A stretch of 64,000 nt of DNA from positions 62,001 to 126,000 of the forward strand of contig AP026158.1 in NCBI GenBank assembly GCA_030295235.1, written 5' to 3'. The DNA is from Fistulifera solaris (lineage: Eukaryota). Positions 1-64,000 of the stretch are shown here, piece by piece. The position numbers and the translations under genes were made by a program. Within the stretch, counting starts at the first letter, position 1, and each line of letters starts with the position of its first letter. The notes beneath the pieces are model-generated. The model searched no databases. It saw nothing but the letters and a program-made list of their open reading frames with translations, and was not told the origin of the DNA.

Positions 1-185
1 GAACAGAATTGGGTTTGCTTGCAATCAAATCTACATTGAACTTTAAACAGTTTGTTTCGTCAAGACGACTGTCTTCCACAATTTAGTGAACTGGGCTGCA
101 ACATTCTCAACAGCTTGTCTACATTGTAGTCTAGCAACAATATAGACTAGCTCGTCACTATTATTTTAGGACAATCACTTTTGTA

Positions 186-1763
186 TTAGTGCGACAACAA
201 AGTCAACGTCCTGGATGAATACACAACAAAGGCCGTAGAGAGAATTAACACGAATGTGATCATTTCAAACAAGGCGCGAGCATCCTTCCCGTGCAAAATG
301 TATCCCGACAGGAGAGGGAAGATGATGCGCGCCAATGATCCTGCGGAAGCGAACCAGCCCTGTAGTGTTCCCTGAGGTCGTCGTCCTATCACTGGCGTAG
401 AAGGAAGCAGAATACTGATGAGACATTTTCGTTTTCGACGCCTCGTTTTTCGTTCCTTCTTGGTCTTACCTTTGGAAAATAGACCAATCACAGCCGTATG
501 CCCGATGGGATATCCTATCGAGTACATGAGAAAGATCGAAACGCAATACTTCCAGGATGAATTTGCTGCGTCGTCACTGTACACAACATAATCATCATAC
601 AGGGATTGCTCGGGTTCGTTCAACGTCATGAACAAAGCCGAGCTCAGTGACATGATTAGTATTCCTCCCGCAATCAATTGAACATCAGACAACAGCTGAG
701 ACAGATATCCCATACTCAACAAACTGGCGACACCACAAGCACCGCAAATTCCCACCCAAAGACCAGCACGGGTGGAGAGCAAACCGAAATGCGATTCGGC
801 GATTTTGATGCCCAGTGTTTCAAACGCAGCAATGGATCCCTTGGTACTGATATTCAGTAGCATACACCCCAGTATACAACAATCGTAGATCGATAAGCCA
901 ATGACCGGGACAATTTCATTCGCGACACGCTCGATTTCTTGTCGTCGTTCCGATTTCTTCTTGGGGGGAACATCAACTTCGGATTCTGGCATCTGGTCCA
1001 TGCGCACTCGTCCTTGAAAGAATGTCAGTAGAATGGCAATGGTTCCCAGAACAATAAATCCCATAAACAACGCCGGAGCGGTAAACATATTGAGAAAGCC
1101 CGTGGCATCACGGAAAATGTAGTTGAAAAAGGCACCGGCAATCGGTGTGACGGTGAAACCAGCGTATTGCATGGCCGTCAGCCAAGCCATGTAAGTCGTA
1201 CGGTCGCGTTGGGGAGTAATTTCGGCAACAAAGGCACGGGACACCCCCAACGTACCAGAACCGACTCCCAAAACCGTTTGTGCGGCCAGCAAGCATTCGG
1301 GTCGTCCTACCAAATATGTGACTGCGTAGAGCAAAGTCCCCAGAAACAAAAGAGAACAAGAGATCAGAAGCGTTTTCGTATAGCCGATTGTATGCGACCA
1401 GCTACCAAAAACTGGATTGACCAATATCCTTCCAAAGGAAAAAGCGGCAACGGCATATCCCAAGGTTACCGCCGAACCTCCCAAATGTTCGACAAACAAC
1501 CAGAGCGATGGAAAAAAGACACCGCGTGTCATATCACCGAGAAATATAACTAAGCAAATGCAAGCAAATCCGGTAGGATCGTATATACCTTCTGCCGATA
1601 GCACAGAAGAGGCAATGCTCGGCGCCAAACTAAAGTCATCGTGATTGTCTTCTAGTGAATCATTCTCCATATTTCGGTAGCCTGTCTCGACGTTTTCAGA
1701 TTTCTTTCGATCATGATTGTTTATCGAGTGCAGATTTGAGCTATTGTTGTTGAGTGTTGTCAT
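186..1763 (-). CDS. Major facilitator superfamily transporter (MFSD8-like), one in-frame intron 392-469
   Basis: About 12 hydrophobic helices, AFSFGRILVNPVFG and QGTLQGWFASAGSLARI motifs. The basic stretch GKTKKERKT..STP is a 78-bp GT..AG intron; splicing gives FSK-VIGRRPQG. Confidence 0.85.
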   Translation of the reverse strand: MTTLNNNSSNLHSINNHDRKKSENVETGYRNMENDSLEDNHDDFSLAPSIASSVLSAEGIYDPTGFACICLVIFLGDMTRGVFFPSLWLFVEHLGGSAVTLGYAVAAFSFGRILVNPVFGSWSHTIGYTKTLLISCSLLFLGTLLYAVTYLVGRPECLLAAQTVLGVGSGTLGVSRAFVAEITPQRDRTTYMAWLTAMQYAGFTVTPIAGAFFNYIFRDATGFLNMFTAPALFMGFIVLGTIAILLTFFQGRVRMDQMPESEVDVPPKKKSERRQEIERVANEIVPVIGLSIYDCCILGCMLLNISTKGSIAAFETLGIKIAESHFGLLSTRAGLWVGICGACGVASLLSMGYLSQLLSDVQLIAGGILIMSLSSALFMTLNEPEQSLYDDYVVYSDDAANSSWKYCVSIFLMYSIGYPIGHTAVIGLFSKGKTKKERKTRRRKRKCLISILLPSTPVIGRRPQGTLQGWFASAGSLARIIFPLLSGYILHGKDARALFEMITFVLILSTAFVVYSSRTLTLLSH

Positions 1764-2838
1764 GGTCGTCTCCCCATTTTTTTATGAGAAACGTCAGATC
1801 ACGGAATATATTTAACGACAGCTTGAATGTTAGAAGGTGGGCTGACTTTTTTCCCTCCAACAGTGTGAGTTTTCAGTAAGTAGTAAGTCACTAGTCCATT
1901 TAGTCCCTAGCTACTGGAAGCCCCTTTCCAACGTCCAACTCACACTCACAATCATAAAAATTAATCATACGTTCATGGTAGTACCCTGGTACATGTATTG
2001 GAAGTTGTCAAACCTATCAAACCGGGTCCTCTTACGGAGTACTTGTTTGCGTCTAGCATCGCGTGAGGATCAATCAGGTCCCAATTTCCAGCCACCACCA
2101 TGAACATGTGAACGACTGAGACTCGAGTAGAGGGTTCATAAAATGCATTTTCAAACAAATAAAACGATAAAATCATGCAAAAGGGGGGAAGAGGGTTTGG
2201 ACCTTCATTTTGCGCTAGCACTAGCACACCATTGGAGTAATTTTAGTGTTGCGTGTTGGGTTTGATTTGGTATGACATCGCGTGGAAAAAGTATGTTCAA
2301 ATGGGTCCTGCGTCATGCGTCGGCTGAGTACTACGTAGAAGTGGTACAAAAAGCTGGGCTTAAACAAGCATGGAAAGATTTATCTACACTTCTTTAGAAG
2401 TCATCTTTTATCTAATCACTTATCATCCGAAACTCACAGAGAACTGTGACACCGACTGACTCGGTCGTAGCTTTTATCACCTCTTCCCAGTAAAGGTGAT
2501 AACTCATCTAATCGTGAAATAGTCACTCTAGAATTTGGTGGCCTTGGGGGATGCTGGGGAGCTGGGGAGGAAAAACTATCATTATTGCCAAGAGTTTGAG
2601 TCGTGATGAGAAATAAATTGTCCCCCGTTGGTTTCCGTAGGAGCTCATTCCCTCAAAAAAACAATCCAGCTATAAAGCAGAGTTTCCTTTACTTTGCATT
2701 TTAGCATTTTGCTTTCGAGGCTCACTGTTCGGTGTAGGAAGTTGACAACTGCGCACTGCCTCGCGTACAATTGATTGTCGGGCGTGACGGAGTGTTCGAA
2801 ATCTTCCAAAAATGATCGCTTTTCCCACCACCGCCAGT

Positions 2839-3150
2839 ATGGCTGATAACCGCATCGAAGAGATCTTACAAAAACTCGATCTGCTGCAGATAAGCCAGAA
2901 CGAGCTACGCGAGGAATTACAAGCGCAACGGGCCCGGCGAAACAAAAACGTTTTCGCCGTCAACGATCGTGTTGAAATTCTGAACCAGGTACGAAGACCG
3001 AAGCATTGGACCGGTCCCTGGACTCCTGAGATGGCTCAGCGGTCGCAGTATGCCATTGTAACCGGAGTGAACGGTGATCGGGTTTCAGTTCTCACAGACA
3101 TCGGGATACGCACCTGGCGCGTACCGCAAAATCTACGCCGAGTCCGTTAA
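2839..3150 (+). CDS. Small hypothetical protein: N-terminal coiled coil plus KOW/SH3-like beta barrel
   Basis: IEEILQKLDLLQISQNELREEL heptads, then FAVNDRVEILN...AIVTGVNGDRVSVLTDIGIRTWRVPQNLRRV. An upstream ATG at 2812 is also in frame. Confidence 0.55.
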   Translation: MADNRIEEILQKLDLLQISQNELREELQAQRARRNKNVFAVNDRVEILNQVRRPKHWTGPWTPEMAQRSQYAIVTGVNGDRVSVLTDIGIRTWRVPQNLRRVR

Positions 3151-3206
3151 CGTTGATTGGAGGAGTTGTTCTCCCCATCAATGAACCACCCTACACTCAC
3201 ATCCAC

Positions 3207-3303
3207 AGAAAGTAACTTAGCAAATATGCAAAGCAAATTTGGTATGATCGTACGTATATTCTTTTTGACGATAGTAGCACTGAAGAAGCAATCCTGGGCT
3301 CCA
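3207..3303 (-). pseudogene. Degenerate duplicated fragment of the MFS gene 5' part (copy of about 1540-1627)
   Basis: taacttagcaaatatgcaaagcaaatttggtatgatcg..agcactgaagaagcaatcctgggctcca aligns to taactaagcaaatgcaagcaaatccggtaggatcg..agcacagaagaggcaatgctcggcgcca with small insertions. Confidence 0.7.
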
Positions 3304-3548
3304 TTTTACTCTGTTCACCTATTCTAAACGTCAAAAGTATTACCTATATGGTAGTAAGGCCTTTGTTTGGTGCTCGATGTTAAAAGCCGGAGAGAGTTAG
3401 CTCCCTAGAGGGCTTGGCCTCATTTGTTATAGCATCTCAAGTATCAAGAAATATAAATTAAATAAACACACATATACTATACAATATCAGCACCCATGTT
3501 GGCCAATTTGCGCAGTGACCACAAAATGTCGAGCCCGTTTCCATTTAT

Positions 3549-6017
3549 TTAGAAGTCACTGATATCATCGTCACTGTCGGGGTGCAAGCTCTCCACAATA
3601 TCCGTATTATCATCAGTTTGTACCGATGCTTTACTCGGAGCCGGTTCGGACTCGTCCATGCTGTTCTCATCTTTGTCTCGGTACTTTCCGAACGATCCCA
3701 ATAAACCGTTCCCCGATCCAATCAGCTTCTTGGGCGATCGCCGGGGCGGACTGCCAACTGGGGTTGTGGGTCTTTTGGTAGCTGAAAATTGCACCATTGC
3801 CACACGCTGCAAGGGTGGCAAAACCGGCGATACACATATGCGTCGCACGCACGAGGGGAACAGAGAGCCAAAATGCAACGAGTTCTTACACAGCAAGCAA
3901 GCTCCGCAGTTGATAGGCAATCGGCAATTCAAACAATCGCCACATGCTACATAATCGCGCGATTCGGTTGGTAAGGGTTGTGCGGTGTACGTGGGCGCAT
4001 GTACCGCAAACTGCATGGATAGACGTTGCTTACGCGAAGAGTCGCTCCAATGCGGCCTGGCAAAGATAGTTTGAGTACGAGAACGGGAACGATGGCTCCC
4101 TCGCGATCCATCGGGGGTACCACTTGTCATGTGATGGAAACTGCTTCGAGGAGCTGAACGAGCAGCAGGAGAAGCAAGCATAGATGATGTGGCTGTATCA
4201 AAATGAGGCGATCGATTGAATTGCTTCAATGGTGATGTTCCCTGGGCCAATCTTGGCTGCTTCAAAACGGACTGGAGTGGTCGATTGAGCTGATCCGGTT
4301 CTTTGCGTTTTCGCGGCAACAAGTGCTCCGGTGGCGAATATAGTTGTGGCAATGTGTCGTCCTTCGAAGAATCCCAGTTGAGTTCTGATCGTGGAGAAAG
4401 ACGACTACTTGTTTTTGAACTTTGTTGCCTAGAAGAATCGGACCGTGCGGGAGAATACAGACTATCCGTGGGTACTATCTTTCGTTGAAGCTTCTTTTCG
4501 GGGGTGTTTCCACGATCAATCCCTACAATTTGGGAGCGATGGTGATCCTTCGACTTCCCGGGGGAGTTTTGGAGGTATTCCTTTGCCTTGCTGGGGGCGT
4601 TTTGCGGAGAATTTTGCAGTATCCCTTCCGTAATATTCCTGTTACGTTGAATCTCCGTCTGTTTCAATTCGCGGTTGCCTGATTTCGACTTGCTTGGAGA
4701 GTTCTGACCGGTTCTTTGGTGCGTTTCGTCTGCGGTACTGTGGCTCCTATGGAACTCCGAGTGTTTGACTACACAGTTTGTTGCTTTTGGTGGAGACACT
4801 GGTTCTTTTGCTGTATTCTTTTGGACCTTCGCAGACGGTCTAGCACTATCCTTTGCTATCGCTTGTCTTTGTTTGAGCCTCTCTGTAGGTGCTGTTTTCT
4901 TTTTAGATTTCGCGGCTACTATCGAGCGGCGTTGCTTGTCTGCAACGTCTACTTTTGAAACCCACGCACCACCCTGTTCATCCCAATCAAATCCTAGTGG
5001 CGCTTTGCCCCGTGGCCGGTTGAAGGTCCCATCTTGTTTTTGTACTAAAGGCTGTTTGGATTCGCGAATCACCACGGAAGAAGTGTCATCCACGCGAAAC
5101 TTCTTCTTGGCCACTAATTTCCGTTCGGTCGACGATTTTCGCTTTCGTGTCTTGTTGGATATTTCCGCCAACATTCCTCCCGATTCATTTTGCAGTGCCA
5201 CGCGATTGTTGGAATCCGAAGCTCTCCGTTTCTCGGTCTTAGGTGGAGACATTGTTTTTCGCGGTACACCCCACATGGTGGCGAGTGCATCACCTTTAGA
5301 GGTCAGCAACAGCTTGGGAATGGGACTGGTTGCTGATTTCGGACGACTCGTCGTCGTCGTCGTCGTCATCGTGTGGCGTGGTGGTGTGGCCTCGAGGGCC
5401 AGAAATCCCCCCAAATTCTCTTCCAACGTCGTTTCCAGCCGTTTCGGACTCGGCATTTGGACACGAACAGTGGTCGAAGATGATGCTGTGACTATTTTCG
5501 TGGCGCGGTGTTGTTGTTTGGGATCAATGAGAGGACTGTGTGCTGCTGGTTGAGCATCTTTGTGTTTCTGCTTTCCAGCGGAACGTGTTTGCCGTTTTGA
5601 AACGGTTTCGTTGCTACTATGTTTTGTTGCCTTTTCTTTCAATTTCTGTCGACTTTTTCCCTTTGCTTGTTTCGTCTCTTTTGTTGTTGATCTGTTGTTG
5701 CGATTCGGTGATTCATTTTTTGCAGACAAGAAGGATTCAACTGCGGTTGATTTGTTTTGATTAGCCTTTGTCTTTGATTTCATTTTCTTCGGTGATGTAT
5801 CCGTCCATTCCCCGTAAATGGGATCCCAGGACTTTCCTGTGGGAGCACGACCCCGTGGTTTGGGATGAAACTGGATCGATTCTTCCAATAATCGCTTTGT
5901 GTGCGGAGAACGTTGACGGAGAATGCGTTTTTCCTTGGCGACGCGCGTTAATTCCAAATGAACCGACGCCCACGCTTTGCGGACGTGCGGTTCGTACTGC
6001 GCGAACCGTTCGTCCAT
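3549..6017 (-). CDS. Basic low-complexity protein with two PRG(R/K)APxGxxWDxxxGxW motifs and a C-terminal CXXC-type zinc finger
   Basis: Long ORF; likely start ATG at 6017 (MDERFAQ). CGDCLNC-x5-CGACLLC...CVRRIC has zf-CXXC-like spacing. Confidence 0.7.
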   Translation of the reverse strand: MDERFAQYEPHVRKAWASVHLELTRVAKEKRILRQRSPHTKRLLEESIQFHPKPRGRAPTGKSWDPIYGEWTDTSPKKMKSKTKANQNKSTAVESFLSAKNESPNRNNRSTTKETKQAKGKSRQKLKEKATKHSSNETVSKRQTRSAGKQKHKDAQPAAHSPLIDPKQQHRATKIVTASSSTTVRVQMPSPKRLETTLEENLGGFLALEATPPRHTMTTTTTTSRPKSATSPIPKLLLTSKGDALATMWGVPRKTMSPPKTEKRRASDSNNRVALQNESGGMLAEISNKTRKRKSSTERKLVAKKKFRVDDTSSVVIRESKQPLVQKQDGTFNRPRGKAPLGFDWDEQGGAWVSKVDVADKQRRSIVAAKSKKKTAPTERLKQRQAIAKDSARPSAKVQKNTAKEPVSPPKATNCVVKHSEFHRSHSTADETHQRTGQNSPSKSKSGNRELKQTEIQRNRNITEGILQNSPQNAPSKAKEYLQNSPGKSKDHHRSQIVGIDRGNTPEKKLQRKIVPTDSLYSPARSDSSRQQSSKTSSRLSPRSELNWDSSKDDTLPQLYSPPEHLLPRKRKEPDQLNRPLQSVLKQPRLAQGTSPLKQFNRSPHFDTATSSMLASPAARSAPRSSFHHMTSGTPDGSRGSHRSRSRTQTIFARPHWSDSSRKQRLSMQFAVHAPTYTAQPLPTESRDYVACGDCLNCRLPINCGACLLCKNSLHFGSLFPSCVRRICVSPVLPPLQRVAMVQFSATKRPTTPVGSPPRRSPKKLIGSGNGLLGSFGKYRDKDENSMDESEPAPSKASVQTDDNTDIVESLHPDSDDDISDF

Positions 6018-6496
6018 GACAATTTGAATTGAATTGAATGAAAAGGAGAATACTGCAAGCAAGCGAAAAGTTATTACAACAATAATATAAAGGCCAAGGA
6101 TAACAATTTGTTTGAGCCGCAATAAACGCGAGGGGCTGCGTGCTGCGTGGCGGCTGCAAACGACAATTTCCGGGACTGAGTTGATCCTGATAAGTCACTA
6201 TCACGGTCACTTCTACTTTCTACCAGTAGCCTAAAATAATAAAGAGACCTCTAAAAATAATAATGTCGACAAGATCCGGGTTTGCCTTTGTCAATCGGTT
6301 TCCGTACGCGACGCTGCTTGATGACTGCATCATTTCTATATATTTTTTTATTTTTATATCATTCCACTTTCTATCACGTATTGGTGTCGCGACAAGTTTA
6401 TTGGTGTAAGTGTAAAGGTAGCTACGTTGGTGAAAGCGAAGATAAAAACATTTGTGGCAAAGAGACTTAAGAATTGATGAGAGAGCATCATTTCAA

Positions 6497-8898
6497 ATGT
6501 CCTTAAAGGTTACGAGCTACCAGTACGACTACGAGGCCCTAACGACTAACGATTTCTGTAGGATCAAATACGCCCTATCCAGAATTTCTGGGACGTTCAC
6601 AGAGTCCTCCAGATTTTCCGAGGACGTAAAAAACACCCCCTGCCAAAATTTTGCGGTTTTCGTTCCACCGAGATTTTTCTCATTGTTCTCATACTTGCTC
6701 TGATAAATTCATTCATTTTCCAAGTATCCCATGTATCATGTAGGAATTGATTTGACACAAGAACGACTCGAGGAATGGTGGGGACTGGCGAGCGATCGAG
6801 AACGCTTTGTTTGGGCATTGCAAACAGAAACACGTGTCCGAGCCGCTAAAGTGCAACGCAACAATTGTAACAGATCATTTACGTTGCAAACGAATTACTT
6901 GTTTGACTTGTATGTAACACCTTCAACTAATTATGAGCTGACACATTATGACGCTTCACAAATTTCCAAACGCGACGTCGATTTGTATCAACGAAAAGTC
7001 AATTCATCTGTCCTGCCAACAATGCACGGAAGAGAACCGAATGGAGAATTCGATGCCTTGACGTATCCGCTCGATCTGAAACCTGCGCGATGTAGTCGAG
7101 AACATCTTTGCCGCCAAATCTTCTCTTTTTTGAAATGATGTTGGAAGCCTATTGTGGATATCCCCTACACAGCTACTTTCATCACACGGATCCTTGTATG
7201 CCCCGATCGGCCATTATGGGAGGTGCGATTGTCGCTGTATTCGTCTCATGGAACGACGTACGACACATGAAGGAATGGCGAGAATTGGAGTACTGGTTGA
7301 GATCTCCGAGTGAAACGAATGAACTTTCTCCGACACCCCTACCTTACGATTCTTACGATTCGATTGTTGAACGATTACAAAGAAAGTTGCAAGACTATTT
7401 CTACGGATCATCCTCCTTGTTTGCTGCAGGAGATGTGGACATCTTTTACAACCGTCGCCGCTCACGAGATCCTTGACCGATTATTTGGCGCAACACGGAC
7501 TGGAAGGAGGTCTTTGGAAGCACGTTGCCGAGTATTTGGGAGGTTTTGCATTGTGTGAAGGAGATGTGCGTCGCTTTTCGACTGCCTTGTGTGAAAATAT
7601 GATTGTACCGGCGTTCGAAGGTATCGGTCCGCTCATATACTCGGCAACGCAGCGAGGATTATCTTTTGCTTTAGCAACCCAGGACGAGGAGCAGAGATGG
7701 CTCGGTCGAGAACGATGGCCGCGTAACACACAATTGATTATGTTGAATGAACAAGCGGATCTGCTTGGGGCTTTATTCGACTTTGATATTAGTGTGGTGG
7801 CATTTGCGTACGATGGGAATCAAGTTCGGGCGGCACCGCGAGCTGTTTTGTCGCTTTTAACGAATGTGCAGGTTGTAACTCCCTTTGTATTGGCCGAAAA
7901 GCGCAATCGACAGCGCATTGTCAAGGTAAAGTCGTGTGCATTGGTGATTGATTGAGTCGCGGCACGTCGGGTCGTTCTTACCATTTCATTAACGTTCTTT
8001 AATGGAAGTACTGTCAACGAGGGTTTCGACCATACATGATAGATCCATTTTGCAATCATCCTCGGCAATGCCGGCATGACTGCTGTGATCTGGTCAAACG
8101 AGAAAGTCCGGTGCGTAGAGGACACAGTTACTTTCCAACTGAGGCGTGGCACAGCAGACGTTTGAATCCCCACAATATTCGTGGCACTTTGGAAGAGTAC
8201 GCTGATCAGAGAAAACCTATTTGCAAGTGCGACTACAATATAAAACATGTTTTAGAAGCCTTTAGATGGTCGACGGAGAGCAAAGTTTATAAATATACAT
8301 TTGGCGTTGTTGCCAAAACCGAGGATGATTTGTTCCAGTTTCTCGCGGTGAGGAATCAATGGAGTTTGGAACATCAAAAAATGTTCGCTCCATTCACCCG
8401 ATGGCGCGAATGATCTGTCGCCATTGCAGAGATGCCTACATGCTTCATCTAGTGCTCCCAGTATGCCCGCCCGACTTTGCCGACTCGATGGATGAATTGC
8501 TACATGGGGAGATGTGTTACGTGCGTGGTGGCTTTTATGCCGGTGGTGCATTTAATAGCACAGCAGTACGTTCTAAAGCTCGCACGGCCAGCGCCTACTT
8601 GAGTCTTCTAAAAGTTCAGGCAATGGCAGAAAAGGCTAAATATTGGATTCGGTTCGGGTCCTGTGATGGCTACAAGGAACGCTTTGCGTTTGCTGTCGAT
8701 TTGAAAGAGTTACTCGACGAGGCATCGAAAGTCATTTTTGCGGAACCCCATCGGCGTCCCTTGGGTTTGAACCCAGAAAGATTTATGGAGGAGTGTGAAA
8801 AATGCCAAAAACAGATGCCGGAACGAGAATATGGAACACGGGTGTGTGAAGAATGCAAAGACCGATTGCGATTCATGCAGGAACACAAGACGATGTAA
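6497..8898 (+). CDS. Putative nucleotidyltransferase-fold protein with Cys pairs; intron 7926-8008, about 3 homopolymer frameshifts, 5' structure uncertain
   Basis: Joined ORFs give IMGGAIVA...GDVDIF...FDFDISVVAFAYDG..V..APRA...RIVK/YCQRGF, with C-terminal CRHC, CEKC and CEEC. Confidence 0.6.
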
Positions 8899-8955
8899 AG
8901 GGAATCTGTAAACTAAGTTGTTGTAAATGAAAAAGTAGACTAAACGAGACAAAAG

Positions 8956-11419
8956 TTAATCGAAAACACCCTTCGCCTTCACTTGTTCAAACTCACTACT
9001 GTGCGTCTCGATGACTTGGCGGCGTTGCAACTTGTTCGCAGCAGTCAAGCAACCGTTCTCCGGGGTCCAGGGCTCATCCAGCAAAGCGACCGCGACTACT
9101 TTCTCCAGATGACTCAAATCCGATTTGGAGTGTTCCTTATGCATATCCGCCAGTACAGCATCGTGCAGCTCCTTTGTCTTCTTAATCTGCTGGAAGTCGC
9201 CAGAAATTCCATTTTCTTTGGCCCACTTCATTGTGTACGGTTCGCTTAACTGCAGCAATGCGACGGGTCGATCCATGTCACCATCACCGTAACAGCAAAT
9301 GCCGCCTGCTACAGCGTCGACGAAGCTCGAGTTTCCAAACGTCATTTCCATCTTTTCGAGGGCAACATATTCACCGCCTTTCAGTTTGACAAGATTCTTC
9401 TTACGGTCCACAATACGTAGACTGCCATCGCTCAAAAACTGACCAATGTCACCCGTATGGAACCAGCCATCTTCTTCAAAAACTTCCCTCGTCTTTTCGG
9501 GTTCCATGTAATATCCACACGAAACGGTGTTTCCGCGAATGAGAATCTCTCCACGACCGTAAACAGGGTTGCCATCCACATCGAACTTGTCTGTACAAAG
9601 ATAAGGGACACCTGCTTTGTCACCAACCTCTGGCGTCGACTCGAGTTTGATTTCCACGGCAGGAATGGCGACACCTGCCACGCCCGTGCTCATGTCGTCC
9701 ATGGCCTGGAACGTGCCTCCTGCGCATGTTTCAGTCAAACCCTGTCATAGGAATGAAGGAGAGAACAGTGTTAGTGAACACAATACGATAGCTCCGCATA
9801 ACCCATCCTCCGTTCAATTTTTCTACTTACGTATCCTTGGACCAGCGAGATGCCGAATGCCGTTCGAATAAAATTCTGCACTTCGCCATTCAATGGACCT
9901 CCACCCGAAACGGCCAAACGCAATCGTCCTCCGACAGCCTTTTTAAACTTTTTAAAGACAACTTTATCGAAAAGGGGCGCATCAAATCCATGTTTCAAAC
10001 AGAACTGTCGCCATTTGAGTCCAGTAGCAACTAATTCCTGTTTGACGGGTGATTCGGCAGCGACTTTGGTCTGAATACCTTTTTGATGACATCCCAAATC
10101 TTGGGCACTGCCACCATAATCGTCGGAGAGTAGACTTCCAGCGCTCCGATCGGATACGCTCCCGTAGTCGTAAGTGACTTGGGGTCCGCGTAACAAAGAG
10201 CACATCCTTTACTGATCATGACACATTCTGCCATAAGTTCCATAATATGAGCGAGTGGTAGATAGGCCAAATAAACTTCTTCTCCTTCGCGGATTCCGAA
10301 ACCCACATCAGCCGAAGCACATCCGGCAACAACCTGAGAATGCGTGATAATGACACCTTTGGGTTTTCCCGTGGAACCGGACTGTAAAAATTGGAAACGT
10401 GAGTCAATTCGTTTTAGCTCAACGCTGCTTGGTTCAAAATTCAACCAAGACGTACCGTATACATGACAACCGCACACGTGCTGGGTTTCGGTGGCACTGG
10501 AGGATACTTCTTGACATCCCCCGACTTTACGAACTCATCAAACGACATGACTTGGACACCATTGGGTGGCTGCGGCCACTCGATCTTGGCATCGACAGGA
10601 ACCAAATCGTTGGTGTAAACAATGTACTTCAAAGTGGGCATGTTCGCACAATTCTTCACCAATTTCGCGACCGAAGCCTTGTTGCAAACAATCACACGAA
10701 TAACATTGTCCGATATGGCTTCCATGACGGCATCAATTCCCAAGGTTGCGTAAACTGTAGTAACAGTGATGCTTTGCGTGAACGCCCCCATAGCCGCAAT
10801 CATCCAGGGTGCACACGTATTCTCAAAGATGGCGATACGACAGGGCTGTGCAATTTTGTCTAAATTGGTCGTTTCCGGTGCCGCAACACAACCCGCCGCT
10901 TTCAAAGCAGCACCGAATTGCAGTGCCTGCTGATAGACTTGCAAAAAAGTCTGCCAGGTAATGTTGGGACCGAATTCTTTGATCTTGGGAGTCTTCCATC
11001 CGATGAATTCTCGTGTCGCCATGCAAGGACGGTTTCCGTAGCGTTCCGACGCATCTTTCATAACATCGTAAAGCGTCGAAATGCCTTCGCGCGGAGTCGT
11101 AGCCAGCTGGTCGCGATAACGAACGTCGCGACGCACGTAAGGTTGCCCATCGACCGCACACGTGCGAAGAGGAGTGCCCGTAAAGTAACTTTGCAGAGCT
11201 TTGACCCAACGGAATGTGACGAGTGTAATCTAAAGTTTTATGAAGAGTGAGAAAGAGCGGCAGAAAGGGAATAAAGAGAGGGAAAACGAACTAAGCATTG
11301 CCGCAACTTGAAGAAAAGCTCCTCCTCAACGCTCCTCAACTTGCCTACAAAACGAAACGTACCGTTAAATCAATCAGAATCAAAAGAATCTTAATCGGCA
11401 AGAGAAGCAAGCCAATCAT
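8956..11419 (-). CDS. LACS: Long-chain acyl-CoA synthetase; introns 11230-11362, 10382-10455, 9742-9830; frameshift near 10080
   Basis: YT/SGSTGKPKG AMP-binding motif, YLPLAHI, QGY/GLTET, GWFHTGDIG, IVDRKKNLVKL..GEYVA. N-terminal hydrophobic anchor. Confidence 0.93.
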
Positions 11420-12278
11420 GGTTCATACAAAACAAAAGAGAAAAAGAAACAAAGTAAAAACAGAACTTCTTATTACAACCAATCCCCCACTCTTCTAGAC
11501 TCTTTTTTGTGTTGTCTTATTATTTTTTGCACTCGTATAAACGAACGCAAAGATTTGCCTCCGGAAAGTGGCATCCGGAAATCCGCGACGCAGCGACACA
11601 CACGCCCACTTTACTATCGATAACAACGAAAAACGCACGAATACCGCCACGAGTGCCGCATCGCGAATCAATCGTGGTGACCTGCGAGCAAAAAATTTAG
11701 CTTGTGGACATCCGGGTTAGAAAAGACTTGTTGGGACTAGGACCTAGAGAGAAGACTAGGACACCTCGTTCGACGTGAAAACGTCAATGTGGCTCACTGT
11801 GACAGGCAGTACTCTAACGGAACCGATGAAGTGTTATGATTGCTGACGGTATACCTGGTACCATCGTAGACCAAAATAAAATCTCGTTGAAATTTTGTCA
11901 AAGAACAGTCGCAAGTCGCAAGCGTTGTTTTGTTATGTTCAAAACAACCCGACTTCTGTCCGCCGTACGTTAACATTGGCGAAGCAAGCGTCTCTCCTTC
12001 AACCGTTTTTCTGCTGCAGGTCTGGATGACGTTTTTGTTTTTTCGTTTTTTTTTTCTCGTCGCGATCCGTTACCGTTATTCCTCTCGAATTGATACGATG
12101 ATGTCCATCGCATCGAATTTCGTTCACCTATCTTCTCTAGTACCAGGTAATGGATGTCTTTTCCTTTCGATTGGAATCATAGTCATAAAGTTTCCTTTAC
12201 TCGGAAAAGGCCGGTTGATTTTACACTTTACACGTACAGAAACTAACAAAACATATAGAATACAATTCAGAAAATCCC

Positions 12279-13620
12279 ATGACGACACCGACACCCCATG
12301 CATCATCTTCCCAACGATCGGCACAAGTCGCTTCCTTCAAAGTCATGGACGTCTTACAACGCGCCAATGAATTACAAACGGCCGGATACGATGTATTGCA
12401 CTGTGAAGTAGGACAACCGGAAACTGGAGCCCCCGAACCGTCCAACAAGCCGCTGTAACAGCCTTGCAACATCCCCACGACAATTTGGGATACACCAACG
12501 CGTTTGGCTTGTCGGCATTGCGCACCAAAGTCGCGGAACATTACTTCCACAAATATCAAGTCAATGTATCTATGGAACGAGTCGTCATTACGACAGGATC
12601 GTCGGGAGGTTTCTTGTTGGCGTTTACGGCTTGTTTTGATGTCGGTGATGTGGTCGCCATTGCTTCGTCCGGATATCCTTGTTATAGGAACATTTTACAA
12701 GCGTTGGGTTGTACATTAGTGCATGTGCCGCTCAATGAGGATTTTCAATTGACCGCGACGGAGTTGTTGGCCGCTTTAGAAAAGACTCCGAAGATCAAAG
12801 GTTTGATTTTGAGTTCCCCCAGTAATCCGACGGGTGCCATGTTGTCACCGACCCAATTGCAAGAATTGTGTCAAGTATGCGATCAACATCATATTCAATT
12901 TCTATCGGATGAAATTTATCATGGTATATCTTATGGAAGTCAAAAGAAGCCACGGCAATTCAATTCTCCGACAAGGCGGTCGTTTTGAATAGTTTTTCCA
13001 AGTATTATTCCAGTACGTCGAAGGTCATAATATCATGTACTGGTTGTAACTTTTTGACCAATACTGACCGCTTTTTTTGTTTTTTCTCTACAGTGTCCGG
13101 ATGGAGGTTGGGATGGATGGTCTTGCCGGAACATTTGATCGATGCCGTCAACAAATTGCAGCAAAACATGTTTATCAATGCACCCACGCTGTCGCAAACA
13201 GCGGCCCTGCAGTGCTGGAATCCAGAAACGATACAAGAGTTGGAAAGTCACGTACACAAATATCATACCAGTCGGGAAATTATTTTACAGGCCTTGACAC
13301 AACTGCCCGGAAAACTGCATTGGGCACCGGCCGATGGAGGATTTTACGTGTATGTCGATTTGTTGGATCATTTGGCCTTGCCGCAATTGGGTTCTACCAC
13401 CTTTTGTTCCTTGTTCTTGGAGGAGCATCATGTAGCCTTTACACCCGGTATCGACTTTGAAGATCCTTCGACCGATATGGGGCATCGGCGGTTTCGTATT
13501 TCGTATGCGGGAGGCGTTGACACCGTGCGTCAAGCCATGGAACGTTTACAACAGTTCTGGCTCAGTTGGTTGGATCGTGTCGAGAGAGCGAAAGAACAAG
13601 AGACGACGAATACAGCATGA
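12279..13620 (+). CDS. PLP-dependent aminotransferase class I/II (AspB/AatA-like); intron 13013-13093; frameshifts near 12430 and 12943
   Basis: FKVMDVL..A...HCEVGQP, SPSNPTG, SDEIYHG, NSFSKYYS/MSGWRLGW (PLP lysine), PG.DF, RISYA. Confidence 0.9.
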
Positions 13621-13798
13621 TTTTACTTTCATTCAAGGAGAAGTAAATAAAGGGATAATACTCATCCTAAAAGTATTATAAACATCACAGCAATACCAGT
13701 ATTCAGCATGTGTAGTAATCACTGTGAGTTTCGTGTGTTACCTGGTCTACATTACCATTACTCCGCACTTGTAATTCACTTAAGTGTTCCCCGTCGTT

Positions 13799-16572
13799 TT
13801 ATATTATCTGTTCTTGCACACGCTGTCGCTGTCTGGCACGGAACTGACCGCCGAAACCACCGCCATTGTTCTCCATTCCATTCTCGTCGTCTGAATCGTC
13901 GCCAGTGCCGAGCGTGCGCTTATTGTTTGCATTGGTGATAGTGGGTGCCTCGTCAGCAGGTCGTTCAGAAGGCAAATCATTGCTCAATAAAGTGGCCAAC
14001 GCCATTTCGACCAAGTGCGGTGGAGGTTTGGCCACAATAGGCAAACGAAGCCGCGATGCCGGTAGTAAAAGCAATAGCGATCGTAACCACTCCGGACTGG
14101 TTTGAATTGCCACCATCATCGCACTGGCAGGTCCAGCTGCTGCGGTGGCAGTCGAAGCGGTGGCACCGGAGGCTCCGCGTTGTGGTTGCTGTTTTAGGTC
14201 ATAGGTAAGCCCACCACTGTGGCGTTGGTCTTGGTGACGTTGTCTTTCATAATAACTGGCATCGCTGGCCCCGCCGCTCCAATCTTCTTCGTCCTCAGGA
14301 AGATTCCAGCGCCCAAAAACATCCTGATTGCCCCACCAACCAGATACACTTAAAAGATCCACCGAGCGCTGCAACCCGTTGACAATTTTAGAAGCCGTAT
14401 CGTATCCTTCTTGTCTAACCAGCTGTTCCGAAATCGATGCCTTTTCAGTTTGACTATGAATTACTCCTGTCCCAACATCCTCAACGTCCGGGCCAAACAA
14501 TGTTTGTCTCCTCTGTGCTTCCATTTGATGCAAACGTTTCACGTCTTCCGTACTTTTCACTAAAAACTGCTCGAAATACATTTGTAAGTCTAAAAGTGCA
14601 TTTGTCGCCGCGCTGTTATTTGAAGCGCTAGTGTTGTCTTTCGAGGATGCGGCCACGGCACGTGTCAGAAGAGCTCGCAAATTGACTGGGTCATTGAGTT
14701 GCAACAGCAGCGATGCATAACGCAATACATAGGCTGGCTTCTGTAGGAAGACTGAATGCTTTCTGAGTCCTAGTTCATAGACTCTTGCAGCGATTTCGGG
14801 TGCGTGGTTTTGATGTTGTTCCATGGCCGCGTGCGCCGCATACAAATGCCAAGTTACGGGACCCGGGGGAACTAGATGTTCCTCTGTTGCTGGCGATACG
14901 GTGTGATTGGAAGTGGCCGCCGACCATCGATTGGTAACAACCTTATTGCTGGTAGTCGAGTTCGATTCGAGCGCCGCCACATCTGTCTTGCTACTGGCAA
15001 TGCCATCTTTGTCCTCTTGAGACCGCAAGACACGTCTTCCTCGGGCAAATACTTGTCGTGCAGCTTCCATTCCACGATAGCGCCGTACCAATTGCTGTAA
15101 TACGACAAACCCGAGTGTTGTGGGTGCTCGCCGAATATTTCGTTCCATGACTTGAATGCATTCTTCTTGATGTTGTGTGTTTTCGGAAGAAGGCTGCTGC
15201 GACGTCGAACATTGCAATTCCACCAGCTGACTTTCCGCAATCGCTAAAAGAACCGCGTCGGGTATATATTGTTGTCCCAGTTGCAAAACACTCCTTTGAC
15301 GTTCCAGCGATGATGTTGTGCTTTCCCACATACTCCACATGTGCCACGGTTCCACATGTCGCGTGAAGACACAAACGGCCGCTTGCCACCATCCCCGCAG
15401 ACGCGTCGTGAGATCCGTAGCATTCAGCCGTTCTGGATTGGTCCTTTCATACGCCAACGCCGTTTTCCAAACGTTCCATAGATCGCATTCTTCCTGACGG
15501 GCCTCATTGTCGGGCGGCGCCGCCAACCGCGTCCACCGCAAACTTTCGTAAGCGTACACGCGACTGCGTTCCAAATAGACAGACCGTGCGTGTTGATATT
15601 TGGGTGCCCATTCCTGTACCAAAGCTTGCGCTAGTACTTCATTTTGTGCCTTTTCGAAGGCTTCGTATTCCTGCCACAAGCCATCCAACCCCGTCATGGG
15701 GTGGGTAATCAACTGCTGGTAGGCACTACGCAATTCCAGCATTTGTTCGTGTCCTTGGGTGGTCGAAATTTGAATCCATTGTAAATATCGTCTCCACAGT
15801 TCGTGATTGTTGAGATGTCCCCCGGCATATTTCAACGCCATTTGAAACGCCTGATGCATGCGAGGTCGTTGTTCTTCGGGTGCATTTGGAAATTGACGCA
15901 CCAGTGCACGCTGTCGGTTCTGTAAAAGAGCAGCCACAATGGAACATACCAACTGCAAATACCCGTAATAGGTGAGGCTTGCTGAACGACAGCATTCTCT
16001 TCTGGTGACGCTTCCTCTTCGCGGGGCACTAATTTGCTAAGGAACAAACGATCCAACGTTGCTTGTGCCTGCCGCGCTCGATGCGTCGTCCCTGCCACCA
16101 CTCGAACGGTAGGACCACCGTCTTCTCCAAACATGGCACTGCATCGAAACAATAAGCTTGCGACCGACAACAAATGCTCGACCGCGTAGGGGAAATAGTG
16201 CAACAAATGACCATAACAACTCATCATCCAGTCTAATTGTGCGGTAGTTTCCGCGTCAACCGCATGAATGTTGTGTATTTGTCGATAACAAACTTGTACT
16301 TCGGTCAAAATCGCTTCCCACGCTTCAGTATCGTGCTGCGGATCCGCTTGAATACGTTGCAAGGCATTCTGATAACGACTATCCGGCGGTTGATGTTGCG
16401 GATACGGTGACGGAAGAATACGTGCCGGTAATTCATCCGCGACTTGTATAGCGGAGGCTTTCGCTTTTACAGGATCTTGAATCACCTGTTCGTCAACATC
16501 TTCCATATCTTCATCGTCATCATCATCCTTGCGAAAAAGGATATTTTTGTTGCCATTGTCGTTGAAACTCAT
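13799..16572 (-). CDS. CSTF3: Cleavage stimulation factor subunit 3 / RNA14 (HAT repeats); frameshift near 15925
   Basis: LWRRYLQW, LWQEYEAFE, YERTNP, GMEAARQVFARGR, IAARVYELGL HAT/Suf motifs; ends FRARQRQR. Confidence 0.88.
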
Positions 16573-18961
16573 TCTTTATAGCTGATTATTCACAGGAAAT
16601 ACAATCGACAATGCGAGGAATTATCCGCAAGCTTATTCCCTGTAACAGAGCGTAAAATTACGATACAAAAGCCACTCCTTATGATGTGAATTTACCCTTG
16701 CCGCCGTTGATTTGTCATGGTCGGCTTTTTTCCTCGCACTGTGGCTGTGCGCCGCAAGCCGCAAAGATTTCCTGTTCTGAGCAACGGACAGACGGTGCTC
16801 GTTCGATTAATAATTAACCCCCCTTTTGCTTCATGCCGATCTGCAGAACCTGGAACCCTTGTTACAATGAGGCTCAATAGAATCAATGCTCATGAAGGTG
16901 TATCTATACTATACTTCGATTGCTATATTGCGTGGAGTGTAGGCGGAAATCCGGCAAGACTGGATTTTCAGTCGTGAGCCACGACAAGCAATGGATCCGT
17001 TTGGCGTTTTTCGCTTGTGCTTTGGTCGACCTCTTTCCCTAAAAGCAGTGACTTGCTTTTACAGAGATGTGAATAAGCAAAATGTGGGTCCTTTGTCACG
17101 AAAGTCTACATAAGATGACGTCGAAAGTCGTCCCGAATGCAGGAGAGTCACTGTAGTGTACACTCACAAAGTGTGTAGGCGACCTATCACCAAAGCGGGA
17201 TTCTGAGTCATGAGCCACAAAAACGATTTGCTTCATTTTTGCGTTTCTTGCATGTACCATGCTCTGACAGTAAATGATGCCATGCAGCGGAAGGAGCTGC
17301 ACTGCGTCATGCAACATTTGAAAAATGAGGTGAAACTTAAAGGTTACACAGGTTGGCGTGTACGTCATTTTTACCATGACTCGATTATCAGTCATGAGCA
17401 GAAAAAACTATTGCGTCCCTTATTTGCGTTTCACGTTTACTCAAGATCGTCAATGATTCCTCATGATTCTGCTGACAAATTATACTGTCATACTCCAGAA
17501 AAAGCAATTTATTGTTCCCGATGCGGTTTTTGATTGGTTTGGAAATGGTCCGCAATGATTGAGTTTCGAACAAAGGACAAAAATCGCTGTCAAAGGCAAA
17601 ACATAGGTTGCCTCGATGGGTGATGAATTTTTTTTGGCACGCAGACACCGATTCAGTCCTAATTTTGAGCAGGATACAGGTAAGCTAGAGGTTCGACAAC
17701 TTTACTGGTCAGTTTATACTATATCTTAGTTATCGTATCTTAGTTGAGGTGTCCTTACAGAATTATCAACTACGGAGTAATTAGTAGAGATGGGACGAGG
17801 TTTTTGTGCGAGAACATGCAAGACACAAGACACAAGACGGCTTCAGCAGAATCGTTAAAAGTGGAAAAAGTGTTTTGAAATCTAAACTACCTAAAGCAAC
17901 TTCAAATCGCGTGCCAGTTGAACAATCAGGAACAAATAACAAAATTCTGGCTCATGGCTCCTGAGATGGTGCAGATAACTATACCACACAGCCCCACCTG
18001 GCCACCCTGCCGAAGAACAAAGAAACACCCGTTTATCAGAACACGCGAAGCACGACGCGTCCCTCGACACACGACTACATTATTTAGGAGACTGAAGAGA
18101 GATTGGATTGGGTCTACGGTCAACGTCAACAGTCTACAGGGCCCCTCTTGCCTCGTGCCACGTGCCTCCATGCAAGTGTCTCGCCACTCGCCACTCGCAC
18201 CTACGCCTTACCTGGTAGCTCGATTCGACGAATGACGACGCGTCTTCCGAAATTACGTGCGATCGATGATCGATGACCGATGACCCACCAACTACCGTTG
18301 TAAACAAAAAGAGGGATTATAGCGAATCCTAGTACGATGTACGATTATACTAGTGAAATCAGTATGGGAGCGTTTGAATTCAGAAATTTGTTGCTCGAAA
18401 CGAAGTCAGCTTTCCGCGGTCCAAAAGCGCATTGGAGAAGAACGCAAGTCGCCTTCTTCGTTGTTTATCCTCTTGACTCATCGCCTCAACGGATTCAACA
18501 GTCACACCCATTTTCACACGCTCACTACTTAGCTGTCATTAATAAATTTCATACGAGAGAAGAACAATGGCTCTTTATACTCAAGTTGAATTGCCCCTGA
18601 ATATCAATCGCTCAATCGCCCCTTCTTCATGAGATGTAGTAGTAAAATAAAAAGTTTGTCTCGTCACTCGTCACGATCAGACATTCCGAATGACTTGATC
18701 CAGTGGAGTCTATGCAGTCATTTTGATATTTTTATTATGCCCAAAATGAATGTCTTCAAGTTAGGAACCGCAACTTCGCTTTCCAGTCTTCGTATTTCGT
18801 ACGGCTTCTTCCAAAACGAGACACGAAGCACGACACCCCCACAGTTCTGCTACGTCAAACACGCTCCTTCCCTTCATCACATTATAATACAAGCTTGAGG
18901 GTTCACCTCACTTTGTTTTTGCTATCGCATCATTTTAGCTCGAAGAATCAGAGGCGCAGAG

Positions 18962-20071
18962 ATGAAACGTAACCGTTTGACCGACTCTGAAGCGGACCGG
19001 CAGGCCAATGATCGTAAAGAAGCGACTGCGCAGCCCTCGCCATCGTCAGCGGAGTCCCAAATCAAGGGTAAAAATCTCCTTACCTTTCCTCACCGGCTTT
19101 ACAGTCTTTTGAGTGACAAGCAATACGAAAACGCCATCAAGTGGAGCTCGGATGGCAAGTCGTTCGGGTAAGTACAAGTGGCCATGAATTGCCATTGCTG
19201 CAATTTATGATGTTATCTAAATATTGTACAACCAGGGTGATGCCTCTCGAATTTACTAATTTAGTCCTTAACGTGCACTTTCGTGGGTCACAATTTGAGT
19301 CTTTCATCCGAAAATTAAATCGTTGGTGCTTTACCCGAAACGCGATCAATTCGGAGTTCCCCGTTTATGCAGTGGTTCATAGTCATCCTCTGTTCCAAAG
19401 AGACCGACCCGATTTGCTGGAAGCAATGACCTGCGTCAGTAAGAATAAGAAAAGAAAAGAGGATCACAGCTTTTCGGAAGAGGCAAAAGAAGCCGTCGTT
19501 CCGTCCAGTGTGGCAGCAAGTGGAGGGATCATTGATCAGATGACCGCTTCGTTGGTCAACCGTGATGGACTCAATCCGGATATCACTAGAGAAGCCACTC
19601 TAGCTCAAAACATTCGTTTGGCCCAAATTCTACGAGGAGGAATGCAAAACACAATTCCACAGCTTTCGATGAATCAACTCAATCTTCTCTCTCTAGCATC
19701 CAGCAACCCTCCTACAATGGGACCGGTCGAATCACTCTTGCTGCTCGAGCAAGAGAGATTGGCCATGGCACGAAAACAGAAATCTGGTGAATTCTCGATT
19801 GAATCAGATGGATTACCTCTTGCGTAATGTTGGTGTAGACCCGCTGCTAGGTCCCTCTCGCTTTCCAAACCTTCTTCTTGGAGGAGGATTCGAGCCTTCA
19901 ATCCCGTCGGGAGCCTCCTCGGCATTCGTTCCACCCATGCTCGTCAGTCAAGCACCGGGGCCAATAGCACGATTATTGTCTTCCAGGTTGCAACAGAAAA
20001 GAGGCCAAGGCGAAAATCCCCATGACCCGAACGCCCCCTATCTTCCGCGTGATGATTCCCATGCCGGATAA
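18962..20071 (+). CDS. Heat shock factor-type DNA-binding protein; intron 19168-19235; frameshift near 19775
   Basis: FPHRLYSLL..IKWSSDGKSF/G..F..LVL..HF..SQFESFIRKLNRWCF...HPLFQRDRPDLL is an HSF DNA-binding domain. Confidence 0.88.
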
Positions 20072-20204
20072 GATATCTTCACCAAGCTGACTGCACAGGA
20101 CTTTCATCTCCCTCTCTTCCCACTTTTGAACAGGAACTAACTGTCCCCCATTCGGCGGTAAGCACCTACTTTTTGATACTTCGTAAATAACAAAACCTCA
20201 ATTT

Positions 20205-22017
20205 TCACGGCTTAACATCGTCTCTCACTTCCAAGAAGTGCAAAGCATGTTCGTATCGACTGGGTGTATGATCTTGTAGCATATTCCCATCGATAAAGAT
20301 ACCATCTTCGACAGCTTCCGTGGATCGCAGACTTTGGCATTGTAGGATATTTTATCATCATCGAAATCATTAGAGTCGTCCGTTCGCTGTATCCAAAGGA
20401 CGTTCGATGCTGGAATTTCCAATACGGGAGCACCCGCTTTGGGTGGTAAACGCTTGGTCTTGGCCTCTTGGACCAATTTTACGAGCTTTTCGTCTGGATC
20501 GGATTGCCTTGCCAAAACTCGGAATTTCTGCCACAGTTTTGGACGCTGATTGCCCACCGCGCTAAGGCTGGCCAGTAAATGCCGTACCGAGTCCACAGAC
20601 AAAAAGGGTACAACATCGCGGTCGTAAATGTACCCAGTACAAGAATTCAATGCGGATTTTGGTACAAACTCCAAAGGAGAAAATACCGGAGGCGTTGCGT
20701 AAGCAAAGCACCGAACGTTGCGACCTTCCACCAATTTTCGTTCCTCTTGATGGCACAAAATATGCAGCAGGCATGCGGTACCGGCTCCTAACGAGTGACC
20801 AGTCAAAACCAGCTCGTAATTCTCATTCGACCGCAGCACTTTCATCACAGTCTCTCTCGCCGCTTCCCACACGCGCTCTGCCATGTTTGCCATTTCGGCG
20901 TGAGCTTCTCCGCCACAAAATGGACGCGACTGCGCCGCTACATCCACCACAATTTCGGAAAAGAAAATGTCCCGCGAATGGCCAAGACGACTTGTTTGTT
21001 GATATGATCGACGGCAACAAAATGCCGCAAATGGTAACCATCCGTATCGTGATCCAAATCCAACGAAACAATGTCTTCTTCTGGTACACCAACATGATCG
21101 CTCACGAGTGTTCGTGTCATGCTATTGGCGCGACTATCGAAACGTCCATCAATACCGATTTGCACCGATCGTATCATACTATTTCCATAAGCGGCGGTCG
21201 CGTATTTCATGAATCTGAACCAAAATTGTGAATGTAAGAAAGCGTCGGGACCAACTAGAAGTCAAAAATAAAAGAAGAATACGTACCGATACGATTCTTC
21301 TTCCGTGGGTATATTCTTGGATGCACTCTGCTTCAAGGCTTCATCTCGCCGATCGCCCACCGTAAGATACTGCTGAATTTCCCGTAACGCGAGTATATTT
21401 CCCAATAATCGCAACGACAATGCCTTGGTAATTTCCATATCAATCTCGGTCGTTTTCAAGTAGTCACGAAAGGCTTGTATGGTCGGCTGTAAGCGTTCAA
21501 ATTGTGATCGATCGGACCACAAATTGGTCAACGAACTTGACAAAAAGCCCGCCACCGAAAAGACATCAGCAACTCCGCGGCGCCATCCTTCTTCAATGGA
21601 TCGTTGCAGTCGTTTTCCTTTATTTTGCCAAGTAGGATCCTTCATGGACTTTTTGATGTTTTCTCGTTCCGATTCATCGAGCGGCAATTGACTCTGACTC
21701 TCCAGAGTTTCTGCTTCGGTGAACGCCGTACTATTCGTGTCATCGTCGCGTTTGACGCGATCTATGCTTCCTCCTGTCGCAAAATAAGTCCGCAATGGTT
21801 CGAGTAACAGATTTTTCTTGCGATAATTCGCAGGAAATGTACGAAATCGATTGGGTACAACAGCCGCCGTCGACATGCCCACGGCGAACAAGGGTGTTCG
21901 ACGGAATTGCCGGTTGCAAGAAGGTCGAGCCGTCAAGAGAAAAGCGCCCAAAAGCGTTGTCATTGTCATGGTTACCCACATAGATTTTTCGAAACACTGA
22001 AGAATTGTAGAAAGCAT
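20205..22017 (-). CDS. Class 3 lipase (DAG-lipase-like); intron 21215-21286; frameshifts near 20960 and 20303
   Basis: RFMKYATAAYG, VVLAIRGT, AHAEM, LTGHSLGAG nucleophile elbow, DVVP, and corrected C-terminal NMLQDH (catalytic His). Confidence 0.85.
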
Positions 22018-22704
22018 CTACAATAGTTCCATCACGAGAAAGGCGATCAAATTTTTCGATGCGTTTCTTTTCGTGAACATGAACGGGTGTGATTGAGAAG
22101 AGAGTGAGACATCAAAAAAAAAAAAACCATAAGGGTGTCTCGCACGACTGGTAGCAGTCACGAAAAAAGGTACCTAGCAATATACACTTTGGTAGTATTC
22201 TCGCGTTGCCATGAATCCTGTTAGACAGTCTTCCGACAAAGAAAGTGAATGAAACGAAGGTGGCCAACGACGATTTGTCGGAGAAAGGATCCATTACTTG
22301 TTTGGAAATAGTTTCGGATGAAGTTGATAGCTTCTCGACCTGCACTACTATTATTATTGACTCTGACTCTTTCTCGACTTTCCTTCGAGTACGTGGTTCT
22401 AAGGACAAGCCCTCCATGACTATGGCTAATAAAGATCCAAGACAATGCCCAAATCGTGTTCCACTTGTTGTCCAAATAAATTCGATGCTGTCGGACTGCA
22501 GCGACCTGGCGGATGACGAATATTGCTGCCTCTAAACTAGAGAATTTATCGATTTTTGATATTTTCAAGTATCGGAAAGCATCGATAGCAACGGGGACGA
22601 AACACCGCAGCATGACTGTAGTGATTTACTCTGTGATATAGTTTTCTTGTCATAGTGAAAAACAACAAAATTAAGATTTCTGAGATGTCTTTCCAAACTA
22701 GTGT

Positions 22705-24565
22705 TCATTTCCACAACACCAGCTTTCCTTTGGACTGTCGTTTGTCATTGCTGAAAGCTCCGAGTATGTGTTTATAAGGGTGGTAAAGCATGGCAGAGAT
22801 TTCTGCAACCTGTGCTTCTTGTGATCGAGAGCCTTGTGTTGCAAAATCACGAATCGACGATACAAGTTCTCCGGTCTTCACATTGAACACGGCACATTCG
22901 CCATTTTCTTGTACAGCATACAGTGTATGTTGAGATGATGACAAGGTCGCGGCCACTATTACGCTGGGAGTCACAAAGCGCTGCTCCACAATTCCTTCTA
23001 AGCTTACAATGAACGCCGCAGTACTGCGAGGAACCATCAGGAGCTTTTCGTTTTGTAATGAAATCACATTATTAACCGGCATTGCGTCAGTCCCATCCGA
23101 AAACGTATTCACTACCATGCTCTGACCTACTGCGAAATGATCTCGTGGCTTTAAAATATTTGAAACTTCTCCGGTAGATTGGTTCCATATTCGGACTGTT
23201 CCATCACCACTGCTTGTCGCCACCAAAGTCTCTTCTCCGCCGATTGTAACATAGTGACACGATGTGATGTAGGATGTATGTCCCCGAAATTCTTTCGTGC
23301 AATGAGCTTTGAACTTGATTCGACTTCCTTGCCCATCTAGCTTCAATTCTTGGATGCTGTATTCACTCACTACCGAGCCGCTCGCCATCAAAAGGTATCG
23401 GTCACTTTCGGGTCTAAACGACAACGACGTGACGGGTTCCTTCCCTACCACTGAGATTTTTTCCAAAGACGATCCCGTGTGCAAACTCCACAGCACGACA
23501 GTCCCGTCTGTGGACCCACTCGCCAAGTACTTGCCATTGTAGGAAATGGCGAGTGCCGTGACCGCGGCATCATGCCCCATGAGTTTATCTTCCTTTTGGT
23601 ATTCATAGTCTTGAATATTGAGTTTCGAGTATTGTTGACGAGCATCCCATATTTCAATCAGTCCATCCGATGATCCGGTAATTAAATTGGCTCCGTCGGG
23701 TGTAAACACGGCCGCTTCACAGGTGGCTTTTTTACCAAATGAGATTGTGGAGTAGATGGCCTGTGGAATCGGTTCCATTTCGTTTGGTACATACTGATCA
23801 AGATCATCGACCGCCACAGCTTCTCCACGAACGCTCCCCAGTACCAAATCAAATTGTTTCTTGCGCTTGTTGCATTTCTTCTCGTTCTTGTTTTCATTAT
23901 CCTTATCGTCACTTGTAGTATATTGCTTCGTTTGCGGCAACATGCCAGTATGCGATTGCCATTGTACGGCTTGTTGCAGCAACATTGGTAAACGTTGACG
24001 CGGATGTGAAGGAACACAATCTTCAATGAGTTCTACCAATCGCTCTCGCGAGGCTGCTAACGAACCACCCTCGTAATAATGATGCGGCACGGGCGCTTGC
24101 GGATTTATTTGTCGCACAGCCGCCAAAGCCGCTAAATTCTGTTCGATCAAACGACCCCACGTCGTTGTCGTTCCCAACGCTACATCAGGAACAGACTGCT
24201 CGTGTAGAAAATGCTGCACGAACCGATACGTTGCGTACGCGACATCCCATTCCCCCTTGATCGGCCAACTCTAAAATTGTACACGCGTACGCCTGTGCTT
24301 GCAGGGACGTCACGTACGGATTCCGCTGCGGATCCATGGCTTCCAGTGCGGTCAAAACGGCATCCCACTGCCCCGTTTTGATCCATTGCGGTAACGAATC
24401 TTTCACAAAACTGGCCGCTAAACCAATCTTGGTTTCTTGTTGCAACGTCCGTGCGGTTTGATGATGTCCCTGTTCGGTCAAATGCGCACCAATGAGACGT
24501 AAAATGTCATCGGATTTAATTTCGAGTGTATTGTTTGTATGTGTTGCTTTGTAAAACTTGCTCAT
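22705..24565 (-). CDS. SMU1: WD40 splicing factor SMU1 (LisH + WD40); frameshift near 24254
   Basis: LEIKSDDILRLI..HL.E LisH, GQWDAVL, RL..LLQQAVQWQ, ITGSSDGLIEIWD, TKEFRGHTSYI, HPYKHIL, ends LWK. Confidence 0.9.
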
Positions 24566-25701
24566 TTTTGAATAATAGCTTGAATAACTCAGTCAGATGT
24601 ACCTGGTATTGTTTTATGGTTGTTGTTGTTCAGATAACTACCCGGCTGGACGAAGTTTTTACACATCAATGGGCCTCACTAGACTCGACAATCGACTCAA
24701 TTTGATTCGAGTCACGAATTGCGTCTAAGGTACATCTTTCCATAAAATGAAAATGTTCTTGTCAAACAGGTGCTTTTAGATCAATGAGAGAAGGGATCAT
24801 GGATGGTAACTCAATCCAGCAATTAGAATTGTGAAAGCTGTTTCATGTCTGGCATGGCATAGCAATCAATTCCGTCAAACAATAAAGTTTAGAAGTTCAC
24901 GTCAATATACGTACTTTACCGTACATCCGAAAGAACGACCACCCTTTGTTCGACGACGAAGACTCCTCAACACTCACGTTCCGGGATCATCTCTAATAGA
25001 ATGACGTTGCCCGTGGCTCGGTGGCACTCGATCATTCGCTTCTTCCAAGTTCAATCAAGAAATGCTCGTTGCCGCAACTCTCTATAGAAAAACAACGATT
25101 CATTCAGATTCATGACTGCAATCAATCGTGTCAAATAATGTCAACCATGTGACGACATCTTCGCACATCGTCAAATAATTTTTCCACGATTGTCCTGTTT
25201 CTTTCTTTTCTTTTTTTTTTTTTTTTTTTCAAACCAAAAACGCGCGAATGAACGGCAAATTTGTGGAGCCTTGCGGGCGCGCACGAGTCAATGACGTGGA
25301 CAAACCTACAAGAATGTTCCAGGATGACCTTGGTTCCGTTTTTGCTAAGGAAAAACACAAACCAAAAACTCTTTTGTTGACTACGGATTGCACGATTGCA
25401 CTTCGGTGCGGTCCACGTGTCACGCTGCTAAATACCCAAATGGGGCACTCACAATTACTCCCCCAACGGAAAAGTCACGCGGTAACAATTCTTTTAGTAC
25501 TGTAAATTCTTCCCACCATAACACCAAATTCGAGCGAAGTAAGTTGTGTTCGATCCTGCGAACTACACCACGGTTCGACGGATCCATTTTCCGCCTCTTC
25601 ATTTCTTTCTTCTCACTTTATTGTTGACCAGCAAAAAAAGAAAGAGAATCTTTTTATCTTTCATAAAATCTCTGTTTTGTTTCGTGAACGACAAAGCAAA
25701 C

Positions 25702-27378
25702 ATGATGAGACTGATGTTGGAGTGCATTGTTGTGGCTTTTCTGGTCGCTTTAACGTTTGCCGACGACGATGGGGCGAACCGTCCGGCCGAGTACGATCGT
25801 TTCAATTACGATACCACCGTCCGCGCGAACGATCACAACGACTACGGCCCTGAAGATTGGATTCGTGTGCGATGCCCAGATACACAAACCTGCTTGGGGT
25901 GGCCCGATTCTTTTGATGAAGCCATCGGATGGTCCTTCCCCGAGAATTCGTGTCAGTGGTGTCCGCAAGGCCGTGGATGTGGCACTCATCATCAAAGCCC
26001 CATTAATGTGTATCGCGAAGTGGTGAACGAGAACGACCGATTGCACAATGTGTGCATTGATGGGCACTGGATGAAGTACTTTGATAGCACGTGCACTTGG
26101 GACGAACTAGTGCGCAACAACGCCTTTTCGATTGAACGCCATACACTCAAGATTGCGCAGCCGACCGAGCAAATGGCGGATGGATCCTTCCGTATTGGTT
26201 GCCAAAATGAATTGGGTCGCCGTTGGGGAAAGATTGATTTCGCCAAGGGATTTTCGGATTGGTGGCATTTGAGCCACGTGGACTTGCACGTGCCGTCGGA
26301 ACACACCCAAAACGGCAAGCGATACGATGGTGAAATTCAAATGTATCACTTTTATTCCGTCTCTGGAGAACAAGCCGGTGTCAACAATGAGGTAAACATA
26401 TTGGATGATTTCGAGTGAAATTGTGGCCGTGACGGAAATCACAAATGTGTGTCTTACACTATCTTTTCTCTTGAACTCCATTCTTCACTCGCAGATGGGT
26501 ACAGTGACTGTGTTTTTGCAAGTGTATGATAATGCTCCCGATTACGGTACACTGAATCGCGTCATTTGTCAATGGCGTAAGGTCGAAGATCAAACCCGTG
26601 CCGCTTGTGGCTTGCCCAGTGTTGAAACGGAATATCCCGGATGTCACGTTTACACGCGGGGACGTGGCGTTTCGACGTCGTCCGGATTGCGTTCCTTGTC
26701 CGAGACGAATAACAACTCGACCCTTCCTCCCAAACCCAAGTCCGCGCACGACATTCTCATGCACAATTATTTACATCCCGAAAATATTATGCCCATCACC
26801 ATGGATGAAGAGGACTACAAGGACGAAGATGACTTTGACTGGGCCGCCTTTATTGCGGCACAATACGAGAATGATCGCCAAGTCCAGAATCGTCGTCACT
26901 TGTTGAATTACGATCACGTCGGTACTTGGCACAATTACTGGCCCCTCATTGACAGTCGAACGGAATACTATTATCGATACGGTGGTACACAAACGGTCCC
27001 TCCCTGCTACGGTCGATTCGTTCTCGGGAACAATCGTGCCCAAACCAACAATTGGCGTGTCATGAAAGATCCTATTCGTATTTCGCAGCGACAATTGAAT
27101 GAGTTGCATCGTTTGTTGCGCGAGCGCATCGCACCCCCGATGATCCCCTCGTGGCCTGCCAAGCCGATACGGCCGCCAAAGTCGATCCAGTCACCGGCTT
27201 TGTCGATGTCGCCCGTCCGTTACAAAACAATGACAAGGCGCATCACATGGTGTATTGTGAATGCGAGAACTGGGGCAGTCAATGGGAAGAAGACAAGGAA
27301 TATTGCCGTATCTTTCGCAATGACAAGAATGCTCGTTTGTTTCAGCATCCTTACAACTTTTATACCGATGGGTTTTAG
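25702..27378 (+). CDS. Secreted alpha-carbonic anhydrase-like protein, copy 1; intron 26392-26494; frameshift near 27135
   Basis: Signal peptide (VAFLVALTFA-DD), YGPEDW, HQSPINV, HVPSEHT..G.RYDGEIQMYH, YYRYGGTQTVPPC, ARPLQ. Confidence 0.85.
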
Positions 27379-27969
27379 TGGAAAGGGGTTGAGCGCTGGT
27401 GAGGTTCTCGTGTCGATGTCGATGGTTGGTCTAAATAATCTATTTCCTCGATGGGACATGCTATTTTCGGCCTGCTGGTTCGGATTTGTGTGGTTTGTGA
27501 TTTTGTGAGACGGCCGGCGGAAAAGATCGGGTCACGATTGATTTCCCTCTACTAGCTACTAGCTACTATAACATAATAATTGTCCTGTGATACGTTTTTT
27601 CGTGTACTTTTTTCCAATCATTGCATTGGCACTGTGATTCCGAATGCAGTTCGAGCCGTTAATGAATTGTAGCACAATGGATGCTTTCACCTATGTGCGT
27701 CCCCAATTTCCCTTCTTCAACGGAAATGAGCGCACTCTTTCGTGGCATATTCACAAAATTGTTTCGTCTTTCCCCCGATTGATTCCCTCCAACTCCGCCG
27801 TCCGCCAAAAGGGCGCGGAAGAAATCATTTTGAGGCTGTTTTGTTGGGCAGCATCTTCTGTCATTTTATTTTGTTTGGTTCGTCTTCCGCTCTCTCTCTC
27901 TCTCTTGTGTTGGAGCTCGTCTGTTGACGCTGAGACTCTACCGTTTATTCTACAGTTTCGAACATCAAC

Positions 27970-29630
27970 ATGCCCCGCATTGCTGTACGAGCCGCCCTCG
28001 CGGTCCTCCTCGCTACTTCGTCGACCTTTGCCGACGACAGCTCGAATCGTCCGGCCGAGTACGATCGCTTCAATTACGAAACGACCGTTCGAGCAACTGA
28101 TCACAACGACTACGGCCCCGAAGACTGGATCCGTGTGCGCTGTCCGGACCCAAAGACGTGCTTGGGATGGCCCGATTCCTTTGACGAAGCCATCGGATGG
28201 TCTTTCCCCGAAAACTCGTGTCAGTGGTGCCCCGCGGGCCGTGGTTGCGGTGTGACGCATCATCAGAGTCCGATCAACGTCTATCGTGATGTACAGATTG
28301 AAGGAGACCCTTTGTATAACCCGTGCATTGATGGGCACTGGATGAAGTTCTTTGATAGCACGTGTACGATGGAAGAATTGCAGCGCAACAACGCGTTTAC
28401 GATTGAGCGACATGCGCTCAAAATTGCGCAGCCCACCGAGCAGTTGGCGGACGGATCCTTTCGTATCGGCTGTCAAAGTGAGTTGGGACGTCGTTGGGGC
28501 AAGATTGATTTCGCCAAGGGATTCTCGCAGTGGTGGCATTTGAGTCATACCGACTTGCATGTCCCCTCGGAACACACACAGAACGGCAAGCGATACGATG
28601 GTGAGATTCAGTTGTATCACTTTTATTCTGTCTCTGGAGAAGAAGCTGGTGTGAACAACGAGGTAAGAAGATGATCGTTCGTCCTATTGTCAACGATACG
28701 TCGTTCGTGAATCTCAACGAGGCCTTCTGCTGTCTACTACAGATGGGTACTGTGAGTTTCTTTTTGCAGTCGTACGATGATACCCCCGATTACGACATGT
28801 TGAATCGCGTCATTTGTCAATGGCGTCGTGCGGAAGATCAAAATCGTGCCGCCTGTGGATTGCCCAGTGTCGAAACCGAGTATCCCGGTTGCCACAGCTA
28901 TTCCAGAGGAAATGCCGCTTCGACTACCGCCGGTCGCAACTTGCGCACGACCGTAGAGGCCAACGCGACACTTCTCGAGAAACCCCTTTCGGCACACGAC
29001 ATTATCATTCACAACTATCTCAATCCTACCGGTGAGCGCAAAACCATCACCATGGATGAAGAGGACTACAAGGACGAAGACGACTTTGACTGGGCCGCAT
29101 TCATTGCGGATGTTTACGAAAACGAGCGTCAGGTCCAGAATCGTCGTCATTTGAGAGACTACGACCACGTCGGTCCTTGGCACAACTACTGGCCTCTTAT
29201 TGGAGTCAAGACAGAGTATTACTACCGATACAGTGGCTCACAAACGATCCCTCCGTGCTACGGTCGCTTCGTTGAAGGCAACAATCGCGCGCAAACCAAC
29301 AACTGGCGTGTGATGAAAGATCCCATCCGCATCTCCAAGAGACAATTGGCTGAATTGCACCGCTTGTTGCGCGAGCGTATCGCTCCCCCCACGGATCCTC
29401 TCGTGGCCTGCCAACCGGATACGGCCGCGAAAGTAGACCCCACCACCAATTTTGTGGACGTGGCGCGGCCTTTGCAACAAGTCGAAAAGGCGCACCACAT
29501 GGTGTATTGCGAATGCGAGAACTGGGGCAGTCAGTGGGAAGAAGACAAGGACTACTGTCGTATTTTTCGGGACGATCGCAACGCACGATACTTTCAACAC
29601 CCTTACAACTTTTACACGGAAGGATTTTAA
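27970..29630 (+). CDS. Secreted alpha-carbonic anhydrase-like protein, copy 2; intron 28663-28742
   Basis: Tandem paralog of copy 1 with the same intron position, a signal peptide and intact frames; QSPINV, SEHT, GSQTIPPC, ARPLQ. Confidence 0.88.
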
Positions 29631-30422
29631 ACAGTTAATGCACTAGAATCTTCTTATATACATCATGTTACTGATTATTACAAAGCGAGCCACCGATTTT
29701 TCTTTAATGATTAATGATGGCTGTGTTTATCAAACGTCTTTGAATTGGTGAGGATTCGTGGGCTTTAAAACATCTTGCATCTACAAAGAGTAAATTGCCT
29801 ACAGCGATGCAATGATGCGCTGCTTTCGACTCGCGCCATTTAACTAGCAAGTACCCAGAGTATGGTCCGGAGATAAGATGATATAAAATCGTATCAAATG
29901 GGCTGTACAACTTGCATTGTGCTTCGTGCTACACGGGAAATAGGAACTTGAATGGGTTTGAATTTTAGACATTTTAGTTTTACTAGCGAGACCATAGTCT
30001 CTGTCTAGAGACGACAAGTTTGCACAGATGATCATGTATGTTGTAAAATCCCTGGAATTTATGGCGCTCCTGGACAGCTCAAACGGCCTCTTACTACGTT
30101 GGCTATCATCCTGTACCTAGCGCGTGGCGTGTTCGCTGTCCGACGCTCGATACTTTTAGGCCTTGGGTAGGCCTAGCCTCTAGCTCGAATCAGGCCATGG
30201 GCGTAATTCCAAATAGCCTTCATAACTTTATGGTGTTGCTCTGTACAGACAGATTTTGCTAGGTATTTGGCTCCTTCTCGTCAGAAAAAGCCTTGAAATC
30301 TTTGAAACGATTTGCTTGTCTTGACAACCAGAAATAATTGGATCTTTCGACAAACAGCTTCTCCCTTTTCATTTTCACGCCAACGCAGGATCTTTTGCAG
30401 TCTTTAAAGCCCCAGTCCCAAC

Positions 30423-32337
30423 ATGAGCGATTCCATCAATAAGAATTGCCGAGCCCTGACCGTGGACTTTGTCCTTCGTGACGATGATCCGGAAATGGCG
30501 GCCGTCGAAGACGATATCCGCCGGGATCTGTTGAAACTCAACATTCAGGTCAACACGCGGATGTTGAATGCTTCCGATTACGGTGATGCGGAACGCAATG
30601 GAGATTTCAATCTGTTGTTCACGCGTACTTGGGGAGCACGTAAGTACAAAGATGATTCGTATGAGACTGTTGTGTCAAAGCAGCCTCACCTTTCACTGCG
30701 GTGTTGTCAACCTTCTCCGTATCTTCGCCCCTCCTGTTCAATCTTCTTTATTACACGGATGATAACCAAAAGCTTACGATCCCCACACGTACTTGAATTC
30801 GTGGGCCATTCCGGCGCACGTCGAGTACGCGGCCTCGGCGCAAATGCACCCACCCCTCACCCGCGAAGACTTTCTCACCAAGGTCAAGAATGTGCAACGC
30901 GAAACCGATCCTTCCAAATTACAACAGCAGTGGACCGAAATTCTCAACGACATTCATCAACAAGCCATCTTTTTTGCCCTTGTGGGGGACCCGTATCCCT
31001 TATGTCGTGAGTCGTCGTTTGACCGACTTTACCCCCAGTCCCCAAGCCTTTTCGTATCCTCTCGAATCGGTCCGCATTGTGGAAGGTTCCGCCAATGTCA
31101 CCATTGCACCCGGTGCCGGTGGTTCCTTGTTTGAATCGGTGGGATCCATGAATCCGCACCAATACTTTCCGAACCAACTCTTTGCTCAAGCGTGGTTGTA
31201 CGAAGGTTTGGTCGCGTACGGCCAAGACGGAGAAATCTTACCGGCCTTGGCCACACAGTGGTCGACGGAAGAGATCGAAGGGGTGGTCAACGTGTAACAT
31301 TTGTGTTGCGCAAAAATGTCACATTCCACGATGGGGCGGCCTGGAATTGTGCCGCCGCCAAGTTGAACTTTGATCACGTACTATCGGACATTGTGCGCGA
31401 ACGTCACGGATACATGGGTTTGACGGCCATTCTCCAGAGTTGGACGTGTACTGATGCCGGTGAATTTGTGTTGGAAACCAGTGAACCCTTCTATCCGTTG
31501 TTGCAAGAGTTGACGTACATTCGTCCCTTGACGTTTGCGTCGCCCAACGCGTTTGCGCAAGGCCTCGATTCGCATCCGGATCAGCACAATTCCTGCAATC
31601 CGGGTGACTTTGGTTCGAGTTGGACGCATTTGGAGAAAGAAGTCACGTGCGCGGGTCTCAAATACCCGGCGGGTACGGGACCGTTCAAGTATGTCTCTCG
31701 AGTCACCAACGACGATGGCAAGGACACGCAGGTGGTCTTTGCCCGTCATGACACGTATTGGGGGACCGTACCCGGCATTGAGAATTTGATCATTCAAGCG
31801 TACGACAGTACGGAAGATGTCGAAGCTGCTCTGTTGGACGGCACATTGGACATGGCGTTGGGGGTCGGCCCCTTGACCGCGAAACAGGTGCAAGCTTTGA
31901 AATTCTCGCATTCCGACGTATTGGATGTCCGTCATTCCGATGTTTTGCAGCATGCGTTGGTGGTGATGAATACCGGTAAATCACCGACGGACGAGATTAC
32001 CGTCCGTCGCGCCATCACGCACGGCATTGACAAGAATACGTTCATTCAAAACGAATTTGCCGGCCTCGAGCAGCCCGTCGCGCAGTTGTTGCCATTCACG
32101 GCTCCGTATTGCGACGTCGATTTGTCTCCGAAATGGAGTTATGATTTTGAAAAGGCCCAGTTGATTAACTGTCCTGTCGAAGGCGATAATAGTTTGAGCA
32201 GTGGAGCCATTGCTGGAATTGCCATTGGAGGATTGGCCTTTGTGGCCTTGTTGATCTTTGTCGTGCGTCTCGTGCAAGCAGAGAAGCAAGGCAAACCCGT
32301 CTTTGCTCCTTCGACGAAGGGAGAAAGTAATATGTAA
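30423..32337 (+). CDS. Circularly permuted NikA/CntA-type (SBP family 5) binding protein with C-terminal transmembrane anchor, ZCRP-B-like; intron 30640-30772; frameshifts near 30972 and 31281
   Basis: RTWGA/PYDPH, VGSMNPHQYFPNQLFAQAWLYEGLV, YPLLQELTYIRP, GTGPF, NTGKSPTDEITVRRAI match E. coli NikA segments as recalled. TM helix GAIAGIAIGGLAFVALLIFVV. Confidence 0.88.
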
Positions 32338-32789
32338 CTGTTTCGTGATTGAAAGTTACTTAGTAAATAGAAAAGAAATATTTGACAAGTAAGTAAGTAA
32401 TATCATAAGATTGATTGATAGTAAGTAATAAGAAAGAAAAGAATGCGAGTGATGCGATGGGCGCGTTGGGTAACGAAGGTCATCTCATCTCATTTTCTGG
32501 GGATATTCGAATACACCTCTCCACTGTACTGTACCAGATTTTCTGTTTTGGAGAAAAACGGCACACCCGAGTTTTGAACTTTTCCACTTACAGATTCTGC
32601 GTCTGATTGATTTAGAACCCGGATATATGCGTTGCACTGTCATTTTGGCCCATCAACGCGGTCTTTCTCATATTTATTATATTCCTTATATTTTTACTCC
32701 GTATTGTGTTGTCGTATCGTCGGCCGTCGGCACAGAGTTGCGGGTTATTATTATCATTTCTTTCTTTTAAAGAATATTGCTAAACAATA

Positions 32790-35700
32790 ATGTCGACAAC
32801 TACAATTACAGCCGCCGAAACGGCACCCTTATCGAGTATGGCAGCGGCAATGTTCTTTGCCGTCATGGTCATGACATTTGTGACTTTGACGACCTTTGCG
32901 GCTTTCTTTTCTTCCACCAGCAACAATGAATCATCATCATCATCATCATCATCATCATTATCATTGAGTACTTTATATCAAGTCGCCAATCATCCCCACG
33001 CACAACCGGTACAATGGCGACAATTGTCGAGCATTTATACTGTACTGCAACACTTTTCACTCTTGGGAATCATTCTCTTTTATGCGTATCTGTGTGAATA
33101 TCATCCACCACATCCGCATGGTGAAAAAGTCTACGATCGGGATATGTTTTTCTTTTTGACGGCCTTATTGTTGCTGGTGGCGGCCTTGACGCACAAGTCG
33201 CATCCTCGTCGGACGACCAGTAACAGGAATAGTAGTAGTAGTAGTACGAGTACTACTACAACAAGCAATACTACTTCCGCATTGTGGGCACTGCAATGGA
33301 CCGAACGACCTGTCGCACCTCCAGAAGAAGCCACCGAGCTACTCAATCGCGATCAAACAGAGGAATGGAAAGGATGGATGCAATTCATGTTCTTGTTGTA
33401 TCATTATTATCATGCAGAAGAAGTCTATAACAGTATCCGGGTCATGATTACGTCTTACGTGTGGATGACCGGTTTTGGGAATGTTTCCTTCTTTTATTTG
33501 AAACAAGATTATTCTGCCTTGAGGGTAGTGCAAATGCTGTGGCGTTTGAATTTTTTGGTCGTCTTCTTGTGTTGGACGCAAGGCACCACCTACATCTTGT
33601 ATTACATTTGTCTCTTGCATACCTTCTTCTTTGGAATGGTGTATGTGACAATGAAGACCCAATCGCATCTCAATACGACCAAATACGGAATTCGTATCAA
33701 ATTCATGGTTCTGGCTTGTATCATCTACATTATTTGGGATCTGGATCTTGGATTGTTTCAACTCTTGCATAGCTGGTTTTTGGGACAAACACCCATGTTG
33801 GGAGCCACCGGCGGAGCCCTTTGGGAATGGTATTTTCGTTCGACGCTCGATCATTGGAGTACCTTCTTTGGAATGATCTTTGCTCTCAATTTCCCCATTA
33901 CGAGTTTGTTATTTCGCAAATTGGAAGCGCAACCGTGGTATTGGGAATGGTCCGCCAAATTCACCATGGCCGTTGCCCTGCTGACCTCGACGTATTGGTG
34001 GATCACCCATCCTTTGCGCAAAACAAATTCGAGTACAATCAAACGAATGCGTACTTTGCGTGCATTCCGGTCTATACTTATATTTTCTTACGAAATTTGA
34101 CGCCGTGGTTGCGGGAAAATACCTTGGAATTGTTGCACCAAATTGGAAAAACGACATTGGAAACGTACTTGATGCAGCATCATATATGGTTGACCAGTAA
34201 TGCCAAAACGTTGTTAATTCTGATACCAGGATGGCCGAAATGTAATTTCCTGGTGGTCAGTGTAATCTATGTCGTGTTATCGAGACGATTGTATACACTA
34301 ACCCTGTTTTTGCGGGGAATGTTGTTACCAAATGATTGGAATCAGTGCCGTACGAATTTAATCGGATTGATGGGGGCCATGGGAGCGTGTCATGCCATTG
34401 CGTGGATGTTGCAATTCGTGGGCATGTTAAGTTTGACGTCCGTGGCGGTAGTAGCGGCGGTCATCAGTGGCACTTTGTCGTATCGGATTGTGCGGGATAC
34501 GTCACCCACGGCAACAAATAATATTCACCCCGTACCGACTAAACCATGGTTGGTCTCTTGTTTCGCGGGATGGATGGTTGTTTTGGTGTTCGGACTAGTT
34601 TGGCACCACATGGCGCTGAATGGGGCCACCAAAGTACAGCCTTTACCGGATGTATGCGCGTCGGAAGTCATCCGTGGAGATTGGATTAGCGTTAATCTGT
34701 GCAATGAGGAAACCCGCGGTGTTGCCTACCGCGATGAAGACATGGGATCTTTAGGTGTTTGCCCGGCAACTCCGTCCGTGTGGGGTTGGACTCAATCGGA
34801 TTATGCCGAATGTCGCATGGTCGCTCGCGACAAGGGCGCTTTACAAAATACTCTAAAGCATCGCCGGCTTGTGTTTGTCGGTGATTCCATGATTCGACAT
34901 TTGTATTTTGCAATGGCTCGACAATTGGGTGATGCTAAGGCGGGAGCCTACAATACCACTTTGGATAAGTGGTCCAACTATGAAAATAAATACGGCTCCG
35001 TCGAACTGGAATTCAAATGGGCACCCTATGTGTACGATGTGACGGAGCAAGTCGCGCAAGCACACTCACGATACGATATCGATATGCTGATTGTGGGTGG
35101 CGGAGCTTGGGATCGGTTACATCATTATCCTAACAGTCAGGCCGCGGTAGAAATGGAGAAGAATGTCACGAAATTGGTGGCAGCCGTAAAAAAGCAGAAA
35201 CAGCACAGTGACATTCCCATAGTCTGGGTGACGCCGACGACTATTAATGATTGGGCTCTTACGGATGATGCCAAACGTGCCCATCTTCCGGAATCCAACA
35301 TGCAGCATCTGCGAAGCTTGTACCAGAAGCAAGGGATTGAGGACGCAGTCGACTGGACATTGCCAGGACCTGTCTTCACCCGCACTCGTGTTGCAGAGAG
35401 TTATGATGGGGTCCATTATCCTTTGCAAATATATCACGCCGGTGCACAAATACTCTCGCAAACCTTTGATTGGTTGTTGCTGCCCCTTTCCCCTGAAAAG
35501 GATGATACTTTTACGCCGAAACGACCTGGTGAAATGTCCAATCCTATTCTTGGTTTGTTGATGCTCTGTTTAGCTTTCATTGGTCTGTTTGGTTTTGACG
35601 GATTCCTTGGAGCCAGTTACCTGGTATACTGTTTTGTCCCCAAGGTTATTCCGAAGCGGCTTTATACCGAATCTTTTCGGCAGCTTCACCTGGCTGCAGG

Positions 35701-35875
35701 GTTACCGCCCATCACCGAAGACGATGCAATGGATGACTTACAAGTGGACAAAAGTAAGAGCAGTGACTATGTTGATGGTAACGAGGACTCGGACGAGGAA
35801 AGAGAAAAGTTCCTACATGACGATGTCAAACCTTTTGCTCAAAAAGATGTCGAACTGACGATACGGACGATTTAA
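32790..35875 (+). CDS. Cas1/RWA-type O-acetyltransferase: multi-TM Cas1_AcylT domain followed by an SGNH/PC-esterase domain; frameshift near 34014
   Basis: LLNRDQTEEWKGWMQ..LLYHY, SYVWMTGFGN, EWYFRSTLDH, LETYLMQHHIWL, then VFVGDSMIRHLY and YDGVHY. Confidence 0.88.
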
Positions 35876-35960
35876 CGAAAAAGGCATATGCAAACTCTTT
35901 GCAATGCTGAGTTTTTTTATAAGTGCATTACTCCTTAAATATAATGGAGTTAGCTTATTT

Positions 35961-38601
35961 TTATTTCAAGACAAAGTCGCTTGTCCATTCTGTATCATTC
36001 AAGCAAGATCGAACCGCATCAATGATAATGTCTTCATTGTCCGACTCGGCTGCGGCAGCTCCATCCATACGATCACCCGCGGCCAGTTTGCAATCTTCAA
36101 TTATGTTCCCAGCTGCCGTGGCCTGAGATTCGTTCAAGTAAAGCGGGAGCAAGTGCTTTAGAAGCATGGCATCCATGGCCACTTGTGACCTCGCCTTTGC
36201 CGAAAAAATGGATAGGCGAATATGCTCCAACCACTCACGAAGAGCAATTTTAAATACCAAAAACAAAACGTCGTTGACATCCAACAAAGTCGATGTATGA
36301 GGAAACACGGCCACTTTTTCTTGGAACATGCGCTCAATATCCAAATGCAACCCTTTTTCCGAGCCATGGGACTGATCGACGAACGAGACGATGTGCTTTC
36401 CAATTCGGGAATGTCACGTGCTTTGTACGCACCCTGCAGCATGTCGTTTAATTCTTGACACGCTTGTTTCGCAATAGCCAATGCTTGACGTGTCGATTCT
36501 TTGGGACGACCGATCGTTTGCGTGACGTCTTGACACAACAAATGGGCCATTTCCGAACCACGACGACTCGCATACAATACGAATACCGTAGATCGAGCCA
36601 ATTGAAACCTTTTCTGCACATCTTGGCCTAGCATGTCACCGGTCATAATTCTCGACTTGTTTAATTTCTTGCCACCACTCAAATGAGTGACAATGGATTC
36701 TTCCAAGCTATTTGCAACGGAGGATTCGGCTTGCAAACACATCATGGCGACTGCAAGAACTAGTTGGATGGGTGTATCGCCATCCTCTTTCAACGTCAGT
36801 GCCTGCACCATGTCGCACAATTTTTGCCACGATGCGTGATTGTCGATGCGTTGATCGTCTTCCTCGTCGACAAATGTCAAAAACGCATTCATTGTTTTGT
36901 CATCCGTGTCGAGAGAGGCTTCCACCAGCCGATCCAGCCGTGTACTTTCACCACCGGCCATTTGTTCTAAAGCATTCGCCCACCAGTAGCAAAACTTGCG
37001 GACACTGTAAATCAATGCCTTCTTGAGATCGGGTGGCGACTCACTACCATTGCAACACGACCGAATGGTATCATCCACCAATTGCAAACAATCCGCCAAA
37101 GTGCTTTCGACCAACGGTATCAACGCGGTATCCGCCAGTCGCTGACCGAGTGGGAACCAACAATCTTCCACCATACTGATTTGGAGTGCTTGAAATTTTT
37201 GATCCACGCGTCGTCGTGTCAAGGACTCGGTCAATTGCGTGGCTTGTCCTAAAAGGGCGCCGTCCATTCGGATCGAATGCCAATGTTTTGCAAGGCATCC
37301 GCCACATCTTGTACGGACTGAACGAGCAACGTAGTGGCTTCGGCCACGAGTTGTGTGGCTTCGTCATTGGCTTCGTTTGGTTGCTCTTCGAGTAATATGC
37401 CTTTGGTATGCACCAGAAACGACGAAAATGCTTCGGAAATGAACTCCACAAGATGCTGTGGTGAACTCGTTGTGAACTGAGTTTTAAACAATGTCGACGC
37501 TTCCAAGAGGGCATTGAGATAATCTGTCGCAATGAGCGATGCCGCCGACGACGACGACTCTGCTAAAGTAAATTTTCGTTCTTGCACATCTATCAAATGA
37601 GTGTCTAAAATCCGGTCCAGCAACCGCAACGACGCGGCACACGCGGTAGATTCCAACTCTGAAAATGTTTCTTCTTGGTGCTCTAGTACGGATGCTTCTT
37701 GGAGAAGCAATTGCATAGTCCCGATGCATTCGTAAATTTCCATCATGGATTGCGGTGGAGAAGGCACTTCTTCCTCTTCTGGCAATTCCTGACCACTCCA
37801 ATGCCGCAATTTGTTTTGCACGGCCCGACGCAAGGTCTGTAAAATTGCCTGACATTCCGTTTCAATTTTTTGCAAACTTTCAAATCCGGGCGAATGTTTC
37901 GCTAAAATGGGTGCCGCGGACGTATAACTTTTCGTGGCCGTTTGATACTGTCCTTCATCCACGTAGTGTTGCAAGGTGGCCGGCAATTTCAGCAAAGTAT
38001 CCAATCGTGTCAACAATCGTCGGACGCGTATTTTCTCGGCGACTTGATCGCGGAGTGGTCCCAGTGTATCTTCGAGCGCCTTGGATTGTTTGTCAAGTTG
38101 ATGGACTGCGCACGACAATTGTTGTAGCGCTGGTTCGTTGGCCGTCACATGCACACCAATGGATCGAATGGCATCTGTCGCATCAATGAAACGTGAATAA
38201 TTCTCATACACCATCGTTTGCATTGTTGAATCCAGCGTACGAACTTGTAACGCTAATTGCTCTTCTTCTTCCAGCAATCGTTGAATGGGTTCCGTTTGAA
38301 TGAGTTGTTCTGTGTACTGCCGCGCATCAAACGTCGGAGCATCCAAATCGTTTGGCGACGATGCATCATGATCGTCGTCGTCGTCGTCGTCGTCGTCCGA
38401 ATCTTCTTCTTCATCATCATCGTCGTCGTCTGGAGTCCACACCTGCTCCGGTGTCTTGCCGTAAAAATTTTCTAACAATTTTTGACGTACGAGAGCTTCA
38501 CGCGGAATGGCTTTGTTGTGCGTCAAATAATCGTCATCGTCGTCGTCGTCGTCGCTGCTACTACTACTACTACTACTGCTTTCGATAGCACGTCGTGACA
38601 T
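35961..38601 (-). CDS. VPS51: GARP/EARP complex subunit Vps51; frameshifts near 37268 and 36352
   Basis: LLENFYG, DLDAPTFDA..Y, VRTLDSTMQTMVYENYSRFIDATDAIR, LDIERMFQEKV. Confidence 0.9.
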
Positions 38602-39439
38602 GCTGATCCTAGAGGCTTAAAGACGAGTTCTAGAGGGAGAGAGTAAACGATTGTCTAGAGAGAGAGAGAGACGAGGATTATGATCACAAACGAAGCTTGC
38701 GCTCGTCGCTGCGATGATATTCATAGCAACAAACGACCATTAAGGTTCCAGGTAGCAACGAAGGATTCAGGACTGAGACAGTGAAGTCGTCGCAGAGCGT
38801 CCAAGTCCAAAGCCATTTTGGCTGTACGTCGTTCGATGATGAATGATGATGATTCATGATCGGCGTTGGCAACATTCCGTATTCCTACTTTGTTTTGAAA
38901 CTTGAAACGCCAGCCACAAATGATCCCCCCGCCCTTCGGCACGATTCAATACACTGACATTAACTGTACTAAGGTCCCAAACACGTTTTGGAAGGGCAGC
39001 GGTCAAAATGACTATCTCCGTCCACAGTAAACGACAGACTCAAACCACAATGCACTTGACGTAAAAGGTCAATCGAGTACCGGGGAAAGGCCGAAGGCAA
39101 AGTCCATGGAACACTTCACGGTATAGTCCGACAAAAAAAGATCGCGTGATGAAAGCATCTCACGACTGACATCGATTTATGTCTAGAGGGATCGGACGAC
39201 ACTCTCGCTGCGTCGATCGTTCCCTTTTTTTTTGTAGTTGTTGTGTCGTGAATTGGCTGTCGTTATTCAATATATCTCTCCTTGGATTCAATTGACTCAG
39301 GTGCTTATCAATATTACAAACGCAACAACAAAAAGAGATTCGCTTACAGAGGATTTCTTTTCCATTTAAAAGTTGATTCAATTCACCGACAGCGAGACAC
39401 TACTGTTAGATTTCTTTCGTTACTTACTTTTGCATCATC

Positions 39440-40014
39440 ATGACACTCTCCGGACTCGATAGCATCGCTCTCGCGGTCGCTCATTTAGAGCGCGTAGAAG
39501 CATCGCTAGGCCCGAGCGACACTGCCCAAATAATCCGTCCTTCCGTCTTTCTCAATCACGCTAGAGTTGTGTCGACAGAAGACTTGGATCAGGTGGATGC
39601 GCCGCACATCTCCGTTCCTTTACCATGGAACTATTCCGCAACAGGAGCGCCATCTCCTCCTGTACTGCCGACGTTTACTCTGACGAACAATTCCAATGGT
39701 TCCGTGCTGAATCATAATAATCAGAATCATAGTACTGTGGTGTCGATGCAAACGAGTGTGGCCGCACGCCCTGACTCGTCGTTTTCTACTACTTCTTCTT
39801 CTTCTTTTAAGAAATTGAAAAAGGCAAAACTTCCATCACACCACCTCGCAACAAACAATACAAGAATCTCATGCTGTTGTTTGACATGGCACCTTATCCT
39901 ATCCCCAAGGATGCGCACAGTGATGCGATTGTATCGAATACAGATATTCAAGAAGATGATGTTTTGTTGGGACGTAAGTATTATTTATTCGAATCGAGAA
40001 AGACAACATCTTGG

Positions 40015-40057
<43 letters not shown>

Positions 40058-40352
40058 TTTTTTCGAATCAAAAATAGGCGGCGGAGAAACCAATCATCAC
40101 ACGGGTAATATTCAATATCGTCTGCTTGTCAAAGCCTGTCAACCTGCTTATTTGGCCGCCAAACGTCGTGACAAACCGCGGATTGCGGCCGGGATTGTTT
40201 TGGCAGTGCGTCGGGCCGGTGGACGATTTCTCAAAAAAGAAGAAGACGACGATGCTGGTTGGAAAGATGTGGGGAATGTTCGCGCGCGCGAAAAAACATC
40301 GCAAGCGTTGCGGGAAGGAGCACCGGATTTGCGGCCGCAGCTGTCATTGTAA
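39440..40352 (+). CDS. DUF6824 domain protein; intron 39974-40077; frameshift within about 39805-39860
   Basis: DDVLLG/RGGETNHHTGNIQYR..Y..AKRRDKPRIA..IV..VR..GGRFLKK..W.DVG..AREKTSQALRE. Confidence 0.85.
40016..40056. repeat. (CT)n(CA)n microsatellite inside the DUF6824 intron
   Basis: ctctctct...ctcacacacacac read directly. Confidence 0.9.
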
Positions 40353-40448
40353 TAGAATGAAATTTAAGATATTTCTTTAGGTTACAAACATTGAACTGGA
40401 ACAAGAAAGAAAAACACTCTCGTTTTACTATAAAATGTTGCTTGTTGG

Positions 40449-41616
40449 CTAAAGTACTTGAAGAGATTGACGCGTTTGCACAAACACGCCTACCAATGAA
40501 GCCAACTGAATGCGTTCATCGGTCCCCAACGCCAATCGGTGCTCCACCGCACTCATCCCATCCAACAACAGTCCCAAAGGTACCGAATCCATGTCTAGGC
40601 ACAGAATCTTGTCCGTCAAATCCTGCAAGACATCCGTCAATGCGTAACCTTTGGTAGTACACAGGTAATGGATGTCACGAAAGGCCGCAGCAAAATCGTG
40701 ATTCATCAACCACTCCAAGATACGATCAATATCGTTCGGTAATGGCGCACCACTGGTCAAATACACGGCCGTTTCATCCACCGGACGATCGTGATGACTC
40801 ATGGCAGTCGCTTGCAATAAATTCAATACACGACGCATATCACCTCCACTCAACCGCAAAATGGCTTGTATCCCATCGGGTGTCGTGGGACAGTGTTCGT
40901 TCATCGCCACATGCTCCAAACGTCCCTGAATTTGGTTTGAAGCCAATGGAGAGAAACGAAAGCGCGTGCATCGACTTTGCAGGGCGGGAATGATTTTGCT
41001 CACGTAATTGCAAATAAGACAGAAGCGACAATTTTTACTGTATTTTTCCATAATGCGGCGCAACGCGAATTGTGCATCACTCGTCATGGCATCGGCTTCG
41101 TCTAATATAATCAATTTGATGCCCTTTAAGAATAATTGTTGCGTACCGGCGAATTCTTTGATTTCATTGCGAACGACCTGTATAGGGGAAGTTTCAAATT
41201 CAGGAATGTTCTCGTTCGTCCAATTCACCTCTTTTGCAGGCTCTTCCATCTTCTACTTACATCGATACCACGAGCATCGGAAGCATTCAATTCCAGCGTC
41301 ATACTGTTATATGCTTTGGTACTTCCGTACATGCGCTTGGCCGCCGCGACAATCGTACTCGTTTTCCCCGTTCCAGGAGGTCCGTAGAGCAACAAATGCG
41401 GTAAATTGCCACTGTCAATCAACGACGTAATACTTGCCACAATATCGTCTTGCGCGACTAAATCTTCGAGTCTACGTAACGGCGTTAGTTTCACGAAGAA
41501 GGAGTGACAAAAAGTGGCGCGCGAGAGAGACAGCATTTTCGATATTCTTACTTTTCCGGTCGATATTTTTCGACCCACGGCATTTGTACGGCCTGCATAT
41601 CGCTCTTTGCTTCCAT
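40449..41616 (-). CDS. RFC5: Replication factor C small subunit (RFC5 / yeast Rfc3-like); introns 41472-41551 and 41178-41260
   Basis: PWVEKYRP, LPHLLLYGPPGTGKTST, LELNASDARGID/VVR, ILDEADAMT.DAQFALRR, SRC motif. Confidence 0.92.
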
Positions 41617-41849
41617 TTTTGTTGCACCTGATACGATGAAAGAATGTTGTTGCTGCGTTTCTTTCTTTTGCAATCGAAAGGAAGAATAGCACGTACAGAA
41701 CGGCGGCAAACGCCAAAGCTCCGCCTCGAATAGGCTGCGCCCGGCGCGCATCCGGTTCTCACATGCTCGGAAAGCGCGCTACAAGCGCGGATGCGCGCTC
41801 CTTTCACATCACAAGTTAGACAGAATCTCTATCTAGTAGCAAAACATTG

Positions 41850-42620
41850 CTGCACGACTTCATCAGCCAAATCCTTCTAAAGGCTATCGACGCTGTCTTT
41901 TCTTCAAGCATCCATCCATTTCCTCAAAAGCATTGCCGATTGTCGTCTGCCATACTTACTATATACCCAAACAGTACACGACTTTTTTCCTTGACTGGAT
42001 ATCAGTCATGAGTCTTAGTTTTCCTATCTCCCATTTCCAGAATTCGATCTCATCGTCTTTATATATTTCATCGTGCGCCTTTTTTAAATAAGATACGATT
42101 CGTCTCTTTCACGATTCGAGAGCGTTCAATTATCGTTGACAATGCCTGCTTTGACTCATGATCTCGAAATAACCTGTCGACCGTGCGTCTTAATATGGGC
42201 CCCGAGTTTACTAATCTAAACCAATTTTTTGGATCGTACCGAAATGTATTGCTCGTTCTAGAACCTCTGGACACCGAGGTTTTGGTTCATAACGAAAGAA
42301 AGCAGGCGTTCGAGAAATTCTGTTCAGGTTATTTCTGTACCTACAAAAATTCTGTGAAGTTCCAGAATGCTGGACCAGTTTTTTCGATCCCTTGCGGAAA
42401 TGTTGTGCATGTTCCAGCAAATCTGGAGAAGGTTTTCCGGATCCTGACGAAAGAAAGTGCGCGTTCCAGATATTCAGGGATGAGTAATTTTTGATCTTAC
42501 AGAAATTCTGATGATCAAAATTGCCGGTTGGTATGCTAGACCGATCATAATGATACTGCCCTCAGCTGATATTGAAAGGCATTCGTCGCTGTAGGACCAT
42601 TGCAAATTTCTGTCTTTTCG
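41850..42620 (-). pseudogene. Decayed coding sequence with four short internal repeats
   Basis: Minus-strand PEYLERALSF, PDLLEHAQHF, EFLERLLSF and PEVLERAIHF, interrupted by stops and frame changes. Confidence 0.45.
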
Positions 42621-42924
42621 TCGAAGGCAAGGTGACATGGGATCACGCATCATTTTACGAGGCACAGTCGCATTAACAAGGACAAGCTACCAGTAAGCTA
42701 CCAGGTACTTTTGTAGTTACATCAATTTGCGCTCATCCTCACCAGACGAATCACATCTTTTATCATAAGGAAAAGAACGATGTATTGACAATATGGTAAT
42801 GCGAAATCTGTTTGTTTCAACGCTTCGCAGTCTAATAACTTCATTTAATTGCGTAGATGGTTACACATATTTAACGTTGCATGTTGAATTTGGAAATAGT
42901 TAATTGTACAAACCCTCTACTTTC

Positions 42925-44894
42925 TTAACGAATCACGGACCCAAGTGTGTTGGGGAACAAGAGACTTCCCGCACTGCCTTTTCCATCGGACCGCGGTCCC
43001 GGAAACACTTGCCAAAAGCGCAGCGTTTCATCACCGGCACCCGTCACGACCGTCGAACCATCTGGAGACACGGCCAAGTACAGGACACGATACGTGTGTC
43101 CCGTCAACGTCGTAACCTTTTGCATGGTTGGGTATCGCCACACCACAATTTGATTTTGCGAATAACCGTGTGTGCTGACGATTTCATTGCAATTTTGAGA
43201 CCAAGCTAGATTGCACACTTGACTGCCGGTATCAATCTTTTGTATGGGGGTACCGGATAGCGTATTCCAGAAACGGATGCAGCGATCGGCGGTGCCACCT
43301 CCACTGGCCAAGAGGCCGTGTTGATGAGGAGACCAAGTAATCGCCTTGACAGCGGCCGTGTGATCAGCGAATCGATGCAGTGGCTGTTGACCCGGATTGC
43401 GGCTATCAATAACGTGTAACACATTGTCATTCCCACCGGACGCTAAAAACGCGGGTTCATCGTACGACCATTTCAACCCGCAAACCTCTTGCCGGTGGAT
43501 GGGCAAACGATCGGTAAAATCCCCCTGAGCCCGAACATCTCGTAAATAAATCAAGCGATCGCGGCTCCCACTCGCCAAGCAGGGTCCCGACCATGCCAGC
43601 GCACCAACGCGAGAATCGTGTCCTTTCAAATCACGAATCTTTTGACAAGCCACCGTATCCCACAATTGAATGTGACCACGGCTCGTTCCAATGGCTAAAT
43701 GCGTCCCGCGTTGTGCCCACGACACCGATGTGACCACATCTTCATTGTTGTTGTTGTTGTTATTGTTGCTATGATCGTCCGCCCCGTTCGACGATAAGTC
43801 GCACAATTTCGTCACTTTCGAAGTACATGCACTCCACAAATACACACAGGACGCCAGTCCTACCGCCAGAACATTTTGTGAGGACCAATCCACCAAATTC
43901 AAATAAAAATCATCTTGCAAGGCGGGAGCATCCAACACTTTGAAGGGAACTTTGGAAATCCGCCGCTTGCGTTTGGGCGGGGACAGCCGTTGACTCGCCG
44001 CCATACTTCCCGGCGTCAAATGAAAGGCGTGTAAGATAGAGGGTGCATCCAACACACTGTTTTGATAAATCTGACGCGCACTCTGGTACCGTAAAGAGTT
44101 CGTGGTGCCTTCTCGCAAGGGACGGGCTGACGAGTTGGGATTGTAGTTTTCGTTCATGTGCAACAATTCCGACCGCAAGAGACTATTGAGTGTACTTTGA
44201 TGTGACGGCTGGGTGGTGGTAGTCGGATTCGCGGCATTGTGCGGCGTGGTGTCGTCCTCGGGGCGATTACTGTGGGACGTGGTGGGAGTTGCCGTGCGGC
44301 GTCGTGATTCCCACAAATTGAATGAGAAATTAGAAGTCGCCCGGTTTGGAATGAACCGGTCCGAACATCCTCGATCCGTGGAGTGGTAACGGGGAGATAC
44401 CGCAAACGTATAAGGCGTCGAATCTTCCGGATACGAGAACGTAGTACTCGACGGTGTCACGGCCGTGGGTGAAAAGGATGTCACAATCGGACTGGGTCGA
44501 AAGATGGAAGACATATTATTATTGCTGTTGTCCTCCGGTAGTGTGCTGCGTGTAACGCCCGGTGGAGGCACCAAATCCGCCGTCTCTTCGACGTGATGCG
44601 CTCGTACCAGTTCGGGCGCCAATCGCATCGCGTACCGTGGTTCCAATCGCGGTCGCGACGGCGACGGAAGAGGACCCAGACTTTGCGTGTTTGATTCGCA
44701 GTTGTTGTGGATGTTGTAGCAGTTGTAGCTAGAGAATCATCGGTACTTTCCATGGAAGTATCTAGCGGAGACGTCATGGAATCGGAGCAAGAGAGAGTCA
44801 TGGGTGTTAACAAATGCTTATGATGACTGCCGGTCATCATATTAGTTTGCGGCGTCCCTGGTGGAGCTGTTGAGCTGATTTCTTCTGGTGTCAT
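42925..44894 (-). CDS. FZR1: APC/C activator CDH1/FZR1; frameshift near 44645
   Basis: C-box DRFIPNR, RISKVPFKVLDAPALQDDFYLNLVDWS, WD40 repeats, C-terminal IR tail. Confidence 0.95.
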
Positions 44895-45685
44895 GATGCA
44901 ATAGTTCTTTCGTAGTATTGCAGCCGATTTCGAACCGTTTTGGGCACTGCCAGCGTTTTTCTCTCCGCGTCGATATTGCGTTGCGTTGTGTTGCGTCGCT
45001 ACTCAATATCCAGTGAACCCTCCTTTGAACGAAAGAAAACGAATGCAACAAACAAAATCAACCCGATGATTATTATCTGTTTCGGTTTTTCGATGATGAT
45101 TCGTGTCGACTTCTTGCCCGCAAAATGGAACAGCCAACACAAGCCGCGACCTCCCTCCATTATTTGACCGCGAAGGCGAAGAGGAAGTCACGAACGCTCG
45201 CATACATACACGATTTCATGTTTCACATTAGCAAGAATAATCTACACTCTTGTATGAAGAATGTCCGAACGCATCACTCAACGTTTCTATACCTACGATG
45301 CCGACCGGCGTGCATTGGGTTCAGCGAACGATCGCGGTTCGCTGGCAAAATAGAAGAGAATGATTAAGGTTTAGGTTTGAAGGGGAAGGTGTGGGACTGA
45401 ACCAAGACCCAAGAACACGACAATCCATCCGCACCACCGCACGCACCATCCACACGCGGAGGTACGTCCGACGTACGCGTTCGTGGGACTGAGACGTGTC
45501 TTGTGTCTCGCACTCAGCGCGACGCAAAACAAAACAAGCATACTTTGTACGCGAGAGAGACATTTATTTTGTCATTTCCATTACCTTTTTATCAGCTATT
45601 TGCCTTTGCCGTCCTTGTTGCTTCGTATTAACTGCAGCAAAAGACAACAAAAAGTCATCTATTTTATCATAGCACAACCGCAACT

Positions 45686-46566
45686 ATGGATTTTTTTGCA
45701 AAACAGCAGTGCCGGCAGTTATGCTCCCGTGTCGTTACAAGAAGAAACGAGCGCACCGCTGCAAGAACGCTTCCTCGGAGCACCCCGGAACAAATCAGCA
45801 CCGCCCAAGCCACACCCATGATACAAATTATTGCTCCAGCCGATCTTCCGGAAGGATACGAATTGCCCATTCAAGTGGGAACGACGGGAAGTGCCACCAT
45901 CACCATTCCGCCCGGCGGCGTCGAACGAGGGCAAACGTTTGCGGTTCCCATGCCGGCTTCCACCAACGTCGCTCCAGCGATTCACATTCCCGTAGGACAC
46001 TGGCGTGATACACCGTGGGATTTCTTTCAATACGGTCCCTGTCATCCTCATTGTTGGACCAGTTGGCTTTGTACGTTCTTGGCGACGGGACAAGTCATTC
46101 GCCGCGTCGGATTTAACTGGACGGGCGTCACTGCGGTCGATGCTCGCGAAAAAGCGCAGGCGTTTCCCATCATTTTAGCCATTGTGACGCTGTATATGTT
46201 TCTGCATTTTACTTTGCTTTTGATTGTCGTGGCATTGGACCCGGAAGACCCCGACGCCGATTCGAGTGATCCCAATTATGTACCCCCGAACCTACTATGG
46301 CGTTTTTGGTCGTACTCGAAATTTACAAATGGTGGCATTTCGCATATTGGATCCTTTCGACGGTCATTTTGGCGCGGACTCGTCGTTCGTTGCGACAAAA
46401 ATACGGGATACCGGCTTCCTGTCAACAAGAAGATGTCGCCTGTGCCGTATGTTGCCATTGTTGTGTCGCGGCACAAATGTTGCGTCATACGACCGATTAC
46501 AACGTGTATCCTTCTTATCTTTGTACAGATACGGGATTGCCGAAACATGCTCCTTCAATTGTTTGA
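45686..46566 (+). CDS. PLAC8-family Cys-rich membrane protein; several frameshifts
   Basis: IIAPADLPEGY, IPPGGVERGQTF, IPVGHWRD..W, RRSLRQKYGIP, EDVACAVCCHCCVAAQMLRHT. Confidence 0.8.
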
Positions 46567-47580
46567 GGCTTTAGCGAGAGTTCGACCATGTATTTGCATA
46601 ATTATGAGCGCTTGGGCCGTGTCTTTTATTATTTCCCGCAATCAAAGGTCTTTAATCGAAATTAATGTCTTTTTTAGAAATCATGAAACGCAAAGTACGT
46701 GTTGTAATGGTAGCGTTGGCAGTCGGACGTCGGACGCAATGGTCGCAAACCTAGCCCACGAACAGTCACGTAAGAGATGACCAGGACATGAGACACCAGA
46801 CACCAGGTTGAAACACGAACATCTTGTGCCACGTCTTATCATGAGAGATGCGTGCGTCAGAGGCCCAAAGGAATGGATGATGTATGATCTATGATGGATG
46901 ATTATCGGTTGATGAACGACGACCGACGACTTGCGACTTTACTGATTCTTAACTACCAGTACCGAGTAATTGGTATTGAAGCAACCGGTCATCGTCTCCG
47001 CAACGCCGCTGTGCCAAATCTGTACAATTCCAGTATGCATAATGTCTTCAAGAGTTCCTATTTGTAACAAGTAGCTAGTACCAGGTAACAGGACGAAAAG
47101 CGAAAAGCGAACACCTTTTTGACAGATGTAAGATGTAACCGAAGTCCAAAGCCGGATTCCGGATCCATTCCTGATCTAAGTCTACTAGAGAGAAGACCTC
47201 ACAGCAGAAATTACTGGGAACGGGCATCATCATCCTCATTCTTTTAACTGCCACCCGGTATGTTATTGCCCCTTTTGTACATTTTTCTTCCAGAATTCTG
47301 AAGCGAGAAGCGAGAAACAAGACTTGGCGTTTGGCGTGTCGTCAAATCTGGCGTTTGTTGTATCGAACAGAGTGCGTGGAACGGACGAATAGCAAATGTC
47401 GATGTCCGTTGTCGATGTCAATCGCCAACCTGAAAACACCAAACAACTAATGGTTTTCGAATGATGAAATAATTTTCACCTTTTGTTGATTCTTCCTCTC
47501 TCGTCCCCTTCACTTTCCAATCAAACAGCAGCCACGGCCTTCTTTCAAAGCGACAGCATTGTATACTCCCTTACAACGAA

Positions 47581-47829
47581 ATGGTTCACGAGAAGAAAGA
47601 TAGGGAACAACCTGTTCGAACGAATGCTAATCAGCTAATGGCGCGACAGTTGCCAAATCAAAATGCTAACACTGCTATAAGCATTCCAACTTCCAGTCAA
47701 CAGCAAAGAGAACGACTTATAAAAATCCTCACCGAGGCTCTTGAATATTTGAAAGATGACTCTTGGAGTTTCGAGCATGATGATGACTCTTCCGAAGACG
47801 ACAAGACACCTTCCCATCAGCGACGTTAA
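47581..47829 (+). CDS. Microprotein family member 1 (82 aa)
   Basis: QRERLIKILTEALEYL..SW...SSEDD; shares motifs with 48840 and 51143. Confidence 0.65.
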   Translation: MVHEKKDREQPVRTNANQLMARQLPNQNANTAISIPTSSQQQRERLIKILTEALEYLKDDSWSFEHDDDSSEDDKTPSHQRR

Positions 47830-48839
47830 CTGCCTTTTTTCTTTTTATGAAGCGAGGCAACGATGCCCTTTCCTCTGTTTTCCAAAGTTTGAACAAAAAC
47901 TTAACGCTTGATGCGAATTTCTGCAAGTGCTCGTGGCCCCGCGGATCGCCAGAGCAACCTCATAGATAATTTTCTATAAACAACAAAAATGAGATACATA
48001 CGACTTACAAAAATAAATGACTAAGGCTAACTTGCAATCACGAAGCTTCCTTGTGATGCTTTCATTCTTGTCACAGAATTTGACGCTTCGAGGAAGGGCC
48101 GTCGCATAATACACATCGCTCTAGTAATTGCCGGCTTCCGGTATCAGGCGATTAATCTACGAGAGATAAAGGACTTGCAATTGGCATGATCCATGACAAG
48201 GGTCCCTTACATTTTAACAGGTACAATCGCCCATACATTTGTTCGTTTTTCAGCTCAGCAAGCCGCATATGGCCCAGAGCAACCGACTGCCAGCCGCTAG
48301 CAGCCAACATCCGAATCAGAAGGTCAAGTACAAGTACCTCGTATAAGGTATGAATTCGAAAGTTACGTAGGATTCAAAAATCCACTTTGAAGGTCCCGGC
48401 ATCGCCAGTCCCCAGGTCATCGAACTTCGGACCCATGAAAGTGCTTTTAGATTTATGGTCTATTTTGTGCGTGCGACAGCCGATGCAATAGAAATGTGTA
48501 GGTAGGTTGAAGGAAAAATGCGCACGCTTCCCTTTCAAGACTCATAGATCATGAAAGTGCCACGTCTTGTTTCCAGTTTCTACCTATTGCCCCTGCTTCT
48601 TCTAGGTACGGTACCTAGAGCAACAGAGATCAACGTTGAACGTTGAACTAAGCATGACAAGAAATTTTACGATGCTCTGGAATAATCTCGAATGTTTTTC
48701 GTTTGCCCGACATTCGACAAGGGCACAAACTCCGCCCAGGCAATCAGTGAAAGTTGGAAACAATAATTCCAAGTACAATCAGCCTCTCGAACCATTCATC
48801 AACACATCTTTGCCCTGTTCCCCCTTTTTGCAAACAAAT

Positions 48840-49101
48840 ATGAGCCAGAAAAAAAGACACGGAGCCATCCAACGTACATATTGTTCAAACCTTAGAATGT
48901 CGAAGTGGAAACATTCATTCCATTGCCAGTGCCTCTAGAACCGAGCACGACCGAAAAGAAATTTTACGAATCCTTGATAAGGCACTCGAACTTCTCGAGC
49001 CTGCCGCAGGTACGATACACTCATCAGGACTGAATCAGGAAAGCTCTTCCTGAGAGGACTCGTCAGATCCAAACGAGCTACAGCGACATCTATTGAATTG
49101 A
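48840..49101 (+). pseudogene. Microprotein family member 2, disrupted or truncated
   Basis: After a 1-nt correction in the A7 run: MSQKKDTEP...DRKEILRILDKALELLEPAAG...SSS*EDSS, with an in-frame TGA at 49051. Confidence 0.6.
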
Positions 49102-51142
49102 GCAGCTTTGTTGTTCTACATAGCCACGCCCTGCACAGCCGCTCATCTCGTTCTCATTCTCCTCTAAGCACGCCCAAAGAACCACTCATTGTGCTGCGTA
49201 CTAGGCTGCTATACTTCTCGTATCCTCGACAATAGCTATATTGGAACAAGGTTTGTTTGAGCACACTAAGTTGCTCCAATTTTAAAGCGATTCCGTTGTC
49301 ATGTAAACACAGGGAAGGCCTCGTAAGTTCGAGCTGGCAAGCAGCTTTAAAAGCGCTTTACCGAGTTGGAAGCCGGTTGGTTGTGACGGCAATGCCCTTA
49401 ATCCCTCAGGGGAGTTCTCTTGGCCCTGAGCCCTCGCGAAGTGATAAAAAGGAACCCGGCGTCCACTAGAATCCGCATTCTGCTTTGTCTTTCCTTCCAA
49501 CCTTTTTCTGTCATCTCGAAAAGTAAATTGCTGTTTCATTCCAAAGCAATGAGGCCAAGGTAGAGATCACACGGGGCAGCTGTTTTGAGCAAGAAAATGT
49601 GCCCACCAAAGGTTGAAGATTCGGAAAATAAACCTTTGTTCAAATTATTAGCGAATGATTGACCTTCCTCCCTCTTTATTAGCTGTCTTTCTCGTCATTG
49701 ACCTTCGGTCGCCACCCAGCAGCAACGTTAAATTCGATATTTTGAAATGATTGTTGTTGTTGATAGTGTCCTGTAGCGATAGGTCGGATCCAAACTTTCT
49801 GACGAACCTTTGAGCATCCCCCCAGGCGATATTTTCCCTATTGCTTATGTCCGATGATGAGATGATGATTTTGTCTCGTCCAACTCACTTTCAACTTCGC
49901 AAGTTTGCTTGATGAGCCTTTACAGAGCGATGTGTCGTCTTGCATCCCCATAGTTGCCAACAGACAATACTGAGCAATGCGACACAGTGAAATTCATTCT
50001 TCAGGCGCGTTGCGTCCCACGGGCTACATGGTCTAGTGTTCTAGTTTTTTTATGCTTCTGTACCAGGTATCGTCTCGCTCTCGTCGCGCTCATGGATTTT
50101 TTTTTCAACAAAGGTACCAGGTACCGGTACCATGCTCAAAACCCTGCCGTTAGTTATGCCCTAAGGTTTTGCAGTTGCAACGGATAGAGAGATTTTTCTC
50201 TCTAGAGAGAAATTTCTCTCTAGCTAAAATTATATAAACACGTTTTGCTGGCTAAGCAATTTGACCGTTTCTGTGGCTCAGAGCAAACATTTCTCGCCGA
50301 AAATTGTTTTTATGGCTAACTAAGTGTATACCTTTACGACATCCACATATCGATTGTCCTGAAACCGGTCGGAGGGAGCAGTTTCCGCCAAGCTCCCAGG
50401 CGGCTTGCTGCTTGCTGCATGCTTCTCGAATGCCGCTTGTCACACGTCCGCATGTTACATGTTCTGCAGTTCCGCATGTTGAAGAAGACTGGAGACTAAA
50501 AACTCCGAAACTCCGAATTCGTCTGCTAACCTCATACCTCATACCTTATTGCTTAATAGTAAATGAAAAGATGCCGACAAGATTGTTCTTTATGACTTTG
50601 TCGAGCAGAGAGTTTGCCGTCACACTTCCGCGAAAAACGAGGAAAGGATAAAGGATCATCTTCGTGGCAAGAAAAAAATTAAGTATTGACAGAAAGCAGG
50701 GAACAATAAGGGCGTTCTGTCGAATGATGACACCAAAAGTCAACATTCAACATTGCAGTTTACACCCAAGACAGAATGCAGTAAAGAAAATTTAGATGAA
50801 GAACGAAAGAACGAAAGCAACAAATAACAAATAATACGTAAACATTCAACATTGAAAGCGGCACATAATTCTCAATTCTCACCATTCATTCACACTCCCT
50901 ATGTAGAATCTAGACCATTGGTTGTGGTAGACCATATTAGCATAGAATCGCCTACGTGAGACAAATCTAGAATGTAGAATATAGAATAGTGTAGAGCGTT
51001 TTCATTAAGTGCCATTCCTTATTCCTTCTTCCTGACTGTTCCTCGTAGACAAAACGCGACCGTCGCAATCGTCTGATTCTCCTTTCAACCAAACAGCCGT
51101 TCCATCATTATTTTTTTCTCCCTTCGTTGTGAACTAACAGCA

Positions 51143-51397
51143 ATGAACAAGGATCAACAACACAAAGAACATTCCGATCCACCCACTGCAAATAGCTTGG
51201 TTGTGGAAGGTTGGATTCCCGACACGACTTCCCTTGCCCAGGGATCCGGTCCTGATAGAGAGCGCCTCCTACAAATCCTAAATGAAGCACTCGCCTTACT
51301 GGAACAATCGGCTGGTTCTTGGGACCGTCGACGTGAAGGATCCTGCTCGTCAGAAGACTCTTCCTCCGATAAGAGTGATCAGCAAGAACAGAAGTGA
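51143..51397 (+). CDS. Microprotein family member 3 (84 aa)
   Basis: DRERLLQILNEALALLEQSAGSW...SSEDSS. Confidence 0.65.
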   Translation: MNKDQQHKEHSDPPTANSLVVEGWIPDTTSLAQGSGPDRERLLQILNEALALLEQSAGSWDRRREGSCSSEDSSSDKSDQQEQK

Positions 51398-51408
51398 CAT
51401 TTCTGCTG

Positions 51409-53019
51409 TTACTCCATATCGCGTTGACGACGCAATTCAGTCGACGAAATGTCGACTCGAAACTCTGGCAACAAGGTGAACTTGGCAGCAATGTGCGGAG
51501 GTAGTTCGGCTACCGCGTCTTCTCCCGTCACAAATACAGTTGGTTGTTTTGGATCGACACGTCCACCGGCTACAAAGTGACACGAAAGTTCTTCCAGTGT
51601 CGTCAGCATGTGTTCGCGTGAGTTATTATAGTACTTGGGGTCGAGTAATCGGATCAATGTATCGGTACCAATACAAAATGTCAAGTCGTCGTCGTCGTCA
51701 TTCGGATGCGCCCGCTGTTTCCTTCTTTCTGTCATGGGGTACAATAAATCGATTTTCTGAGCAAACAATGGTGCATTCGTCAACAAAATACCCCATTGAT
51801 AGTCTTGCAACTCGGGCAGCAATTTCCAAAACTGCTGGATACGCTCCACGGCCACGGCCGGTGCCAACGCCGGTTTATCCGCATTCGTCAGAGACAATTC
51901 GAACCAAATCACCGGATTGGGTGTTTTCGATAACAAGCTCTTGGCGGCCGCCAACGCCAATTGCACATGCCCCGTATGCGGTGGGTTGAAACTTCCCGGT
52001 ACAATGAGAGAATGCGCTGGCAAGGTCGCCACGCTGCCTTGAATGACTCTATATTGCTCGTGTAGCGGCACCAAGAGCACCACCAACTCTTGGCCTGTCA
52101 CAATCGATTCGGCCGCCTCCATTACCGGACACTTTGACTGGGAACAAATATGCACGTGTCGTTCTTCGCCATGTCCCATCGTTTCCGTCCATTCCCTGCC
52201 GGAGGATTCCAATTCGATAAACATCGGAAGCATGGCGAGCCGTTCTTTCCAAATCGTGTCCTTAATAGTATTCTGATAATCATCTTCCCGTAATTGTAAG
52301 GCATATTCTAGGCACGACAACATGGCATGTGCCACCTGTACATCTTGTTGACGACGACTCAACGAGGATGGAATCGAAAACGTTATTTGTACAGATGATC
52401 CGTGCGGTAATTGCGCTACGATGTGTGCCGTACTCTTGTCATCATCATCTGGTTGGTGAGTCACCAACTGGGACGCACACGCCAAACCAACCGTGTAGGG
52501 TATTTGTGACAACACACGGTAGGTGGGTCGTTGACACGTCGTAGATCCTACTGCGAATTGCAGTGCTCGTTGTAACGCCGCGGTCGCGACACTTTGGGCG
52601 GCCATCATAGAAGCATATTGTATTTTCGCTTGTTGCGGTGGGTGGTTGGCTGTAAACGTTCGAAAACTTTCTCGATCGTACAATGTCACGGCTTCCATCA
52701 GTATCGAAGACGCTCCAGGGGTTGCCGCCAATGTCGATGCCAGAAAACTTCCTCCACCCGCCACGGCGACGACCAGTCGACATTTCGGAGTTTGTCTCAC
52801 GAGTCGTTCGATCCGATCAAACAAATATTCTTGATCTGACTCGAAGGATGTAGAAGAAGAGAGTGTCGTCATTCTTTGCCGTTGCGTTATGCGAAAGGAA
52901 CGCCAAATAATGGAATTCCTCATCCAGCCGTGCACGGGAAGGATCAAGAAGAAATGCAAGATGGAAAATATGCAGACAAAGAAACAACTAAACGGCTTTT
53001 GTCGAACATGCATGATCAT
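51409..53019 (-). CDS. CinA-C-like plus nucleotidyltransferase (NMNAT/POF1-like) fusion, probably plastid-targeted
   Basis: VAVAGGGS..LAATPGASSILMEA, PGSFNPPHTGH (HxGH), ELSLTNADKP, GTDTLIRLLDPKYY, DISSTELR. Signal peptide ..LPVHG-W. Confidence 0.82.
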   Translation of the reverse strand: MIMHVRQKPFSCFFVCIFSILHFFLILPVHGWMRNSIIWRSFRITQRQRMTTLSSSTSFESDQEYLFDRIERLVRQTPKCRLVVAVAGGGSFLASTLAATPGASSILMEAVTLYDRESFRTFTANHPPQQAKIQYASMMAAQSVATAALQRALQFAVGSTTCQRPTYRVLSQIPYTVGLACASQLVTHQPDDDDKSTAHIVAQLPHGSSVQITFSIPSSLSRRQQDVQVAHAMLSCLEYALQLREDDYQNTIKDTIWKERLAMLPMFIELESSGREWTETMGHGEERHVHICSQSKCPVMEAAESIVTGQELVVLLVPLHEQYRVIQGSVATLPAHSLIVPGSFNPPHTGHVQLALAAAKSLLSKTPNPVIWFELSLTNADKPALAPAVAVERIQQFWKLLPELQDYQWGILLTNAPLFAQKIDLLYPMTERRKQRAHPNDDDDDLTFCIGTDTLIRLLDPKYYNNSREHMLTTLEELSCHFVAGGRVDPKQPTVFVTGEDAVAELPPHIAAKFTLLPEFRVDISSTELRRQRDME

Positions 53020-53621
53020 CGTATGTTCTGAAGTTAGGTTTTGTCAAAAACAAACAAGACGTGATGATGATGATGGTCAACGAGGATTTACGGGACTAAA
53101 TTTAAATGGAGTCACGAACCAAAAGTCACTCCTACATCGAACTCTCTAGAGACCTAGAGCAATTTTTTCTAGGGATACTTCTCTTCTTGCTGCATCAGCA
53201 TCAATCACACAAAATATCCAGTGAGTAGCTAGTTATAATGTTCATGTGTCAAAGTCGAAGAGACCGGAAAACAATCTTGCGGCGTGACCCATCCTAGCGG
53301 AGTACCGGTACCGCTCTGTAGAGACACGCGGTACCACATAACACAAAGTATGTTATTCCCATTCGTCGGACCACGTCATTGATGACGTCTTTCTTCAAAC
53401 CGTCTGTCATTCGTACCTTCTTCACTAATCGTTCTCGCTTCTCGCGTTGTGAGGTTTGCTCGCATCTTATTTCCCTCTCAAAGTACTGCTTTTGCCAAAA
53501 ATAATACCGGAGTAACAAAAAGAATCAATCGTATACTTGTACCTGGTACCTTGTGCTGACAAAGATCATTATTGCGCGTTGTTATTCTCACTTTTTACAA
53601 ACACACATCGATTCAAAGCTA

Positions 53622-53658
53622 AAACAACGACAACAACAACAACAACAACAACAATAAC
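53622..53658. repeat. (AAC)n microsatellite upstream of NFS1
   Basis: aacaacgacaacaacaacaac... read directly. Confidence 0.85.
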
Positions 53659-53681
53659 AAAAGCCAAGTTTTTACTACAAC

Positions 53682-55111
53682 ATGATGATGCGAAGAGCGC
53701 TTTTGAATGATGCACGCCGTCGCCTTATTACGACAGGAACCTCTCGGTTCAATTCGATGATGATTCGTACGATGAGCGTCAAAGTCACTTCGCTTGCCAA
53801 TACGGAACCACTCAATCATAATAATAACAACAGCAATGGTTCTTCGAAATTCAATTTACGCGGTCAATTTCGATCGGGCAAAGCCGCTTATTTGGATACC
53901 AGTTCCACCACGCCCCTCGATCCACGTGTCCTCGATGCCATGTTACCGTACATGATCGGAAGTTACGGCAATCCGCACAGTCGAACGCATATCTACGGAT
54001 GGGAAGCCGAACATGTCGTTGAACATGCCCGTCAATCGATTGCTAACCTCATTCATGCCGATGACGCCAAAGAAATTATCTTTACCAGTGGAGCGACGGA
54101 ATCGAACAATTTGGCCATTAAAGGATCCGCGCACTTTTATCAGAAACGTGGTAAACATCTCATTACGACACAGACCGAACACAAGTGTGTGTTGGATTCC
54201 TTTCGGAATTTGGAACAAAAGGAAGGATACGAAGTGACATATTTGCCCGTACAAGCCGCGACGGGGAGGATTGATTTGAATCAATTGAAAGAAGCCATTC
54301 GACCGGATACCATTCTTTGCAGTGTCATGGCAGTCAACAATGAAATTGGAACTTTACAGCCATTACAAGAAATCGGTGCATTGTGTCGACAAAACAAAAT
54401 TGTCTTTCATTGCGATGCGGCACAAATGTTGGGAAAATTACCCATTCATGTCAACGATTTGCAGATTGATTTGATGAGCATGAGTTCCCACAAAGTGTAC
54501 GGCCCGAAAGGAATTGGAGCCTTGTATGTGCGTCGGCGTCCTCGCGTGCGTTTGGAGCCATTGTTGAGTGGAGGAGGGCAAGAACGAGGTTTGCGCAGTG
54601 GAACCTTGCCGCACTTTTTGTGTGCCGGATTTGGACACGCGTGTGCACTGGCCCAACAAGAAATGGAGTTCGATACACAGTGGATTACGTACTTGAGCAA
54701 CAAGTTGCAAAAGGGATTGAAACCACCATTCCGGCCGTGGTACGCAATGGCGATCCGGAACACAATTACAATGGTTGTCTTAATTACTCCTTTGCGTATG
54801 TGGAGGGAGAGAGTTTGCTCATGGCCCTTAAAAATATTGCCGTCAGTTCGGGATCGGCGTGCACGTCCGCGTCACTCGAACCCAGTTACGTGTTGCGGGC
54901 TCTCGGGGTCGATGACGAATTGGCGCACAGCAGTTTGCGATTCGGCATTGGACGTTTTACGACGGAAGAAGAGATTGATTTTTGTTTGGAATTGTTACAG
55001 AAACATGTCGAACGATTGCGTGAAATGTCACCCCTGTGGGAAATGGTACAAGAAGGAATCGATTTGAAAACGATTCAGTGGACACAGGACGCGACGGATG
55101 GGCATCATTGA
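53682..55111 (+). CDS. NFS1: Mitochondrial cysteine desulfurase; frameshift near 54711
   Basis: Arg-rich presequence, [68 protein letters not shown]. Confidence 0.96.
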
Positions 55112-55473
55112 GTTTATCGATTCATGAATACGGATTGTGGGAAAAAGTAATGAAACATTATATTAGGAGTGAACAAAATTTATTAAGAGTGAACCTTAGT
55201 TACCAAACATGAAGCCAAGTATGGTGTATTGATAAAGGGATCTCATCGCGAAGATCTTTCGTTCATGACGAACGCGCTTGAAAGGCGTGAAGTTGACTTG
55301 CAGCAGCACCTACAAAGATGCTTCAAAAACTAAAGGTAACTTTTTTATTCAATGCAGCAATGCGACATTCTCACACGGTGGGAAAAGTTGACTATAGTCA
55401 CTGGTTTTTACTTCTATGATATGGTCATTGTATTGTGTGATGTGTGCAACAATAGTGTGCAGAGAAATATCGA

Positions 55474-55878
55474 TTAATGCCCCAGTAGAGCGAACGACTG
55501 TCCTGTCATGATTTCCGTAACAAGTAAAAGAACAGCTACGACCATAGCAGCTCGACCCAATTGCAATTCGAGATCAAAGGCGAGGGATTGAGTGCCATCA
55601 CTGTGACGAGGCAGATCCATCCACGTTGCCTGCTCTGGGGACGGTAATTGCCGTTGTGCTAGCGAGAGTTTTTTTGCTTGATGCTGTTCAGTAGGAACAC
55701 AGTATTCTGCCTCTAACAAACATTCGGGATGATCCAAGAGGAAATGAGTCGTCGTCGATACAGAAAGAAGCGTTCTCGGTGTCTTCGACGGATGAGCGTC
55801 AACAAGGGAGGCAAATGCGCTTACAGATGTCGCTGTAGAGAGGAAAAGCGACAAGGAAAGAAGCAGATTGCGATGCAT
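55474..55878 (-). CDS. Plastid-targeted one-helix HLIP/OHP-like protein
   Basis: Signal peptide with VSA-FAS (ASAFAP-type) cleavage site; C-terminal ELQLGRAAM..LLVTEIMTGQS LHC-like helix. Confidence 0.72.
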   Translation of the reverse strand: MHRNLLLSLSLFLSTATSVSAFASLVDAHPSKTPRTLLSVSTTTHFLLDHPECLLEAEYCVPTEQHQAKKLSLAQRQLPSPEQATWMDLPRHSDGTQSLAFDLELQLGRAAMVVAVLLLVTEIMTGQSFALLGH

Positions 55879-56556
55879 TTTTTAAATAGTTCGTATCACA
55901 AAAGCTTATGCGATAAGGAAAAAAAAAGAAGAATAGAAATGCCAATGATGTGCTTTTATGGGAAAGAAGATTTTGCTTGGCTTCTGTTTTATTGACAACT
56001 GGGCAATTTTCATGTTGAGGAATTCGCGGTTTCTTTGTTCGCTGTTCGATGCGTCCAAAATGACCGCACGACGTCTGTTTCTACAGAAAAGGCTATACGA
56101 CACCAAGTGAACTTCAAGTCGTAGCGGTGCCCAACTTTTATACTAGAAAACGTGTAGCTTTACTGTACTATGAAGGTTTTCCGCGAATGAATACAAAGTA
56201 TTCTTCATGGCTGGATTTCAGACCCGTGACTTAAAAATTACCTGCGTGCGCACCTCGTCTGAAAATGCACCTGGGACAGACGTTAAAATTCTGCTTCACA
56301 GTACAACAATCTACGTAGCGCTTACGGCGAGGGGGGAATTTTAACGTACCTAGTAGTTTCCAGATGAGGCTTTTGTCGTGCAGCGAACAAAAGCAGATCT
56401 TGCATGCAATGTTTCGATCTTTTTATTCTTTTTGATAATCCGGTCGTGTGCCTCTCAGTGCAACCTTCTTCTGATTCTCAGGCTGCAAGTATTATTTCAC
56501 CGTTACCAAGCACAATTTACGATTCCTCAAGACTTTATTAAAGCCGGAAAGCAATT

Positions 56557-58016
56557 ATGACAGTGAATACTAATGTTTCCTTCCTCGAACTCATTCCGGA
56601 AGCTCAGCCGAAGCCGAAAGTGCCGAAAGTTTGGTACGCTGGCAGAGAGAAAATCGCTACATACAAGTTTCAAAGACTTCCCACGCTGATTGATCTTGAG
56701 CAAATGACAAGCGAGAGTAAGCTTTGGTCAATTTGGCAAGAAAATGATACACTCATTGTGACGGTTGGGGTCGTCCGACAAAATCGCAACCACCTGATCT
56801 GCGTCAATGATCATTTCATTCGCTTAACTTTCAACGACAGTTGGCTTTCGTTCCAATCCGGTAAAAGTTCGTATACTGTCATCGGGAAATCCGACTACGC
56901 CATTGCGGAGACGGCGGCATTTTGTGGAGTTTGGATATCATTGAAGAGTGTTCATATATCTGTGGATGTAAATCTTTCGATTTTAGCGTCGTTTCGCTGG
57001 ATCAGCTGTCTCTGTTTTTTCAGCCACATCCGACTCGAATTAACATATCACTTTCGAACATCAGTCCCAGGCAGTCCGTGTTTCTGACCCAATTTCAGCA
57101 TCCCATTTCTCTTCATTTCTTTGCCAACTTTTCTTCTTTGAATTGTTTTTCGGCTTTGAATCGTTTTTCGGATGGTGGTAAAGCTTTTGTAGAATCTCTT
57201 CTTCAAAGAGATTCACCTTTCGGTGATTTATGTTTGGAAGCGTCTGATACCGAAATGTTTCATCGCCTTTTACAAGTCAAGGCCATCAATACGCTGGAAG
57301 TAAAATGCCCTGACCACATGCGAGATAGTCTACCAATCTTTTCAGCAGCCGCCAAGCGCTTAAAGTTTTATTGTAGCGAAGTGCAGATGAAAACAACTAT
57401 GGACTGGTCGACTGTCAAACTTCCAAAAGAACTAGATCTGTCTTTTGCTTGTCACGAAGAGGCCCATTCTCATATTGTCTGTGCGTTTTTGCGCCGCATG
57501 GCCGAGTTAAAAGATGTTGTGAAGCTCGAACTTCATCTGCTTAACGCAGGTCTCGTACGTGGAGAACTCACAACGGCACTTATTCAAGCTGTGGATGCAA
57601 ATCAAAGCTTGGTGGAGATCATATTGCACAATGATTTCTTCTGTCGTAGCCAATGGAAGGAAATGTTGGAGACTATGAAGCGTCACAAGAGTTTCCGCCG
57701 GTTTATAGTGCCTTCTTGTCCAAAACGACTTGATCCTGACTACTCGATGTTGAAGCGATTGCTCAAGCGAAATCGACATATCGATTTTCTTCGGGATAAC
57801 GGACCGAGGAATGATGATGAGGTCAATTGGCTTTATGGTGACGGTTTCTTTATTCAAATGTGTCAAAGGGATCTCCAGCATGAGCCAGTGTCTCTGTTAC
57901 CGTCTCTTGTAGGTGAAATTCTGACCCAAAGTGCCAGTAACGACTTTCGGCGTTCCGCGCTTGTGATGGCGACGCATGGGGGTGCACTCTGTGCGTTAGT
58001 GCAATACGCGTCGTAG
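56557..58016 (+). CDS. Tandem lineage-specific family, copy A (RNI/LRR-like C-terminal half); frameshift near 56921
   Basis: Collinear with copy D; has T4 where D has T5 (gcattttgtgg vs gcatttttgtgg). Confidence 0.75.
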
Positions 58017-58547
58017 TTTTCCCACGCATGATACATCCTTACATGGTACTCTAAAAGTCGTAAACAAGTAACGAGTTCTTAATGAGATAGGATGTTGTGT
58101 TATGAACGCATATTATAGTCAAAGACACGAAGTCTCGACGACGACGACTATCCATCGAATTGATTTCCGCAAATTATAGTGCGTCTTTACGGTGTTGCGG
58201 CGTGTATTAATATTATTTATTAGCGATTCATCAATACGCAATTTGTGAAATACATTAACAGTGCAATTAAAGAACTTTATTGTCGAAACACCTCATAGAT
58301 CTGCTTTTCTAAAACCTCAAGGATCTTGCATTTCACGAGTCATTATTGATAGCTGCATACAAAGTATCCTAGCCTGCTCTAGGTGTCCTCTTGTAGTTCT
58401 TGATGAAAACATTGATAGTTTCCTTTTAATTTTCAGAGATCATTCCCGTTTCTCTTACGTCTTGACAAGGTAGCTTTCAGTCACGGAATTTAGTTTGGGT
58501 ATCGGTGCGTCTTTTTTTGTTTTATGCGTTTCGCGGCATGCGAGAAA

Positions 58548-58612
58548 AATACCTGGTACCGGTACCGTACCGGTACCGTACCGTACCTGGTACCAGAAAC
58601 GGTACCGGTACT
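58548..58612. repeat. GTAC/GGTACC palindrome-rich tandem tract
   Basis: tacctggtaccggtaccgtaccggtaccgtaccgtacctggtacc...ggtaccggtac. Confidence 0.85.
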
Positions 58613-58815
58613 TGTAGAGACGCGAGATGAGGAGACGCGACGCGAGGACGACGCGGAAACGACTGTCGATGAATAATGATAATGATGTTCTGCAATAGAT
58701 GATGAGGCTGCCTTGTCATAAAATAGAAGCGTAATCAAATTTTTCATTTATATCACTCCTTCTCATCACAGACAGAAGCGCTAACTCTAGCCGCATCGAA
58801 AGACGGAACACAATC

Positions 58816-59300
58816 ATGTCAACGAATGAATCTTTACTTGAATTGATTCCAGAATCGCAGCTGAAGCCGCATGTTCCGAACGTCATGTATGAAGAAATTT
58901 CGAAGACTTCCCAGGCTACAAGATCTTCATCAATTAAGGAGTGTATTTTCGCTGTGGTCGATTTGGCAAGAATATAACGACAGATTGATATTGACAGTCT
59001 CGACAGTCGGCCTTTTCGACCAGCATCTGTTTTGTTATGGTGGTTCCCATCTGGTTCGCTTGGTGGATGATGACAAATGCATCTCATTCAATTTTGGCTC
59101 TCTAAATTATACAGTCATCGGGAAATCTGAGCATGCCATTGCCAAGACAGCGGCTTTCTCATGGAGCCTAGATGTCTGTGAAGAATTCATCAGTATCCGA
59201 GTATTTGGTAAATGATTCAACTTTAACGTCGTTTCGCTGGATCAGCCATGTCTACTTCTTCAACAACGGCCGACTGCGGGTATTCGTTTCTCACTTTCGA
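58816..59300 (+). pseudogene. Tandem family, copy B (5' fragment)
   Basis: MSTNESLLELIPESQLKPHVP, LWSIWQE, YTVIGKSEHAIAKTAAF, then stops and truncation. Confidence 0.75.
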
Positions 59301-59344
59301 ACATTATTAGGCGGCCGCGAGTAAAACAGCAGAAAGTTACAGAA

Positions 59345-60350
59345 ATGGACCCTGGCTGGAACTCATTCCGGAAGCTCGGTCGAAGCCACAAATGCTGAAA
59401 GTTTTGTACGCTGACATGGAGAAAATCGCTTAATACAAATTTCTTAGCGTTCCCACGCTTAACGATTTTGTGGAATGACAAACGAGAGCAGACTTCGTCG
59501 ATGTGGCGAGAAAATGATATATTGATGGTGACGGAAGGGCATTCGAACAATTCACAACTACCTACGCTGTGTCGCGGATCATCTGATTGTCTTAGATGAT
59601 GATGACAAATGCCTTTTGTTTTGTTCCAGCTCTCTTTTTGTACAATGAAAAGCAAATTGCGGAGACGGCGGCTTTTGTGTGGAGCTTAGATATCTCTAAA
59701 GAATTCAGAGCATCCATGAACATGGGAAAAGCTTCGACTTTGGCGTCGTTTCGCTGGATCAAGTAGATCTGTTCTCAACCAAATCCGACTCGAACATCTT
59801 TGGTGTCAATTTCGAACATAAACCCCATTCAATTGGTTATTGACTCGATATTTGTATCCGATTTCTCTAGCTTTGATGTTCGACTCCTCTCTGAATTCAT
59901 TTTCGGATGGCTGTGAAAGCCTTGTAGCATCTCTTCTGTGAAGAGAATCCTCTTTCGGCAATTTAACCGTGAAACCTTCACACACTGGGACATTTCAGCG
60001 GCTGCCACAGGTCAACGCCATACAAACAAACGACCTTGAGATAAATACTTTAAATCTTGTCAGCATCCGCCCAACGCTTAAGATTCGGTCTTGTTGTTAT
60101 GCAGTCATTCGAGCTAGATTGGTCGACAGTCAAGACTTTTCCAAAAGAACTGGCACTGTCGTTTTTGTGTTACACTCCGCCTCAATTTGATTTTTGTCTC
60201 TTCTCTTCCTTCTCGCGCCGCATTGTCAAGCTGCGCGAAGCTAGAGCTGGAATGGCTTTACCCATAGCTGTGCCTGAGAGTTTATTTGCAAGGGCGTTCA
60301 TTCAAGCCTCATTACGCCTTGTCTCTTATACCAGAGAGATTGTTACGTAG
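59345..60350 (+). pseudogene. Tandem family, copy C (heavily degraded)
   Basis: LELIPEARSKPQ, attgcggagacggcggc, gtcgtttcgctggatc, ttttcggatgg and DWSTVK..PKEL remnants with many indels. Confidence 0.75.
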
Positions 60351-60784
60351 CGACGACAATACGTAGGCTCTAGAGTACGTCTTATTACTCCGTTAAAAAT
60401 ACTCTGTAGTCTGTAGTCGGTTTCAGTCACGAAAAATAAAGGGGTGTGGTTGTGGTTGCGGTGCGTCTTTTTTGTGTTTGCCGAAAGAGTATACACAGCA
60501 GAAGTATAGTTGTACCGCTAGTTGTACACTACTACGTACCTGGATTATTTACTACGGAGTACGTGACAGCAGATGAGAGATGAGAGATTCATTTTTATTT
60601 TTAGTCGTGCAGCGAACAAAAGCAGATCTTGCATGCAATGTTTCGATCTTTTTTTTGACAGGGAAACACATACGTTCGCCTCTCACTGCAACCTTCTTCT
60701 GATTCTCACGCTGCAAGTATTATTTCACCGTTACCAGACACAATTTACGATTCCTCAAGACGTTATTAAAGCCGGAAAGCAATC

Positions 60785-62245
60785 ATGTCGGCGAATGATG
60801 TTTCCTTCCTCGAACTCATTCCGGAATCTCAGCTGAAGCCGCAAGTGCCGAAAGTTTGGTACGCTGGCAGAGAGAAAATCGCTACATACAAGTTTCAAAG
60901 ACTTCCCACGCTGATTGATCTTGAGCAAATGACAAGCGAGAGTAAGCTTTGGTCAATTTGGCAAGAAAATGATACACTCATTGTGACGGTTGGGATCAGA
61001 GGACTAGCAGATGACATCCACCTCTTCTGTGTCGATGATCATCTCATTCGCTTACCTGACAACGACAAGTGGCTTTCGTTCCAATTCGGTAATCTTTTGT
61101 ATACTGTCATCGGGAAATCCGAGCACGCGATTGCGGAGACGGCGGCATTTTTGTGGAATTTAGATATCTATGGAGGGTATACATATATCCGTTCATGTAG
61201 TTTTTTCAACTTTGGCGTCGTTTCGCTGGATCAGCTGTGTCTGTTTTTTCAGCCACATCCGACTCGAATTGACATATCACTTTCGAACATCAGTCCCAGG
61301 CAGTCCGTGTTTCTGACCCAATTTCAGCATCCCATTTCTCTTCATTTCTTTGCCAACTTTTTTTCTTTGAATTGTTTTTCGGATGGTGGTAAAGCCTTTG
61401 TAGAATCTCTTCTTCAAAGAGATTCACCTTTCGGTGATTTATGTTTGGAAGCGTCTGATACCGAAATGTTTCATCGCCTTTTACAGGTCAAGGCCATCAA
61501 TACGCTGGAAGTAAGATGCCATGACCTAAGGCGAGTTAGTCTACCGATCTTTTCAGCAGCAGCCGCCAAGCGCTTAAAATTCCATTGTACCGCATTGCAG
61601 ATGAAAGCAACTGTGGACTGGTCGACTGTCAAACTTCCAAAAGAATTAGACCTGTCTTTTGCTTTTCACGAACAGGCCCATTCTCGTATTGTCTGTGCGT
61701 TTTTGCGCCGCATGGCCGAGTTGAAAGATGTTGTGAAGCTCGAACTTCATCTGCTTAACGCAGGTCTCGTACGTGAAGAACTCACAACGGCACTTATTCA
61801 AGCTGTGCATGCAAATCAAGGCTTGGAGGAGCTCATATTGCATAATGATTTCTTCTGTCGTAGCCAATGGAAGGAAATGTTGGAGACTATGGAGCGTCAC
61901 AAGAGTTTCCGCCGGTTTATAGTGCCTTCTTGTCCAAAACAACTTGATCCTGACTACTCGATGTTGAAGCGATTGCTCAAGCGAAATCGACTTATCGATT
62001 TTTTTGGAAATAACGGACCGAGGAATGATGATGAGGTCAATTGGCTTTATGGTGACGGTTTCTTTATTCAAATGTGTCAAAGGGATCTCCAGCATGAGCC
62101 AGTGAATCTGTTACCGTCTCTAGTAGGTGAAATTTTGACCCAAAGTGCCAGTAACGACTTTCGGCGTTCCGCGCTTGTGGTGGCAACGCATGGGGGTGCT
62201 CTCTGTGCGTTAGTACAAGATTCGTTGTATTTGTCCGAGCCCTAG
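60785..62245 (+). CDS. Tandem family, copy D (intact, 486 aa)
   Basis: Uninterrupted ORF; ALIQAVHANQGLEELIL is RNI-like. The upstream region 60604-60784 is duplicated at 56374-56556. Confidence 0.8.
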   Translation: MSANDVSFLELIPESQLKPQVPKVWYAGREKIATYKFQRLPTLIDLEQMTSESKLWSIWQENDTLIVTVGIRGLADDIHLFCVDDHLIRLPDNDKWLSFQFGNLLYTVIGKSEHAIAETAAFLWNLDIYGGYTYIRSCSFFNFGVVSLDQLCLFFQPHPTRIDISLSNISPRQSVFLTQFQHPISLHFFANFFSLNCFSDGGKAFVESLLQRDSPFGDLCLEASDTEMFHRLLQVKAINTLEVRCHDLRRVSLPIFSAAAAKRLKFHCTALQMKATVDWSTVKLPKELDLSFAFHEQAHSRIVCAFLRRMAELKDVVKLELHLLNAGLVREELTTALIQAVHANQGLEELILHNDFFCRSQWKEMLETMERHKSFRRFIVPSCPKQLDPDYSMLKRLLKRNRLIDFFGNNGPRNDDEVNWLYGDGFFIQMCQRDLQHEPVNLLPSLVGEILTQSASNDFRRSALVVATHGGALCALVQDSLYLSEP

Positions 62246-62498
62246 AAAGCTCACCACCATAACGCCTTACTCTAGAGAGCGAGTTTCGTTATCATTCAAA
62301 CACAAAAAATACGTTTATTATAGGCAGAAAGTATTTTAGAATTATTGGTCGCCTTTCTAGAAACTGCTGTCTAACTAGGTCTTAGAATGAACGCTGACTC
62401 TATTCTTTGTGACCCTACTATTTCGACGAGTGGAACTAGTCCAAGAATTGCAACAAAAGGCTCCGATTCGTGTACGATCGTTATCTTTGCGGTCTCTT

Positions 62499-63507
62499 TT
62501 ACTCTGCATCGTGTCCCCGAACCAGATACACCGGATGCGATAACCGCGGGTTGGTAGTCCGATCCGTAGCGGTTTGAGCAATCACCACCAACGAATGCTC
62601 GACCCGTAGTATATTCCCTGACGGATACGATTCACAAGTGATATTGTCGTCGGGAATAGTCAGAAACACTGTCGTTGGAGGAGCCATGACAGCTCCCGGA
62701 TTCCCCGACAACCATTCTCGTCGTCCATTGACTTCCAAAGTGGCATCCGCGATCGTCCGTTCCGTTTTGTGCTCAATTTTGTCGCTTCCAACCGACTTCC
62801 AGATTATCGTTTCCATTAAACGTACCACAAAATCTTTCAAATCGACTTGACTGCAATTCTCGCCTTGCAAGGTAATTTTAATGGTCGATCCGGTCGTTAC
62901 AACGTCCGAAGGTGTACTCCAACCCCAATGAAGGATACCGCGCGGAAACACGACATTGGTGAGAATGTTAACTTTCCGAGGTGTCAAGGCAACGCTCTGT
63001 CCGGGGGGGAATGCAACGTGCGGCTTGTAAATGCAGCGGAACCGTCTCGTGAAAAAGCACTTGGCCTTGTGTAGATATAGCGCGGGCCGTGATTTGATAC
63101 GCAATTTCAAATGTTTGATGTGTCGTAGTGAAATGAAAACTACTGGGTAGAGAAGACGGCAATTCCCAGGCAAAGGGATATTCGTACGACAATTCGTTCT
63201 CCTCTTTCTCGATTTCTAGATCCTTTTCTTCGTTTGATGGTGCGTCCGATTTGTGAGCAAAGGAGTGAAGCGTGTAGGGAAATTTAACAAGAATCTCTTT
63301 TTCGATACGTTGCCTCGTAACAGGATGCAAATTGCCTTCCGTAACGGTTTCTGTCTCATTCGACGTAACTTGTTCGTATCCTAACAATTCGAGTTCAAGG
63401 CGACAGATGCTTTTTGACTCCTTCTCTGGCGTCCAGCTCACACATCCTTGAATCAATTGACCTGCCGTGCAGTGAGTATTTTCAACTTGCAAATGCATGG
63501 ATGACAT
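62499..63507 (-). CDS. Arrestin-fold (alpha-arrestin/Vps26-like) protein; frameshift in the G7 run 63003-63009
   Basis: AGQLIQGCV, LELELLGYEQV, YEYPFAWELPSSLPSSF, IAYQITA; C domain ESYPSGNILRVEHSLVV, NPRLSHPV. Confidence 0.78.
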
Positions 63508-64000
63508 TTTTCCGCTTGCGTTTACTTGTAGACTTTCATTCAAGTTCAAATGAAAACGAAAATGAATACGATTGCGAGCTTTTCATTACCAGGTACCAGG
63601 TACGTACTGGTACTTTGTAATCCAGATGATTCATTCTCGTGTAATAAGGTTGTAACAGAGAGACACAACCACGGATCAAAATTATTAGCGTCAAGAAGTA
63701 CTCCGGGAGTACTGAGTAGCGGAAGGACGCAATAGCTCGTGACTTTGAAAGAGGGAAAATTATTCCGTCAATTCTGACTTTCTCCTTAGCTCTCTAGGTG
63801 TCCTGACTTAAATAACGTACCGTAGCTTTTTCTGTCACGTTTCCGAAATTATCAAAAAAACAGGTGGTACCGGTATTCACTGATCTCACATTATTTGGCG
63901 GCAATAACGCCAGAGTCACGCTACATAGATCTCATTCCCCTCTTTCTTTCGAATCACGCGGCAAAGAAACTATAACACAGGATCTCAAACAATGACGTTA

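What the first reader, a model, noticed from the sequence alone, without database searches (positions are those of the whole stretch)
30423..32337. Circularly permuted, intron-bearing, membrane-tethered NikA homolog in a eukaryote
Seen: after splicing and two 1-bp fixes the protein opens with LTVDF..DIRRDL...GDFNLLFTRTWGAPYDPHTYLNSWAIPAH...ILNDIHQQAIFLPL...YPLESV. It continues through a short Gly linker into VGSMNPHQYFPNQLFAQAWLYEGLV...GTGPF...YDFEKA, then a TM helix. Known (recalled): in E. coli NikA the HRTWGAPYDPH..LHDEAVYLP..IPFEQI block is the C-terminal third and VGPLNPHLYTPNQMFAQ is the mature N-terminus, so the order here is swapped. The cut falls in the loop between YDPQKA and PLRIEL. 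A spliceosomal intron splits GA/PYDPH, so this is a domesticated nuclear gene and not contamination. No ABC permease or ATPase gene lies in the window. Inference: a horizontally acquired metallophore receptor re-engineered as a stand-alone surface protein. It is probably related to the diatom Zn/Co-responsive protein ZCRP-B; I do not know of the permutation being described.
Basis: partly seen in the sequence, partly recalled or inferred. Interest (0 to 1): 0.88.

Follow-up and report, generated by a model that had tools for sequence, protein, structure and literature searches.

The report
Circularly permuted NikA-like diatom membrane protein
This diatom nuclear gene encodes a membrane-anchored metal-chelate-binding protein of bacterial NikA type whose two sequence halves are naturally swapped, a rearrangement shared by a large family of algal proteins that probably includes the zinc-stress marker ZCRP-B.

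Summary
Window 30423-32337 (+) is one gene: exon 1, a 133-nt GT..AG intron, exon 2. It matches 592 of 593 residues of Fistulifera solaris GAX23139.1. The two "1-bp fixes" are homopolymer errors of this assembly. Other DNA contigs of the organism and the deposited protein read through both.

The protein is circularly permuted relative to NikA. Residues about 9-172 match NikA about 339-496. Residues 177-543 match NikA 2-327. A transmembrane helix and a 23-residue tail follow.

Every one of the 93 full-length relatives I aligned has this order. All 80 best prokaryotic loci have the canonical order. The nearest relatives are canonical-order algal proteins with the same membrane helix and tail motif. 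This suggests the swap arose once, inside an already anchored eukaryotic gene.

NikA's pocket residues are conserved. No ABC transporter genes lie in the window.

Two caveats. The "Gly linker" is not a linker. The diatom clade lacks a signal peptide, so "surface protein" is unproven.

The family is known, but I found no description of the permutation in print.

The parts
30405..30407 (+). In-frame TAA five codons upstream of the start codon. It rules out an N-terminal extension (signal peptide) on this exon.
30423..30639 (+). Exon 1: residues 1-72 plus the first base of codon 73.
   Evidence: It is an exact substring of P0127 at position 1.
30640..30772 (+). Intron, 133 nt, GT..AG, phase 1.
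   Evidence: Read. The join restores ..TRTWGAPYDPH.., which is continuous in P0127 and in transcript-derived relatives such as P0031. Contigs of run X1 cover the intron with no joint, so that run is DNA. No RNA evidence was obtained.
30773..32337 (+). Exon 2: residues 73-593 and the TAA stop. It has two single-base homopolymer errors in this assembly.
30970..30975 (+). Frame break 1: a run of six T, one too many.
   Evidence: one letter is left out at 30970 (X4 3.09 of 3.09; X1 22.7 of 52.5). P0127 reads ..QQAIFLPLWG...
31280..31283 (+). Frame break 2: a run of four G, one too few.
   Evidence: a G is put in behind 31279 (X1 29.3 of 29.3). P0127 reads ..EEIEGGGQRV...
30447..31072 (+). Residues 9-172 (interrupted by the intron). 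This is the counterpart of NikA's C-terminal third, about residues 339-496. It starts at the conserved Cys9.
   Evidence: P0007 residues 15-172 match NikA 344-496 with E about 1e-17; a model of the fragment P0249 matches NikA 313/326..499-502 with Z 10, rmsd 3.5-3.8, 170-173 aligned; weak PF00496 match to profile positions 293-348.
30817..30819 (+). His88 codon, the counterpart of NikA His416 (the protein's direct metal ligand in NikA).
   Evidence: Alignment. His in 81 of 93 relatives. Role of His416: passages of PMC11091072 and the title of PDB entry 3qim.
31073..31084 (+). Residues 173-176: the junction where the old C-terminus runs directly into the old N-terminus.
   Evidence: NikA 496-502 ends at about residues 172-178. 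NikA residue 2 starts at model residue 177.
31085..32184 (+). Residues 177-543: the counterpart of NikA residues 2-327.
   Evidence: Z 26-27, rmsd 2.1-2.7, 317-321 aligned. PF00496 profile positions 16-270, E 1.2e-34..
32200..32265 (+). Transmembrane helix, residues 549-570, with a GxxxGxxxG pattern.
   Evidence: Hydrophobicity 2.82 over 19 residues. Helix 549-577 in the model. GxxxG is present in 65 of 89 relatives that have a helix.
32266..32334 (+). 23-residue basic tail with the motif [RK]E[KRQ]x0-2GxPxF (here ..AEKQGKPVF..).
   Evidence: The motif is in 64 of 93 permuted relatives and in 38 of 52 canonical-order algal relatives of 600 aa or more.

Best explanation
This is an intact, intron-bearing nuclear gene of the diatom Fistulifera solaris. 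It encodes a 593-residue NikA-type (family-5, cluster-C) solute-binding protein that is naturally circularly permuted. The last third of the canonical domain comes first and is fused directly to the first two thirds. A short spacer, one membrane helix and a short conserved tail follow.

Shown here:
- The fold is complete and confidently predicted.
- The permutation is fixed in a large algal family.
- NikA's ligand-pocket residues are retained.

Inferred:
- The protein closes like a Venus flytrap on a metal-chelate complex (Zn, Co or Ni held by a small amino-carboxylate ligand). His88 touches the metal, and Arg283 and Arg323 hold the carboxylates.
- It works without an ABC importer. It probably passes its cargo to, or is sorted by, a partner that recognises the conserved GxxxG helix and the EKxGKPxF tail.
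- It belongs to the Zn/Co-responsive ZCRP-B family.
- The swap arose once in eukaryotes, by internal duplication and trimming of a canonical-order gene that already had a signal peptide, helix and tail. This moved the tether from NikA's lobe I to lobe II, close to the membrane.

Which side of the membrane the binding domain faces in diatoms is unresolved.
For: Gene and frame: (592 of 593 residues exact to GAX23139.1; both breaks are absent from other contigs and from the deposited protein).

Permutation in sequence: (three stretches in swapped order).

Permutation in structure:
- The AlphaFold model has pLDDT 93.9 and pTM 0.86.
- Model residues 177-543 match NikA 2-327 at Z 27.
- The N-terminal part, modelled alone from a relative, matches NikA about 320-500 at Z 10.
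- Foldseek, which aligns sequentially, reaches a TM-score of only 0.54 over about 375 columns. This is what a permutant should give.

Conservation: all 93 full-length relatives align collinearly with the permuted order. Named members are diatoms, Rhodomonas, Pycnococcus, Pyramimonas and Diacronema.

Prokaryotes: 80 of the best 80 loci, out of 281 relatives in GTDB species genomes, have canonical order.

Trees:
- N-part tree, 89 rows: a branch with 100 support separates 41 bacterial-type canonical rows from 41 permuted plus 7 canonical anchored rows.
- C-part tree, 86 rows: the permuted rows form one side of a branch with support 95.

Shared helix and tail module. This group includes an MMETSP transcript and Octactis speculum.

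Pocket residues (NikA numbering in brackets), counted:
- Y203 93/93 (Y22)
- R283 84/93 (R97)
- W286 90/93 (W100)
- R323 93/93 (R137)
- W70 92/93 (W398)
- Y74 93/93 (Y402)
- H88 81/93 (H416)
Their roles in NikA are taken from passages of PMC11091072.

Metal-chelate theme: natural fusions of the permuted domain with a PF01497 siderophore/cobalamin-type binding domain (P0179, P0413).

No ABC genes.

ZCRP-B description: a NikA homologue with about 30% identity and a single helix, located at the cell membrane and induced at low Zn/Co (sections and passages of PMC9010474).
Against: - No RNA data for this organism were obtained, so the splice and the transcription start rest on the deposited annotation and on homologues.
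- Membership of the ZCRP-B family is not checked by sequence. The paper's IDs and alignment are in PDFs I could not read, and its text places the helix 'near the N-terminus', whereas here it is C-terminal.
- Ligand and metal are untested. In F. solaris the W100 position is Tyr. His88 is replaced in 12 of 93 relatives.
- The trees are quick searches without an outgroup. Permuted monophyly has support of only 52 in the N-part tree. The 41 permuted rows were hand-picked for diversity from 127.
- Most canonical-order anchored relatives are unnamed metagenome or metatranscriptome proteins.
- The protein has no signal peptide, which conflicts with a simple extracellular-receptor model.
Confidence: 0.8

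Rival explanations
1. Same protein, opposite topology. In diatoms it is a tail-anchored protein inserted after translation. The permuted binding domain then faces the cytosol at the plasma or an inner membrane, where it could receive metal-chelate just after import. It would not scavenge metal outside the cell.
For: - No hydrophobic N-terminal segment in 59 of 93 relatives, including all named main-clade diatoms. Their N-termini mostly begin Met-Ser, only 4-10 residues before the conserved Cys.
- An in-frame stop lies 15 nt upstream of the ATG in the window.
- The helix lies 18-28 residues from the C-terminus in 53 of the 59. Signal-peptide-bearing relatives have tails of 15-77 residues.
- By established knowledge of tail-anchored proteins, a helix this close to the end leaves the ribosome only after termination.
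- In PMC9010474 the fusion that reached the cell membrane carried YFP at the N-terminus (passage).
Against: - Relatives about 60% identical have cleavable-looking signal peptides (32 of 93), so their domain is exoplasmic.
- Six cysteines stay invariant or nearly so in the signal-less clade: C265, C298 and C347 93/93, C365 92/93, C539 91/93, C9 90/93.
- The tail motif, which is cytosolic in signal-bearing forms, is kept.
- The charges flanking the helix (acidic before, basic after) fit an N-out orientation.
- The paper's TOPCONS prediction puts the bulk outside.
Confidence: 0.4
2. The permuted order is an artefact or a dead gene: a misassembly, two adjacent gene fragments, or a pseudogene, as the two frame breaks might suggest.
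For: Two frame shifts lie in exon 2 of the window. Several other genes in the window are also split into overlapping ORFs.
Against: - Both breaks are homopolymer-length errors that other contigs of the organism do not show.
- The deposited protein of the same homeologue is uninterrupted and matches 592 of 593 residues.
- The same order is found in 93 of 93 aligned full-length relatives, including transcript-derived ones.
- The model is compact, with pTM 0.86.
Confidence: 0.03
3. A permuted family-5 binding protein whose ligand is not a metal chelate. It could bind a peptide, opine or sugar, as OppA, DppA or AccA relatives do.
For: Family 5 binds many ligand classes. DppA, OppA and AccA structures also match at Z 20-21. 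No binding assay exists for this protein.
Against: - NikA and CntA are the best matches in sequence (E 1e-68 to 1e-40, against 1e-16 for DppA-type) and in structure (Z 26-27).
- Seven NikA pocket positions are conserved, including the metal-touching His.
- Natural fusions exist with PF01497 metal-chelate binders.
- The ZCRP-B literature reports a Zn/Co response.
Confidence: 0.12

Closest known systems
NikA of Escherichia coli and Brucella suis (periplasmic Ni-(L-His)2 / metallophore receptor; PDB 1zlq, 1uiu, 3qim, 4oer)
   Same: - Best match in sequence and fold: about 32% identity over 317-321 superposed residues.
- Pfam PF00496.
- Pocket residues Y22, R97, W100, R137, W398, Y402 and H416 have conserved counterparts.
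   Different: - The order of the segments is swapped. About 10 NikA residues (about 328-338) are missing at the cut.
- The old termini are fused.
- No signal peptide.
- A C-terminal membrane helix and tail.
- An intron.
- No nikBCDE-type genes nearby.
CntA (Opp1A) of Staphylococcus aureus, the staphylopine-metal receptor (PDB 5yh5, 5yhe, 5yh8)
   Same: Second-best structural match (Z 26) and a strong sequence match (E about 4e-40). It binds Ni, Co or Zn as a metallophore complex, according to the entry titles and to PMC9010474.
   Different: Canonical segment order. It is part of an ABC importer.
ZCRP-B (Zn/Co responsive protein B) of marine diatoms, Kellogg et al. 2022, PMC9010474
   Same: As described there (passages and sections read): a diatom NikA homologue with 30.5% identity to E. 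coli NikA, one membrane helix and cell-membrane localisation, with no NikB or NikC detected in their proteomes, and homologues in other algae. The family found here includes Pseudo-nitzschia and Thalassiosirales members.
   Different: The main text has no occurrence of 'permut' and places the helix near the N-terminus. I could not compare sequences. Expression in F. solaris is unknown.
Canonical-order, membrane-anchored algal NikA-like proteins (P0255, P0216, P0305; P0353 from MMETSP; P0400 from Octactis speculum)
   Same: They sit in the same clade in the N-part tree (support 100). They share the GxxxG helix and the EKxGxPxF tail.
   Different: The domain is in canonical order, and the anchor is attached to the canonical C-terminus, often through a long spacer. 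Identity to the window protein is about 28-36%.
Other natural circular permutations, and the permuted OppA-type lipoprotein of this scan (e1-982252)
   Same: The two halves of a single-domain protein are swapped while the fold is kept.
   Different: That case is bacterial, a lipoprotein, and next to an opp operon. I did not examine it or its cut site. Nothing suggests common descent with the algal family.

Membership tests
Family-5 / cluster-C solute-binding proteins (Pfam PF00496), NikA subgroup | Significant match to PF00496 and to NikA sequences | tested here: met
   P0003 E 1.2e-34. P0007 E 5.5e-50. NikA E 9.5e-68.
Family-5 / cluster-C solute-binding proteins (Pfam PF00496), NikA subgroup | Collinear domain order: N-terminal lobe segments first, C-terminal third last | tested here: not met
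   Swapped diagonals. In full-length relatives Pfam matches two separate stretches.
Family-5 / cluster-C solute-binding proteins (Pfam PF00496), NikA subgroup | Complete two-lobe fold | tested here: met
   Model with pLDDT 93.9 and pTM 0.86. The two parts together cover NikA 2-327 and about 320-502. I could not run one joint permutation-aware superposition.
Family-5 / cluster-C solute-binding proteins (Pfam PF00496), NikA subgroup | NikA ligand-pocket residues, including the metal-binding His416 | tested here: met
   Counts. F. solaris has Tyr at the W100 position. The roles of the residues come from PMC11091072.
Family-5 / cluster-C solute-binding proteins (Pfam PF00496), NikA subgroup | Export signal (signal peptide or lipobox) and partnership with an adjacent ABC permease and ATPase | tested here: not met
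   No hydrophobic N-terminus. No PF00005 or PF00528 hit in 112 window ORFs of 110 aa or more. The rest of the genome is not held.
ZCRP-B (Kellogg et al. 2022) | Diatom NikA homologue with about 30% identity to E. coli NikA and a single membrane helix | tested here: met
   32% identity over 317-321 residues. One helix, but at the C-terminus, not 'near the N-terminus' as the paper's text says.
ZCRP-B (Kellogg et al. 2022) | Orthology to P. tricornutum protein 49168 and the T. pseudonana protein | not testable with these tools
   The IDs are in Table S3 and the alignment in Supplementary Fig. 6, both PDFs that cannot be read here. No P. tricornutum or T. pseudonana name appeared.
ZCRP-B (Kellogg et al. 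2022) | Abundance rises at low Zn2+ or Co2+ | not testable with these tools
   No expression data for this organism. No RNA holder was listed.
Natural circular permutant | Two segments that together cover the parent domain, in swapped order, with the old termini joined and the new termini at one surface site | tested here: met
   NikA about 339-502 is followed by NikA 2-327. The junction is at residues 173-176. The cut lies at NikA about 328-338.
Natural circular permutant | Fixed in a lineage, not a one-off assembly product | tested here: met
   93 of 93 aligned relatives. 127 of 186 full-length proteins gathered were classed as permuted (one of them, P0250, is a tandem double canonical protein); the sample is biased by the query.
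Tail-anchored membrane proteins | No signal peptide, and a single helix within about 30 residues of the C-terminus | tested here: met
   The tail is 23 residues. 53 of 59 signal-less relatives have tails of 18-28 residues.
Tail-anchored membrane proteins | N-terminal domain on the cytosolic side | not testable with these tools
   This needs a topology experiment. The conserved cysteines and the signal-bearing relatives argue against it.

The most novel reading that the evidence does not exclude
Diatom ZCRP-B-type proteins are tail-anchored. Their circularly permuted NikA domain would sit on the cytosolic face of the membrane, so the published picture of an outward-facing Zn-scavenging ligand would be wrong for diatoms. 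The permutation arose once in algae from a canonical anchored ancestor. It moved the tether to lobe II and preceded loss of the signal peptide. The outcome would be an intracellular metal-chelate hand-off station, for example between ZIP importers and the ZCRP-A chaperone.
Probability: 0.35. Interest if true: 0.8.

Novelty: new variant of a known kind. Interest (0 to 1): 0.62.

Why it matters
1. Natural proof of tolerance. A large cluster-C binding protein tolerates a cut inside lobe II and direct fusion of its termini. This is useful for anyone engineering such proteins as sensors, where permutants are so far man-made. The 15 listed papers all concern engineered sensors.

2. A marker for field work. 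The swapped order, or a peptide spanning the junction, cleanly separates algal ZCRP-B-type proteins from bacterial NikA. A field study reported that all its 'ZCRP-B' hits turned out to be bacterial (passage of 10.1101/2023.11.05.565706).

3. A testable doubt about the Zn-uptake model. The missing signal peptide and the tail-anchor geometry question how a marker of ocean zinc stress is oriented and how it works.

4. A traceable evolutionary path. The family documents a bacterial-type gene, then an anchored algal protein, then an internal permutation, with canonical and permuted forms still both present in algae.

Tried and rejected
- Whole-genome search of the window's own assembly: no genome is held.
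- RNA evidence: no RNA holder was listed for the stretch. The three runs laid are contigs that cover the intron without a joint, so they behave as DNA and say nothing on splicing or expression.
- Finding the ZCRP-B sequences: the one readable supplement of PMC9010474 holds only primers for loci 41508 and 49168. The other supplements are PDFs. A search for Phatr3_J49168 / PHATRDRAFT_49168 found 0 papers. Three cluster look-ups gave no P. tricornutum or T. pseudonana names.
- An upstream signal-peptide exon: no ORF between 29650 and 30423 on the + strand has a Met followed by a hydrophobic stretch. AG dinucleotides at 30408-30409 and 30414-30415 could in principle be splice acceptors, and I could not test this without RNA.
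- A disulfide between Cys9 and Cys539 stapling the new termini: this is only an idea. The structure tool gives no coordinates, so I could not measure distances.
- A tandem-duplicate intermediate: the only double-length family-5 protein found (P0250, 1016 aa, Methanophagales cluster) is 23-24% identical. It shows that such fusions exist, not ancestry.
- Earlier notes of this scan, searched by sequence and by place: nothing.
- Literature on natural permutation of family-5 binding proteins: searches listed nothing relevant by title or abstract. I read only the listings.
Full report
THE GENE. Window 30423-32337 on the + strand holds one gene.
- The ATG is at 30423, with an in-frame TAA five codons upstream (30405-30407).
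- Exon 1 ends at 30639.
- A 133-nt GT..AG intron (30640-30772, phase 1) splits the Pro-73 codon.
- Exon 2 runs to the TAA at 32335-32337.
- Within exon 2 the frame changes twice, in a run of six T (30970-30975) and a run of four G (31280-31283).

The four in-frame pieces (72, 66, 103 and 351 residues) are exact substrings of P0127. That accounts for 592 of its 593 residues; the last one is the split codon. P0127 is GAX23139.1 of the diatom Fistulifera solaris, deposited as 'dipeptide transport system substrate-binding protein'. A 98%-identical second copy, GAX28694.1, sits in the same cluster.

Contigs of other public runs of the same organism show one T fewer at 30970. In X4 this is depth 3.09 of 3.09, on a contig with no other difference. 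In X1 it is 22.7 of 52.5. They also show one G more behind 31279 (X1, 29.3 of 29.3). So both '1-bp fixes' correct homopolymer errors of this assembly, and the gene is intact.

Those contigs also cover the intron without any joint. They are therefore DNA, and I obtained no RNA evidence. The splice rests on the deposited annotation and on the uninterrupted ..TRTWGAPYDPH.. of relatives, some derived from transcripts.

THE PERMUTATION. I used the uninterrupted relative P0007 (66% identical) as the query against solved structures. It matches NikA of Brucella and E. coli in three stretches:
- residues 195-337 to NikA 11-148;
- residues 365-535 to NikA 150-311;
- residues 15/23-172 to NikA 344/348-496.
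Each stretch has E 1e-15 to 1e-25. Pfam finds PF00496 in two separate stretches in the full-length relatives P0007, P0006 and P0114.

An AlphaFold model of P0127 built on 93 relatives is confident (pLDDT 93.9, pTM 0.86). A sequential structure aligner places model residues 177-543 on NikA 2-327 (Z 26-27, rmsd 2.1-2.7 Å, 317-321 residues). Foldseek's TM-score stays at 0.54 over about 375 columns, as expected when only one diagonal can be aligned. The N-terminal part, modelled alone from the fragment relative P0249 (pLDDT 79), lands on NikA about 313/326 to 499-502 (Z about 10, 170-173 residues).

Together these results give three points:
- The old C-terminus (NikA about 496-502) runs directly into the old N-terminus (NikA 2) at residues 173-177.
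- The Gly-rich stretch (residues 185-190) is not a linker. It is a loop six residues longer than NikA's, inside the N-terminal NikA-like segment.

I could not run one joint, permutation-aware superposition, because the tools give no coordinates.

HOW WIDESPREAD. A search with the C-terminal 352 residues found 232 proteins at E ≤ 1e-10. A search with residues 1-200, which span the junction, found 103 at E ≤ 1e-5. I aligned 93 full-length relatives. All are collinear with the permuted order, at 40-98% identity.

Named members:
- Diatoms: Fistulifera, Cylindrotheca, Conticribra, Pseudo-nitzschia, Seminavis, Nitzschia, Cyclotella, Cyclostephanos, Skeletonema, Amphora.
- The cryptophyte Rhodomonas.
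- The green algae Pycnococcus and Pyramimonas.
- The haptophyte Diacronema, as a fusion protein.

A scan of one genome per prokaryotic species found 281 relatives. All 80 best loci have the canonical order: 77 by my rule and 3 more on inspection. An exhaustive profile-free search listed 9563 proteins at E ≤ 0.001. Among the best 150, the full-length hits at 25-36% identity are canonical.

ORIGIN. That search also uncovered canonical-order proteins with a signal peptide and, strikingly, the same membrane helix and tail as the permuted family (P0216, P0255, P0305, P0196).

Their relatives include an MMETSP transcript and a protein of the silicoflagellate Octactis speculum. Of the 52 relatives of 600 aa or more:
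- 49 are canonical;
- 42 have the helix;
- 38 have the tail motif [RK]E[KRQ]x0-2GxPxF, against 64 of 93 in the permuted set.

I built quick maximum-likelihood trees on the two halves separately, using 41 permuted rows hand-picked for diversity plus every canonical row that passed my coverage rule.
- N-like part, 89 rows: a branch with support 100 separates 41 bacterial-type proteins from a group of all 41 permuted plus the 7 anchored canonical ones. The permuted rows need one change, with support 52.
- C-like part, 86 rows (3 canonical rows dropped for short coverage): the permuted rows form one side of a branch with support 95.

The two halves therefore tell the same story, which argues against a chimera of two genes. 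The simplest reading has three steps: a bacterial-type gene entered algae; it gained a signal peptide, helix and tail; its binding domain was then permuted once, most easily by internal tandem duplication and trimming. This is inference. The trees are unrooted quick searches, and most anchored canonical proteins are unnamed. Double-length family-5 proteins do exist in nature (P0250, Methanophagales cluster), but that one is only 23-24% identical.

LIKELY FUNCTION. NikA and the staphylopine receptor CntA are the best matches by sequence and by fold. In NikA, His416 binds the metal of the chelate complex. Arg97 and Arg137 bind its carboxylates. Tyr22, Trp100, Trp398 and Tyr402 line the pocket (passages of PMC11091072).

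Their counterparts in the 93 relatives are Y203 93/93, R283 84/93, W286 90/93 (Tyr in F. solaris), R323 93/93, W70 92/93, Y74 93/93 and H88 81/93. Two natural fusions join the permuted domain to a PF01497 siderophore/cobalamin-type binding domain. The window has no ABC permease or ATPase among 112 ORFs of 110 aa or more, and its neighbours are ordinary eukaryotic genes.

I therefore read the protein as a stand-alone, membrane-tethered receptor for a metal-chelate complex. This fits what Kellogg et al. describe as ZCRP-B: a diatom NikA homologue (30.5% identity) with one helix, located at the cell membrane and induced at low Zn or Co (sections 6 and 13 and passages of PMC9010474). I could not compare sequences, so family membership is probable, not shown.

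The permutation attaches the anchor to the lobe that carries His416. This is lobe II according to PMC11091072; that NikA residue 327 also lies in lobe II is recalled, not taken from a call. Only about nine residues separate the domain from the helix. The conserved GxxxG helix (65 of 89) and tail motif suggest a membrane or cytosolic partner. That is inference.

THE OPEN PROBLEM.
- 32 of 93 relatives have a hydrophobic, signal-peptide-like N-terminus.
- 59 of 93 have none, including this protein and all named main-clade diatoms. They start 4-10 residues before the conserved Cys9, mostly with Met-Ser.
- In 53 of those 59 the tail after the helix is 18-28 residues. Signal-bearing forms have tails of 15-77 residues.

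That geometry is the textbook signature of tail-anchored proteins, whose bulk stays in the cytosol. The published localisation also used an N-terminal YFP fusion.

Three things argue the other way: the six near-invariant cysteines, the retained tail motif, and the acidic-before, basic-after charge pattern around the helix. I put the cytosol-facing reading at about 0.35-0.4. The paper's text puts the helix 'near the N-terminus', which does not fit this family.

NOVELTY. The gene is annotated and the family is published. I found no description of the permutation:
- 'permut' occurs 0 times in the main text of PMC9010474;
- three papers mention ZCRP-B;
- searches combining circular permutation, binding proteins, NikA and diatoms listed only engineered sensors or unrelated work (listings only).
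Supplementary Fig. 6 of the ZCRP-B paper, an alignment with NikA and CntA, could not be read and might show the problem. I rate the finding as a new variant of a known kind.

Noticed in passing
window 25543-27505 and 28605-29627 (+): Two tandem ORF groups directly upstream of the gene give weak matches to eukaryotic-type (alpha) carbonic anhydrase. Pfam PF00194 scores are E 4e-6, 9e-6 and 2.5e-7, at or just around the 27-bit cut-off. PDB carbonic anhydrases match at E 0.004-0.009. If real, genes for a major zinc-using enzyme lie next to a zinc-stress-type binding protein.
   Followed up: partly
window 10034-11229 (-), 12407-13617 (+), 32784-35872 (+), 53658-55108 (+): Several genes (AMP-binding enzyme, class I/II aminotransferase, Cas1p-type acyltransferase, class V aminotransferase) are split into overlapping ORFs in different frames. 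They may hold further single-base assembly errors like the two in the gene studied, or short introns.
   Followed up: no
P0179 (1037 aa, cluster with Diacronema lutheri) and P0413 (981 aa): Natural fusions of the permuted NikA-like domain with a PF01497 (siderophore/cobalamin-type) binding domain, in either order. P0179 also has a signal peptide and a C-terminal helix.
   Followed up: partly
P0250 (1016 aa; cluster members named Methanophagales archaeon): Two complete family-5 binding domains fused in tandem. This is the architecture that the duplication model of circular permutation needs as an intermediate, but it is only 23-24% identical to the algal family.
   Followed up: partly
P0161, P0167, P0170 (Nitzschia inconspicua) and relatives: A second, divergent permuted clade (about 40-47% identity), with at least one named diatom member. 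It keeps a signal-peptide-like N-terminus and a helix but has a different tail. Diatoms may therefore have two paralogues with different targeting.
   Followed up: partly
PMC9010474, section 9: The paper states that the single helix of P. tricornutum ZCRP-B is near the N-terminus. In all 89 relatives with a helix found here it is at the C-terminus. Either the gene model differs or the text is a slip.
   Followed up: partly
P0152 (Pseudo-nitzschia transcript, 670 aa): This protein carries an unrelated insert of about 70 residues inside the conserved ..NQLFAQ..YEGL.. region, which looks like a retained in-frame intron. P0044, P0060, P0077 and P0130 start with non-homologous residues just before ..(G)APYDPH... 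This hints that the intron position seen in the window is shared by other diatoms.
   Followed up: no
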